Shown here: in pieces, positions 1 to 64,000 of the stretch
How positions within the stretch are numbered: the stretch's first letter is position 1
Layout: each line of letters begins with the position of its first letter
DNA from: Eledone cirrhosa
Taxonomy: Eukaryota
NCBI GenBank assembly: GCA_964016885.1
Contig: OZ024744.1
Location: forward strand, 79,732,001 to 79,796,000
DNA: 64,000 bases
Direction: 5' to 3'
The notes under the pieces: model-generated
Seen by the model: only the letters and a program-made list of their open reading frames with translations
Databases searched by the model: none
Told to the model about the DNA's origin: nothing
Made by a program: the position numbers and the translations under genes

Positions 1-146
1 TATATATATATACTTAACTAGATGTTTATTGCCGAATAATTGACTTACAGTTGAGAAATCTTCGGAGTTTACGAAGGTTTTTGCTTTTAATCTTTTCTCT
101 GGAAAGTCGACTGTATTCTGTTTATTCGTTTGTCTGTTGCTTTTAT

Positions 147-2164
147 TTAACGCCACGTATATGTAGATAAACGAAAAGCTTCGAAAAATTCATTAATATC
201 AATCTGTCCATCATTATTAAAGTCCATAGTTCTGCCTAGATTTTCAATATCATTTGCTTGAAAATCTCCAATCTTGGTGTGTCTTAGAAGCATCTTCATT
301 CCATCCTTGAATTCATTCATGGTAATAGTTCCAGAGTTATCGACATCGAATGTTCGAAATATAGTTTCCAATATCTCTCTGTTATCATATAGGTACATTT
401 TAGTCAGTGCGGATGAGTTTTCCAGATCCATCATCTTGAAAGTGTTTTCGTAATTCACCATGTTGTTACTGTCCACATCACAGATCCTGCGAATGATCAA
501 ACGCCATGGCAACTTCACTTTCAACACTTTAGACAAACATTGGCAGAATTCTTCCGTAGTGATTTCCCCCGTTTTACCCGTGTCGAACTCAGCGATAGCT
601 TCCTTAAAATCTGGTAGTTTCATTCGAATCATCTCCTTTATTTTATTGAATGCAGTAGTTTCCAAAGAGATTATTTGGGTCTTTTATGTTCAATTTTTCT
701 AATGCAATCTCATTAGTGATATACTCAACGATGCTTAAATTAGTTACGTCGCCAGTATAGACGATGTAAGCACCTTTGTTGCTTCCTCGTTCGTAATAGT
801 TGGATGCAGAGAAGACGGTTAGCACCTGATTGTTATGTGTGTACTCGAAGCCATTCGGCTTACATTCGTGTGATCTTATCAGAAGTAGAAGATTGTTTTT
901 CTGCAAAAAACGTCCGGTTACGTCTGGTCCAAAATATTTTCCACTACCCCTATATAGATTATCGACGCAGCCAAAGTTTTTTCATTGGGTCACTCCAAAG
1001 AATATCAAGGAAATGTTCCCAGTTTTCCTTGTCATACGTCTCAACATCTGGCCCCTGGCCGTATCACTGATAGAAATTTGTCTCTTGGAATGTTATTGAT
1101 TTTATCTAAATCTAATACGTTCGATATTCCTCCATGTACAACCAATATTTTATGATCGATCAACGAGCCTAATGGCAGTAATTTAAATAACATATTGAAC
1201 ATCACAAGGAGGTTTTTTGAGAAATTTCTATATCGCTGAGTAACTTCTTTTATAAAACCATACCTTCTATTTAAAACAGGATCTTCATGGTTGCCTCTGT
1301 TTAAAAATACGTGATTAGGAAACACTAAAATACAGTAAAATATAATCATGCACACTTCCATGGACTTGTGTCCTCTGTCGACGATGTCACCGTTGAAAAC
1401 ATAAGGATTAGTTGTTGAAGGAAGATTATTTTTGTGAAATATTGTGAGGAGGTCATCCAAACTGCCATGTAAGTCTCCAATAATAGTCACCTTCTTCGTT
1501 ACTGACGTGGTCACATTATACAGATTCTTTCGAGTTTTTCATTTTCAAAATCATATCCTTCAGTATCTTCGAAACATAAGCAGCATGAATTAATTTTCNN
1601 NNNNNNNNNNNNNNNNNNNNNNNNNNNNNNNNNNNNNNNNNNNNNNNNNNNNNNNNNNNNNNNNNNNNNNNNNNNNNNNNNNNNNNNNNNNNNNNNNNNN
1701 NNNNNNNNNNNNNNNNNNNNNNNNNNNNNNNNNNNNNNNNNNNNNNNNNNNNNNNNNNNNNNNNNNNNNNNNNNNNNNNNNNNNNNNNNNNNNNNNNNGA
1801 AAAAGAGCTTCTTCAGTGGTAGACGAGTATTGAGTGGACAAATTGTAACTCAGATGTTGACTGATTAAATTTATTTATCTTTGTGTCTTGAAATTCTTGA
1901 ATCAATAATTTAAACATCTTACTCAGTCTTAATTGATCTTGTTCGCCGAATATTCAAGCTCTTGAATATATTCCAGGCCACTTCTCTTCGTATTATCAGC
2001 TTGCTTGACCAAGCACGAAACCATTTCTGAATCAACAGAGCTGCCTTCACGTCCGATAATGTCAATGAGACGGGAAGGGATTCTCTGTGACTTCTGAAAA
2101 AAGGTGATAAATTAGAGACAGCTGTCGGGCTTCTGGTCATTATCTTCGAACAGCAGCTGCCCAT
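147..2164 (-). CDS. PPEF: Ser/Thr protein phosphatase with EF-hands (PPEF/rdgC family), apparently intronless; frameshifted as assembled and interrupted by an N gap
   Basis: Collinear ORF pieces. N-terminal MGSCCSK acylation motif and IQ motif AALLIQKWFR (1919-2164). PPP catalytic motifs GDLHG, GDIVDRG, NRGNHE, VHGG (1041-1514), DILWSDP and FGPDVT (~920-1010), IRSHE and TVFSASNYY (643-906). C-terminal EF-hands DTGKTGEITTEE, DVDNSGTITMNE, DFNNDGQIDINE (147-665). Frame changes occur at short homopolymers, so gene versus pseudogene status is uncertain. Confidence 0.9.
1599..1798. other. Assembly gap (200 N)
   Basis: Run of N in the sequence. Confidence 1.
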
Positions 2165-2459
2165 ATCAAACTTTCGATTCAGTTATGAATCTCCTATCTT
2201 TCCAATCTATCTATCAATAAAGAAATCTATCTTTCCAATATAGATAGATGATGTTAAAATTCGTCTTCTTCCTCCGACAACATCATTTCAAGTAAAAATG
2301 TCGCCGCTGGCGACGTGTGCAATCTCTTAAAACCTCTTATGTTGTCACTGCGTGCATTTTACTTTGTAACTTATTGCTATCTGCTTAGGTATATATGCAA
2401 CGGCACTCTTCTTTTTTTTTTCTTTTTCTTTTTTACGACATACTGTCTTTGAGTGAGTT

Positions 2460-2488
2460 TTTATATATACTATATATATGTATATATA

Positions 2489-2556
<68 letters not shown>

Positions 2557-2588
2557 GTGTATCTCTCCTCTCTCTATATATATATCTG

Positions 2589-2640
<52 letters not shown>

Positions 2641-2703
2641 TATATGTATTCATACACACACACATTTTTATTTACTATATATATATATATATATATATAT
2701 ACA

Positions 2704-2748
<45 letters not shown>

Positions 2749-2750
2749 CA

Positions 2751-2801
<51 letters not shown>

Positions 2802-2830
2802 GCAATGTGTATGTATGTATGTATATTTTT
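2460..2830. repeat. Compound (TA)n/(CA)n microsatellite
   Basis: Direct reading; it produces the spurious YIYI ORFs. Confidence 0.97.
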
Positions 2831-3331
2831 GTTTTATGTGCGTGTTGGGAGGTGAGGGGTGCATGTACACATATTAAGTGCGAATACTAATTAGAATAAT
2901 GATGATAATGATAGTTGATTGATGAGTAAAGAAAAGAGTGCTGAAGAAAGGTTCCCTTCTTTTCACTGTTTCTATCAGGTTTACAATTTTCCATTAACAC
3001 TGACAACGAACCAACCACTGGATATAATAAGAATAAAAATAATTCGGCTGCATACTATAGTGAATGTCATTAATTGTCTTCAGAGACCCATAGCTGATCC
3101 ATACGAGTTTAAACCTATAGCTAATTATGAATGAACGTGAAGTAAGCGGACAGTCCAGCCACAAATGATGGACAATGGAAGCTAGCTAATGTCTTTGTGC
3201 GGTAGATAACAAAACCTTTTTGTTCTTGAAATACGATTCTAACAGTTATTAACTGACCGTTTCTCATCATCAACCAGTTCAGTTCTGTACGTGTTTGCTT
3301 TTTTTAAAACAAATTTTTATATATATATATC

Positions 3332-3367
<36 letters not shown>

Positions 3368-3378
3368 ATTATATATAT

Positions 3379-3416
<38 letters not shown>

Positions 3417-3455
3417 AAAATAAAAAGTCAAATGTTAAAATTTAGCTTCGTTATT

Positions 3456-3511
3456 ACTGCTATATATATTTCGGTGACAGCCATCTTTTGGCTGTGACCT
3501 CTTCAGGCAGT
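3456..3511 (-). ncRNA. Minimal type I hammerhead ribozyme (inverted copy)
   Basis: Reverse complement of the 3733-3787 motif, with the core intact. Confidence 0.83.
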
Positions 3512-3732
3512 CCGAATTAGTGTGGTAGAGACAAGGTATATATGTTGTTGAGGTGTATAACTTTGTCAATACTCTGATATGCCCAGTTCCTGGTTGGGTT
3601 GTTATTTCATTGAGGAAATGTTTCCAGTTCCTCAGTGAAATAACAACCCAACCAGGAACTGGGCATATCAGAGTATTGACAAAGTTATACACCTCAACAA
3701 CATATATACTTGTCTCTACCACACTAATTCGG

Positions 3733-3787
3733 ACTGCCTGAAGAGGTCACAGCCAAAGATGGCTGTCACCGAAATATATATAGCAGT
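3733..3787 (+). ncRNA. Minimal type I hammerhead ribozyme
   Basis: ACUGC (helix I)-CUGAAGA-GGUCACAGCC/GGCUGUCACC (helix II)-GAAA-UAUAUA-UA-GCAGU (helix I'). Predicted cleavage after A3782. Confidence 0.85.
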
Positions 3788-4111
3788 AATAAACGAAGCT
3801 AAATTTTAAACTTTTGACTTTTTATTTTACTTTATTTTACACTACTCCGGAGTAACCAAACCAACCTGCTCCAGCCTGCATTCTGAGGTGTTGGTATACA
3901 ACCAACATATACTCAAAATCTATATATGGCGGAGTCCCAGCATGGCCTCAGACGGATGGCTGAAACAGGTAAAAGAGGTAAAAGAGATATGTATATATAT
4001 ATATATATAAGCAAAGAGATATTTAATTTGCTGGTAATTCAACAAATTTATTTATTATAACAGATTCGAAGCACTCTACAGTATTTCCTGGAGTATAATA
4101 TCAATGATATT

Positions 4112-4297
4112 AATTGTTTCTACTTTTGGCACAAGACCAGTAAATACTCAATACATTACTGGTACTTTATTTTATTTACCCCGTAAGGATGAAAGGCAAA
4201 GTTAACTCGGCGGGATTTAAACTCAGAATGGCAAGGGCCGTAACTCTATGTGTCAAAGCATGGCGTCCGACGCCTCTACCGATACTGCCAATCCACC
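4112..4297 (-). mobile_element. tRNA-derived SINE (Meta/MESC-like core GCCTTTCATCCTTACGGGGTCGATAAAATAAAGTACCAG)
   Basis: A-box GGCAGTATCGGTAG and B-box GAGTTTAAATCC. Other copies at ~19620-19730, 39626-39800, 58945-59042 and 62130-62345. Confidence 0.8.
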
Positions 4298-4669
4298 ACC
4301 ATCAATGATATTAATAAATGGAAACTATATTTATAAAACCATATTTATTTTATTATTATATATTTCAAGGGTACCAAAACTTTGGTACGCTCGCATCAGA
4401 TAAAATACAAAATTTGTTTTATACATAGTGACATACCCGATAAACCAGACCTTTTCGGTTCAGGTTCTATTTGGACATATATATATACACACACACACAT
4501 CACACACACATATATTGTGTGTGTATGATTGCGGTGGTGCTTTTTTTTCTTTCTTTTCTAACAAAACTACATTCCTAACTAGGGAAGAAAAAAAATCATT
4601 ACACACAAACACAGAGAGAATGATAGGAAGATAGCTAGCTAGAGAGAGAGGGAAAGAGAGATAGGTAGA

Positions 4670-7600
4670 TAAATTTCTTTATTAGCCACAAGGGCACAAA
4701 AGAAGGGGACAAATACAAATGGGGAGTTTACATACAGGTATATGAAAATAAAACTATTAATAAAACAACAAATAACAATTGAAATCCCCAATAGGGGGGA
4801 GGCGTTACACAGGGGTTGTACACACCCCGAAAAAATGTACAACCCTCATCTCCAGGAGCACCAAGAGTGAGTACTCCCTTCCTCTCTTCCTCTTTTTCCT
4901 CAACCTACAGGCTTATATAGGGAGAAGGCCCAACCACTCGGGCCATCTTTGCCACATTCACCCACCTTTCATAAAATTTGCTGGGGTACAGCACCTCTCT
5001 CTCCATCCTGATTCTTCTTCCAAAGTGGTATTTGAAAAAACGAATCAGTTGTTCGCCGGAGAGAAAGGTGTCTGACCTCAGCCCTTTTAACCTCGTCCAC
5101 CATATAACCTCTTTCACCATAGCCATAACACATAGGAAAACCGCTTCTCCTTCGTTTTTGAAGGATGGTGGCGGTTTGATCATGACAATGGACTCGGTGG
5201 TCAACTGGATTGGTCCCACCCGCGACAATAGTCGTTCTACATAGCCCCACAGGTCGGGAACGCCCGGGCAGTGTACAAATACGTGTGCGACGGTTTCCTC
5301 GTCGCGTACGCATCTCGGACAGATCTTTTTCGAAGGGTCCCTGCCCGGACGCCCATGTCTGTAGAGCTTGTCTCGAACTGGTAGAGCTCCTTGGTAGCAC
5401 TGCCAGGCCAGGGACTTTTGGAAGTTGTCCATCGGTCCCGGGCGGAAGGTACTACCGAACAGACTGGCCAGTTCGTCCCCCTCTACGCCCAGAGTTTCTC
5501 CGAGCGCGTCGTCGCACTTGCTGCGGACCAACCCTCTATAGAATGACGAAGTGGAGTCTCCACTGATCGCCGGGTCCGTTTGCCAGAGACTGCGAGCGCC
5601 TGAGCACATTCGATGTGCCAGTCGCCCATTTCCTCGGTCTTTGCTTGACCCAGGACTGCAGCTCGGTCAGCGAGACGAGTCGTAGGAAGGCTCGCCTCAC
5701 GAACGGGGCCCACACCAGTTGTCCGGTGAGGAATACGTGGAGGTGCCGCAGCCTGAGCGCGTGTTTGCGCATCGTCAGCCACGGCATCCCCAGCCCTCCG
5801 TTTGAAGAGTGTTGGCAGCAGATGGATCTTCTCACCAAAGGAGCCCGTTTCTTCCAAAGCAATTGAAAGAGCGCACGCTCCATTTTGGTGAGCGTTTTGG
5901 CTGGACAAGACACGACGGTCAAGCGATAGTAGATGACGGACGCTATAAAAGTGTTCGTCACCTCTGTTCGACCTTTCAAGGATAGTTTGCACTCGGCCCA
6001 CTTCTGGGTGAGCGCAAATACCTTGTCCGTCACCTCGTTCCAGTTCTTCTCCACCTGGAGGTCCGGACCAAACCAGACTCCGAGCAGCTTTACCGGTCCT
6101 TCCGTCCAGAGTCCGACGCCGCCATCGGAAGGCATCGGTTTGCCTCTCCACGTTCCGAGTTACAAACCGACGGATTTGTCCCGGTTCAGCTTCGCTCCTG
6201 TGAACCTTTCGTATTCCTTCAGTAAGGTGTCGACCTCCCCGATTTGCGAGGTGCTCGACACCATTACTGTCACGTGGTCGGCGTAGGCCGATGCCGCTTT
6301 CCGCAGTCCCGGTTCCAAAGGGATGTCCTGCAATAGCTCCAACTTCCGCAGTAGTGGCTTGAGAGTCAGAAGGGAGGAGAGATGGCATCCCTGTCGGATG
6401 GATCGCGTGATATGGAACGGCTCCGAGAGGTAGCTGTTCACCTTGACCCTTGAGCAGATGTTGCTGCTGTGCATTGCAGCAATCCAGCCCCTTAACACGG
6501 TACCGAAGCCTGCCGCCTCGAGCACCGCATCCAGGTAACGATGGTCAACCCTATCGAAAGCCTTAGACTGATCCAAGTTGATCAGGGCCCCACCGAAGCC
6601 GGATTTACACCCTACTCTCTCTATGATGTATCGCATGAGGTGGAGGTTGTCGTGTATGGACCTGGTCGGGATTGCGCATGTCTGCGCTTCTCCCATCAGG
6701 TTTTCGACGACAAGCGCCAGCCTTTTTGCCAACACCTTGGCCAAAATCTGTAACTCTGCGTTTAGCAGAGTTATGGGCCGGAAGTTGCCTATGTCACCCC
6801 CTTATTCTCGTCCTTCCTGGCTAGCATGACTACGCCCTTGGTCACAGAACTGGGAATTCTCCCGTTCTGCTGCCAGTTGCAGTAGACCGCTTCCAAGAGA
6901 CCGGAGAACAAATCCGGCATTGCTACGTAAAATTCGTAGCGTAGACCGTCGGACCTGGAGATTTGCGTTTGCCGCATTGGCTCAGCACGTCCTCTATCTT
7001 AGCGGCCGAAATCGGCCTTTCGCAGAACTTCGCCTCGCTGTCCGAGAGTCGCGGCAGGCCGTCGAGGTATGGACCGAAATCCATAGCCCCTCTCCCGGCG
7101 CGGCGCCCTGCCCGAACAGTTGAGCAAAGTGCTGCTGAAAGGCCGCGCACATCTGCTTCTGATCACGTATCACGCGTCCGTCTTGGTCCTTCAAAGACCG
7201 AATCGTGGACTTGTTGCCGCTTTTCGCCTCCATCGCTCGGGCCCAGCTAACAGCTTTGGCTGCCTCGTTTCCCAGAGCACGTATTTTGCTCCTGACAACG
7301 CGGTCTAAGGACGTTCTCGTCGCTAGCACGCTGGCTACGTTTCCACTCCTAAGTGCCTCTTCTACTTTATCTAGCAGTTACTTTTCGGTCTTATTTCTAT
7401 CTAACACTAATTCTTTACTAAAACCTATCGAGTCTAATCTAACTGCCCTCTTGAGAGAGTACCACCATCTGTTGGTGACAATAGCCCCGTCAGGTGTTGC
7501 TTAACTATAGTGCTAATCCGTCTACTGTAGGCTTTGCATGTCGGTAACGACAAGTTCAGCCTCCAGTAGCCGGGTTCCTGTCTATGGATTCTGTCAAGGT

Positions 7601-8612
7601 TGACTATGCAGGTCACTAGTTTGTGATCTGAATAGGCAACCATGGAGATTTGTGGACAGCTTAACATGTCCCTATCACTAACTCTAACTAGAAACCTATC
7701 TAGGTACGATCTAGATGTCCCGCTATGGTTGGTCCACGTCCACAGTGGTACAGTCGGAAAATCTAGTCGATATCTATCGGCCAGTTGAAATCGGCCGATT
7801 AACTGTTTGAGGCTGTTACACCCGCCTCTATCGAGACATGCTCCCACATAGTCCCATTGTGCATCTAGGATTCCATTCCAGTACCCCACTAACAGCAAGG
7901 AGCGGGACGTTCCCAGAAAAGTCTCTAGACGTTTGAAGAAGTCTGGCTGCGGTGTCCTAGATAGGGCATATGCGGCCACCAACCTGGAGGCTTCACCTTC
8001 ACTACCGTCAACGTCTAGGACCACCAGTCGACCCTCCGGGTCCAGATGTACCGTCTGTGTTACGAGGTCCAAGTGTTTCCGCAGCAAAACGGCAACCCCA
8101 CCCCCACCTCCCGGCTGACAAAGAGATGTGTAAATCTCAAAGTCGTCTAAGATGGGGGCCAGTTGCTGCTCGCTGTGGATCCTGGACACGCAAATGGCTA
8201 CTACATCCATACCGTGCGACCTGAGGTCGTTTAAGAGTTTGCCCTGTTTCCAGGGCAACCCCAGGCCGCGTACATTCACACATCCAACTCTTATATTGGC
8301 CATGTTGGTGCTGAAAAGTTAAAAGAAGAGGAAAAGAAATCACTCACCTCTTCGTCTCCTGGGGACCAGGCTGCACAATTTCTATGGGGGTGTTGGAGGG
8401 ATTGTTTGGTGGTGGTTTCTGGCGGGGTGGGGACGGAGATGTTTGGTGGAGAGAGGGTTCTGGTGGGATGGGGCTGTCTGGAGTGGGGGTGTCTGGGTTG
8501 GGGGTGGGGAAACATTTTAACAGGACTCGATTGTAGGGTTTGACGCAGGGGTTACCTACGTGGTTAGGAAATTTTCCTTTTAACTGTTTATGTGTGTCCA
8601 TGGAGATCCTAA
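4670..8612 (-). mobile_element. Tx1/L1-clade non-LTR retrotransposon, near-complete degenerate ORF2 (4905-8303) plus 3' UTR; 5'-truncated
   Basis: APE endonuclease start MANIRVGCVNVRGL ... SYLDRF ... SDHKLV. RT motifs RPITLLN, LDQSKAFDRVDH, RQGCHLS, AYADH, KLLGVWF. C-terminal zinc knuckle CPRC...ETVAHVFVHC. Several frameshifts. 3' UTR ends at an AATAAAGAAAT motif. Confidence 0.93.
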
Positions 8613-8614
8613 TC

Positions 8615-8832
8615 ATTTTAGGTAGATAGAGAGAGAGAGGGGGGAGAATGATAGGAAGATAGATAGAGAGAGAGAGGGGAGAATGATAGGTAGATAGATA
8701 GAGAGAGAGAGGGAGGAGAATGATAGGTAGATAGATAGATAGATAGAGAGGGGGGGGGAATGATAGGTAGATAGAGAAAGGGGGAGAATGATAGGTAGAT
8801 AGATAGAGAGAAGGGAAAATGATAGATAGATA
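8615..8832. repeat. Compound minisatellite (GA)n(G)nGAATGATAGGTAGATAGATA
   Basis: About six imperfect copies read directly. Confidence 0.85.
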
Positions 8833-9682
8833 GATTTCTTTATTTGCCACAAGGGCGCACAAGAAAAGGGGACAATACAAAGACATGCCGGGGATTTTAC
8901 ATATAGTCGTGTAAAAAATATGAAACAAACAATTATAACAATCGAAATCCCCAATAGGGGGGAAGCACCACAAATACCCCGTCGATAGAACAACCCTCAA
9001 CTTCAGGAGCGTCTTCCTTTTGCTCTCTTCTTTAACCTACAGGGTTATAAACAGAGAAGGTCCAATCACTCGGGCCATTTTTGTCACATTCACCCACCTT
9101 TCAGTAAATTTACTGCAGTGCAGTGCCTCTTTCTCCACCCTGATTCTCCTTCTAAAGTGATACTTAAAGAAGGGAATCAATTGTTGTCCGAAGAGAAAGG
9201 CATCTGTCCTCAGTCCTCTCAACCTCGTCCACCATATAACTTCTTTCACCATAGCCACTGTACAGAGGAAAACCGCCTCCCTTTCGTTTTTGAAAGAGGT
9301 TTGCGGTTTGATCCTTACTATGGACTCGGCAGTCAACTGGATTTGTCCCATACGCAACAGCAGTTGTTCTGCCTAGTTCCACAGGTCGGTTACGCCCGGG
9401 AAGTGTACAATTGCGTGCAGGACTGTTTCAATGTCATGCGCGCATCTTGGACATGTCCTCTTGGAAGGATCCCTGCCGGGGCGTCCGTGCCTGTAGGTCT
9501 TGTCGCGAACCGGTAGAGCTCCTCGGTAGCACTGCCAGGCCAGGGACCTCTGGAAGTTGTCCATAGGTCCCGGGCGGAAAGTCCTACCAAACAGACTGGT
9601 GAGCTCATCGTCTTCGACGCCCAGAGTCTCTCCGAGCACGTCGTCGCCCTTGTAACGTACAATCCCTCTATAGAATGTCGAG
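8833..9682 (-). mobile_element. Tx1-type LINE 3' fragment, copy 2
   Basis: Same ORF2 C-terminus (FQRSLAWQCYRGALPVRDK, KEVIWWTRLRGL) and same 3' UTR as 4670-8612. Confidence 0.9.
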
Positions 9683-9714
9683 CTAGAGAGAGAGAGAATG
9701 ATAGGTAGATAGAT

Positions 9715-11052
9715 ATATTTCTTTATTTGCCACAAGGGCGCACAAGAAAAAGGGGACAAAACAGACACATGCCAGGGATTTTACATACAGTCGTGTAAAA
9801 ATATTGAAACAAATTTAACAATCGAAATCCCCAAAAGGGGGGAGGCGTTACAAATGGGTTGTTTAATAGATAGAACAACCCTCAACTTCAGGAGCGTGTT
9901 GTGCAAGTGTTCCTTTCTTCCTTTTGCTACAGGTTTATATACAGAGAAGGCCCAATCACTCGGGCCATTTTTGCTACAATCACCCACCTTTCAGTAAATT
10001 TACTGGGGTACAGTGCCTCTCTCCACTCTGATTCTCCTAAACTGGTACCTAAAGAAGGGAATGAGTTGTCCGGAGAGAAAGGCGTCTGTCCTCAGACCTC
10101 TTAATCTCGTCCACCATATAACCTCTTTCACCATCGCCACTATTCAGAGGAAAACCGCCTCTCTTTCGTTTTTGAAAGAAGTTGGCGGTTTGATCCTTAC
10201 TATGGACTCGGCAGTCAACTGGATTTGTCCAGCAGTTGTTCTGCATAGTTCCACAGGTCGGTTACGCCTAGGCAGTGTACAATTGCGTGCGAGACAGTTT
10301 CAATGTCCTGCCCGCATCTTGGACACGTCCTCTTGGAAGGATCCCTGCCGGGGCGTCCGTGCGTGTAGATCTTATTTCGAACGGGTAGAGCTCTTCGGTA
10401 GCACTACCAGGCCAGGGACCTCTGGAAGTTGTCCATAGGTCCCGGGCGGAAAGTCTTACCAAACGTCTTCAACGCCTAGAGTCTCTCCGAGCACGTTGTC
10501 GCTCTTATGACGCACTAACCCTCTATAGAATGTCAAAGTGGAGTCTCCACTGATTGCTGTGCCCGCTTGTCAGAGGACTGTGAGCGCCTGAGCGCATTCA
10601 ATGTGCCAGGCGCCCATCTTCTTTGGTCTCCGCTTGACCCAGGACTGCAGCTCCGTCAGCGAGACAAGTTGCGAGAAGGCCTGTCTCACAAACGGTGCCC
10701 ACACCGGTTGGTCGGTGGGAATACCTGTAGATGACGTAGCCTCTGCGCATCATCAGCCACGACATTCCCAGCCCCCCGTTGGAAGGGTAGTGACAGCAGA
10801 CGGATCTCCTCACCAGTAGAGCCTGCTTCTTCCAAAGGAACTGGAAGAGCATGGGTTCCATCTTGGTGAGGTGTTCACGTGGACAAGGCACGACGGTCAA
10901 GCGGTAGTAGATGACGGACAATATGAAAGTGTTCTCGACCTTTCAAGGATAGTTTACACTCTGCCCACTTCTGGGTGAGCGCAAACATCTTGGCCGTGAC
11001 CAGTTTTTCTCCACCTGGAAGTCCGGACCGAACCAGACCCCAAGCAATTTCA
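9715..11052 (-). mobile_element. Tx1-type LINE 3' fragment, copy 3
   Basis: KLLGVWFGPDFQVEKNW through the C-terminus and 3' UTR. Confidence 0.9.
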
Positions 11053-11527
11053 CCAAGGGCGCACAAGAAAAGGGGACAAAACAAAGACATATGCCGGGGA
11101 TTTTAAATATTGAAACAAATTCAACAATCGAAATCCCCAATAGAGGAGAGGCGTTACAAATGGATTGTTTAATACCCCGTAGATAGAACAACCCTCAACT
11201 TCAGGAACGTGTTGTGCAAGTGCTCCTTTCTCCTTTTGTTTCTCATCTTCAACCTACAGGTTTATATACAGAGAAGGCCCAATCACTCGGGCCATTTTTG
11301 CTACAATCACCCACCTTTCAGTAAATTTACTGGGGTGCAGTGCCTCTCGCTCCACGCTGATTCTCCTTCTAAAGTGATACCTAAAGAAGGGAATGAACTG
11401 TTGTCCGGAGAGAAAGGCATCTGTCGTCAGTCCTCTCAATCTCGTCCACCATATAATCTCTTTTACCATAGCCTCTATACAGAGGAAAACCGCCTCCCTT
11501 TCGTTTAAAAAAAAAAGTTGGCGGTTT
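11053..11527 (-). mobile_element. Tx1-type LINE 3' fragment, copy 4
   Basis: MVKEIIWWTRLRGL...VIGPSLYINL plus a 3' UTR lacking the terminal tail. Confidence 0.88.
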
Positions 11528-11685
11528 AGCTAGAGATATATATCATTCTTGTCTAAAAACAGTAAAGTTCATCATGGTTGAGGAGGGCATGATTCGCAAA
11601 GTGATTTTAAATTTAAAACAGATTTATACTGAAATATTGACTTGTTATTGTTTTGTCGGTATACACAAGCATACACACATACATG

Positions 11686-12403
11686 TGTAACGGAATATTA
11701 TGTGTGGTTGTAACGATAAGTGGATGGATGGATGTAACTGTTGGTATGGTGGTTTCGATGTAAAGAAAAATACCAGGATTGTGCTGTTACAAAGTTTATT
11801 TTATTACAACAATATTCAATTTGAATATTGAATGATAAAATAATTGACACAAAATATTCATACAATAATTTGGTGGTTCTTCGAGCCACGTAAATTCAAG
11901 TATCACAGAATACGATTGTAATATGTGTAAACAGAAATGAATGGTGCTTGTACAAATGCTGGACTCACTATGAATGCGTGTGTGCGGCGTATCAGTATAT
12001 TTACTTATTTGTATTGCAGGAGTCAGCGATCAGCCAGGGAGGTGAGAATAAATGGCAGACTGGTTTTTTGTGACGAGAGCGTGTAAAAACGTCTCGTCTT
12101 GTCTGTATCCCACTTCTTTTCTACTCGAGGCGTAAACAATCCCTGTCTTTATAAGAGTTGAAGTTAGAAGGATAGATATCTCCTCTGAACTTTGGTTAGT
12201 CTCCCAAGGGATTAGTTTGCCAAGCGTAAACAAGTCAGAAAGATGGATATATCCTCTGACCTATTTTCTGTCAGGCGTAAACACCTCTGACCTGTGTTTA
12301 GCCTCCCCCAAGGAGTTAGTCTCCTGAGCGTAAACAAGTTACCACGGCTTGTCCCAGAGGCGGGAAAGCTCAGATTCGGTTTCGAATCTTCGCCGCCGTT
12401 ATA
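11686..12403. mobile_element. Probable solo LTR (Gypsy-like), 718 bp
   Basis: Termini TGTAACGG...CCGTTATA (short inverted repeat, CA>TA). Flanking 4-bp direct repeat CATG at 11682-11685 and 12404-12407. Internal TATAA at ~12150. Confidence 0.6.
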
Positions 12404-12867
12404 CATGTATACACGTTCGTTTGTACACACATACATGTATACACGTTCGTTTGTACACACATACATGTATACACGTTCGTTTGTACACACATACATGTAT
12501 ACACGTTCGTTTGTACACACATACATGTATACACGTTCGTTTGTACACACAAACATGTATACACGTTCGTTTGTACACACAAACATGTATACACGTTCGT
12601 TTGTACACACAAACATGTATACACGTTCGTTTGTACACACATACATGTATACACGTTCGTTTGTACACACATACATGTATACACGTTCGTTTGTACACAC
12701 ATACATGTATACACGTTCGTTCGTACAGACATACATGTATACACGTTCGTTCGTACACACAAACATGTATACACGTTCGTTTGTACACACATACATGTAT
12801 ACACGTTCGTTTGTACACACATACATGTATACACGTTCGTTTGTACACACATACATGCATACACGTT
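12401..12867. repeat. 30-bp tandem minisatellite ATACATGTATACACGTTCGTTTGTACACAC, ~15.5 copies
   Basis: Direct reading; almost homogeneous, no spacers. Confidence 0.97.
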
Positions 12868-12959
12868 GTTATGGAACTTGGCTAACGACTTCTTTTTCTG
12901 TTCCTCCTCCCACCTCCCACTCCTCCTCCTAATCATCTTTCTTCCTCTTTAGTTTCTTT

Positions 12960-15575
12960 TGCTTCTTATGGAGCATTGGACAATGAGAGATCTTCATTCT
13001 GCACCATTCCAAGTTCTGTCATGGGCGTGCTTCCAGGCCTTCCTCCACATTTCTTCCTCCTAGGTCTTCCTCCACATACCTCATTCTGCCTCGTTTTATA
13101 CGTCTTTCTTCTAGCATTCATTCAAAGGAGCCCCTAACTGGTCTTTTCTTGGAGAAGGGTAGTAGATTACTCAACTGGTTCCTTCCCATGAACACCTTAT
13201 TTATGATGTGGTCACACCAGGAAATTCTATTTCTAGACCTAAAGCAATGCCAATGAAAGACATCTGCAGTTATATAGACTTTTCAGGTCTTTTGTTATCT
13301 CACAATGATTGGTGTATACAGGCGGAGTTTTGTGCCTTGTCTAATGGAAGAATTGGATCACACATGCTACATGCATTAAAAGTCAACTGCAGCTTTTCCG
13401 CATTTCTTTTCCAGATCAGCTCTTGAGTTGTTATCTATAGTAAGAATACTGTCCAAATATTCAAAAGTCTGAACAGTCTCCAGAGTCTAGATTGATTGAT
13501 ACTGTGCCTCTTCAATAATCATCACTGATTTTTTCAATGATGATCTTAAAACCAATATTTGAGCAATTGTTGAGAAGATTGGTGGCCTTGTCTTGCCTCA
13601 TATTAGATGTGGTACTGAAGTGTCCCTGTTCGCCAGTGAAGTCACAGTATGTGAGCCTTCTTAGTCACCATTTGAGGACATATGCTACCTTCTACATGGA
13701 TTTTCTTATGATGAAATCCACCACAAACAGAAAGAAACAAAGGAAACAGTACAACTCCTAGTAAAGTGATTGGATGATGCTGATGTAGCGAGTAGGCATT
13801 CAATATAGTGTGGCTATCTTCCATTGAGACTCTCTGTGGATACTGTCAAAGGCTTTCTTGATGTCAATGAAGTTGACCTCAAGTGTCTATTGGAAATCGT
13901 GACTCAGCTCAGCGATGTTACATAACGTAAGGATTTTCTCGTTGCACAACCTTCCACTCTTGAACCTAGCCTATACTTCTTGTAATTGCTCAACTTCCTT
14001 CTCTAGTTATGTAACACTCTAAACTACCTTCCCAGGGACAGACAGTAGAACTATTCTGTGTCAGTTGTTGCAGTCACTTAAAGCTCTTTTCTTGGGTAAT
14101 GTTACTATCTCTCTATCACTCCATCGCTCCAGGCCTTGACAACTTCTAAACACACAAACACAGACACTCTCGCAGACATACATTCACACAAATACACATA
14201 CATTCTCACAAACACACATACATTCACACAAACACACACACACATACATTTACATAAGCACACAAACACACACACATATATTGTGAGATGGACGGAAGGA
14301 TAGAAGTCGCTCAAATTTATATATAGATTTTGCTGTTATCTTTTCTACCTTTGCTGCCATGTTTCTCAGGCAATGAATGGCTTTGGTGACTTCTTCCATT
14401 GAGATGTTCTCATCTGTCATCTACAGGTGGTCTACCAAAAGCTTCTCCTGGTCCAAGTTGAAGAGGTCAACTGTGTCCAGTCAAGTGAGCATTTCCTGGA
14501 AATGTTCCACCCGACTGATTATTTGTTGCTTGTTTCCAATGTCCAAATATCCTTACTTTTAATTGACACACATGAATCACTTCTTGTTCATATTAGCTCA
14601 TTGACAATTATTCTATAGACTTCCAGTGTCATTTCTCACCACAACTGTTCTGTTTCTTTTCCATTCTCCTCTAACCATATGACTTTGTATCCCCTACAAC
14701 TCCTTTTCACTCATGTAATGAAGTTTCTGTACTCATTGTCTTGTTTCCATGTATTGACATTCTTTACCTGTTACCTCATGAATTTCCTTTCTTTCCTCCT
14801 GTCAATCAAACTCCACAAGGTTTCAGAAATCCATTGCTTCTCATACATCCAAGAATCTTCTTGGCACTTTATGTGATGAGCTGTTAGAGACTAGTCCATT
14901 GTTCTTCACGACCGGAGTTTCTCTCTCTCAAGTTTTAAAGTTGTTTTCAACTGCTTTGAGGAATCTGGTCAAAGTTTCTGCCTTTTTCAGACCCTCAGTT
15001 GTGTAAAGCTGCACTGTATTTGCCATCAGATTGTGGTCTGAGCTAACATTTGCTCTGCTTTAGGCATAGATATCTTGCAAGCAGAAGCGTAACTAGGATA
15101 TGGCAAGCATGGCATGTGCCATGGGTGTCACATGAAGGGGGCGCCACTTGGAATAGAAGCATGTTCTATGAAAGTCAAATAAGTCTTACTTATTGAAAAG
15201 TGAAAAAAGAAACTCCTTCAGATGTATGAACTCTATCTGATTATCATGGGTGAGAACACTATGGTAGCTGGATCATTAAACCATTTATATAAAATATTAG
15301 GTCATAGGTAAAAATACAATGCTGGGGGACAATTTCACTGTTTGCCATAGGTGCTATTGTCCCTAGTTTTACCTCTGCTTGCAAGGATTACTACCACCTA
15401 GTACTGATGAAGATGCAGTCGATCTCATTTCTGATGTTACCGCACGGTGATAGCCATGTAGTTTTGTAGATACGTTTGTGAGCGAAGAATATATTACCAA
15501 CATTTAGCCCATAGAAACTATTCAGTGCCAGCAACATCTCACTATTGTTGTTTGTACTATCAACTGAACTATGAA
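12960..15575 (-). mobile_element. Old degenerate RTE-clade LINE ORF2 (endonuclease C-terminus to RT), with nested insertions
   Basis: Remnant motifs TWLSPCGNIRNEIDCIFISTRW, LLSVPGKV and VNFIDIKKAFDSIHR. Many stops and frameshifts. Confidence 0.75.
15082..15377. mobile_element. hAT-type MITE with 8-bp TSD
   Basis: TIRs CAGAAGCGTAACTAGG / CCTAGTTTTACCTCTG. Perfect TSD CTTGCAAG at 15074-15081 and 15378-15385. Confidence 0.85.
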
Positions 15576-16808
15576 CAGGGCCCAATTTTGACCTTAGAGG
15601 GCCCGAGGCACTTCAGGTATTGGAGGTCCCCTCATACACAAAAAATTATAACACACCAAACCCCGAATTTTACATATCAAAGTTGACTGGCGCAAGTAGT
15701 TGGAATTGAAAAGTTATGCATGCAGGTATTAAATTAAAAAAGTCTAACCATCTTTATTTTACGTCCACTTTCCACACTGGCCTGTGTTGGACAGGTTGTC
15801 AGATATATCGGAGCAGCCTAATCTTGCTCATACATTACATATTTGGCACGGTTTCTATGGCTGGATGCCCTTCCTAACATAACCACTTTAGAGTGTTTAC
15901 TGGGTGCATTGTTTTTGCGATACCAGCACAACCACTTTACACAGTGGCATCAGAAATAACCTTATGTCTCTAAAGTTGAGAAAATTTTATGATTTTTGCC
16001 ACAGTAAGGATATTAAATATGCTTTGTTAAAAATATAGTTCTTGTAGTCAAGGGGTTAAAACTGAAAACCTCAGTGGTCATGTTGGTGTCACGACAAAAA
16101 GCACCCAGCCCACACTGTAAAGTGGTCATGTAGGTATCACAACAAAAAAAGTACCCAATACACACTGTAAAGTGGTCATGTAGGTATCACAACAAAAAGC
16201 ACCCAGGCCACACTGTAAAGTGGTTGTGTAGGTGTCACGACAAAAAGTACCCAGCACATACTGTAAATGAGATTGGTACTTGGAACGGCATCCATCTGTA
16301 GAAACCAAGTCAAAATTAGTTCTGTGTAAGCAAGAAAAGGTCACACAACAGGATAACTCATCTAACCCATGCCAGTGTGGAAAAATGGATGTTAAACAGT
16401 GATGATAATAATATACAGTCTTTTGTAGCAGTAAAAAAAAAAAAATAAATGGAGTGATTGCACCAAATTAATTGTGTAACGTCATCTACAAATTTTTATT
16501 TTCGGATTGTATTTGCTCAGAGTTACATGTACATTTCTTTGAAGACAATACTTCAATGTAATACACGATGACGTGATAGCCATTATAAAACACTTAGTTC
16601 ATTACTAAGAGCACACACTAGACATAATAAATTAAAATTTGGTGAATACCTTCTCACCTCATGATAAATTTATATGAATAAGACAATAATGTAATCCAAA
16701 CTAATTTATTCTATATTAGGTTTGGGGTAGGTGTAAGGGTAGGACTAATTCAATTAGTTTCTAATTAATTGACACTTGATTGACAGCTATGTAAACAGAA
16801 AACATGAA

Positions 16809-17229
16809 TAAACCCTTTAGCATTTAAACTGGCCATAGTATCCAGCCAGAATTCTCTAGCCTCTTTCTGTTAAAACCAGATGTAACTGGTTGCTCATACT
16901 TATTTTAAGGTATTGGTCTCAATATAAATAATATCAAAATCTTGTATATTCGATATTATGTGACATGATTATGTAAGGGAAGTGAAAATACAATAGTAAA
17001 TATAAAGTAATGTAAATGCTAAAGGGCTAATCCTTTAGCATTTAAACTGACCATATCCAGCCAGAATTCTCTCACCTCTTTCTATTCAAACTGGCCGCTC
17101 ATACTGATGTTAAGGTATGGTTTTCAAAATAAATAATATCATAATCTTATAGATATTATGTGAGGTAAAGCCTTTACTGTGAAAATACAATAGTATATAT
17201 ATAGAGTAATGTAAATGTTAAAGGGTTAA
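16809..17229 (+). mobile_element. Tandem pair of ~210-bp TTAA-type (piggyBac-like) MITEs
   Basis: TIR CCCTTTAGCATTTA / TAAATGCTAAAGGG, same family as 33542-33762. Confidence 0.8.
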
Positions 17230-17294
17230 CTCTAACTCTAACTCTAACCCCAATCTTAATTTGGAATAAATTAGTTTGGATTAGTTTTATTTTG

Positions 17295-17535
17295 TGAAGC
17301 TGCGTTGTCTAGTGGTTACTATTCCTGGACATTGTGTTCTTGAGTAAAACACTTTATTTTATGTTGCTCCAGAATACCCAGCTGAAAAATGAGTACCAGC
17401 ATTAACTGGGAGTTAATTCTGTGATGGACTGGCGTCATGTCCAGGAGGATAGAGTCTTGTAGTTTCAGTTGCTTAACACCAAGGAAACTGGGATAAGAAC
17501 CTACTGGTGAGCCTCTGGGCTTGAGACAGACTAAC
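17295..17535 (+). mobile_element. tRNA-derived CORE-like SINE
   Basis: TAGTGGTTA head and TGTGTTCTTGAGTAAAACACTTTATTT...CAGCTGAAAAATGAGTACC core. Other copies at ~22447, 42308, 46010, 49100 and 60450. Confidence 0.65.
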
Positions 17536-18079
17536 TTTAACGTATTTATATTAATTTCTCCCAAGGTTGAGGTGTGGTGGGGTGGCTCTTTTGGAAAATA
17601 ATTTGATCATTTTTCACGATTTCTGTCACCACTGCCTATATAGTAACACTTGTATTTTGGTTAACACTCTAGATATGTTCTTCAACATGCAGTGTTCTAG
17701 AAAAACTTAACAATCTCCTATTTGTAACAACCATGGAGCTAAAGGAGCTTGAAGGATGCAATGTTTTGACAGCTGAACAACTGATGCAGGTAGTTTGTGG
17801 CATATATAAGCCGACACCCCATTTTACCATCAATGTTTTGGTCACATATTCCTCAGCTTGTATTCGAGTATATACAGTTATCAACTTTACACATTAGTAC
17901 ACAGGCCTACTCACCATTAATTTATTTACAAACAGCAGTGAAAAATAGTGCATAAGAGGTTGTAGCTGAGAAGTACTAGGCTGTGTTTCTTCGTTGCTTT
18001 TCGAAAAATCCATCTAATTTTATGTGTATATTTTTGAGTCCTCCCATGAAGCAAGTCATGGTAGCAAGATATAATGTCT

Positions 18080-18978
18080 TCAAAAAGAAGTACCCAGTCC
18101 ACCCTGTAAGGTTGTCGTGTTGGTGACATGACAAAAAGCACCCAGTCCACCATGTAAGGTTGTCGTGTTGGTGACATGACAAAAAGCACCCAGTCCACTC
18201 TGTAACATGCTGATGACATGACAAAAAACATTCAGTCCACCCTGTAATGTTGTGCTGGTGACATAACCAAAGCACCCAGTCCATTCTATAAGGTTGTGCT
18301 TGTGACATGACAAAAAGCACTCAGTCCACCCTAAGGTTGTTGTGCTGGTGACATGCTAAAAAGCATCCAGTCCACCCTGTAAGGTTGTGCTGGTGACATT
18401 ACAAAAAGCACCCAGTCCCACCTGTAAGGTTGTTGTACTGATGACATGACAAAAAGCAACCAGCCCACCCTGTAAGGTTGTGCTGGTGACACACCAAAAA
18501 GATTCCATTATACCTTGTTAGGGTGTCATGCAAGTGATATGACAAAACACACTCAATCTACTCTGTAAGGTTGTTGTGCTGGTGACCCAGCAAGAAGCTC
18601 CCAGTCCATTCTGTACAATGGTTGCGTTGGTGACACAAGGGGCTCCCAATCCACTCTGTATAATGGTTGTGTTGGTGACATGATAAAAAGTTCCCAGCCA
18701 ACCCTGTAAAGTGGTTATGCTCACGACATGAGTAAAAAGCCCCAAGTCCACCATGTAAGGCAGTCGTGCTGGTAACACAAAGAAAAACACCCAGTTAATG
18801 TTCATTTTGGTGCCATGATAAAAAAAAGCATCCTGTCCATACTGTAATGTGGTTGACATTAGAGAGGACATCCAGCTATAGAAACCAAGCAAAAATACAC
18901 ATTCCTATGAGCAACATATGGTCTCCTGACCTGACTTGAAAGCATAGAAAAATAGATGTTAAACATTGATGATGATGA
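18080..18978 (+). repeat. Expanded ~48-bp tandem array (AAAAGCACCCAGTCCACCCTGTAAGGTTGTCGTGTTGGTGACATGAC) ending in an RTE-type 3' tail with (GAT)n
   Basis: About 16 diverged copies. The same unit occurs in the RTE 3' UTRs and at 16075-16270, 26180-26430 and 54000-54380. Confidence 0.85.
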
Positions 18979-19019
18979 AAACTGCTCTTTGCCTTACTTC
19001 TTCTCTCCCAGTCATGATA

Positions 19020-19330
19020 ATTAGTCTGTGTTTATGAACATTAAACAAGCATTGGTTTCTACTTGAAGCCTCCTGAAACATTATTGCCAAGTACTAGTCT
19101 AAACAGTCTATTTTGGCCTTGAAATTAAAAGTTTTTTTTTTCTGCTCTGTAGATGAAAATGCATATGGCATTCTTTTTCAGAAGAGACCTGGAGACCTGT
19201 TTCATCTATCTTGCATACAAATTGTAAAGGGTAATTGCCATGCTTGATGATACGCTTAAGAAGCTGGATAAATTTCTTGGTTGTTCAAACTTTACAATTT
19301 TACTAAACTCAATGTTGGTTTTAAAGATTG
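19020..19330 (-). mobile_element. Highly degenerate Tigger/pogo DDE transposase relic
   Basis: Reads LKRIIKHGNYPLQFVCKIDETGL and RLVLGNNVSGGFK*KP, resembling pogo motifs GGYLPEQVFNxDETGL and RLTLLLGGNASGDFKLKP. Confidence 0.55.
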
Positions 19331-20466
19331 AAATGAAGACATAACCTACTCATTGTAAGTTACACTTTTGATTGAATCTTTAAAACCAATCTCTGCTTGT
19401 TATTGATGTCACCATCATTTAACATTTGTTTTCCCTGCTAGCGAGGGTTGGATTGGTCATTACTCAAGTGGAACTACTGACCTCTCAGATGGATCAAAGG
19501 CCTGCATCTCACCTTTATGTTCCCACACCCTACCAAGTATGCAGATTAGCCTGGGTTCTGCATCTTTCTTACATACAAATCCACACACTACTGAGTGAAT
19601 TGTATCATGTGGCACCCAAATCCCACCGAGGTTAACTTTGCCTTTCATCCTTATGGGGGTCGATAAAATAAAGTACCAGTAATGTACTGGGTAATTACTG
19701 GCCTTGTGCCAAACATAGAAACAATTATTAGGGAGGTTGTCATGTCTTTAATACAATTGAAGGGTCCTCTTGATCCATTATTTGGCAAGCTTTCTACAAC
19801 TGGATACCCTTCATATTATGAACTGCTTTACACTGGGTGCATTTATTGTGTAGATTACCAGCACTGAAGAGGTTGTCATGTCTTTGACACAGCTGAAGAG
19901 TCCTCTCAACCCTTTTCTTAGCTGGTTTTCTACAGCTCGATGTCCTTCATCCTCATTTTACATCCACTTTTCCCTGCTTGCAAGGGTGGGACGGGTCCTC
20001 TTCACACAGCATCTCTCCATTCGTCACGGTCCCTCGCCCTCTCCTCTGTGAGCTTCATCAATCTGAGGTCAGTTCTCACCACCTCCGTCCATGTTTTTCG
20101 TGGTATTCCTCTACTGCGTCTTCTTTCCACTAGAATCACCTGGCACTTCTTCACCCAGCAGTCCTCATCTATGCACATCACATGGCCATACCAATGTGTC
20201 TTCTCTCCCGCACACTACAGTTTATCCCTCTTATACACAGTTTCTCTCTCAACTCGTCTATACTTGGTTGTTCATGCTCTTCTTATCACTAAATTACCCT
20301 TTTCTTGTAACTGACTGTGATGTCCCTTTGTTTTGCATTATAAGTTGAATTAGTGGCATGTTGCATTGTTTCATCATTCACTCACATAGGAAATATATTT
20401 ACTATTTTTTTTTTAAATGTACTCCTTGAATGAGTTATCTTCTTTGTTGATAGGATTGGAGGTTAT

Positions 20467-20990
20467 TATGGTAGAGGGTAATATTTTACACTTTTTGTTT
20501 GTTTGTTGATATAACCAAGTTTAACCCTTTAGCATTACTCTATATTTACTATTATATTTTCATGGTAAAGGCTTTACCTCACATAATATCGTATCTTTGA
20601 GATTTTGATATTTATTTTGAGAACAATACCTTAACATCTGTATGAGTGGCCAGTTACAGCCAGTTTGAAGAGAAAGAGGTGAGAGGATTCTGGCCAGATA
20701 TGGCCGGTTTAACACTGTAGCATTTAAACTGGCCGGATAAGGCCAGAACTCTCACTTTTTTCTGTTCAAACTGGCTGTAACCGGCCACACATACTAATGT
20801 TAAGGTATTGTTCTCAAAATAAATAATATCAAAATCTCAAAGATTTGATATTATGTGAGGTAAAGCCTTGACCATGAAAATATAATATTAAATATAGAGT
20901 AATGTTAATGCTAAAGGGTTAAACTTGGTTATATCAACAAACAAACAAAAAGTGTAAAATATTATCCTCTACCATATGCTAAAGGGTTAA
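20467..20990. repeat. Inverted duplication of a TTAA MITE plus ~55 bp of its flank
   Basis: 20467-20712 is the reverse complement of ~20717-20976; a leftover TIR follows at 20977-20990. Confidence 0.85.
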
Positions 20991-23244
20991 AGACTAACCC
21001 ATATATATATTTAACATTTACTAGCTCAACAATTGTAATTTTGCATACTTTTTTTTTAAGGAACCTCAGATGAACCTTACAGCTTTTGGAGATGTAAGCC
21101 CTATTCCATTCATCATAGATACACAACTATGGAAACAATTCATCAATATGTAAGAGAATGCATGACTATAAATCAGTTTCTGACATCAGTTTCATACAAT
21201 TGTTTTAATCTAATATTGTTCCCCCAACCCCACAAAAATGAGTACTATAGCAGAGTGGGGGTATTCAAGCCATCCAGCGCTAAGGGGCTTAAGCCCCTCC
21301 AATAATTTGTTTCAATATACTTGTGCTTTGATATTTCCCACACTGATTTTCTATTGACTCAAAATATGTTAGTATGATCACGTTTTTAATTGCTTTCTTT
21401 GACTCATATTGGTGTTTAAAAAAGCACGAACTAATAATAATAATACACATGTACAGTATATATACTTAAGCCCCTGAATCCCAAAATTGTAACAGAAGCT
21501 CTGGTATTATTGTGTGTGTATATTCATTTGTAGCAAAATTGAACATTAGCTAGTTTGTTACTGTATGAAACTACAGCTATTTTCATATTGTATGCATTGG
21601 CATATTAATTAATATTGATTTTTCATTGCAGATAACCAGGAACAGTGAGAGGTCTTTTCCTAGTATAAAAGTCAGTACTACCAGCTTTTGTCTTCATTTT
21701 GTTTTAAAGTTTGATAGTAACAGAGTTGGTTGTGGCCAATTTTGGTTACTGCTGGCACACAAGTTAGTTGACTATGATAACCTATTACTAACCATCTCTT
21801 ATGCTCCCTAAATTCTTTGCTCATGTCATTATCCCATCCATTTCTCTGTAATATAAAACATCTACACATGAATGTTCTGCGGTTCACAATTTGGATTCAT
21901 CAATATGTCTTGATCTTCTTATTAATCTTGTGATTTCTATGAATTATCTAAGATTTGAACGTAGTTTCAAATCCAATATTTGATGAAATAAATAACTCAA
22001 TTTTAGACAAAGAGAGGCATTCATTTTTTTCTCTGTTCACTTTTGTCAGCCTTTTTTTATGAAATCATAAATAACAGACATGGGGGACATGTGTAGACTG
22101 GAAAGAAATGAAGAAGCCATGCTTCATTGGATCTGCAATGAAATGTGAGAGGAAGGCAGAGCTTGGATAAGCCAGGAGAGAAACTGGGTTTAAGAGGAAT
22201 TAGAAGTGGTGTGCAGGAGAGAGGGCTGTGTTGGTACAAACATGTGATGTGTATGAATAATGATCGCTGGATGAAGATGTGCCAGGAAATCCCAGTAGAG
22301 GTAGTCCAAGGAAGACCTGGGCAGAGGTGGTGAGAGCTGATCTCAAATCACTGAGTCTCACAGAGGAAATGACCCATGCTAGCATGGAAGATGGACGTTA
22401 AACGAAGATGATGATGATGATGACAATGAAATTTTGTGAAACACACATGGCTTAGTGGTTAGAGCATTGGCCTTGCAATTGAAAAGTTGTGAGTTCAATT
22501 TTCAGACCGGGTATGTGTTGTTTCCTTGAGCAAGACACTTTATTTCACATTGCTCCAGTTTACTCAGCTGTAGAAATCAGATGATAGGGACTGGGGTCCA
22601 TATCATTCCACTGCAAAGTGGTCGTGGAGGTGCCACGGCAAAAAAGCACCCAGCACTCACTGTAAATGAGGTTGGTGTTAGGAAGGGCATCCAGCTGTAG
22701 AAATCAAGCCAGAATCAGTTCCCGTCCCACCCTTGCAAGCAGGGAAAAGCAGACGTAAAATGATGATGATGATGACACATACAATTACAATCACACATTT
22801 TCTTTTCAACATAATCTTTTCTCCCTCTTTTACTTGTGTGTGTATCTGTACAGATTTAAGAAAAACAAGCAAGTCTGAAATAATTGTTTTAATTTTATTG
22901 ACCAATAACAACAACAACAAATAATAATAATAATAATAATAATAATAACGACATTGGTATTTAGAACAAGTACAAGCTACAGAAAGATCAAAAAGAAGTT
23001 AAGTCTGTCCAGATAGTTCAAAATAAGATGCCAAGATGCCAATTTGTCTTACTGGCTGAAAATGAGCAAAAATAAATTTACAACTCACTGCCCTAACAAT
23101 CTTCAAGGAGCTGCCTTTAACTTCATTACAAAAAAATAACAAAAAAAAAAAAAAAAACACATTCTTCTCTTGCTCAGACAAAGTTTGCTGCTGTGATGTT
23201 GAAGAAATGTCTGGTATATTATATATATATATGTATATATATTA

Positions 23245-23276
<32 letters not shown>

Positions 23277-24603
23277 ATATTAATCAGAATCTGTTTTAAT
23301 GTCATACTTCTCGATCATAAATTGTTGTAGTATGACACATGATACAGATTTCCTACACAGGTGTATGCCAGCTCATAGATAATTTTTATATGGAGGGAGG
23401 TGAGTTCTTTAAAAACAATGTTTACATCTATTTACCATATTAGATGTTTTCAATTCTTCCCGTGTCTCTTTCGAATGATGATCATATTTTGATGTTACTC
23501 TTTGAAAAATTGGAGGCAGTTCTGATAGATTGTAAGACAGCACACATACACACACACACACACATACATACACACACTCTCACACACATATATATATATA
23601 TAGTTATTTTTAGCTATTAATTTCAATGTTATTTTATTCAAGCACACACAGTACAGGTTCAATTCCAAATGACAGCCAAGACATCAGTTTGCTCACTTAT
23701 TTATTGTTGTTTGTGATGTATGTATATATATGCATATATATATATATATATGGGCTGGATTAAGACTGTTAGAGGCCCTGAGCACTGAAGAGATTATGGT
23801 AGTCCTCTCTTTAAATGAGACCCTCTAAGCATGTGCATTTTGCTTAATGGCTAATTAATCCAGAGTTGATATATATACACACACACATCCAAAACAAATT
23901 CATCTTAAATTAAACAAGTGAAATTTCAGATTTGAAACCTAGGACTGACTTCCACCTTAAGACCTCTTAGAGGTTAAATTTTTTTAATAGTTTCTTTGGT
24001 GGAATTTAAATTATATACGTATTAACATTTACACACATCTAGTTAGTTAGAAAAAAATGTGGGAAAAAAGGAAACAAAAAAAAATCTTTTTTTTCTTTTT
24101 TTTTGTTTTGTTTATACATACATATATATATATATATATTTATATTTTCGGGCCGTATTACATGTTCAGCAGAAATGTCTACATGATCAAAATGATTGCT
24201 TCATTATTTCCATAGCATTTGCAAATTAAGTCTTTTATTCTACTATTCTCAAATAAAAAGATATTCTGTATATAATTTTCAAAGACATTGTTTTTAAAAT
24301 TTCCTATTTTCAAAAGTTAAAACATTTTCAAACTTTTTTTTTTGTTGTTTACGAGATTATATTTCAAATGCAAAAGCTTAATTTAATTTACAATGTATTA
24401 CCTATTTTGAATGGATAATGAAAATTACAAATAATTCTGTGAACACTATGGACTTTTATAAACCAATATTACAGGTTATCTAAATCTGTTATTTCAAACA
24501 TTTTAAACAAATTTACAGAAAAAATTTGAAACAACTAATCTATTTATAAACCTTTCTGCCTATAAGTTTAAAAAAAAAAAAATTAAATAGAAAAAATTTG
24601 AGA

Positions 24604-25231
24604 TCAAGTAGATGGGGATTCTTCTTCTTTAGTTGGACATGTGTTTGTAACAGAATTTTCAGATGATACATGTTCTGGTTTTGTCGATTCAGCAGGTGAT
24701 GAGGGCAAGTTTACATGTGGTGTTGTGGTAGTAGTGGAGGTGGAGGTTGAAGTTGAGGAGGTGTTGGTGTTGGTGCTGGTGTCTGTATTGTTGGTTGATT
24801 GTGTTGTAAATAGGTCAGTTTGATCGTCAGACGTTGTCCATGACTGAGACATACGAACTGAGTTGGATTTATACTTTGGACTATTTTGGGGAGACACTCT
24901 GTCAGTCACCAAGAAGGTATCCACCCTCCGCCGTGTTCTAAGTTCATTTGCTCCATCACAAGAAACGGACATAGATAGCTGGTCTCCAGCATTGTCATCG
25001 TATTCCCAGTGTTTTGGTGATCGGCTGAATCGCTGAGTAGGATCTGGAGAGCCAGATTCACTACCAGAAGGTGAACAGCTGTACATCTTTAAGATATTTT
25101 CCTGTGACCCAGAGAGGTCACTCTGGCTCATATGCCACTTTAGTTTATCAAATTCCATTGACATGCGTTTGTTAGCCCTATTCTCTTTATTGAACTTCCT
25201 CATTAAACTTTGACATTTTTCATTTAATTGC
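24604..25231 (-). CDS. MTUS1: MTUS1/MTUS2-family coiled-coil protein, terminal coding exon
   Basis: Acceptor ttttcag at 25232. Encodes (K)QLNEKCQSLMRKFNKENRANKRMSMEFDKLKWHM, matching the MTUS C-terminal motif NKRLSMENEELLWKL, followed by a Ser/Thr-rich tail. Stop at 24604-24606. Confidence 0.88.
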
Positions 25232-26868
25232 CTGAAAATAAAAGAAAGAAAGAAAAATGAAAAGGAAACAAAAAAAGTATCAATATACATTGCGGGGATG
25301 ACGGCGTTTCATTGTACACCAACACTCATTCCCTGTTTATATAAAGAGGGAAAGTTTCAGTGCCTATGTTACTATTTAGGGATTCCAAAACTGGTGTAGA
25401 TGAAGGAGGAAGGTATCTTCGAACCAAAGACCTGGCCTGAATGATTGCAACAGAGTGGAATCAACTAAAAATTACTCAAGGACAAGGTGGTGTTGTTAAA
25501 CTAGGTAATGGATTATGTTAAACCCTTTAGCATTTAAACCAGCCACAATTATCTCACCTCTTTCTGTTAAAACCGGCCATAACTGGCTGCTCATACTGAT
25601 GTTAAGGTATTGTACTTGAAATATATAATATCAAAATCTCATAGATTCAATATTTATGTGAAATAAAGTGTTTACCATGAAAATACAATAGTAAATATAG
25701 AGTAATGTAAATGCTAAAGAGTTAAACCACTCAGGCTGGCAAAGAGGAGATTTGAACTCAGAACACAAAGAACAGGAATAAATATCATAAGCAGCCATCC
25801 TGTCTGACGCCTTAACAATTCTCCCAGAAATCCAGAAAATATAAGAGCCGGAATAAATACAGCAATACATATTTCCTCCAACTCCGATTTAATGCTTGTG
25901 AATTGAATGTTAGAATGAGATTATGCAATCTGAAGATAATTATTAGAGGATAAACTGGTTGAAATTTAGTAGAGATAATGGGCATACAAAGCTTTTACAT
26001 AATTGTAATGCCATTGTCGTCATTATCATCATCATCATCGTTTAACGTCTATTTTCCACACTAGCATGGGTTAGATGAGTTGTCCCATTTGAGACAAGAC
26101 AGGTCAGGTGATCATGTCTTGTTCACAGAATTGTTTCTGGCTTAGTTTCTACAGCCGGATGACCTTTCTAATACCAACCACATTTACAGTATGGGCTGGG
26201 TGCATTTTGTTGTGACACCTACATGGCTACTGTACAGTGTGGACTGGGTGCTATTGTCGTGACACCTACATGACCACTTTACAGTGTGGACTGGGTGCTT
26301 TTTATCGTGGCACTGTAATGACAATTTTACAGTATGGGCTGGGTGCTTTGTTGTGACACCTAAACAACCATATCTACAATGTGTGCTGGGTGCTTTTAAT
26401 TGTTACACATGCACGACTACTTTTTGTTGTGTCAACTGGATGTCAAAGTAATGAAATTATTTTATGGTATCGATCGATGATCAATGAACCCATTTTTTAC
26501 CTTAGTTCTAATGAAATGCGTTGCATTTGAATTTATTAATGAAGAATTCAGAGGGATTTATTAAAATTATTAATTGTTCCAAATATTAAGATGGTATTTA
26601 AAACAACAAAATGGTTTTCATATAAAATTATGTTGGATGAATTTAATTTAAACAAGAACCTTCTAACTGAATGGTTTTGTTGAGGCAGGCAGTTTTGGGT
26701 GGGTTGATATTGAAAGGATTAAACTGATCACATATAGGTTGTTACTGTTAGAAGGATAAGAATGGGTAGATAGGGGATTCCACAGGGCTGGAAGAAAGGA
26801 ATGGGGGAAAAAAGTGTGGGTTCTGGGAGGTGAGCACAAGGAAAATTTACATATTAACTAAAACATAC

Positions 26869-26966
26869 TTTTCATGATCAGTTTTTATTTGCAATATGGC
26901 TTCCAAATTCTCAATCTTCTGCTGCAGTAAAGTTATCTTTTCCAGAGCTGGTTGTATTTCTGCCGC
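26869..26966 (-). CDS. MTUS1: MTUS-like exon (AAEIQPALEKITLLQQKIENLEAILQIKTDHE)
   Basis: AG/GT boundaries; phase 0 in, phase 2 out, matching neighbours. Confidence 0.88.
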
Positions 26967-27182
26967 CTATAAAAACAAAGAAAAGAGCATTTGAATATAT
27001 TAAGAGAAAGTAGAATCACATGTGTGGTGTTCAATAAACAAAACATCCGTCTCCTCATCATCATCATCATCATTAGTTTTACATCCATTTTTCTATGCTG
27101 GCATGGGTTTGATGAGACTTTTTCAGGCATGATTCTATGGCTGGGTGCCCTTCCTGATACCAGCCTAGACATTTAAAAAAAA

Positions 27183-27590
27183 AACCTTTAGCATTTAAAC
27201 TGGCTGTATCTGGCCAGAATTCTCTCACTTCTTTCTGTTCAAACTGGCTATAACTGGATGCTCATACTTATGTTATGGTATTGTTCTCAAAATAAATAAC
27301 ATCAAAACCTCGTATATTTGATATTATGTGAGATAAAGCTTTTACCATGAAAATATAATAGTAAATGTAGAGTAATGTCAATGCTAAAAGGTTAAGCCTT
27401 TAGCATTTACATTACTCTATATATACTATTATATTTTCATGGTAAAGGCTTTATCTCACATAATATTGAATCTATGAGATTTTGAAAACAATACCTTAAC
27501 ATCAGTTTGAGTGACCAGTTACAGCCAGTTTGAACAGAAAAAGGTAGAGAATTCTGGCCGGTTTTGGCCGAGTTGAACATTAAAGGGTTA
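27183..27590. mobile_element. Two TTAA MITEs in inverted orientation, forming a ~400-bp imperfect palindrome
   Basis: Forward copy 27183-27395, then reverse copy 27395-27590. Confidence 0.8.
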
Positions 27591-28080
27591 AGTAAGATAC
27601 TGCAAATCTTTGCAAATCTAACTGCTGACCAGTAGGATGTCTGTTTATATGGAATCTAAACAAATATCACAAATAGTGACGTTAAATGCAAAGAGAAGAG
27701 ACAAACATGTAGACACACACTATTAACATCTGACATGACAAAAAAAATCTTCCAGTTGATGCCATAAAGTGGTTGGCGTTAGAAAGGGCATCCAGCCATA
27801 AGAGATCAAGCCCAAAACGGATCATATGAGCAAGATGTAGTCACCTGAACCACCTGATCCACAAAATCATGGTAAATAACAATAATAATGATATATTTAA
27901 ATATATATATATATATGCGTGCAAGTGTCCCGATGTGCACTGGAATGTACGGTATTAACCTTAAAGTACTGAAACTGTAGTGATTTCCAAAGGTTCACTG
28001 AGGAGATGAGACTGTCTTTCCGTTGTTTCTTCCATTGTCTCTGTCCTGTGTGCTCCCTATTTTGTATATATATATATATA

Positions 28081-29455
28081 CTAGCCGAATTACCTGTGCC
28101 TTGCTGTGTTTCACACATTTTTTTTGTAAGAAAATGATGATTGATTTTAAATCAGTGATATAAAAACTCTGCATTTCAATATTACACAATGTAAAATGTA
28201 ATGCATGAAAAATTGGAAAACATTATTTTTTGTAATATATCAAATCAAAATTATATTATTAAATCATTCTTATTTTGTTTCTTGTAAATAATTTTTTTCA
28301 AAATATCAATTCAAAACTTTTGTGAATAGGCATCATATCTTGTCATTTACCTATGGTTTAAATTTCATATAAATCAAAGGGAAAAAATTTTCAGTGGGGG
28401 TTTGTGCCTTCGGGGAACCCTAATAGGAGGTTTAACCCCCATTAGGGTGTCTTAATATTATAATAAGGATAATAATGAAATTATTGTGTACAGTGCTCAG
28501 GTGCACTACAACTCGTCAAAGGTGCATGTATAGTACATAGAATAATATACAAATGTCAGGGAAGTGAATAGTGTACGAGTCATGATATACATGTGTGTAT
28601 GTGTATGGAGGGGGAACATTAGGTGTAGTGTTGGCGAATCTCGGGAAACATGGAGGCCTTAAAGGATGCAGTGTCTCGACAGCTAACAACTGATGCAGGT
28701 AGCTTGTTCCATGCTTCAGCAACTCTGAGTGTGAAAAAATGTTTCCGAAAGTCATGGGAACTGTGCTGTTTTCTGACTTTGTGGGCATGTCCACATGTGT
28801 TAGACACATGGAAATCAAAAAGGTACTCAGGGTTGTTGTTGGCAAGATGGTTAATAACTTTGTGGGTGTTTACCAAGTCAGTTACCAGACGTCGGAGCTT
28901 CAATGTATCCATGCCCAGGGAGGCAAGGCGTTCAGAGTATGGTAGATGCCTGATGGAGGGTATTCGCTTGGTTGCACATCTCTGAACAGTTTCCAAGTGG
29001 TCAATGTTCTGAGCAAGATAGAGGTTCCAGACTGGTGATGTAAATTCTAAGTGTGGCCGCACCATAGCCTTAAATAGATATCTGGAGAATGGCTGACAAA
29101 GGTCTTGCTGAGTGATGCTAAGAAACCCTCAGCCCTCTTGACAATTTTAGAGACGTGCTTCATCCAATGCAAATCGCTGCTGACCGTAATGCCCATAATT
29201 ATTGAAATTTGCTGAAATTTTGTGAATAGACATCATATCTTGTCATTTACCTATGGTTTAAATTTCATATAAATCAAAGGGAAAATATTTTCAGCAGGGG
29301 TTTGTGCCCCCGGGGAACCCTTTGATTAAAATGAAATATACTTATCCAAGTACCCTGGGCAATTAGTTTCAGAATATATATGGTTATGGGGGTCTATCTC
29401 CAAAACCATAGGAGTAGTTTGTGAACAGACAGGAATACAACTTTATATATATAGA
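28081..29455 (-). mobile_element. Non-autonomous Helitron with a nested CR1 fragment and an internal ~115-bp direct repeat
   Basis: Minus strand starts A|TCTATATATATAAAG... and ends with a degenerate GC hairpin then CTAG|T. Inserted in (TA)n with no TSD. Repeat at 28305-28421 and 29214-29321. Confidence 0.75.
28465..29195 (-). mobile_element. CR1-clade LINE 3' fragment
   Basis: VRPHLEFTSPVWNLYLAQNIDHLETVQRCATKRIP...LKLRRL...FFTLRVAEAWNKLP. 3' UTR shared with the fragment at 58700-58935. Confidence 0.9.
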
Positions 29456-31053
29456 TATATAACTATCTCCTGCACATATAAGAACTGCTACTTGAGAATA
29501 TCAGACATATGCTTATTGGTCAGTGAAGTGAATAACACATATGACTGGTAACATATCAACTTCACATCTCGTTTGGATTTTTGTCTGAAGAGAACATGTA
29601 GGGCAGCTGTTATACAATTACCCGTCTTTGAAATACATATAACAAAATAAATAGGGATGTACAAATGAAACCTTTCTTGTTTATTATATATATATATACC
29701 GAGAGAGAGAGACCTCATAGTTTCCATCAACCAAATTCACCAATAAAGTATTAGTTTCTCCAAGCTAGTAATGCTTAGAGAAAAATTTACACATATGCTG
29801 TGCTGATGATATACTAAAATTTAAAGAAATCTCAGAAAAGTTACAAAGTCACAACCAACATTATCTCTAGTTGTATTTCAATATAAAGAGAGAGAGAGAG
29901 AAAGAGAGATTATGTCTTGGATTCTGGAGAACAATTATAGCCACAGTTAGTTTGGGTGCATTAACCGTTACCATTTACATTACTCTATATATTCTATTGT
30001 ATTTTTGTAGTAAAGGATTTATCTTACATAATATCGAATCTATGAGAATTTGAAATTATTTATGTTGAGAACAATACCTTAACATAAGTATGAGTGGCCA
30101 GTTACAGGCGGTTTGAACAGAAAGAGGTAGAGAATTGTGGCCGGATACGGACGGTTTAAATGCTAAAGTGTTAAATACATTTTTGCATTCTTGTAATAAT
30201 TGTAGTGAAAGTTTTTATGAGAAAGAGTAAATCATCAACATTGTTTTTACATTGACTTTTCTATGCTGGTATGTGTTGTACAGGACTTTTTGAGGCAGTG
30301 TTTACAGCCAGATACCCAAGTTTCTTCTATTAATCTCTTGATGAAGGGATTTTTATCCTGAAATATAAGGATCTGTAAAGAACTACAAGATAACATCCCA
30401 ACATCATTGTTATCATCACATTTTTAACATTTACTGTCCAGTTCACATTGTGGTAGCCTTTAAATACAACACTATTTTCTACACTTTACACAGTGCTTGA
30501 AGCAAACTACAAGTCTTACTCCATGTCCTTGTCAGCATTCTACTAAGTCAAAAGTAGGTTTATACAGACATCTCAGAACACACAGACAGAGCCGGATTTC
30601 GGGGAACTTCAGGTTTAGGGAGCCCCTGATACACAAAAAATTAGAATACACAGCCCCCGCCCCATCAATTTTACATATCAAAGTTAGCTTGGTGCAAGGA
30701 ATAGGAATTGAAAAGTTATACATACAGGTATTAAATTAAAACATTCTAACCATCCTAAAACTAAAAAGCTCAGCTGTCTTTGTATCCAGCCAGAATTCTC
30801 TCACCCCTTTCTGTTCAAACCAGCCATAACCAGCTGCTCATACTTATGTTAAAATATTGTTCTCAAAATAAATAATACCAAAATCTTGTAGATTCAATAT
30901 TATGTGAGATAATTATGCGAAATAAAGTTTTTACTGTGAAAATACAATAGTAAATATCGAGTAATGTAAATGCTAAAGGGTTAAATCAAACAGTTTCAGG
31001 TGGTTTGGTATTAAAAAGGTGAAACAAGTTTATAAACAATAAAAAAAACATAC

Positions 31054-31173
31054 CTGAGTTCTCAAGTTTCCATTTTCTTTATTGAGGTTTTGAATTTCTG
31101 TATTCTTCATATCAATAACAGCTTTTAGGCTATCTATTTCTTGGGGTAGATGATTGTACACTTCAAGAGCATT
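31054..31173 (-). CDS. MTUS1: MTUS-like exon (NALEVYNHLPQEIDSLKAVIDMKNTEIQNLNKENGNLRTQ)
   Basis: AG/GT, phase 0-0. QEIDSLKAVIDMKN matches the MTUS motif QELESLKAVLEIKN. Confidence 0.92.
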
Positions 31174-31739
31174 CTATTTCAATAAAATTATGAAACGGTG
31201 GAAGTGAGATTTTGCAATCACAAGTATACATAGGCAGGTAGAAATACATTGACATTGAATATTTTAAGTTATTTGTTTTGTTTTTTTCTACAGATTTAAT
31301 AGCGGATGATTAAACATTTGGAAAAAGAACTGGGATTTACATCTAACTAGTTAACATATCTCAAAGAGGGAAAGGACAGGACATTTTGAATGTGTTACAG
31401 CTGTAACAATCTCGTCCTTTTCTTATCTAGAACTAGATATTCCAATGTCTCCCTTTCTTTTCAAGATGGAAAGGTTAATGAGGGAAATTTGGCTGATATT
31501 TCTAGCAGATCAAAGACCATATAGAGGTTCCTTCTTTTTCTTTCATGAAGCTCATATTTGTAAATTACGTTCTTTCATTTTTTTTTTTGATACTGGTTTC
31601 AGTTACTAAAAATGTAGCCATACTGGGGCATCACCTTCAAAGCGATTTATTTGATTATATCAACTCCAGTACATATTTTATTGATCTCTTTTTGTCAAAC
31701 TGCTAAGTTACAGGACATCAACAAATATAGACATACACA

Positions 31740-32370
31740 TTAGAGAGAAACGAAGCCTGCATGCTCTGATGGATGTGTAACAGTAATATACGTGAACGAC
31801 AAAGCATAAATGAATTGAGAGAGAGACTGAGCATAAGAGGAATCAAATGCTGTGTGCAGGAGAGGCGGTTGCGCTGGTATGGACATGTGATGCGTATGAA
31901 GGATGACAGCTGCATAAAAAGGTGCAGAGCACTAGAAGTCGATGGAAACCCAAGTGGGGAGACCCAAGATGACTTGGGATGAGGTGATAAAAGCTGACCA
32001 TACCCAATTACACCTCTCACTGGCGTCACGCAGTAATACAGAGTACCCAACCTCCCATGGGTACAAGCTGAAGCATATAGACAATATGCTCCCACACCCC
32101 CCACCGCAAGGTGGTCGTGGAGGTGCCACGGCAAAAAAGCACCCAGCCCACACTGTAAAGTGGACGTGTAGGCGCCACGAAAAAGCACCCAGCACTCACT
32201 GTAAATGAGGTTGGTGTTAGGAAGGGCATCCAGCTGTAGAAATCAAGCCAAATCAGTTCCTGTATGAGCAAGGCATGGTCAGCTGACCAGACACTGCCCA
32301 CAACAGGACAACTCGTCTAACGCATGCTAGCGTGGAAGAACGGACGTAAAACGGTGATGATGATGATGAC
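31740..32370 (+). mobile_element. RTE-type LINE 3' end with (GAT)n tail
   Basis: ERRLRWYGHVMRMKDDSCIKRC; AGGAAGGGCATCCAGC motif in the UTR. Confidence 0.9.
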
Positions 32371-33541
32371 ATATGATGGACTTCAGTTTTCATTTACCAA
32401 ATTCCACTGGTCAACCTGAGGCTATAGTAGAAGACACTTGCCCAAAGTACAATGTAGAGGAACTGAACTCAAAACCATATGGTTGCAAAGTAAACTTCTT
32501 AACCACACAGCCATGCCTGCACCTCTATGTATGCTCACTACAGAAGGTGATTGCTCTGTCAACCATTAATTTGCAATAATAATAATAATAGTAATTTAGT
32601 GTCCATTTTCCCTGCTAGCAAGGGTTGGAAGGGTCTTCACAAATTGAGTCAGTACTCAAGTGGGGCTACAGACCCCTCAGATGGGCTGGAGGCCTTCATC
32701 TACTTAACACTCTTCCGAATGTATTTTATCATGGCACTAACACTAAGCAGGCCATCATGTTTTGACACAACTGAAAGGTTCTCCCAACATTCCCTTTAGC
32801 AGGGAGACTCACATTCTTAACACAAATGAAGGGTCCTCTCAATCTTTTGTTTGGTAAGATTTCTATCTGGATGCCCCTCTTATCATTAACCACTTTCCAG
32901 TGTGTACCGATTGTGTTTATTGTGCAGATCCCAACACTAGGGAAGTTGTCATACCCTTGAAACAACTGAAAGGTCCTCCAAGCTTTTTGTTTGACAAGCT
33001 TCCTACAGCAGGATGCCCTTCTTGTCACCAACATTAGGGAGGTTATCATGTCTTTGGCACAACTAAAAAGTTCCCTCTACTCTTTATTTGGCAAGGTTTC
33101 TATGGCTGGATGCCCTTCATCAACTACTTTATAGTGTGTATGGTATGTTTAGATCACCAACACTAGAAAGATTGTTGCACCGTTGACACAACTTAGGATC
33201 CTATTGACCCTCATTTCTAATTCGGTGAATCCTGTAGCCATAGACTAATATATTGTGCCCCAACTTCAATTCTTATCATAATAATTATTTTATCATACAT
33301 CAAGGATTTAACAACCTCTTTTGTGTTAGTGTTACAATAAATTGCACCCAATATTCTGTAAAGTGGTTGTGCTTGTGTCAGCATAAAACGCACCCAGTAC
33401 ACACAGTAATGCTGGTGCAATGATAAAATGCTTTTGTTATATTTCAAAGAAAACCACTGCGTATGATTTCCAAATTATTTTGAAATCAATCAAGAATTTA
33501 GAGGGATTTAGTTATAATATAACTAACTTTTACATTATTAA

Positions 33542-33762
33542 CCCTTTAGCATTTAAACCAGTTGTATTCGGTCAGAATTCTCTCACCTCTTTCTGCTCAA
33601 ACCAGCTGTAACTGGCCACTCACACTGATGTTAGAGTATTGTTCTCAAAATAAATAATATCAAAATCTCATAGATTCAATATTAGGTGAGGTTACTATGT
33701 AAGATAAAGCCTTTACCATGAAAATGTAAGAGTATATATAGAGTAATGTAAATGCTAAAGGG
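33542..33762 (+). mobile_element. ~220-bp TTAA-flanked (piggyBac-like) MITE, type copy of a family with ~15 copies in the window
   Basis: TTAA|CCCTTTAGCATTTA...TAAATGCTAAAGGG|TTAA. Other copies near 16809, 17030, 20521, 20717, 25517, 27183, 27395, 29961, 30783, 38258, 46420, 48860, 53449 and 61261. Confidence 0.88.
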
Positions 33763-34095
33763 TTAAAGGTTCTTACATAAAATCATGATGGAAGTTTTTT
33801 TAGATTAAATATAAACACTTTAAAATAAAAAATTTTTTTGTATAAAACTCGGAGTGATTTCAGATTGAGTTTTATGAGGGAAGAAGGTTTTTAGATAACA
33901 ATAACACTTTAAAATAAAAGTTTTCTATCATTGACCCTAGGGTGGTTTTAGGCATGTTAGTGTCAAAAGGGCTAAACAAATATATATCGATAAACATAAA
34001 TTAAGTGTATGTAGTATATGCTTCTGTGAAATGATTGCTTTGTAAGTATTAAAATAAATTTCAAACCAGTAATGAGAATATAAATTGATGCATAC

Positions 34096-34194
34096 ATGAA
34101 TCCTTACATCAACTTCTTTTTCAAGGTTTTCTTCACACACAGCAGCTCGCTTTCTTAGTTTATCACATTCCTCACATAATGATTCAACTTTATT
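34096..34194 (-). CDS. MTUS1: MTUS-like exon (NKVESLCEECDKLRKRAAVCEENLEKEVDVRIH)
   Basis: AG/GT, phase 0-0. An in-frame alternative donor lies 12 nt earlier (GAT|gtaagg). Confidence 0.85.
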
Positions 34195-35024
34195 CTGCAC
34201 AAATTGAAAGATCAGATTAGAATTTCACATAGAAGAACAGAGTTTCCCAAACTTTTTTTGGACAACCTCCCCCATTTAACTTTTAAACCACATGAAAAAA
34301 AAAAAAAAAAAAAGCATTAGTAAAACACATTTTTTAAAAGTACAATACAGCACTATAATCATATCACATTAAAAATTTCATGTCTTTACTCTGTCTGATA
34401 CAGAACATTTTTCACAACAACTTGTCTACTAGTAATGATACTATAAACATTTGAATTAAGAAACCCATTTCTAGATGCTTTCTGCTAAATTATTATAGGA
34501 TATTAAGAGTTAAAATCCATATTTCATCACCACTCCCACCTTCACATTCGATTAAGAAAAAAAATTATATGCTGAAAATAAATATTTAATTTTATTCAAG
34601 CATTTATTGAGTAAATTAAGGTGAGAATTTTATGAACAACTACAAATTTTTTTTACAAATTCTTTGTTTTTATCTCTATCTCTCATTACATCCTACCTTT
34701 TAATAACACCCTCCCCCAGCACTACGAGGGGGGTAGGGGGGTTTACAAAACACCCACTTTGGGAACCTCTAATATAGAATAACTATACAAGCTGAATGAA
34801 ACATCATTTTAATGAGAGTGTCACAAAATAAATGACCTTTAGTGAAATTCGTTCTTTTTAGCTCTAGACAGTTTAACGGATATTGTATATCTTTCAGGAC
34901 CTCAACATTGGGAAAAGTTCATTTAAATTATGTAAGTTAGTACGATATATTGGATCCTCCTCACCACACAAAAAACATGTTTCATAAAATAAATATCTTG
35001 TTTATATGTCAAGTTTTATATATA

Positions 35025-36250
35025 AGACTAAAGTCCTAATATATAGGAAGGAGAATAGGGCACTGGTCCCATCTGGGAAATGGCCATGCTCAGTGTGTAG
35101 GAAAGGAGTAGGCAGAAACTCCATTTTATGTCCCAAATGCAAAATATGGGTACATAAAAGATGTAGTGGGATCACAGGTAAGCTAACTAAGAATATAGAT
35201 TTTATATGTGGCCGGTGCTCTGGTGCAATAAGTAGCAGCAAGTGCCCACAGAATACTAGCTCATTCCATTGCCCAGATGGTTCTATAGAAATAGTGGACA
35301 CCTTCCGTTACCTGGGTGATAAAATCAGCAGTGGTGGAGGGTGCTCCGAAAGTACTGTAGCTAGAGTCAGAACGGGATGGAAAAAGTTCAGAGAGCTTGG
35401 CCGCTAAAGGTTTCTCTCTAAAAATAAAAGGCAGGCTGCATGATGCCTGCATACGAACAGCAATGTTACATGGCAGTGAGACCTGGGCATTGTGTGCAGA
35501 GGATATACGCAGACTGGAGAGGAACGAAGCTTGCATGCTCCGCTGGATGTGTAATAGTAATATACGCGAACGGCAAAGCATAAATGAACTAAGTGAGAAA
35601 TTAGGAATAAGAGGGATCAGATGCTGTTTACTCGAGAGAAGACTACGTTGGTATGGTCATGTGATGCGCATGAAAGATGACAGCTGTATAAAAAAGTACA
35701 GGGCAATCAAAATAGACGGTAGCTACGGAGTAGGCAGACCCAGAAAAACCTGGGACGACTTGATAAAATCCGACCTCACTCACTTACACCTCTCCAAGAC
35801 AATGTCACTGGACCGAGATCTTTGGCGCTACACAGTAATACAAAAGACCCGCCTTGCCTAAGTACAAAGTGAAACCTACAGTCAGTAGGCACCTCTTAAC
35901 CAAAATACACCCCCGTCCCACTACCCCTACCCCCACCGCCATCTACACCACCCCTTTCGATTGTAAAGCTATGTTGGTACCACAACACCCAGTCCTAAAT
36001 AAATGAGGTCGTGTAGGTGTCACGACAAAAAAACACACAGTCCACGCTGTAATGTGACCATGTAGGTAATACGGTAAAAACTTCCCAGTCCACACTGTAA
36101 ACGTGGTTGGTGTTAGGAAGAGCATCCAGCCGTAGAAAACCCGCCAGCCAGTCCTGAGCAAGACAACCAATCTTGCCTCAAGTGGGACAATTCCCATCCA
36201 GGCCCATGCTAGCGTAGAAGATGAACATTAAACGATGATGATGATGATGA
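35025..36250 (+). mobile_element. RTE-type LINE 3' portion with a Cys-rich (PHD-like) insertion in the RT region
   Basis: KTKVL-GKWPCSVCRKGVGRNSILCPKCKIWVHKRCSG...CGRC...FRYLG, MLHGSETW, RRLRWYGHV; (GAT)n tail. Confidence 0.92.
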
Positions 36251-36584
36251 TCAGTGCTTTATAAAAGGTGAAATAGAAATTTTCCCCCATAAAAATTAAC
36301 TGCCCCTGCTATTCCTAAAACCCCTGTAAACAATAAAGAAAATAAAGATTGAACAATATATATATATATTTTAATCTGCTTTAAATTCTTAATTGTCATT
36401 AAAAAAAACTCATTTCAATGCTAAAGGCAGTGAAACTAACTTCTTAAAGAAACCAAAAATCGATTAGCAGGGGAGATAATCCTGCATAAATAGACAATTC
36501 TAAACATATTTATCAAACGCTACCCATCCCATGACAAATTCTACAGCACAATTGTGTGTGTGTATATATATATATACACACGTA

Positions 36585-37253
36585 CTTACGTAGATTAGAG
36601 AGAAACGAAGCCTGCATGCTCCGATGGATGTGTAACAGTAATATACGTGAACGACAAAGCATAAAGGAATTGAGAGAGAGACTGAGCATAAGAGGAATCA
36701 AATGCTGCGTGCAGGAGAGGCGGTTACGCTGGTATGGACATGTGATGCGTATGAAGGATGACAGCTGCATAAAAAGGTGCAGAGCACTAGAAGTTGATGG
36801 AAACCGCGGAGTGGGGAGACCCAAGATGACTTGGGATGAGGTGATAAAAGCCGACCTTACCCAACTACACCTCTCAAAGTCAATGACACACGACCGTGAC
36901 TTCTGGCGTCACGCAGTAATACAGGGTACCCAACCTCCCATGGGCACATGCTGAAGCATATAAACAATATGCCCCCCCCCCCCCCCCACCGTAAGGTGGT
37001 CGTGGAGGTGCCACGGCAAAAAAGCACCCAGCCCACACTGTAAAGTGGACGTGTAGGCGCCACGAAAAAGCACCCAGCACTCACTGTAAATGAGGTTGGT
37101 GTTAGGAAGGGCATCCAGCTGTAGAAATCAAGCCAGATCAGTTCCTGTATGAGCAAGGCATGGTCAGCCGACCAGACACTGCCCACAACAGGACAACCCG
37201 TCTAACCCATGCTAGCGTGGAAGAACGGACGTAAAACGGTGATGATGATGATG
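36585..37253 (+). mobile_element. RTE-type LINE 3' end
   Basis: RLERNEACMLRWMC...; near-identical to 31740-32370. Confidence 0.9.
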
Positions 37254-37283
37254 CATGTATATAAGTTAAAAACTGTTATTTAC

Positions 37284-37357
37284 CGATAATGTCATTTTAA
37301 TGGTTTCAAAAGTATTGGTAATTTCTGCCAGTTTATCTCTATGTTGCTGGTGGAGAC
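37284..37357 (-). CDS. MTUS1: MTUS-like exon ((R)LHQQHRDKLAEITNTFETIKMTLS)
   Basis: AG/GT; phase 1 in, phase 0 out. Confidence 0.87.
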
Positions 37358-37998
37358 CTGGTAAAAAAAAGGTAGATTGTTCATACATATGTTAATCTCA
37401 TAATTATATTTCAATGATAATGACAACATTGACTCTACAGGTTAACCATATTTTTTACGATTTTCAAATAATTCTGAAAATAATGACGAATTTGGAGGTA
37501 TTTAATTAAACTTACTTTCTCATTATCAAGCTTAGTGTTTGGAACATAATTTAAAGGTTCTTACATAAAATTTTTGATGGAATGTTTTTATTTAAATATA
37601 AACACTTTAAAAAGTCAGTGAATTGACAGATTCATAAAAATGTCAGATAGACAAAATCTTGCTGAGATCTTATCCTCTTGACATTGAAAAATAAAGTATA
37701 AGTCCAGTACTGGAATCAATTCTTCCTCTTTATCTTTTTCTTACTTCCTATCTATCACACACGCTCTCTCTTTCCTTCTGTTCAGATCTGAAGAGGGATG
37801 GGCTCTGCCAGGTTTAAAATGCTCAAGATATGCTGTATATCATCACTATAGCACCCCTACAACTCTGTAAGTTACAAGTCCATACGTACACAGATATATA
37901 CAACATTTCAGAACAAGCAGTTTTGTACTATAGAACCATTGTCAGTTTATATGTGATTTGGTGTCAAAAGGATTAGAACTATATACTGAACTACTTAC

Positions 37999-38104
37999 GT
38001 TCCATTTGATCATCATGTTTCCTTTGGAGAGTTCGAATTTCTTCCAAATTATGCAACCGCAGGGTACTTAATTCCTGTTGGTGTTCAGAGTCAATATCTT
38101 TGTT
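37999..38104 (-). CDS. MTUS1: MTUS-like exon (NKDIDSEHQQELSTLRLHNLEEIRTLQRKHDDQME)
   Basis: tttcag / gtaagt; phase 0 in, phase 1 out. Confidence 0.87.
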
Positions 38105-39816
38105 CTGAAAGAAACCAACATCCAGTTCATAAAACACTTTTATATAAAAACATATTCACTTCTAAAGTACTAAAAAAACCCATCTGTAATTGTTTTAGTT
38201 TCAATACAAGGTCTCGGATCAAGTCATCTGCCAGCAAGCCTTCCAGCACTGAGGAACTTAACCCTTTAGCATTCAATCTGGCCAGAATTCTCTCACCTCT
38301 TTCTGTTCAAACCAGCTGTAACTGGCTATTCATACTTATGTTAAGGTATTGTCCTCAAAATAAATAATATCATAGATTCAATATTATGAGAGATAGTTAT
38401 ATAATGTAAAGCCTTTACCATGAAAATACAATAGTATATATAGAGTAATGTAAGTGCTAAAGAGTTCAGCCCCTCCAATAATGTGGAAACTTATTGAATG
38501 ATCTTAAACTTTTGTTAGTTAAAAAACTATGTATCACTGTTCAAATAAGTAACAAGTACAAATAAACATTAGAAAGCGATCTATTACTGTACCATCAAAG
38601 ATTTAAATATCTGTCAACGTTATGTCTATTGTCATCAAAACACACAATGTGTGTTATAGCACATTCAGACATTAAATGATGATGATGATAAACAAAGCGT
38701 ATAAAAGCTATTTGTTATATCTACATTAAATTTATCTTAAGCTTCTAATAAGTACTGTGTTTATCATCATCAGATCTGCCAACCTCTAAAAACCCCATGA
38801 AAAGAAGTATCCCAAAAAGGGAGAAATGAGGCAAAATGGGGAGATTTTACATAATGAAAGCTATACCCATTTTCACAAGTGAAGACATCTCTCACCCACT
38901 CCAAAGTGGGTGAGATCTTCTCGTCGAACGGGAAGAGTTGACAGGTCTGCATCATCATCATCATCATCATCATCATTACTGTTTAACATCTATTTTTTCC
39001 ATGCGTGCATAGGCTAGATGGGTTGTTCATGTTATGAGACAAGTCTGGCGATTTGACCACACCAAACCTTGCTCAAATGGTGCTGTTTTTCGAGTTTTTT
39101 TTTACAGCTGGATGCCCTTCTAAACACCAGTCACGTTTACAGTGTGTTATGCATAAATATTTGTTATTTATTCACAACACAGTGATTATAATGATGATAT
39201 TTGATTATGTAATGAGGATCATGATATTTAATTAATCCTGTTGCCAAAAGAATGCATGCTACACAATTACTTCAGCCATTTGTATTTGACATAAATAGCA
39301 TCTTCTATAAATTCTCTCAGTAGGTGGAAGTATAAGGTTACATGCCTCATGATGAATAGCCAAAAAACTGAAATGCACAAAGGCAATTTCTTATGTTTTC
39401 TATATACACAGAGAAAAACAAACACTTGTTCGTTTTTATAACAAGGCTTATAACAACTGTAAATATATCTACACCAAATTTATCTTTATATATACAGTAA
39501 GTCCCTACCATACAAGCATCTTACTTACAAACTTCCTCAGATTCGAACAGTCTAACGAAGAAAAAAAAATTGCTTTTTTCTTTAACAATTTATTGTCATT
39601 AGTTTTACAGTATTCAAATTCATTAGTGGATTGGCAGTATCGGTAGAGGGTCGGACGCCATGCTTTGACGGCCCTTGCCATTCTGAGTTCAAATCCCGCC
39701 AAGGTTAACTTTGCCTTTCATCCTTACGGGGTCGATAAAATAAAGTACCAGTAATGCACTGGGTATTTGCTGGCCTTGTGCCAAAAGTAGAAACAATTAT
39801 TACATGTTATATATAC

Positions 39817-39849
<33 letters not shown>

Positions 39850-40474
39850 TATATCACTCATATGGAAACCTGCAGTAACAATGTAACATATATGGGCTTA
39901 CTGGTATATACTGTGATAGACAATCAACTTATGAACAACCTCTTGAAACGTAACTTGCTCGTAGTTTGGGGATTTACTGTATATATATATATATTCATAT
40001 AAAAACTTGCCCATCTTTTTGTTGTTTTTTCTATTGCCTTTGTCCTGTGCACTGCCCCACCTGTATACATACATACACAAACACACACACATATATTCCT
40101 TCCTGTTCTGAGAGATCCTTCATCAACTTCAATGAAGTCCTTGAGGCAAGCTTGATTCATTGACTAAGCTTGGCAAACTCAAATTTTGATTGTTAACTTC
40201 TTTACCTCATCAACAGTAAGGTTTAGAATTTCTGCAAACTCCAATGGATCCCAATAATATCTTCTGGTTGGTTTGGCAAACAATAATTTCTTTGTGTATA
40301 TTGTATTTTCTACTCAACATACATGTTTGATATATACTTGAGGTGTTGTACATAGATGAAGCTTGAAAAAGGGGAAGGAAGCCTTGATAATGTTTTATAG
40401 ATATACACATAAATAAAATGATGATGATATAACCCCCCACCAAAAAAAAAAGAAAAGAAAAAATGTTACAATAC

Positions 40475-40530
40475 CTTTTCTTCTATCATCTGTTTATATT
40501 TTTCTTTATCATTTTGCCATTTCTCTGCCT
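40475..40530 (-). CDS. MTUS1: MTUS-like small exon ((Q)AEKWQNDKEKYKQMIEEK)
   Basis: tttatacag / gtattg. Supplies the phase 1-to-0 link required between the flanking exons. Confidence 0.78.
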
Positions 40531-41149
40531 CTGTATAAATAATATTAAAAAAATAATTAACCTTAAAGTAAATTTCTTATGTCTAAAAGTAACAAGAAAA
40601 AAAAAATGTTTACAACTAATATATTTTAATTTAGATACTCAGAAAGAAACCAAGAATCATTGAAAACAAGTTTCTTCTTGACTTCGGTAACTATCTGTGT
40701 GAATACAGCATGGCTGAATGGTTCAAAAGGTTCCCAGTTCAATCCCTCTATGTGGAAACTTGGGCAAGTGTCATTTATCATAACTTTGGGCCAACCCAAG
40801 CTTTGTGAGCAAAATTGGGTAGATAGAAACTGTTTGGAAACCTGTTGGATGGACTGTAGCTGTAATTCAAAAATGCCGGCCTTGTCACATATGCACACTG
40901 TATCATGCTGAATCTCCCTGAGAATTACTTTAAGGGTACATGTGTCTGGCAATATTCAGCCATTTACACAATGGACTGCACTGTATAATTCAAAGGTCTG
41001 CCCTTGTCACATATTGTGTCACTTTGGGAGTTACATTAATGATACACATGTCTGGAATACTCAACCACTAACATGTTAACTCATAACTTAGACATCCTGT
41101 TGAGCAAACAATTGGATGTTCAGCATTGAAACTGATGGAGAACATTATT

Positions 41150-41490
41150 GAGCTTGACTTATGTCAGCTTCAGTCACCATCACACCATCGAAATGTTGCC
41201 TCTCTTTGCCCTTTTTTTAAAATAAATATTTTCATAGGAATTGTTCCGATGAACTTTCCTGTTTGTTGCCTCATCTTCAAGATTTTATACGGAACACCAG
41301 ATTGATGGTTAGTTCTCATCTATTTTCAGGTGAAGTTCCTAAATGCAATCACAAATACTATTTTAATAGTTTCTTCCCTCACACATATTGCCTATGGAAT
41401 TCTCTTCCAGCTTCTTGCTTTCCTGACTACTACAATTTACAAAAACTTCAAAAGCAACATCAATTGTCATATTCTACCTCCTTGAATTAT
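41150..41490 (+). mobile_element. CR1/L2/Jockey-group LINE 3' relic
   Basis: NCSDELSCLLP...YFNSFFPHTYCLWNSLPASCFP. Confidence 0.75.
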
Positions 41491-41622
41491 GTTTGTTTTA
41501 TCCTTTTTCCTTCTCAGTAACCCCTTGTATTTTGGGGGCTTTTTATTGCCTTGCTTGAGAGAAGCTAAAAAAAAAAAAAAAAAAAAATTGCAACCACCAA
41601 AGAAATGGAAAAAAATACTCAC

Positions 41623-41781
41623 GTCGTGATAGTTCTTGCATATGTTTCTCATTGAGTTTTTCCTTCAGTTCCATAAGAGTGGTGTTGTGAGTTGTAACCA
41701 AAAGCGCTAGTGCTTTTTCATGGGCAGCATTGAGGTCTTCTATTTCTTTGGTGAGGCTTTTTTGCTTTTCATTTAAATTCT
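41623..41781 (-). CDS. MTUS1: MTUS-like exon ((E)NLNEKQKSLTKEIEDLNAAHEKALALL...HMQELSR)
   Basis: ttccag / gtgagt, phase 1-1, coiled-coil heptads. Confidence 0.87.
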
Positions 41782-43387
41782 CTGGAATTCAAATTCAAAT
41801 TTTATTTTTAATTTTGTACAAGAAAAAAATCAACAAAATTTCAACAGAATTGAAGAGGGAGAGAGAAAGAGAAAAAAGAGAGAAAGAAGAAAGAATTATA
41901 AAAAAAAATTACTTGATTTGTTTGCTAAAACTGTACAACACTAAAAGAAAAAAAGAAAGGGACCAAACATTAGGTTTGATCAAAGAAACAGCATTTCCAT
42001 TGGTTTTTAATATCTGTCAGTTACAACTTCTGGCAGATAGAGGTGGGATTTGAACTCAGAACACAGAGAACCAGAGCAGATATGGCAGAGTATCTAGTCC
42101 AACTCTTTTAAAAAAATTCTGCCATTCCACTGCTCCTTAATTGGTACTTTATTTATCAACCCTAGAAAGGATGAAAGGCAAAGTTGACTTTAACAGGATT
42201 TGAACACAGAACACAGAGAGCTGGAACAAATACCGATGCAATTAATCCCAGACTAACTAGTAAAATGGGGTCAGACAATTCCTTGTTAGTGAAACATAAA
42301 AGGCACTGGCCTAGTCGATAGGGTATTGGACTTATGATCATTATATTCACGGGTTTGATTTGTAGGCTGGTTTGTGCATTGTGTTCTTGAGTAAAACTCA
42401 TTTCATGTTGTTCTAGAATACTTAGCTGAAAATGAGTACCAGCAATAGTTTGGGGTTTAACCTAACAATGGACTGGCATTCTACCCAGGAGGAAGTCTTT
42501 TAGTCTCAGTTGCTTAATGCCAAGAAAACCAGGATAAGCACTGGCCTAATGAGTACCTGAGATTAAGACAGGCTTTAGACTTTTTAGAAACATAAAATAG
42601 TCGAAATAAAAAATAAAAAGAAAACGCAGCAAGATATTTTTCTAGAGTTAGGTCAACATTGTTTGAAAATAATAAATGACAATTAAATTGCATACTGGTG
42701 GCTTGTGCAGGGTGGGGGTTGGCTTAGTGAGAATTAGGATTGCAGGTCAGTGGTTGGTTTACAGTAAGTATTTTCTGAGCTTTTTGTTTACAGGGTAGGG
42801 CAATCACCGGTCTTATTTGCATAAATATATCAAAGGAAATAAATTATTTTAAATATTACACATAGTATTCCTGCATTTTGTCAAGTGGTGACTAAAAGGA
42901 TTGGTGCCAGGAAGTGCACCTGGCCACAAAACAGTCTCAAAAAGGGCTCCCTGTCATGACAGCTGCAGAGCCAACTTTTGCTTTAGAGGGAAAATTACCA
43001 TAAACCACTTGTTATTGATGTTGAGAAGTTTCTTTGGGAGTTGTTTGAGCTGTTGATTCATTGTGGTGATAAGGTCCACATCATCCTCACTTTCAGCCAG
43101 GGTTAGATTAACCATTAAGCAAAATAAGCACAAGTTTAGGACATCAAGAGTAGAGAGGCACCATTTTATTAAAATTAAGTGTATTAATCATACCTAAAAA
43201 TTTTTTTTTTGCCAGACTTTATTAATGGGGACCTGTCCAGCCCATTACAGCATGAAAAGAAATGTATGTTAAATGATGATGATGAGAAACAGATTTAACC
43301 AGCTACTTTTAAATCTGTATGTATGTACCATGTCATGAAACACATTGAATCTACAGACGAAATATACACTTGAAAGAATCAACTTAC

Positions 43388-43469
43388 CCAGTTCCTTTTT
43401 TGTTTCAGTGAGTTCTTCTTTCATTAAACCAAACTTTTCTTTCAAAGAAAAATTTGTAAATGCATCAAG
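43388..43469 (-). CDS. MTUS1: MTUS-like exon (LDAFTNFSLKEKFGLMKEELTETKKEL)
   Basis: ttttcag / gtaagt; phase 0 in, phase 1 out. Confidence 0.87.
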
Positions 43470-43957
43470 CTGAAAAAGAAAAAGTTGGAGAAATGTTTAT
43501 AAAAGTTATATTTTGTTTCTGTTTCTCTTATTTTTAACAAATGTTCTTCCATTTTTATGTGTGTATATATGGTGAAATTCTGTTATAACAAAATTCATGG
43601 GGTATTAAAAAAAATTCTTTATAACGAGATTGACCTAACACATTGAGCTGGGAATTGAAAAAAATTCGTTATAATGAATTTTACCTGTATATAAAATATC
43701 TGTACCTAGTTTCAGGTTAGAACATTTGGGAGAAGTGAATACACTTTAGTTGACCATATGTAAGAAGTATTAAAAAGTATTCATAGTCATGTCTGTCATT
43801 TGTGAGAGGTACTCATAGTTAACCCTTCTGATATCAAACTGACTGAAGCCATCTCTATTTCTACAATATAAAGCTGTTTATTTCAAAGTGTTTATATTTA
43901 GACTATAGTGTATTATTATGTGAATTGGACAATAAATGCTAAAAATATGATAAAAAC

Positions 43958-44198
43958 GATGTTGGGGACATTGCTTTGCAGTTTTTATTTTATAGGTCTT
44001 GATATTCTTGCAGTTCTTTGTAGGTATTTTATATTTCGGAATAAAGTCCCTTCATCAAAAGATTAATAGAAGAGCAAAAAAACATGAACTAGTTTCTTCT
44101 ATTAATCTTATGATGAAAGGGATTTTATTCTGAAATATAAGGACCCATAAAGATCTACAAGAATATTAAGACCTATAAAGAACTGCAAGGTAACATCA
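43958..44198. mobile_element. Inverted-repeat element with degenerate hammerhead motifs in both arms (Penelope pLTR-like)
   Basis: Arms 43958-44073 and 44094-44198. Motif (T)TGATGA-A-GGGA...TCC-GAAA-TATA. Single copy also at ~30320-30402. Confidence 0.55.
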
Positions 44199-44214
44199 GA
44201 GATTGGTTTGTATA

Positions 44215-44885
44215 CTTCCGTTCCAGTGATTACAACCATGAAGACTGACCTCACGCAGGAGGTCCACCAGCAGCTGCATGAGCTGGTGGAAGCTGACCCA
44301 TGTCAGCTCTCTGAAGTGCTTGGGGGCATCACAAACAACCATCTTCAATCACTTGCATGCAATAGGGAAGGTGACCAAGCTTGACCAATAGCTGTACTAC
44401 AATCTGACTGACCATAATCGTGAATGTTGGGCAGCTGCTGCGACTTCTCTGCTCTCCTACCATCATATAACCAACTGGTTATATTCCATTGTCACTGGTG
44501 ATGAAAAGTGATGTCTCTACATTAATGTCCAAATGTAAGCAATCGAGAGTTGATAAAGAGAGTGCACCACAGCGGCAAACAAAGGCTGACCTCCAGCCTC
44601 GCAAGGCTCTGCTGAGCATCTGGTGGAACTAGAAAAGTGTGATCTACTATGAGCTGCCCCCACCAAACACCAGCATAACCTCTGATATCTATTAACAACA
44701 ACTTGTCAGATTAGTGGCAAAAATTGTACAGGTGTGCCCTCACCTTAGTCCTGTTCGATTCTTTGATAACAACGTTCGGTTTCGTACATCAAGAATGACC
44801 CTTAAGAAGCTGCTGGAGCTAAGTTGGGATTTTTTGCCTCACTACCATATTCCCCTGACCTCGTGCCAACAGACTATCATCTTTA
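44215..44885 (+). mobile_element. Degenerate mariner (DD34D) transposase fragment
   Basis: IVTGDEK*CLYINV, KALLSIWWN, IYYEL, DNN.R, KKLLELSWD and PYSPDLVPTDYHL. Confidence 0.9.
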
Positions 44886-45065
44886 ATTGCAAATGATACC
44901 TATCATTTTGATTTGTAAAACTTTCCTAATGCTATAAAACATTTCAAAATAAAAATTTCAACTGTTTGTTCAGCCTAACACATTTAAAGTTAATATATCA
45001 AAAACTATTTTAAAAGTGTACCATAAAGAAAACATTTACTATATTATATAGGTATTTTATAAAGT

Positions 45066-45830
45066 TATACGTGAACGGCAAAGCATAAACGAACTAAGGA
45101 AAAAATTAGAAATAAGAGGGATCAGATGTTGTTTACTCGTGAGAAGGCTACGTTGGTACGGTCACGTGATGCGCATGAAAGACGACAGCTGTATAACAAA
45201 GTGCAGGGCAATAAAGATAGACGGTAGCCACGGAGTAGGCAGACCCAGAAAAACATGGGACGAGCTGATAAATTCCGACCTCACACGCTTACACCTCTCC
45301 AAGACAATGTCACTGGACCGAGACCTTTGGCGGTACTCAGTAATAGAGAAGACCCGCCTTACCTAAATACAAAGTAAAAACCTACTACAGTCAGTAGGCA
45401 TCTCTATCAAAACACCCCCCCGTCCCACCACCCCTTTCAATGTACAGTTATGTTGGTCCCACAACATCCAGGCCGAAACAAATGAGATCGTGTAGGTGTC
45501 ACGACAAAAAACACACAGTCCACGCTGTAAATGTGGCCGTGTAGGCAACACGGTAAAAACCTCCCAGCCCCACACTGTAAATGTGGTTGGTGTTAGGAAG
45601 GGCATCCAGCTGTAGAAAACCCGCCAGACAGTCCACGCTGTAATGTGGCCGTGTAGGCAACACGGTAAAAACCTCCCAGCCCCACACTGTAAATGTGGTT
45701 GGTGTTAGGAAGGGCATCCAACTGTAGAAAACCCGCCAGACAGTCCTATGCGAGCAAGACAACCACTCTTGCCTCAAGTGGGAAAACCCCCATCCAAACC
45801 CATGCAAGCGTGGAACACGGACGCTAAACC

Positions 45831-45864
<34 letters not shown>

Positions 45865-45865
45865 A
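45066..45865 (+). mobile_element. RTE-type LINE 3' end (same subfamily as 35025-36250)
   Basis: RRLRWYGHVMRMKDDSCITKC; UTR with an internal duplication; (GAT)n tail. Confidence 0.9.
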
Positions 45866-47141
45866 TATTATATAGCCATATTAAATAGCGGCATGTTATT
45901 AAATATGATAGCATAAATCTTTCACCAACACCCTTCTCCCTTCTTCATCCACTATAATAATGGAGAATATATGCTATAAGTTTTATATTTGATGGTACTG
46001 GTGATGGCAAGTGGCCTAGTGGTTAGAGTGTTGGGCTCACAACCATAAGGTCTTGGGTTCAATTCCTAGACCAGAATGCATTTGTGTTTGAGCAAGGCAT
46101 TTTATTTCACGTTGCTTTAGTTTTCCTGTCATGTCACTGGTGCCAAGCTGTACTTGGAAAACATCAGTCGCATGGGGAGAGGAGACCTGCCTGCATGGGT
46201 GACTTGCAGAAAGCACCTTGCACAAGCTTTGTGACTTGGAGAGGAACTTTCCAGGTGCAAATCCATGATCAATCATGACTGAATGGGGGCGTTTTTGAGA
46301 AATGGCAAGTTTCATAAATCATTAAATCATTAGGACACTATTGAAGATAACAACACCACTAGCAGCAGCAGCCCCACCACCAACTGCTGTTCCATAACCA
46401 TTATCACCATGTTATGTATTTAATTCTTTCGCATTACATTACTCTATATTTACTATTGTATTTTCATGGTGAAAGCTTTATATCACATAATACCTAATCT
46501 AGGAGATTTTGATATTATCTATTTTGAGAACAATACCTTAACATTGGTAAGAGCAGCTGGTTACAAGAGATTTGAAAAAAAAAGAGGTGAAAGAATTCTG
46601 GCCAGATATGGCCAGTTTAAATGCTAAACGGTTAAGGTAAGCCAACTGAGACTGACAAGATCAATTTGATTAAGTGACTATATAGTGATTCCTTACTAAT
46701 TGTTTTGTTTAAAGGTATACGCTACAGTGCTCCCACTGTTTACTGTATGTGATGTAAGTAACTATAGCTACGAGCCTATTGTTTTGACCATAGAACAATT
46801 ACAAAAACACTAGTGACAGTACACACACTGGCAACCTTGCTTGACACCCTCTTGGCATGCTTAGTTCTGTCTCTATTACATTAAACTACATAGTATATGA
46901 TTCAATTGTATAAAATAGTAATATGTGCACTCTTAAAGTTGGACAACCCTTGAACCAGGATGGGTGAAGTGATAAAAAAACAAACAAACAAAAACAGGTC
47001 CACAGGCATAACAGTATGATTAAGGAACTTGCTTGAGATATGGGTAAAGATAGTTAAATGATGAGGTCTGCATAGTGACACAGATCTATATGTATAGATA
47101 GATACATGATGGAAGGTGTATGATGGTACTGAGATATATGT

Positions 47142-47190
<49 letters not shown>

Positions 47191-47249
47191 AGAGGTTTTA
47201 TGACAGAAATATCATTGAGTAATCTTATGTGCAGCATAAGAGAATAAAT

Positions 47250-48156
47250 TCTGGCTATGGAAACAGCAGTTGAATCAAGAGGACCGAGAGTGAACCTAGC
47301 TAAGACAAAGGTGTTGATAAGTAGAAGAGAGGACAAAACTCTGATTCCATCAGGGAAATGGCCATGTTCGATATGTAGAAAAGGAACTGGCATAAATTCT
47401 ATAAAATGTACACAATGCAGATCTTGGGTACACAAGAGGTGTAGTAGGATAGCAGGCAAACTAACAGGTAGGGAAAACTATGTATGCAGCAAAGTTGGCA
47501 GTAGGAATTGCAGTGATAGACACATTTATCAAATGCAGGTGGGTTCTATAGAAGTGGTTGATAGCTTCCAGTACCTAGGTGATCAGATTAGCATGAGAGA
47601 GGGGTGTTCTGAGGCCATAGTATCTAGAATAAGGATGGGTTGGAAGAAGTTTAGGGAGCTGCTTCCTCTGTTGACAAAGAAGGGTTTCTCCCTGCATACG
47701 AAAGGCCGGTTATATGATGCTCGTGTGAGATGTGCGACGCTGCATGGTAGTGAGACATGGGCAGCAACTGCAGAGGATATGCGATGGCTGGAGAGAAATG
47801 AAGCAAGCATGCTCTGTTGGATGTGCAATGTTAATGTGCGTGAACGACCAAGCATAGATGAGTTGAGAGAGAAACTGTGTATAAGAGTGATAAGTTGTAC
47901 TGTGCAGGAGAGAAGACTGCAATGGTATGGACATGTGATGCGCATGGAGGATGACCGCTGGGTAAAGAAGTGCCAAGAAATCCCAGTAGAGGGAGACCAC
48001 AAAAAACATGGGCGGAGGTGGTGAGAGCAGACCTCAGATTGCTGAAGCTCACAGAGGAGATAATGAAGGACCGTGACAAGTGGAGAGATGCTGTGCTGAA
48101 TAGGACCCATCCAACCCTTGCAAGCAGGGAAAAATGGATATATGATGATGATGATG
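47250..48156 (+). mobile_element. RTE-type LINE 3' portion with Cys-rich insertion (second subfamily)
   Basis: VNLAKTKVL-GKWPCSICRKG...WVHKRCS...FQYLG...LHGSETW...RRLQWYGHV. Related fragments at 19958-20260(-), 22135-22425, 51465-51825(-), 60630-61040 and 63080-63680. Confidence 0.92.
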
Positions 48157-48279
48157 CCCTCAAAATATATATATGACAAAGACACTTTTTTGTTCACAGT
48201 AGTGAGGAAACAGCACAACCACAGCCTCGAATCGCACCTTACTATCTTCTAAAATGAAGAATGCATTAAAACACACTGA

Positions 48280-48765
48280 TCTAGGGATACTGCCTAAACA
48301 AAAAATGGGATGGTCATAGTTGGAACATCATAGATCATAGGTGTATTGAATCAGGACTGACATGGGATAAAGCAACTAAAGCAACCAATACTAACTATAT
48401 TCTATATATTAGATAATATAGTTTTAGATACACTATGTTTGTAAAAATGGATGGGATGGTCATAGCTAGAACAACTATAGAAACTAATATTAACTACTAT
48501 AGAGAGTGTAGTCCTAGATACACTATGTCTGAATAAAAGATGGGATGGTCACAGCTGGAACATCTTTCATTGCATGTTTACTAGATCAGGACTGGCCTGG
48601 GACTAAGCAACAACTATAGCCACTACCTTTTACATTATAGGTCAGATAATTTAGTATTAGATACACTGTGTTTGAATAAAAGATGTGTTGGTCACAGCTG
48701 AAGTATCTTTGGCCATAAGTCTGCTGGATCTACACAGGCTTGGGGCTAAACAGTAATAACAACAA
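48280..48765. repeat. Imperfect tandem duplication (~4 copies) of a ~100-140-bp unit (GATACACTATGTCTGAATAAAAGATGGGATGGTCACAGCTGGAAC...)
   Basis: Direct reading. Confidence 0.65.
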
Positions 48766-49596
48766 ACTAAGTTCCATTTTTCAAACAGGATACTAATATA
48801 TCTAAGAAGAAACACTGCTATCAATGTAATAGTTGTTCACCCTCACCACATCACTAGGTTTAACCCTTTAGCGCTTAAACTGGCCATATCTGGCCAGTAT
48901 TCTCTCACTACTTGCTGTTTAAACCTGCCATAACCTGCTGCTCATACTTATGTTAAGGTATTGTTCTCAAAATAAATAATATCAAAATCTCAAACATTCG
49001 ATATTATGTGAGATAAAGCCTTTACCGTGAAAATACAATAGTAAATATAGAGTAATGTAAATGTTGTAGGGTTAAAGGATAGGAAATATGGTATGTGTGT
49101 TGCCTAGTGGTAAGCGTGTTGGACTTACGATCATAACGTTGTGGGTTTGATTCTTAGATTGGGTTTTAAGTGAAACACTATATTTGACATTGCTCCGGTA
49201 TACTCAGCTTAAAATGAGTACCAGCAATAGCTGGGGGGGACCCGTGATGGACTGGCGTCCTGTTCAAGAAAGAGGGCGGGGACAGGGAGGAATCGTACTC
49301 CTAGTTGCTTCACACCATGGAAACTGGGATAAGCACTAGCCTGATGAGTATCAAGACAGACTTTAGAATATGGTAGGATAGGACACAATAATTTACAATA
49401 GATTAATGCCCATAAAATTTCGTACAATCAATCTTAATCATAAGTTATAAAAAGAAAGAAAGAAAAAACAAAACAAAATGCTCTGTACTAAAAGAAAAGA
49501 AAAAGAAATACTTTAAGAACACACACAGAAACAAGTTTTGACAAGTAGTTAAACCTAGGCCATGTCTAACTTAATAGGTGTCACCTGGTTTATATA

Positions 49597-49826
49597 CAGG
49601 GTGGGTCATAATTAGCTTACTGATTACAAAGAAACATGATAATGGCTTGCTTGCAAAACGGGCAGCATTTTCAACATTTAATGTAACTATATGAACTTAC
49701 ATGACTTGCCTGCATATGACGTTTGAAATAAATTCAAATATTACTATTGTTGCCTTTTTTTAATTTTTTTTTTTATTATTCGCATTTTTTAACAGTAACC
49801 TACTGACCAAATTATGGCTTACCCTG
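49597..49826. mobile_element. Tc1/mariner-type MITE
   Basis: TA|CAGGGTGGGTCATAATT...AATTATGGCTTACCCTG|TG. Confidence 0.65.
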
Positions 49827-49858
49827 TGTGTGTATATCATCATATACATATAAAATAT

Positions 49859-49913
<55 letters not shown>

Positions 49914-49929
49914 TAGAATTTATATATTA

Positions 49930-49967
49930 CGAGCTGAGGATCCGCTAAGATGAAACAATTGTTCTCG
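49930..49967 (+). ncRNA. Minimal type I hammerhead ribozyme motif
   Basis: CGAG-CUGAGGA-UCCGCUAAGAU-GAAA-CAAUUG-UU-CUCG. Helix I CGAG/CUCG; palindromic helix III ACAAUUGU; helix II weak. Confidence 0.7.
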
Positions 49968-50599
49968 GTATGGTGAACTAACTGTTGTGTAATCACTTCT
50001 ACCTAACTCGTCCCATGGACTGAGTGCTCTACCACTACAGATATTACCTTCCAGTGTTCTACCACTATTTCCAGGGTGGGTAAAATTCCCGAGATCCATG
50101 GACGAGTTCTCTCCAGCGGTCTCTGGACACTGTATTTGTCACCAAAACTATATATATATACACACACACATTTATACATCCATATATACACACAAATACA
50201 TACATGCATAAATATATTTTAGAATACACAGACACACACACACATATATATACACACACATATATACACACACACACACACAAATACATACACATCATCA
50301 CCGTTTTACGTCCGTTCTTCCATGCTAGCATGGGTTAGACGAGTTGTCCTGTTGTGGGCAGTGTCTGGTCGGCTGACCATGCCTTGCTCATACAGGAACT
50401 GATTTGGCTTGATTTCTACAGCTGGATGCCCTTCCTAACACCAACCTCATTTACAGTGAGTGCTGGGTGCTTTTTCCGTGGCACCTACACGTCCACTTTA
50501 CAGTGTGGGCTGGGTACTTTTTTGCTGTGGCACATATATACACATACACACACACACATACATACATACATACACACACGTGTATACATACATATATAT

Positions 50600-50642
<43 letters not shown>

Positions 50643-51874
50643 CACATGTATAGGTGGTTGAACAAATGTTATATGACAAAAGAAATTAGCACTCAATATT
50701 ATGGAAACAGAGATAAATATTTTATATATACATTTTAGAATCTTGTCAAAACATGTTACTTAAAGTTTCAGATAAACTCAATTGGGTGGGTGCGGGTGGG
50801 GCAATACGAAATATTGGAATAAAACTGCAGTAAAGACATTGAGTTTAAAATCATCAGATGTAGCTTGACTATTCATTAACTTCTTTCAATAGAATTAGCT
50901 TTCTTCCATTTGCAGCAAACTCTTAGACCGATTGGACAATAGCTGTATTCTATGGTATGGCAAATCTTGACCATAATAACATTAGGATAAAAGTACCGTA
51001 TATACTTGACTATAAGCCAAGGAATATGGGACCCCCAAAAATGAAGGTAGAAGCAGGTGTCAACAATTTTCACCAACTTCAAATTCTATGTAAATAAGGT
51101 TTGGATTTTTGCCCATTTCTCAGACATGAAATAGTGGAGTCTTCTTATATTTGAGTATATATGGTAATTAATTAAAATGAAATAAATTAACCTGAATTGA
51201 AATAACATTAAGATTAGATTAAACCAGAGACAACAAAGAATTCAAGCAAACATAAACTAAACACGTACATGCAACCAAATTCACCAGACCCAGAACAATC
51301 AAGGAAGACAAACCACACATGCCCCTCTAAACTATGCCCTCACCTCCCACCAAAGCAACCACTGACATGCACCAATTATTGATATGATGATGATAGATGT
51401 CATCAGGCTGCAGCCAGAGTATTGTGTACTTTCTGTATAATAATAATATCTCTCTTTCTTTCTCTCATCATCATCATCATTTTACGTCCGCCTTTCCCTG
51501 CTTGCAAGGGTGGGACAGGTCCTATTCAGCACAGCATCTTTCCACTTGTCACGGACCTTCGTCATCTCCTCGGTGAGTTTCAGCGATCTGAAGTTCGCTC
51601 TCACCACCTCCGCCCATGTTTTTCGTGGTCTTCCTCTACTGCGTCTTCCTTTTACTGGGATTTCTTGGCACTTCTTTACCCAGCGGTCATCCTCCACATG
51701 CATCACATGTCCATACCATCTCAGTCTTCTCTCCGGCACACCACAACTTAACCCTCTTATACCTATTTTCTTTCTCAACTTGTCTATGCTTGGTCATTCA
51801 CGCACATTGACATTGCACATCCAATGGAACATATACATAAATACAATATATCATCATCATCATATATATATATA

Positions 51875-52390
51875 TAATGATGAAGTACAAGTCAACATGT
51901 TATAATTTACTTAATCTATTCATAATTGCTGTTATATACATTTCGGTGATAACTGTTATACAATTATGACCACATCAGACAGCTAGAAGTTGAACAAAAA
52001 AAAAAAAAAAAATGACACAAAGAAGAAATAAAATTTACTCCTGTTGTTTTGATTCATTGATATAACCTGGGCTGATACTTGGTGTTGCTTTCTGTCACTG
52101 GTGCTTTGAGAAAGCAACACCAAATATCAACCCGGGATATATCAATGAATCGAAACAACAGGAGTAATTTTTATTTCTTGACGTTTTTCAGTTTTTTCTG
52201 TTCAACATAAGTTGTCTGATGAGGTCATAACTGTTATCACTGAAATACATATAACAACTATTGTGATAAATGAAGTAAATTCTAGCCTGTTAACTTGTAC
52301 TTTATTATTATATAATTATACTCCGGAGTAAACAGACCCACATGTATACTTTGTGGAGTGCTCTATCCTGCATAACACATTCTTTACCAT
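51875..52390. mobile_element. Penelope-like pLTR-type element with inverted arms (51875-52310), hammerhead in each arm
   Basis: Diverged palindrome centred at ~52100. Downstream CTCCGGAGTAA as in the 3411 element. Flanked by (TA)n. Confidence 0.72.
52210..52259 (+). ncRNA. Minimal type I hammerhead ribozyme
   Basis: AGUUGU-CUGAUGA-GGUCAUAAC/GUUAUCACU-GAAA-UACAUA-UA-ACAACU. The inverted copy at 51928-51983(-) has core CUGAUGU. Confidence 0.8.
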
Positions 52391-52613
52391 ATATATATAT
52401 ATATATAAGTCTGTGGTGCTGGGACTCAGGAGACCACAAATCAGGGTAATACTCTATAGATGGGAAGAAGCAGAGTGGGTATAGATGAAGGTAAAATCCT
52501 GACTGTGACACCTAGTGATTTCTGCAAACTTTTTCAAGGTTGTACACCTTTGAAAAGGCTTGCTGAATACAATCTGAAACTATTGGCATCGCGATTGGGT
52601 TTTTACTTTCATT

Positions 52614-52675
<62 letters not shown>

Positions 52676-54978
52676 AGTTTGAAGGACAGTCAGATAAAAT
52701 TTACCTAATTTTTTCTTCTTAGTCCAAAGAAATTAACTAGATAAATAATCATTTAAACGGAACTAAGTTTAAAATGCAACTTTGAAGAAATAACAGATAA
52801 ATGTTATTGATATTCCTTTATGAAGAACAATCAGATGAAATTTACCTAGTTTTTTCCTTAGTCTGTAGAAATTAACTAGACAAATAATCAATTAAATGGA
52901 GTTAAGTTTAAAATTATATATATTTCATTCATACGAATGAATAGTTATAGTCCTGTAGAAGTTATTCCTATATGAAATGAAGATGTTTATACTCTACCCA
53001 CATATTGAATATCTTTTTTAACTGTGGGCACCTCCCAACACCCATCAAGAATCCACCCATACATATATGGTTGAACATATGTTATATGACAAAAGAGAGA
53101 GCACTCAACATTATGAAAATAGAGATAACAGAGATAAATATCTTATATGTCTCTGAGTCTATTCAGCTCCTATTCCAATGACATTAATCATACATCTATG
53201 TTACTCAGTATATTCTTCACCAAAGAAAGGACATAGTTATTCACATGTTATGCATACCTTTTCCCCCGGCGAGAATAAAATCTATCTAGCCTGTGTGTTT
53301 GTCTGATTGGTAAGTAGGTGAATCTTTTCAAAACTGCTTGCTCATATATAAAAAATCCTGCTGGCTAGAATGAATAGATCTATAAGTGGAAAACCTAGAG
53401 AGGTGATACGAATAATGAAGGTGATAGGAAGGTTACATTAATAAGGTGTTTAACCCTTCAGCATTTACATTACTCTATATATACTATTGTATTTTTGCGG
53501 TAAAGGCTTTATTTGTGTAATTATCTCATACAATATCGAATCTATGAGATTTTGATATTATTTATTTTGAGAACAATACCTTAAAATAAGTATGAGTGGC
53601 CAGTTATGGCCAGTTTGAACAGAAAGAGATGAGAGAATTCTGGTTGGATATGGCCGGTTTAAATGCTAAAAAGTTAAGTTGGAGGACATCTAATTCTCCA
53701 GCACAATGTCAGTAATCTGGAACATACCATGACATTTCAGTTCCCCATATTGCAGCATATGTACTTTTGGTTTCTCCTCCTTGCTAAGAATATCTAAAGT
53801 CTTCCTATGCCTGTCTCTTAGCTTTTGTAGCAGAGACTTCATAAGATTATCATCACTGCTTAATGTTTATTTTTCATGCTTGCATGGGTTAGGCAGGTTT
53901 TCACATTTTGGGATAAGCCAGATCAGGTCAGGTGACCATGTCTTGCTCATACAGGACCTTTTTCTGTTCTTGGTTTCAACAGCTGGATACCCTTTCTAAT
54001 ACCAACCACATTACAGGGTGGGTTGGTTACGTTTTATTGTGGTATTAAAATGTCCATCTGACAGGTTGAACTGGGTGATTTTTGTCATATCACCAGCATG
54101 ACTACTTACAGAATGGAATGGGTACTTTTTGTCATGTCACCAGCATGACCACTATATAGAGTGGACAGACTTTTTTTGTTATGTCACCAGCATGTCTGCC
54201 TTATAGGGTGGACTGCGCGGTTTTTGTCATATAACCAGCATGACCACCTTGCAGGGTTGACGGTGCATTTTGTCGCATGAACAGCATGATTGTTTTACAG
54301 AGGTGGATTAAGTGCATTTTGTCATGTCACCAGCAAGACTGCCTTACAGGGTGGGCTATGTACTTTTTGTCGTGGTGGCAGGACCATGGACATAAAGTGT
54401 ATAGTGTGTCCAGCTTTCCATGCTTGTAAGTACGAGTAGGATAGGAGGTATATCAGGGAGTGAAGAGTGTGAAACAAGTATGCAGGTTGGTGATCTAATG
54501 GAATGCTTTGCAGAGTTCATTCCAGCTCTCTGTACTCTTTGACTGCAAATCCTATCAAGGTCAACTTCGTTTTTCATTCTTTTAAGGTTAATAAAATAAA
54601 AAAATATATCAGTCCAATACTGAGGTTGATTCTTCCTCTCCTTTACTGGAAGAAATTGATTGTGATCACACCTGGAGAGGAGATGGGTTCTTCCAGGTTA
54701 AATGCTATTAAGGTGCTCCCCTACAACTATTAGGTATTACGGGTCCACCACTATGTCAACTTTCAACCATCTGGTCTTGTCTGTAGCTGGCATCAGGTTA
54801 GCACATAGAAACTCCTACTTGTTCCCTATGTTATAAATCTCTATCTTCTCTCTCTTGTCATAAAGGTCAACTAATACTTATCTGGACTTTCAGCTTCCAT
54901 TCCATACCTTCTTTTCTCCCAAACTATCTTTTACCTCTGAGTCTATCTAGCTCCAATTCTGATATCACTAACAACATG

Positions 54979-55172
54979 CAGTGCCGAATTTACCATTGTG
55001 CTTAGGGCCCTGTTGGTCAGGGATTTACGATTGTGCTTTTACCAGCACAGGGCCCTGTTGGTCAGGGGGCCCATTTTCTTGCCAAAAAATTTTTTTTGCA
55101 TCCTTCAGAGACTATATAAGGGCCTCATAACATAACTAGCACAAGGAATCATTTGTCTTAAATCCGGCACTG
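54979..55172. mobile_element. hAT-type MITE
   Basis: TIRs CAGTGCCGAATTTA / TAAATCCGGCACTG; imperfect 8-bp TSD ACAACATG/ACAACAGT. Confidence 0.7.
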
Positions 55173-55364
55173 ACAACAGTTATTCACAATGCATTGCTTA
55201 GACCATTTTCTGGTGAGAAAAAAAATGTATCTGGCTTATGTGTTTATCTGATTAGTAGGTGATTAGATGGCTAGTCAGTTTATATTGAGCATTACTACAG
55301 TAATATAATCTCTTATGCCAAATACCAGAGAGTTAACTCACACTCAGAACTAAACACTGAATAG

Positions 55365-56071
55365 AAACAAAGACAGCCTAAAAGCTAGACAGTTAACCAT
55401 AGCAACAAAGACACCTGAAAGGAAAGATATTTAGTCATAGCAACAAAGACATCTGAAAGGCTACACAGTTAACCATAGCAACAAAGACTTCGCAAAAGGC
55501 TAGATAGTTAACCATGGCAACAAAGACACCTCAAAGGCTAGATAGTTAACCATGGCAACAAGGTCACTTACTTCAAAGGCTAGAGAGTTAACCATAGCAA
55601 CAAAGACACCTCAAAGGCTATACAGTTAACCATAGCAACAAAGACACTCAAAGGCTACAAAGACACCTCAAAAGCTAGACAGTTACCCATAGCAACAAAG
55701 ACCCCTCAAAGGCTAGACAGTTAACCATAGCAACAAAGACACCTCAAAGGCTATACAGTTAACCATAGCAACAAAGACACCTCAAAGGCTATACAGTTAA
55801 CCATAGCAACAAAGACACTCAAAGGCTACACAATTAACCCTGGCAACAAAGACACCTCAAAAGCTAGACAGTTACCCATAGCAACAAAGACACCTCAAAG
55901 GCTAGACAGTTAACCATGGCAACAAAGACATCTCAAAGACTAGACAGTTAACCATGGCAACAAAGACACCTCAAAGGCTATACAGTTAACCATGGCAACA
56001 AAGACATCTCAAAGACTAGACAGTTAACCATAGCAACAAGGTTACTTACCTCAAAGGCTAGATAGTTAACC
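55365..56071. repeat. 38-bp minisatellite (CCTCAAAGGCTAGACAGTTAACCATAGCAACAAAGACA), ~18 copies, derived from the exon 3' end and donor
   Basis: The unit contains the last ~22 nt of the 56050-56270 exon plus adjacent intron-like sequence. Confidence 0.93.
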
Positions 56072-56270
56072 AACACTGACATGGCATCAAAACCCTTCAG
56101 GGTCTCCTTCAACTGTAACTTGGTAATGTGAAGGTCCTTCGTGTGAGATTCACAAAGACCTTCGAGTCGACTGATTTCTTTTTTGGCATCTTTATTGTCA
56201 GCCTGGCTTGATTTCAGGTTAGTGACTTTACCTCTTGGGCTCTTGTTAACTTTGTTCTGGTCCACTTGGT
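56050..56270 (-). CDS. MTUS1: MTUS-like exon, most 5' one found ((D)QVDQNK...EISRLEGLCESHTKDLHITKLQLKETLKGFDAMSVLVNYLAFE); gene continues beyond the window
   Basis: ttttcag / gtaagt; phase 1 in, phase 0 out. GFDAMSVLVNYL resembles MTUS GFEALTVVIQH. Confidence 0.87.
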
Positions 56271-56745
56271 CTGAAAACAGAAGGAAAGAAACCACTGATA
56301 AATATAGGGAAAAAACAAACAAACAAGTAAAAACAAAGAAGAAAAAAAAACACAGCCTCATCACGTAATGGAAATTATAAATCTATCACAGACTCTAAAA
56401 ATACATGTTAAAAAATCTGTCTCTCTCTGATACACATGCACACTCACTCACACGCACATATTCAGATTTTCAATTGCAGTCCGAGATCATGAAATGAATT
56501 AGTTGAATATATATATATATATATATACATACATATATATATATATAGTAGTGTTAAATGATTCCATAGAACAGATAAAGGAGACAGAGTGCTCTATGTT
56601 ATCTACAGAGCTGGAATATTATATATATATATATATATATATAAATATTAAAACAATGAAATTAAACAAAAAACGGTTAATTCATAATAAAACTCATTAT
56701 TTTACAATCGTTTAGACCCTACCATTGATTGGTAGATTTATCTGC

Positions 56746-56797
<52 letters not shown>

Positions 56798-56900
56798 GAA
56801 TATCAAATTTAATACAATTGTTAAAAAATAAACTTATTTTTTTATAAAATTTATATGGAGAGAAAACAAATTTGGATTTACAATATGTAAATCATAACAT

Positions 56901-56967
<67 letters not shown>

Positions 56968-57219
56968 CAGTTGATAACCATTGATAATTACATAAATATG
57001 AAAAAGAAAGATAAAAACAAAATTAAGTAATGAGAAAAAGAGGAAGAAAGAAGGACAGATCTGGCTGTATGTAGAGGAAAAGATTATAAATGCCATAAAT
57101 GAGAAGAAAAGGAGGGAAAAAGCAAGGACTCTGGGGCCACGGAAAATTCGTAAATACGAATCTGCATATCTGAAAGGACACAATACGTTATATAGTGGAT
57201 ATATATATATATATATATA

Positions 57220-57846
57220 TGTATGCAGTATATTTGGTAATATACTGTATGTTTAATTAAAAACATTTTGAAGACTGCGCTATTATTTTAAAGTAGTGAC
57301 ATGTCACTTCTTTTTTTCAGCAAAGGAAAGGAGAGAAGCTCACAGACTCTGTTTCACACTGTTGGTCTTCCTCAGAGCAATGTACTCACCGACCTCTGCT
57401 GAAAATTATAGAGGCTGGATTCTTATAAAATTCCAGTAATAATCAGGAACTGATTATAGAGAGCGATTGCCGGTCCAGCAAAAATTGAAAATTAGGATTG
57501 GTGCTCTGAAATAGCGATGTATACATGAATGTATGTATAGTATATTTGGTAATATAATGTATGTTTAATTAAAAACATTTTGAAGACCTTGCGCTATTAT
57601 TTTAAAGTAGTGACTATGTCACTTACTTCTTTTTTTCAGCAAAGGAAGGAAGACCAACAGTGTGAAACAGAATCTGTCAGCTTCTCTCTCTTCCTTTGCA
57701 GAAAAACAGAAGTGACATAGTCACTACTTTAAAATAATAGCGCAAGGTCTTCAAAATGTTTTTAATTAAACATACATTATATTACCAAATATACTGTGCA
57801 TACATTCCTGTATACATCGCTATTTCAGAGCACCAATCCTAATTTA
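57220..57846. mobile_element. Penelope-like partial tandem plus inverted pLTR structure with hammerhead remnants
   Basis: Direct repeat 57228-57328 / 57538-57648 and inverted arm 57648-57846. Hammerhead-like GCU-CUGAGGA...GAAA-CAGAGUCUG-UG-AGC at 57338-57378(-). Truncated copy with GUC at 57648-57681(+). Confidence 0.65.
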
Positions 57847-57860
57847 TATATATATATATA

Positions 57861-58086
57861 TCATCATCACTCGTCGACTACTGTCGAGATGATGGATCTC
57901 ACTCTCATGCCCCAGAATTCCCTGTCCCCCATCGCTGCCCCCAGGTCCTGTCTACTGATTCCCATATCCCTAGAGATAACGTCAGGGAATGGCAGCTTCC
58001 TACTCCTAGTCAGGCTGGAGTCAAGGTTCCAGAGCAAGAGAGCAGATATGATTTCATTGCTGGCACGGTGACAGTGGCCAGCAAAT
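57861..58086 (-). mobile_element. Non-LTR retrotransposon 3' end (RTE-group), (TGA)n tail
   Basis: FAGHCHRASNEIISALLLWN...AMGDREFW. Confidence 0.75.
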
Positions 58087-58183
58087 ATATATGTATGTAA
58101 AAGGTAAACAGAAATAACAACACAATCAATACAGTATACGGAAGGTATATATTAGGTTAACGCTTGATATAGCAGAAAGAAGG

Positions 58184-58219
58184 TCTTAACGTTTCGGACG
58201 GTAGTCCTTCATCAGAAGA
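58184..58219 (-). ncRNA. Minimal type I hammerhead ribozyme
   Basis: UCUU-CUGAUGA-A-GGAC(UACC)GUCC-GAAA-CG-UU-AAGA. Helix I UCUU/AAGA; palindromic ACGU helix III; extra A after A9. Confidence 0.78.
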
Positions 58220-61200
58220 AAGAATGAGAAATAAAATAGATTGAGGAGACAGGCGGGTTGGAATTGGAAAAAAATGTCTTTAGTAAAAATAACAGGGCCA
58301 TTCATGTTGACATCTGTATATATGATGTCATGTTTAAAACAAACATGCTTCACGTTTGTTGTATTAATATTTTGAGATAATAGTATAATCTACCACACTA
58401 TATATAAGGGAAAGCAGATGAAATATGGTAGTTCAACCAGCTAGAAATAGCAGCTATATCTCACCTAAAACACACCCTACTATTTAAAAAAATATAAGGA
58501 AAGACAGTTTGGATATTTTAGCTCTGGATATACAAAATGATAGGATGGCCAAAAGTGGAAAGTCTTTGATCACAGGCCTGCTGCATAAGTGCTGAGTAAA
58601 ACTAACAGAATATCAGTTTTCAGATTCATCATCATCATTTAACAACCCCTTTCTCTGCTAGCAAAGGTTGGACAAAAAAGTGGATAATTGCCTGTGGATT
58701 TTGAACCTTATATTTACTTGAATGCTGGGAAGCTGTGTTACCATTACACTGAAGTGACTAGCATGAGTGAAATGAAACAGTTTGATTCTATCCTTCAAAA
58801 CTTCCATGCTTCCCGTATCTGTGTGTATATCATGACTCATACACTGTTCACTTTCCTGACATTTGTACATTATTCTTTTTATGAGTTGTAGTGCACCTGA
58901 ACACTGTATACAATAATTTCCACTATTATTATTTTAAATAAGGGCCGTGGATTGGCAGTATCGGTAGAGGCTCGGACGTCATGCTTTGACGCATAGAGTT
59001 ACGGCCCTTTCTATTCTGAGTTCAAATCCCGCCGAGGTCAACATTTCTAATATAAAATACTGCCTCTAATTTTCAAATTAATCAAGAATTTTGGGGGCAT
59101 AAAGTAATACTAATATAACTAACTTTCTCTTTATTAATTTCATGTCTGGAACATAACTTAACAATGGTTCTTACATAAAATTACACCAAAAAATTAAAAA
59201 ATCAAAAACAGATTTGTATCGTAGAATCAGGAGCTGTTTCAGATGGTTTGATATCAAAAAGGTTAAAGTGTTTATATTTATCTAAAAGCCTTCCATCATA
59301 TTTTTTTTTTGTAAGAAACTTTAAGTTACATTTTATAAATGAGAGTGTATATATAACTTTTGAAGTTCTTGATTTCAAAATGATTTGAAAATCATATGCC
59401 CCAGCATGGCCTCAGACAGTTGGTTGGAACAGGTGAAAGACTAAAAGAGTATAATTCATTAGAAATATGGTAACGAAAAGGGTTCAGATGGTTAAATACA
59501 ACTATCATGATGCAATATATATTAAAAATAAAATGAATTACTAACTGGCACACCTACACAATTGCTGGGTATAAATGTGCTTTGTTAGACTTCCTGTCAA
59601 AACTCATGGTCTTCATACATCCTTTAAGTACTCTTTTTAGAGACATGAGCAAGGAGGGAGTCCTAGAGGGCAGGAAGAACTGGTCATAGTGGTTAGTATG
59701 GGGCCCTAAAAGGTTGAACACAACATGGCAGATGGGAATGGGGGTGGGGATTGAGTTGAGAGTGTATTAGTGAAGGTGACATGAGACTAGCAAGCTCTGA
59801 GGAACAAAGATCATTGTAGTAGCAGTCAAAAAGCCAGAGAGAGGAGTCAGCATATCTGTGGGACAAAAACCAGATAACTTCTGTGAGTGATTCTATACTG
59901 ATTAGCTGAGTGATTTTACACTGGATGCAGCCTAGGTTGTCAGTGTGAGCAACAACAGGTTTGGGAAAAAACAGTGTTTAGTCAGACATGAAAATGCTGA
60001 GGTGACATCATCTTAAATGTATAGTATAGATAACACTGGTACCTTTATGCTATCAATGAACCTGCTAAATATAGCAGCCAATTTTCCTACAGACATCAGG
60101 GTTAATAATATCAAATCATTTGAAAATGTGTTTGATTCTACAAGTTTTTATATTTATCTAAAAACTTCCCATCAAAATTTCATGTAAGAATGTTTGTTAA
60201 GTTATATGTCAAGCACCAGCTTAATAATGAAAAAAGTTAGTTATATTACTAAATCCCACCAAATTATTTGTTATTTTTGAAATTATTTGAAAATCATAGA
60301 CGGTGTCTTTTATTAGAAATATAGTAACAAAAGAGCTAATGTTCCCAACAACATGTAATATAGACAGGAAGTAAGAGCAAAAGAATTAACTCTTGCTTAT
60401 TATCTCTCTCTTATAAATATATCAAGTATCAGTTATATATAGTCAAGGTATATGGCCTAGTGGTTAGGGTGTTGGAATCATGATCATACAGTTGTAGTTT
60501 CAATTCATGGTTTGGGTGACATGTTGTATTCTTGACCAAAATACTTTATATCATATTGCTCCTTTTGCCAGGAGTTGTAACTGGCAGATAGTACCAGCAA
60601 TGGAAAAACCAATGTAAACATTGTTTTGGAGTCTGATCTGATGATTGACTCCTTTCCTTTTTTTAGGTTTTTCTTTACAAGTGAAGGGTAGATTGAATGA
60701 TGATTGCATAAGAAGTGCGATGTTACATGGGCAATAAATGCAGAGGATATATGGATGCAAGACAGAAATGTAGTGAGCATGTTCTATCAGATGTGGAATG
60801 TTAGTATGGATGAAATGAAGTAAAAGCTAGTTATACAAACAAATCAGAGGTAGTGTCCAAGAGAGAAGACTGTAAGACTGAGAAAAACCAGGGCAGGGAG
60901 TGGTTAGAAGATGGTCTCAAAATACTGAACCTCCAGAGGAGATGATGAGGAAGAAACAAAACAAGTAGAGAGATACTGTGCTACAAATGACCCATCCAAC
61001 ATATGCAAACATGGAAGAGCAGACATAAAATGATGATGATTATGAGGAAGAAGAGGCAATTATCTAAGTTGTCTCAAACATAATGCTGAAAAGGGCCATT
61101 ACATTCTGGCAGAAAGGCATAGCAAGCCCAAATGTGAGTAATGTGAATCAGTATAAAATATAGAGAGACAAATTTTCGTTAATATATATTTTTGATAGCA

Positions 61201-62052
61201 AGTGGAATATGTGAATTAGTACAAAATGTAGGGGGACAAATTTTCTGTTTCAAATTTTCCTTAACCATTTATATTACTCTATATATACTATTGCATTTTT
61301 GTGGCAAAGGCTTTATCTCGCACAATTATCTTAATAACATCAAAATATCGTAGATTTGATATTATGAGAGATAAAGCCTTTAATAATATTGAATCTATGA
61401 GATTTTGATGTTATTTATTTTGAGAACAATACCTTAACATCAATATGAGTGGATGGTTACAGTCAGTTTGAATAGAAAGAGTTGAGAGAATTCTGACTGG
61501 ATACAGTTGGTTTAAATTTTAAAGGATTAACTGTTTTACTTTTGGCAAATCCCTTTCTATGCCTTTTTATAGTAAGTAGGATATGAGAATTAGTACAAAA
61601 TATAGAAGAACATATTTTCTCTTTCAAATTTTTCCTTAATTCCATTTTTTTTTTCCTTTTTATTGTATTTCATGGGTAAATTACAATACATTGTACTATA
61701 AATATCATTAAAATAGGGAAAACAAAACTGTTCTGTCGCAGGCCATAGAAAAGTAGTTAGCGGGCTAGGTGTTTGAGATCCCTGATTTAAAATTTACTTT
61801 TCCTTTATGTTCAGTGTGAATCAAAACCCCAACCAACCCTAATCATACTTTACAGTTACCACTCCCTATATAATCACTAAATTTTGATTCTTTATATCCT
61901 CCCTCCACAGATATCTTGTTGGACGGATGTTTGTATAGGACAATTCTACATGCCTTAACTCACCTAGCTCTGAGAATACTGCCTGCAATAATCAGGCCAG
62001 CTATCTTGTGTATGGATGGGGTGGTGGCTAATATTATCTCTTAAGGGGGAGC

Positions 62053-62522
62053 AATATTATCTTTTAAGGGAGCAATGCTATTTCTATTATTAAACAGTAA
62101 CAAGGACAACACTACCACTAACAATAATAATAGTTTCTACAATAGGCACAAGGTCAGCAATTTGGAGGGAGGAGAAAGTCGATTATATTGACTCCACTGT
62201 ATTACTGGTACTTTATTTTATCGACCCCATAAGGATGAAAGGTAAAGCTAACCTTGGTAGGATCTGAACCCAGAATTCAAAGGGCCATAACTCCATGCCA
62301 CTAAGCATGTTGTCCGACGCTCTACCGGTACTGCCAATCCACTGGCCTAATTAATATTAATTATTTCTACTTTTGGCACAAGGCCAGCAATTATCTCAGT
62401 GCATTACTGGTACTTTACTGACCTTGTGCCTATTGTAGAAACCCTTATTATTGTTGGTGGTAGTGTTGTCCTTGTTACTGTTTAATAATAGAAATAGCAT
62501 TGCTCCCTTAAAAGATAATATT
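62053..62522. repeat. ~108-bp inverted duplication bracketing a SINE
   Basis: 62053-62160 is the reverse complement of 62415-62522. Confidence 0.85.
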
Positions 62523-63683
62523 AACAACAACAATTTCTTATACAATAAGCGATGTTGGTACCACAATATCCAGTCTCGACAAAAAACACACAGTCCACGC
62601 TGTAATGTGGCCGTGTAGGTAACACGGTAAAAACCTCCCAGTCCACACTGTAAATGTGGTTGGTGTTAGGAAGGGCATCCAGCCGTAGAAAACCTGCCAG
62701 ACAGTCCTGAGCAAGACAACCATTCTTGCCTCAAGTGGGATAATTCCCGCCCAGACCCATGCTAGCATGGAAAATGGACGTTAAACGATGATGTTGATGA
62801 TGAAGCACACATATTTAGATGAAAAATAAATAAAAATGCATTTATGATACTAAATACTAACAGTAATGCAACTAGCTTAATATACTACTGCTGTTGCTAC
62901 TACTATACATAAAAAATAATTTCTTTTTTAAATAAAAATATTGGTTTCTAATTTAAGCACAAGGTCACCAATTTGTTTTGCTGGTGGTGGTGGTGGGGGG
63001 GGGGGGGGGGGGGGGTGATTTAACCGGCACCTAGTATTTGACTGGTACTTTATTCTATCAGCCCCCAGTCACAGGAAGGACATAGAAGTGGTTGATAGTT
63101 TCTGCTAACCAGGCAATGTAATTACCAATGCGGGGTGCTCCGATAGTATAATAGTTAAATAAGGATAGGATGCAAAAAGTTCAGAGAACTACTCTCAGAG
63201 TTGACCACAAAAGATTTCTCCCTACGTACAAAAGGATAACTATATGATGTCTGTATGTGAAGTGTGATGCTGCATGGTAGTGAAACAGTCTGTGACAGCA
63301 GAGAACGTGAGTAGACAGGTGAGAAATGAAACCGCCATGCTTTGTTTGATGTGCAATGTAAGTGTGAAAGAAAAGCAGAGCTTGGACAAGTTGAGGGAGA
63401 AGCTGGGTTTAAGAGGAATCTGAGGAGGTGTGTGGGAGAGAAGACTGCATTGGTTTAGACATGTGATGTGCATGAACAATGATCATTGGGTGAAGAAGTG
63501 ACAGGGGAAGGAAGTCATGGTAGAGGTAGGCTAAGAAAGACCTGGGTAGGGGTTGTGCGAGCTGACCTCAAATCACTGAGACTCACAAAGGAGATGGCGA
63601 AGGATCGTGACATGTGAAGAGATGTCATGCTGAGAAGGACCCATTCAATCCATGCCAGCATGGAAGAGATAACATAAAGATAT

Positions 63684-63714
<31 letters not shown>

Positions 63715-64000
63715 TTACAAACCTCTTGTCACAAAGTTTTCATATTTAACTCTTTTGATACTAGCCTACCCCAAACCAGCTCTAGTTTTATGAAACAAAA
63801 CTTTTAATGGTTCCTATTTACAATAAAATCGTCTAGCATAATTGTATATAAGTTACTATTGTAGTAATGAAATATAATTAATAATTTTCATAATCTTTTC
63901 AAAGTTCTCCATTTGTCAATTGAAATACAGTGTATTTCACAATGAAATATGGTCATGAAAGGATTAAGTTAAAACCTTCCACAATAAATTTATGTAAGAG

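Follow-up and report, generated by a model that had tools for sequence, protein, structure and literature searches.

Head-to-head pairs of hammerhead-bearing Penelope-like element ends recur in the genome of Eledone cirrhosa and were likely each formed in a single insertion event

Near the start of the window (the whole stretch of 64,000 nucleotides analysed here) lies a palindrome with a hammerhead motif on each strand. Each of its arms is almost certainly the 5'-truncated 3' end (pLTR) of an autonomous Penelope-like element (PLE), and the two are joined head-to-head beside a (TA)n microsatellite. Such doublets recur across the genome, and each was likely formed in a single insertion event. 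The features of the locus are as follows.

3318 to 3412, no strand: (TA)n microsatellite to the left of the element, its insertion target; most copies of the family end in (TA)n
3410 to 3620, minus strand: left arm, a 5'-truncated PLE pLTR that ends at the "short" 3' end and has no tail
3456 to 3511, minus strand: type I hammerhead motif, predicted cut between 3461 and 3460
3618 to 3625, no strand: head-to-head junction at the family's 5'-truncation hot spot, adjoining the element's TCATATGA palindrome
3625 to 3835, plus strand: right arm, a 5'-truncated pLTR with 98% identity to its closest other genomic copies (among 40 scored)
3733 to 3787, plus strand: type I hammerhead motif, predicted cut after A3782
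3836 to 3923, plus strand: tail (long 3' end) of about 90 nt, which continues the right arm and is missing from the left arm
3922 to 3927, no strand: short TA remnant at the right boundary, overlapping the element's own ...CTAT end

An earlier note on this DNA had described a near-perfect inverted repeat beside (TA)n, and this description holds: the repeat measures 426 bp (3410 to 3835), and its arms are 96.7% alike, differing by three substitutions and four one-base indels. Five of these seven differences are one-base indels or changes within or beside homopolymer runs. Both arms carry A at arm position 84, where all 30 of the nearest arms have G, and the exact word at the central junction occurs once in the genome. 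The tail holds the palindrome TACTCCGGAGTA (3843 to 3854) and has a 16-nt deletion relative to other copies. A single stop-to-stop frame of 103 aa overlaps the palindrome on the minus strand, and nothing gene-like was noticed in it. The sequencing records from four of 14 listed runs include copies of the family and no record that spans the doublet locus. Genome-wide, a 24-nt hammerhead word has 3,289 exact copies (1699 + 1590) and its reversed control has none, while two opposite hammerheads spaced 205 to 235 nt apart are found at 139 loci, with a control of 0. Given these two counts against controls of 0, the palindrome with its hammerheads is not a chance arrangement.

When the 3.0-Gb genome was queried with the arm, 1884 candidates were obtained at first look. 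The sequence of thirty fetched copies runs up to (TA)n or a microsatellite like it and stops at either of two places, a short 3' end near arm position 217 and a long one about 100 nt further. On the upstream side, some copies of the family are 5'-truncated and others continue through a long UTR into a GIY-YIG-type endonuclease frame. A protein search led to open stop-to-stop frames of 893-894 aa (loci L035 and L036), and in 17 long loci the arm is found about 1.08 kb after the stop codon, which identifies it as the pLTR of a Penelope encoding RT and GIY-YIG, as the earlier note had asked. In several long loci, a second arm is placed directly before the ORF, in tandem (L039, L040, L043, L050) or inverted (L031, L035, L050) orientation, and in full-length copies the tail sequence continues for about 45 nt to the ATG of the ORF. 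The unit of about 4.1 kb includes an 892-aa ORF (L036) and a 3' UTR of ~1.1 kb. The proposed Penelope-like origin, the inverted pLTRs, and the youth of the family are borne out. On the other hand, the suggestion of a non-autonomous, retrozyme-like element was not upheld, as each arm is a 5'-truncated end from a family that is itself autonomous, and the hammerheads of the arms lie on opposite strands and not in tandem.

By the clade motifs checked in its sequence, the parent family is an autonomous Hydra-clade PLE. Its single ORF with a telomerase-related RT and a GIY-YIG endonuclease, its partial-tandem pLTRs, its inverted 5'-truncated copies, and its tail at one end are those of EN+ PLEs. The ORF contains YRDD, GIY-YIG-like LVY/IVY..YIG motifs, and the R/E/N residues. 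The Hydra-clade features given by Craig et al. 2021 (PMC8557442) are RWK, DKT, a CxCX5C linker, CxxC, and CxH. In our family, RWK is present as RRMRWKAF (GxKF/Y is not conserved), DKG is altered to DKT (as HADKTNN), the linker reads CNCRNPESC, and CKLC and CRH occur near the C-terminus; the linker and cysteine features were matched by eye to the text of Fig. S7 in the supplement of PMC8557442. The GIY-YIG domain has no CCHH cysteine pair, only a single unconserved Cys near the first motif (IVYGCRVK). These motifs are kept across 16 aligned homologues (of 43), and the family shares the (TA)n preference and the canonical hammerhead of the clade. Its unit of about 4.1 kb departs from the clade's size tendency (<3 kb), which is descriptive and not diagnostic. 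When the predicted fold (pLDDT 76) was compared with known structures, telomerase TERT ranked first (E 3.5e-9), with a TMq of only 0.24. Pfam and PDB sequence searches of the 892-aa ORF and its alignment gave nothing significant for the ORF itself, and Pfam RVT_1 was obtained for one of the 17 aligned members; because Pfam has no real match on the ORF, the EN assignment rests on motifs. The L036 ORF also carries a disordered low-complexity insertion of ~135 aa after the RT thumb (aa ~480-620), which most homologues do not have and which resembles the N-rich inserts of rotifer Penelopes (PMC3846280). A different PLE with GLKF and DKG and an open frame of 697 aa adjoins a family copy at L032 (C7, oriented 7484-9574).

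The complete type I hammerheads with palindromic helix III that had been reported for both strands are indeed present. On the plus strand, helix I is formed by ACUGC (3733-3737) and GCAGU (3783-3787), CUGAAGA occupies 3738-3744 and GAAA 3771-3774, helix II (3745-3754 with 3761-3770) has 10 positions with one C-C mismatch, and helix III consists of the self-complementary AUAUAUAU at 3774-3781. The motifs combine the CUGANGA/GAAA/UH core of type I with helices I-III and compensatory changes. Both hammerheads of the doublet point away from the centre of the palindrome. The AATAAA noted earlier directly follows the plus-strand hammerhead (3788-3793), whereas its minus-strand counterpart is AATAAC, so this claim stands for one arm only. 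An Rfam search of window positions 2000-6000 at E<=5 listed no hammerhead family and returned below-threshold miRNA hairpin look-alikes only.

Covariation of the helices, which the earlier note had named as a test, was found. Two related PLE families, both repeated genome-wide, are present in the same window (at 29585 and 51883-52390), and a tblastn search connected ORFs of the same kind with 6 of 12 loci in the third family and with 2 of 16 in the second. The three families together supply 22 distinct motifs, in which 91.8% of cells are paired, compared with 23-61% in slid controls, and 9 of 18 pairs have changed on both sides, a value reached in 17 of 500 shuffles. Helix I covaries as ACUGC/GCAGU, GCUGU/ACAGC, and UUUGU/ACAAA in the three families. 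The base of helix II covaries as well, and so does the helix III palindrome, where the double change from AUAUAUAU to AUACGUAU keeps self-complementarity. The motifs had been pre-selected by a core regex and at least three helix I pairs, and since they were selected in this way and come from three lineages, the covariation represents few events. Within the family, GAAA and UH vary by 1.5%, compared with 8.4% upstream.

Read-through RNA of the doublet is predicted to collapse into one long hairpin (-353 kcal/mol), in agreement with the ~200-bp dsRNA hairpin that had been anticipated. The self-cleavage anticipated for the same transcript is unlikely according to the model, as hammerhead helices I and II have a pairing probability of 0.000 in the predicted fold of 3411-3925. 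In the context of a folded pLTR, the probability of helix I is 0.01-0.02 and that of helix II 0.84-1.0, and the predicted helix III duplex is weak (-3.2 kcal/mol). The hammerhead in the window doublet is likely a passenger, while that of the parent element is probably under selection and likely processes tandem transcripts as a helix III dimer.

The doublets follow several rules. End types were assigned in 51 doublets, namely the window doublet and the first 50 of the 139 loci, whose search pattern enriches hot-spot junctions because it fixes the spacing. Among them, 45 are long/short, three long/other, two short/short, and one long/long; one long and one short end are thus found in 45 of the 48 doublets with both ends typed (p=1.3e-10 against 0.5). 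Ten further pairs comprise nine long/short and one long/other. Forty further copies, taken in chromosome order and unpaired in the list, include 14 with an adjacent inverted piece, 24 without, and two that could not be judged, and all 11 typed partners have the opposite end type. Altogether, 65 of 68 pairs with both ends typed are long/short (about 95%), or 64 of 67 without L084, which looks like a duplicate of L083.

Moreover, the two arms of a doublet typically come from the same source. Both arms belong to the same subfamily cluster in all 50 doublets compared (29 expected), and they have 33 rare alleles in common, compared with 1.9+-1.4 when arms are re-paired within the subfamily. Discordant common polymorphisms between the arms of these 50 doublets number 46 against a null of 214+-20. 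In 13 of the 50, the arms disagree at two or more of the common polymorphic sites, and L060 has the appearance of a doublet from two sources. Shared haplotypes could also result from gene conversion between arms, but 191 rare alleles are private to one arm against the 33 that are shared.

The 5' truncations cluster as well. A hot spot at ATATGAT/TCATATGA, between arm positions -14 and +1, is the beginning of 20 of 66 hammerhead copies, and through its sequence it offers microhomology with (TA)n as well as with a second cDNA of the same sense. A transcription start or a fixed pLTR boundary was considered for this hot spot and rejected, as full-length copies vary widely in where their upstream pLTR starts. 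The tandem pair L101/L102 (about 500 nt apart) was likewise dismissed as a set of retrozyme units; a microsatellite lies between the two, which look like neighbouring insertions. L016, L009, and L103 are tail-to-tail neighbours with (TA)n between them, probably secondary insertions into the flanking tract. In our assessment, the identity of the family, its link to the ORF, the (TA)n flanks, and the two discrete 3' ends about 100 nt apart are established, and for the doublets the one-long/one-short rule, the common haplotype of the arms, and the truncation hot spot.

The mechanism that we favour, and consider probable rather than firm, is one insertion event in which each of the two target strands primes a cDNA, one at each of the element's two RT start sites, and the cDNAs are then joined head-to-head. 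It is inferred from the end products only. The element's endonuclease would nick both strands of a TA tract, and each nick would prime a cDNA on RNA of the same source, where the template could be two RNAs, a single RNA copied with strand displacement, or a tandem transcript with its two pLTRs. Of the two cDNAs, one would begin at the tail-end site and its partner at the start site that lies about 100 nt upstream. Synthesis of both would tend to end, or the products to be cut back, about 220 nt above the short start. As both cDNAs have the same sense, their 3' ends would then join head-to-head, often via the self-complementary TCATATGA. This two-strand model extends an in vitro result obtained with an anole PLE (PMC11167929).

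The main rival, possible but rather unlikely, invokes a single cDNA, which would start at the tail end, snap back at TCATATGA, and copy itself, whereupon the endonuclease would cut at the short site and open the hairpin. It predicts one long and one short arm with identical haplotypes and needs no further assumptions; self-priming at junction palindromes has been proposed (PMC3846280), as has EN-mediated resolution for the tail (PMC8557442), and short local inversions exist. Three of these end at neither start site (L018 is a further case), which suggests that snap-back copying also occurs. However, the short arm should then remain inside the span of the long arm, and no such polarity is seen: among 44 doublets, the short arm reaches at least 10 nt further 5' in nine and the long arm in six, with 29 within 9 nt. 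In L116, L128, L137, and L147, the short arm reaches 100-500 nt further (in L116 and L137 it is far longer than its tail-only partner). Asymmetric deletion at the centre of the palindrome could mimic independent cDNA lengths and blur this polarity test. Solo short-ended copies also speak against a fold-back, as the inverted partner is absent in 16 of 25 short-ended copies, so that the short end forms on its own. In another PLE, internal RT starts were observed in vitro at both tail ends (PMC11167929).

A dedicated non-autonomous palindromic unit of the retrozyme or MITE-like type, which would spread whole and self-cleave on both strands, is very improbable in general and largely refuted for the window copy. 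The similar size of the 139 doublets, the 137 genomic occurrences of the one perfect TCATATGA junction word, and the intact hammerhead motifs in both arms are what it would lead one to expect. The junction of the window copy is however unique genome-wide, junctions among the sampled doublets are diverse, and in the sample the perfect junction is found on at least four haplotype backgrounds; the doublets were therefore made repeatedly and not copied as a unit. In addition, arms in the family come in graded lengths that extend to the complete element, and the hairpin predicted for the RNA leaves the hammerhead helices unformed. Retrozymes, by definition, are units in tandem whose hammerheads lie on the same strand (bioRxiv 2026.07.22.740005). 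We give marginally less credence still to two independent insertions side by side in one TA tract, or to a fold-back read or assembly artefact. (TA)n tracts do draw repeated insertions, and the five arm differences in or beside homopolymer runs as well as the lack of a record spanning the locus in the four runs would suit these readings. Against both, there is no TA between the arms, the two flanks differ, the tail asymmetry rule and the shared haplotypes hold, and an older doublet of another family in the window obeys the same rule.

Beyond the favoured two-strand insertion, it is conceivable, if quite doubtful, that Hydra PLEs insert as a complex of two RNAs and two enzymes, in which RNAs from the same locus would be joined by helix III, perhaps also by the tail palindrome UACUCCGGAGUA, with one enzyme per start site. 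This idea draws on helix III being kept palindromic by the compensatory change from AUAUAUAU to AUACGUAU. If it were true, the ribozyme would serve to pair templates, either in addition to cutting or in place of it, which would account for the near-obligate long/short pairing and for the retention of weakly cleaving hammerheads by PLEs.

Several other features of the window can be mentioned. The older head-to-head hammerhead doublet at 51883-52390 belongs to a related family (1711 candidates, others ~80% identical); its left arm is tailless and stops at (TA)n, its right arm has a tail, and the TACTCCGGAGTA palindrome is kept. This 12-bp palindrome is situated just 3' of the short end and is common to the two otherwise diverged families (3843-3854 and 52320-52331). 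The predicted self-duplex of its 14-nt form has -21.9 kcal/mol, and its 10-nt core is present in only 5 of the 16 second-family loci and in none of the 12 third-family loci. A solo short-ended pLTR of the third family, with a longer helix II, is located at 29480-29690, and its relatives, with AUACGUAU as helix III, lie downstream of Hydra-type endonuclease frames. The PLE doublet lies ~1.3 kb upstream of an apparently intronless phosphatase with EF-hands (147-2150, minus strand; Pfam Metallophos and EF-hand), which we take to be PPEF/rdgC. Frameshifts and a stop break it up into several frames, and a gap of N lies at ~1599-1798; it represents either a retrocopy or assembly errors. Just downstream of the doublet (4100-4400), a very high-copy SINE-like repeat has a higher read depth than the PLE arm. 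A fragmented LINE with APE endonuclease and RT (RVT_1, Exo_endo_phos) follows at 4900-8320 on the minus strand, with repeats at ~9000-11500, in several degenerate copies. Tandem arrays are found at 12401-12867 (period 30), 16073-18795 (period ~48), and 55361-56072 (period 38 nt).

The window locus itself is routine transposon debris. The family, on the other hand, lends itself well to testing how the inverted pLTRs and one-sided tails of PLEs come about, being young, with open full-length ORFs, hundreds of doublets, and a sharp rule (about 95% long and short, same source) that is directly testable in vitro. If transcribed, the doublets would be potential sources of ~210-bp dsRNA, as far as folding predictions go.

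In LINE-1 twin priming, a 5' inversion arises through priming from both target strands on one source, and the two pieces cover mostly non-overlapping RNA. The PLE doublet is proposed to share the priming from both strands on one source, whereas its arms have about 210 nt in common and start from two fixed sites. A further parallel is Poseidon PAc of Anolis (Frangieh et al. 2024, PMC11167929), whose protein extended both target strands in vitro, used two internal RT start sites that bound the tail, and is predicted to dimerise, with hammerhead cleavage observed only in the presence of protein. PAc and our family have in common two 3' ends that bound the tail and AT-rich targets; they differ in clade, and in that both ends lie upstream of the ATG in our family and inside the ORF in PAc. 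The pairing of the two sites inside inverted doublets is not a subject of the available text on PAc. Like the Hydra-clade PLEs of PMC8557442, the family has a single ORF with RT and then a C-terminal GIY-YIG-type EN, a type I hammerhead near the 3' end, the RWK, DKT, CxCX5C, CxxC, and CxH features, and (TA)n targeting. According to the available text of that paper, Hydra-clade units are generally <3 kb with tails of 30-40 nt, in contrast to about 4.1 kb and about 100 nt here. The octopus family in print there, Hydra-1_Obim, has a different hammerhead sequence, and helix III is AUAU/AUAU in our family whereas the Hydra motifs listed begin with AC (PMC8557442). The short helix I, the long helix II, and the palindromic helix III that is expected to dimerise are those of the minimal PLE hammerheads in PMC4209133, from which the family departs with an 8-nt helix III palindrome that covaries across three families of one genome. 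Non-LTR retrozymes (bioRxiv 10.64898/2026.07.22.740005) are likewise non-coding and pLTR-derived with a type I hammerhead; the doublet, by contrast, is not tandem, carries its hammerheads on opposite strands, and gives no sign that it spreads as one piece.

In published work, cleavage by PLE hammerheads is weak and takes place in dimers. One-sided tails, (TA)n targeting, inverted pLTRs, and pairs of hammerheads on opposite strands have all been published already. In Schistosoma, dual hammerheads 100-700 bp apart on opposite strands were described (Cervera & De la Pena 2014, PMC4209133), and junction palindromes are in print as well (PMC3846280). PMC8557442 reports inverted 5'-truncated pLTRs, often with a tail at one end only, (TA)n targeting by Hydra-clade PLEs, and, in Penelope-13_HM, an attached inverted 5'-truncated copy with a hammerhead on both strands. 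A quantitative long/short, same-source pairing rule was not found in the literature searched, with subscription journals (e.g., older Penelope structure reviews) outside its scope. What is added here is the quantitative detail on long/short pairing, on the shared source of the arms, and on the clustering of junctions at TCATATGA.
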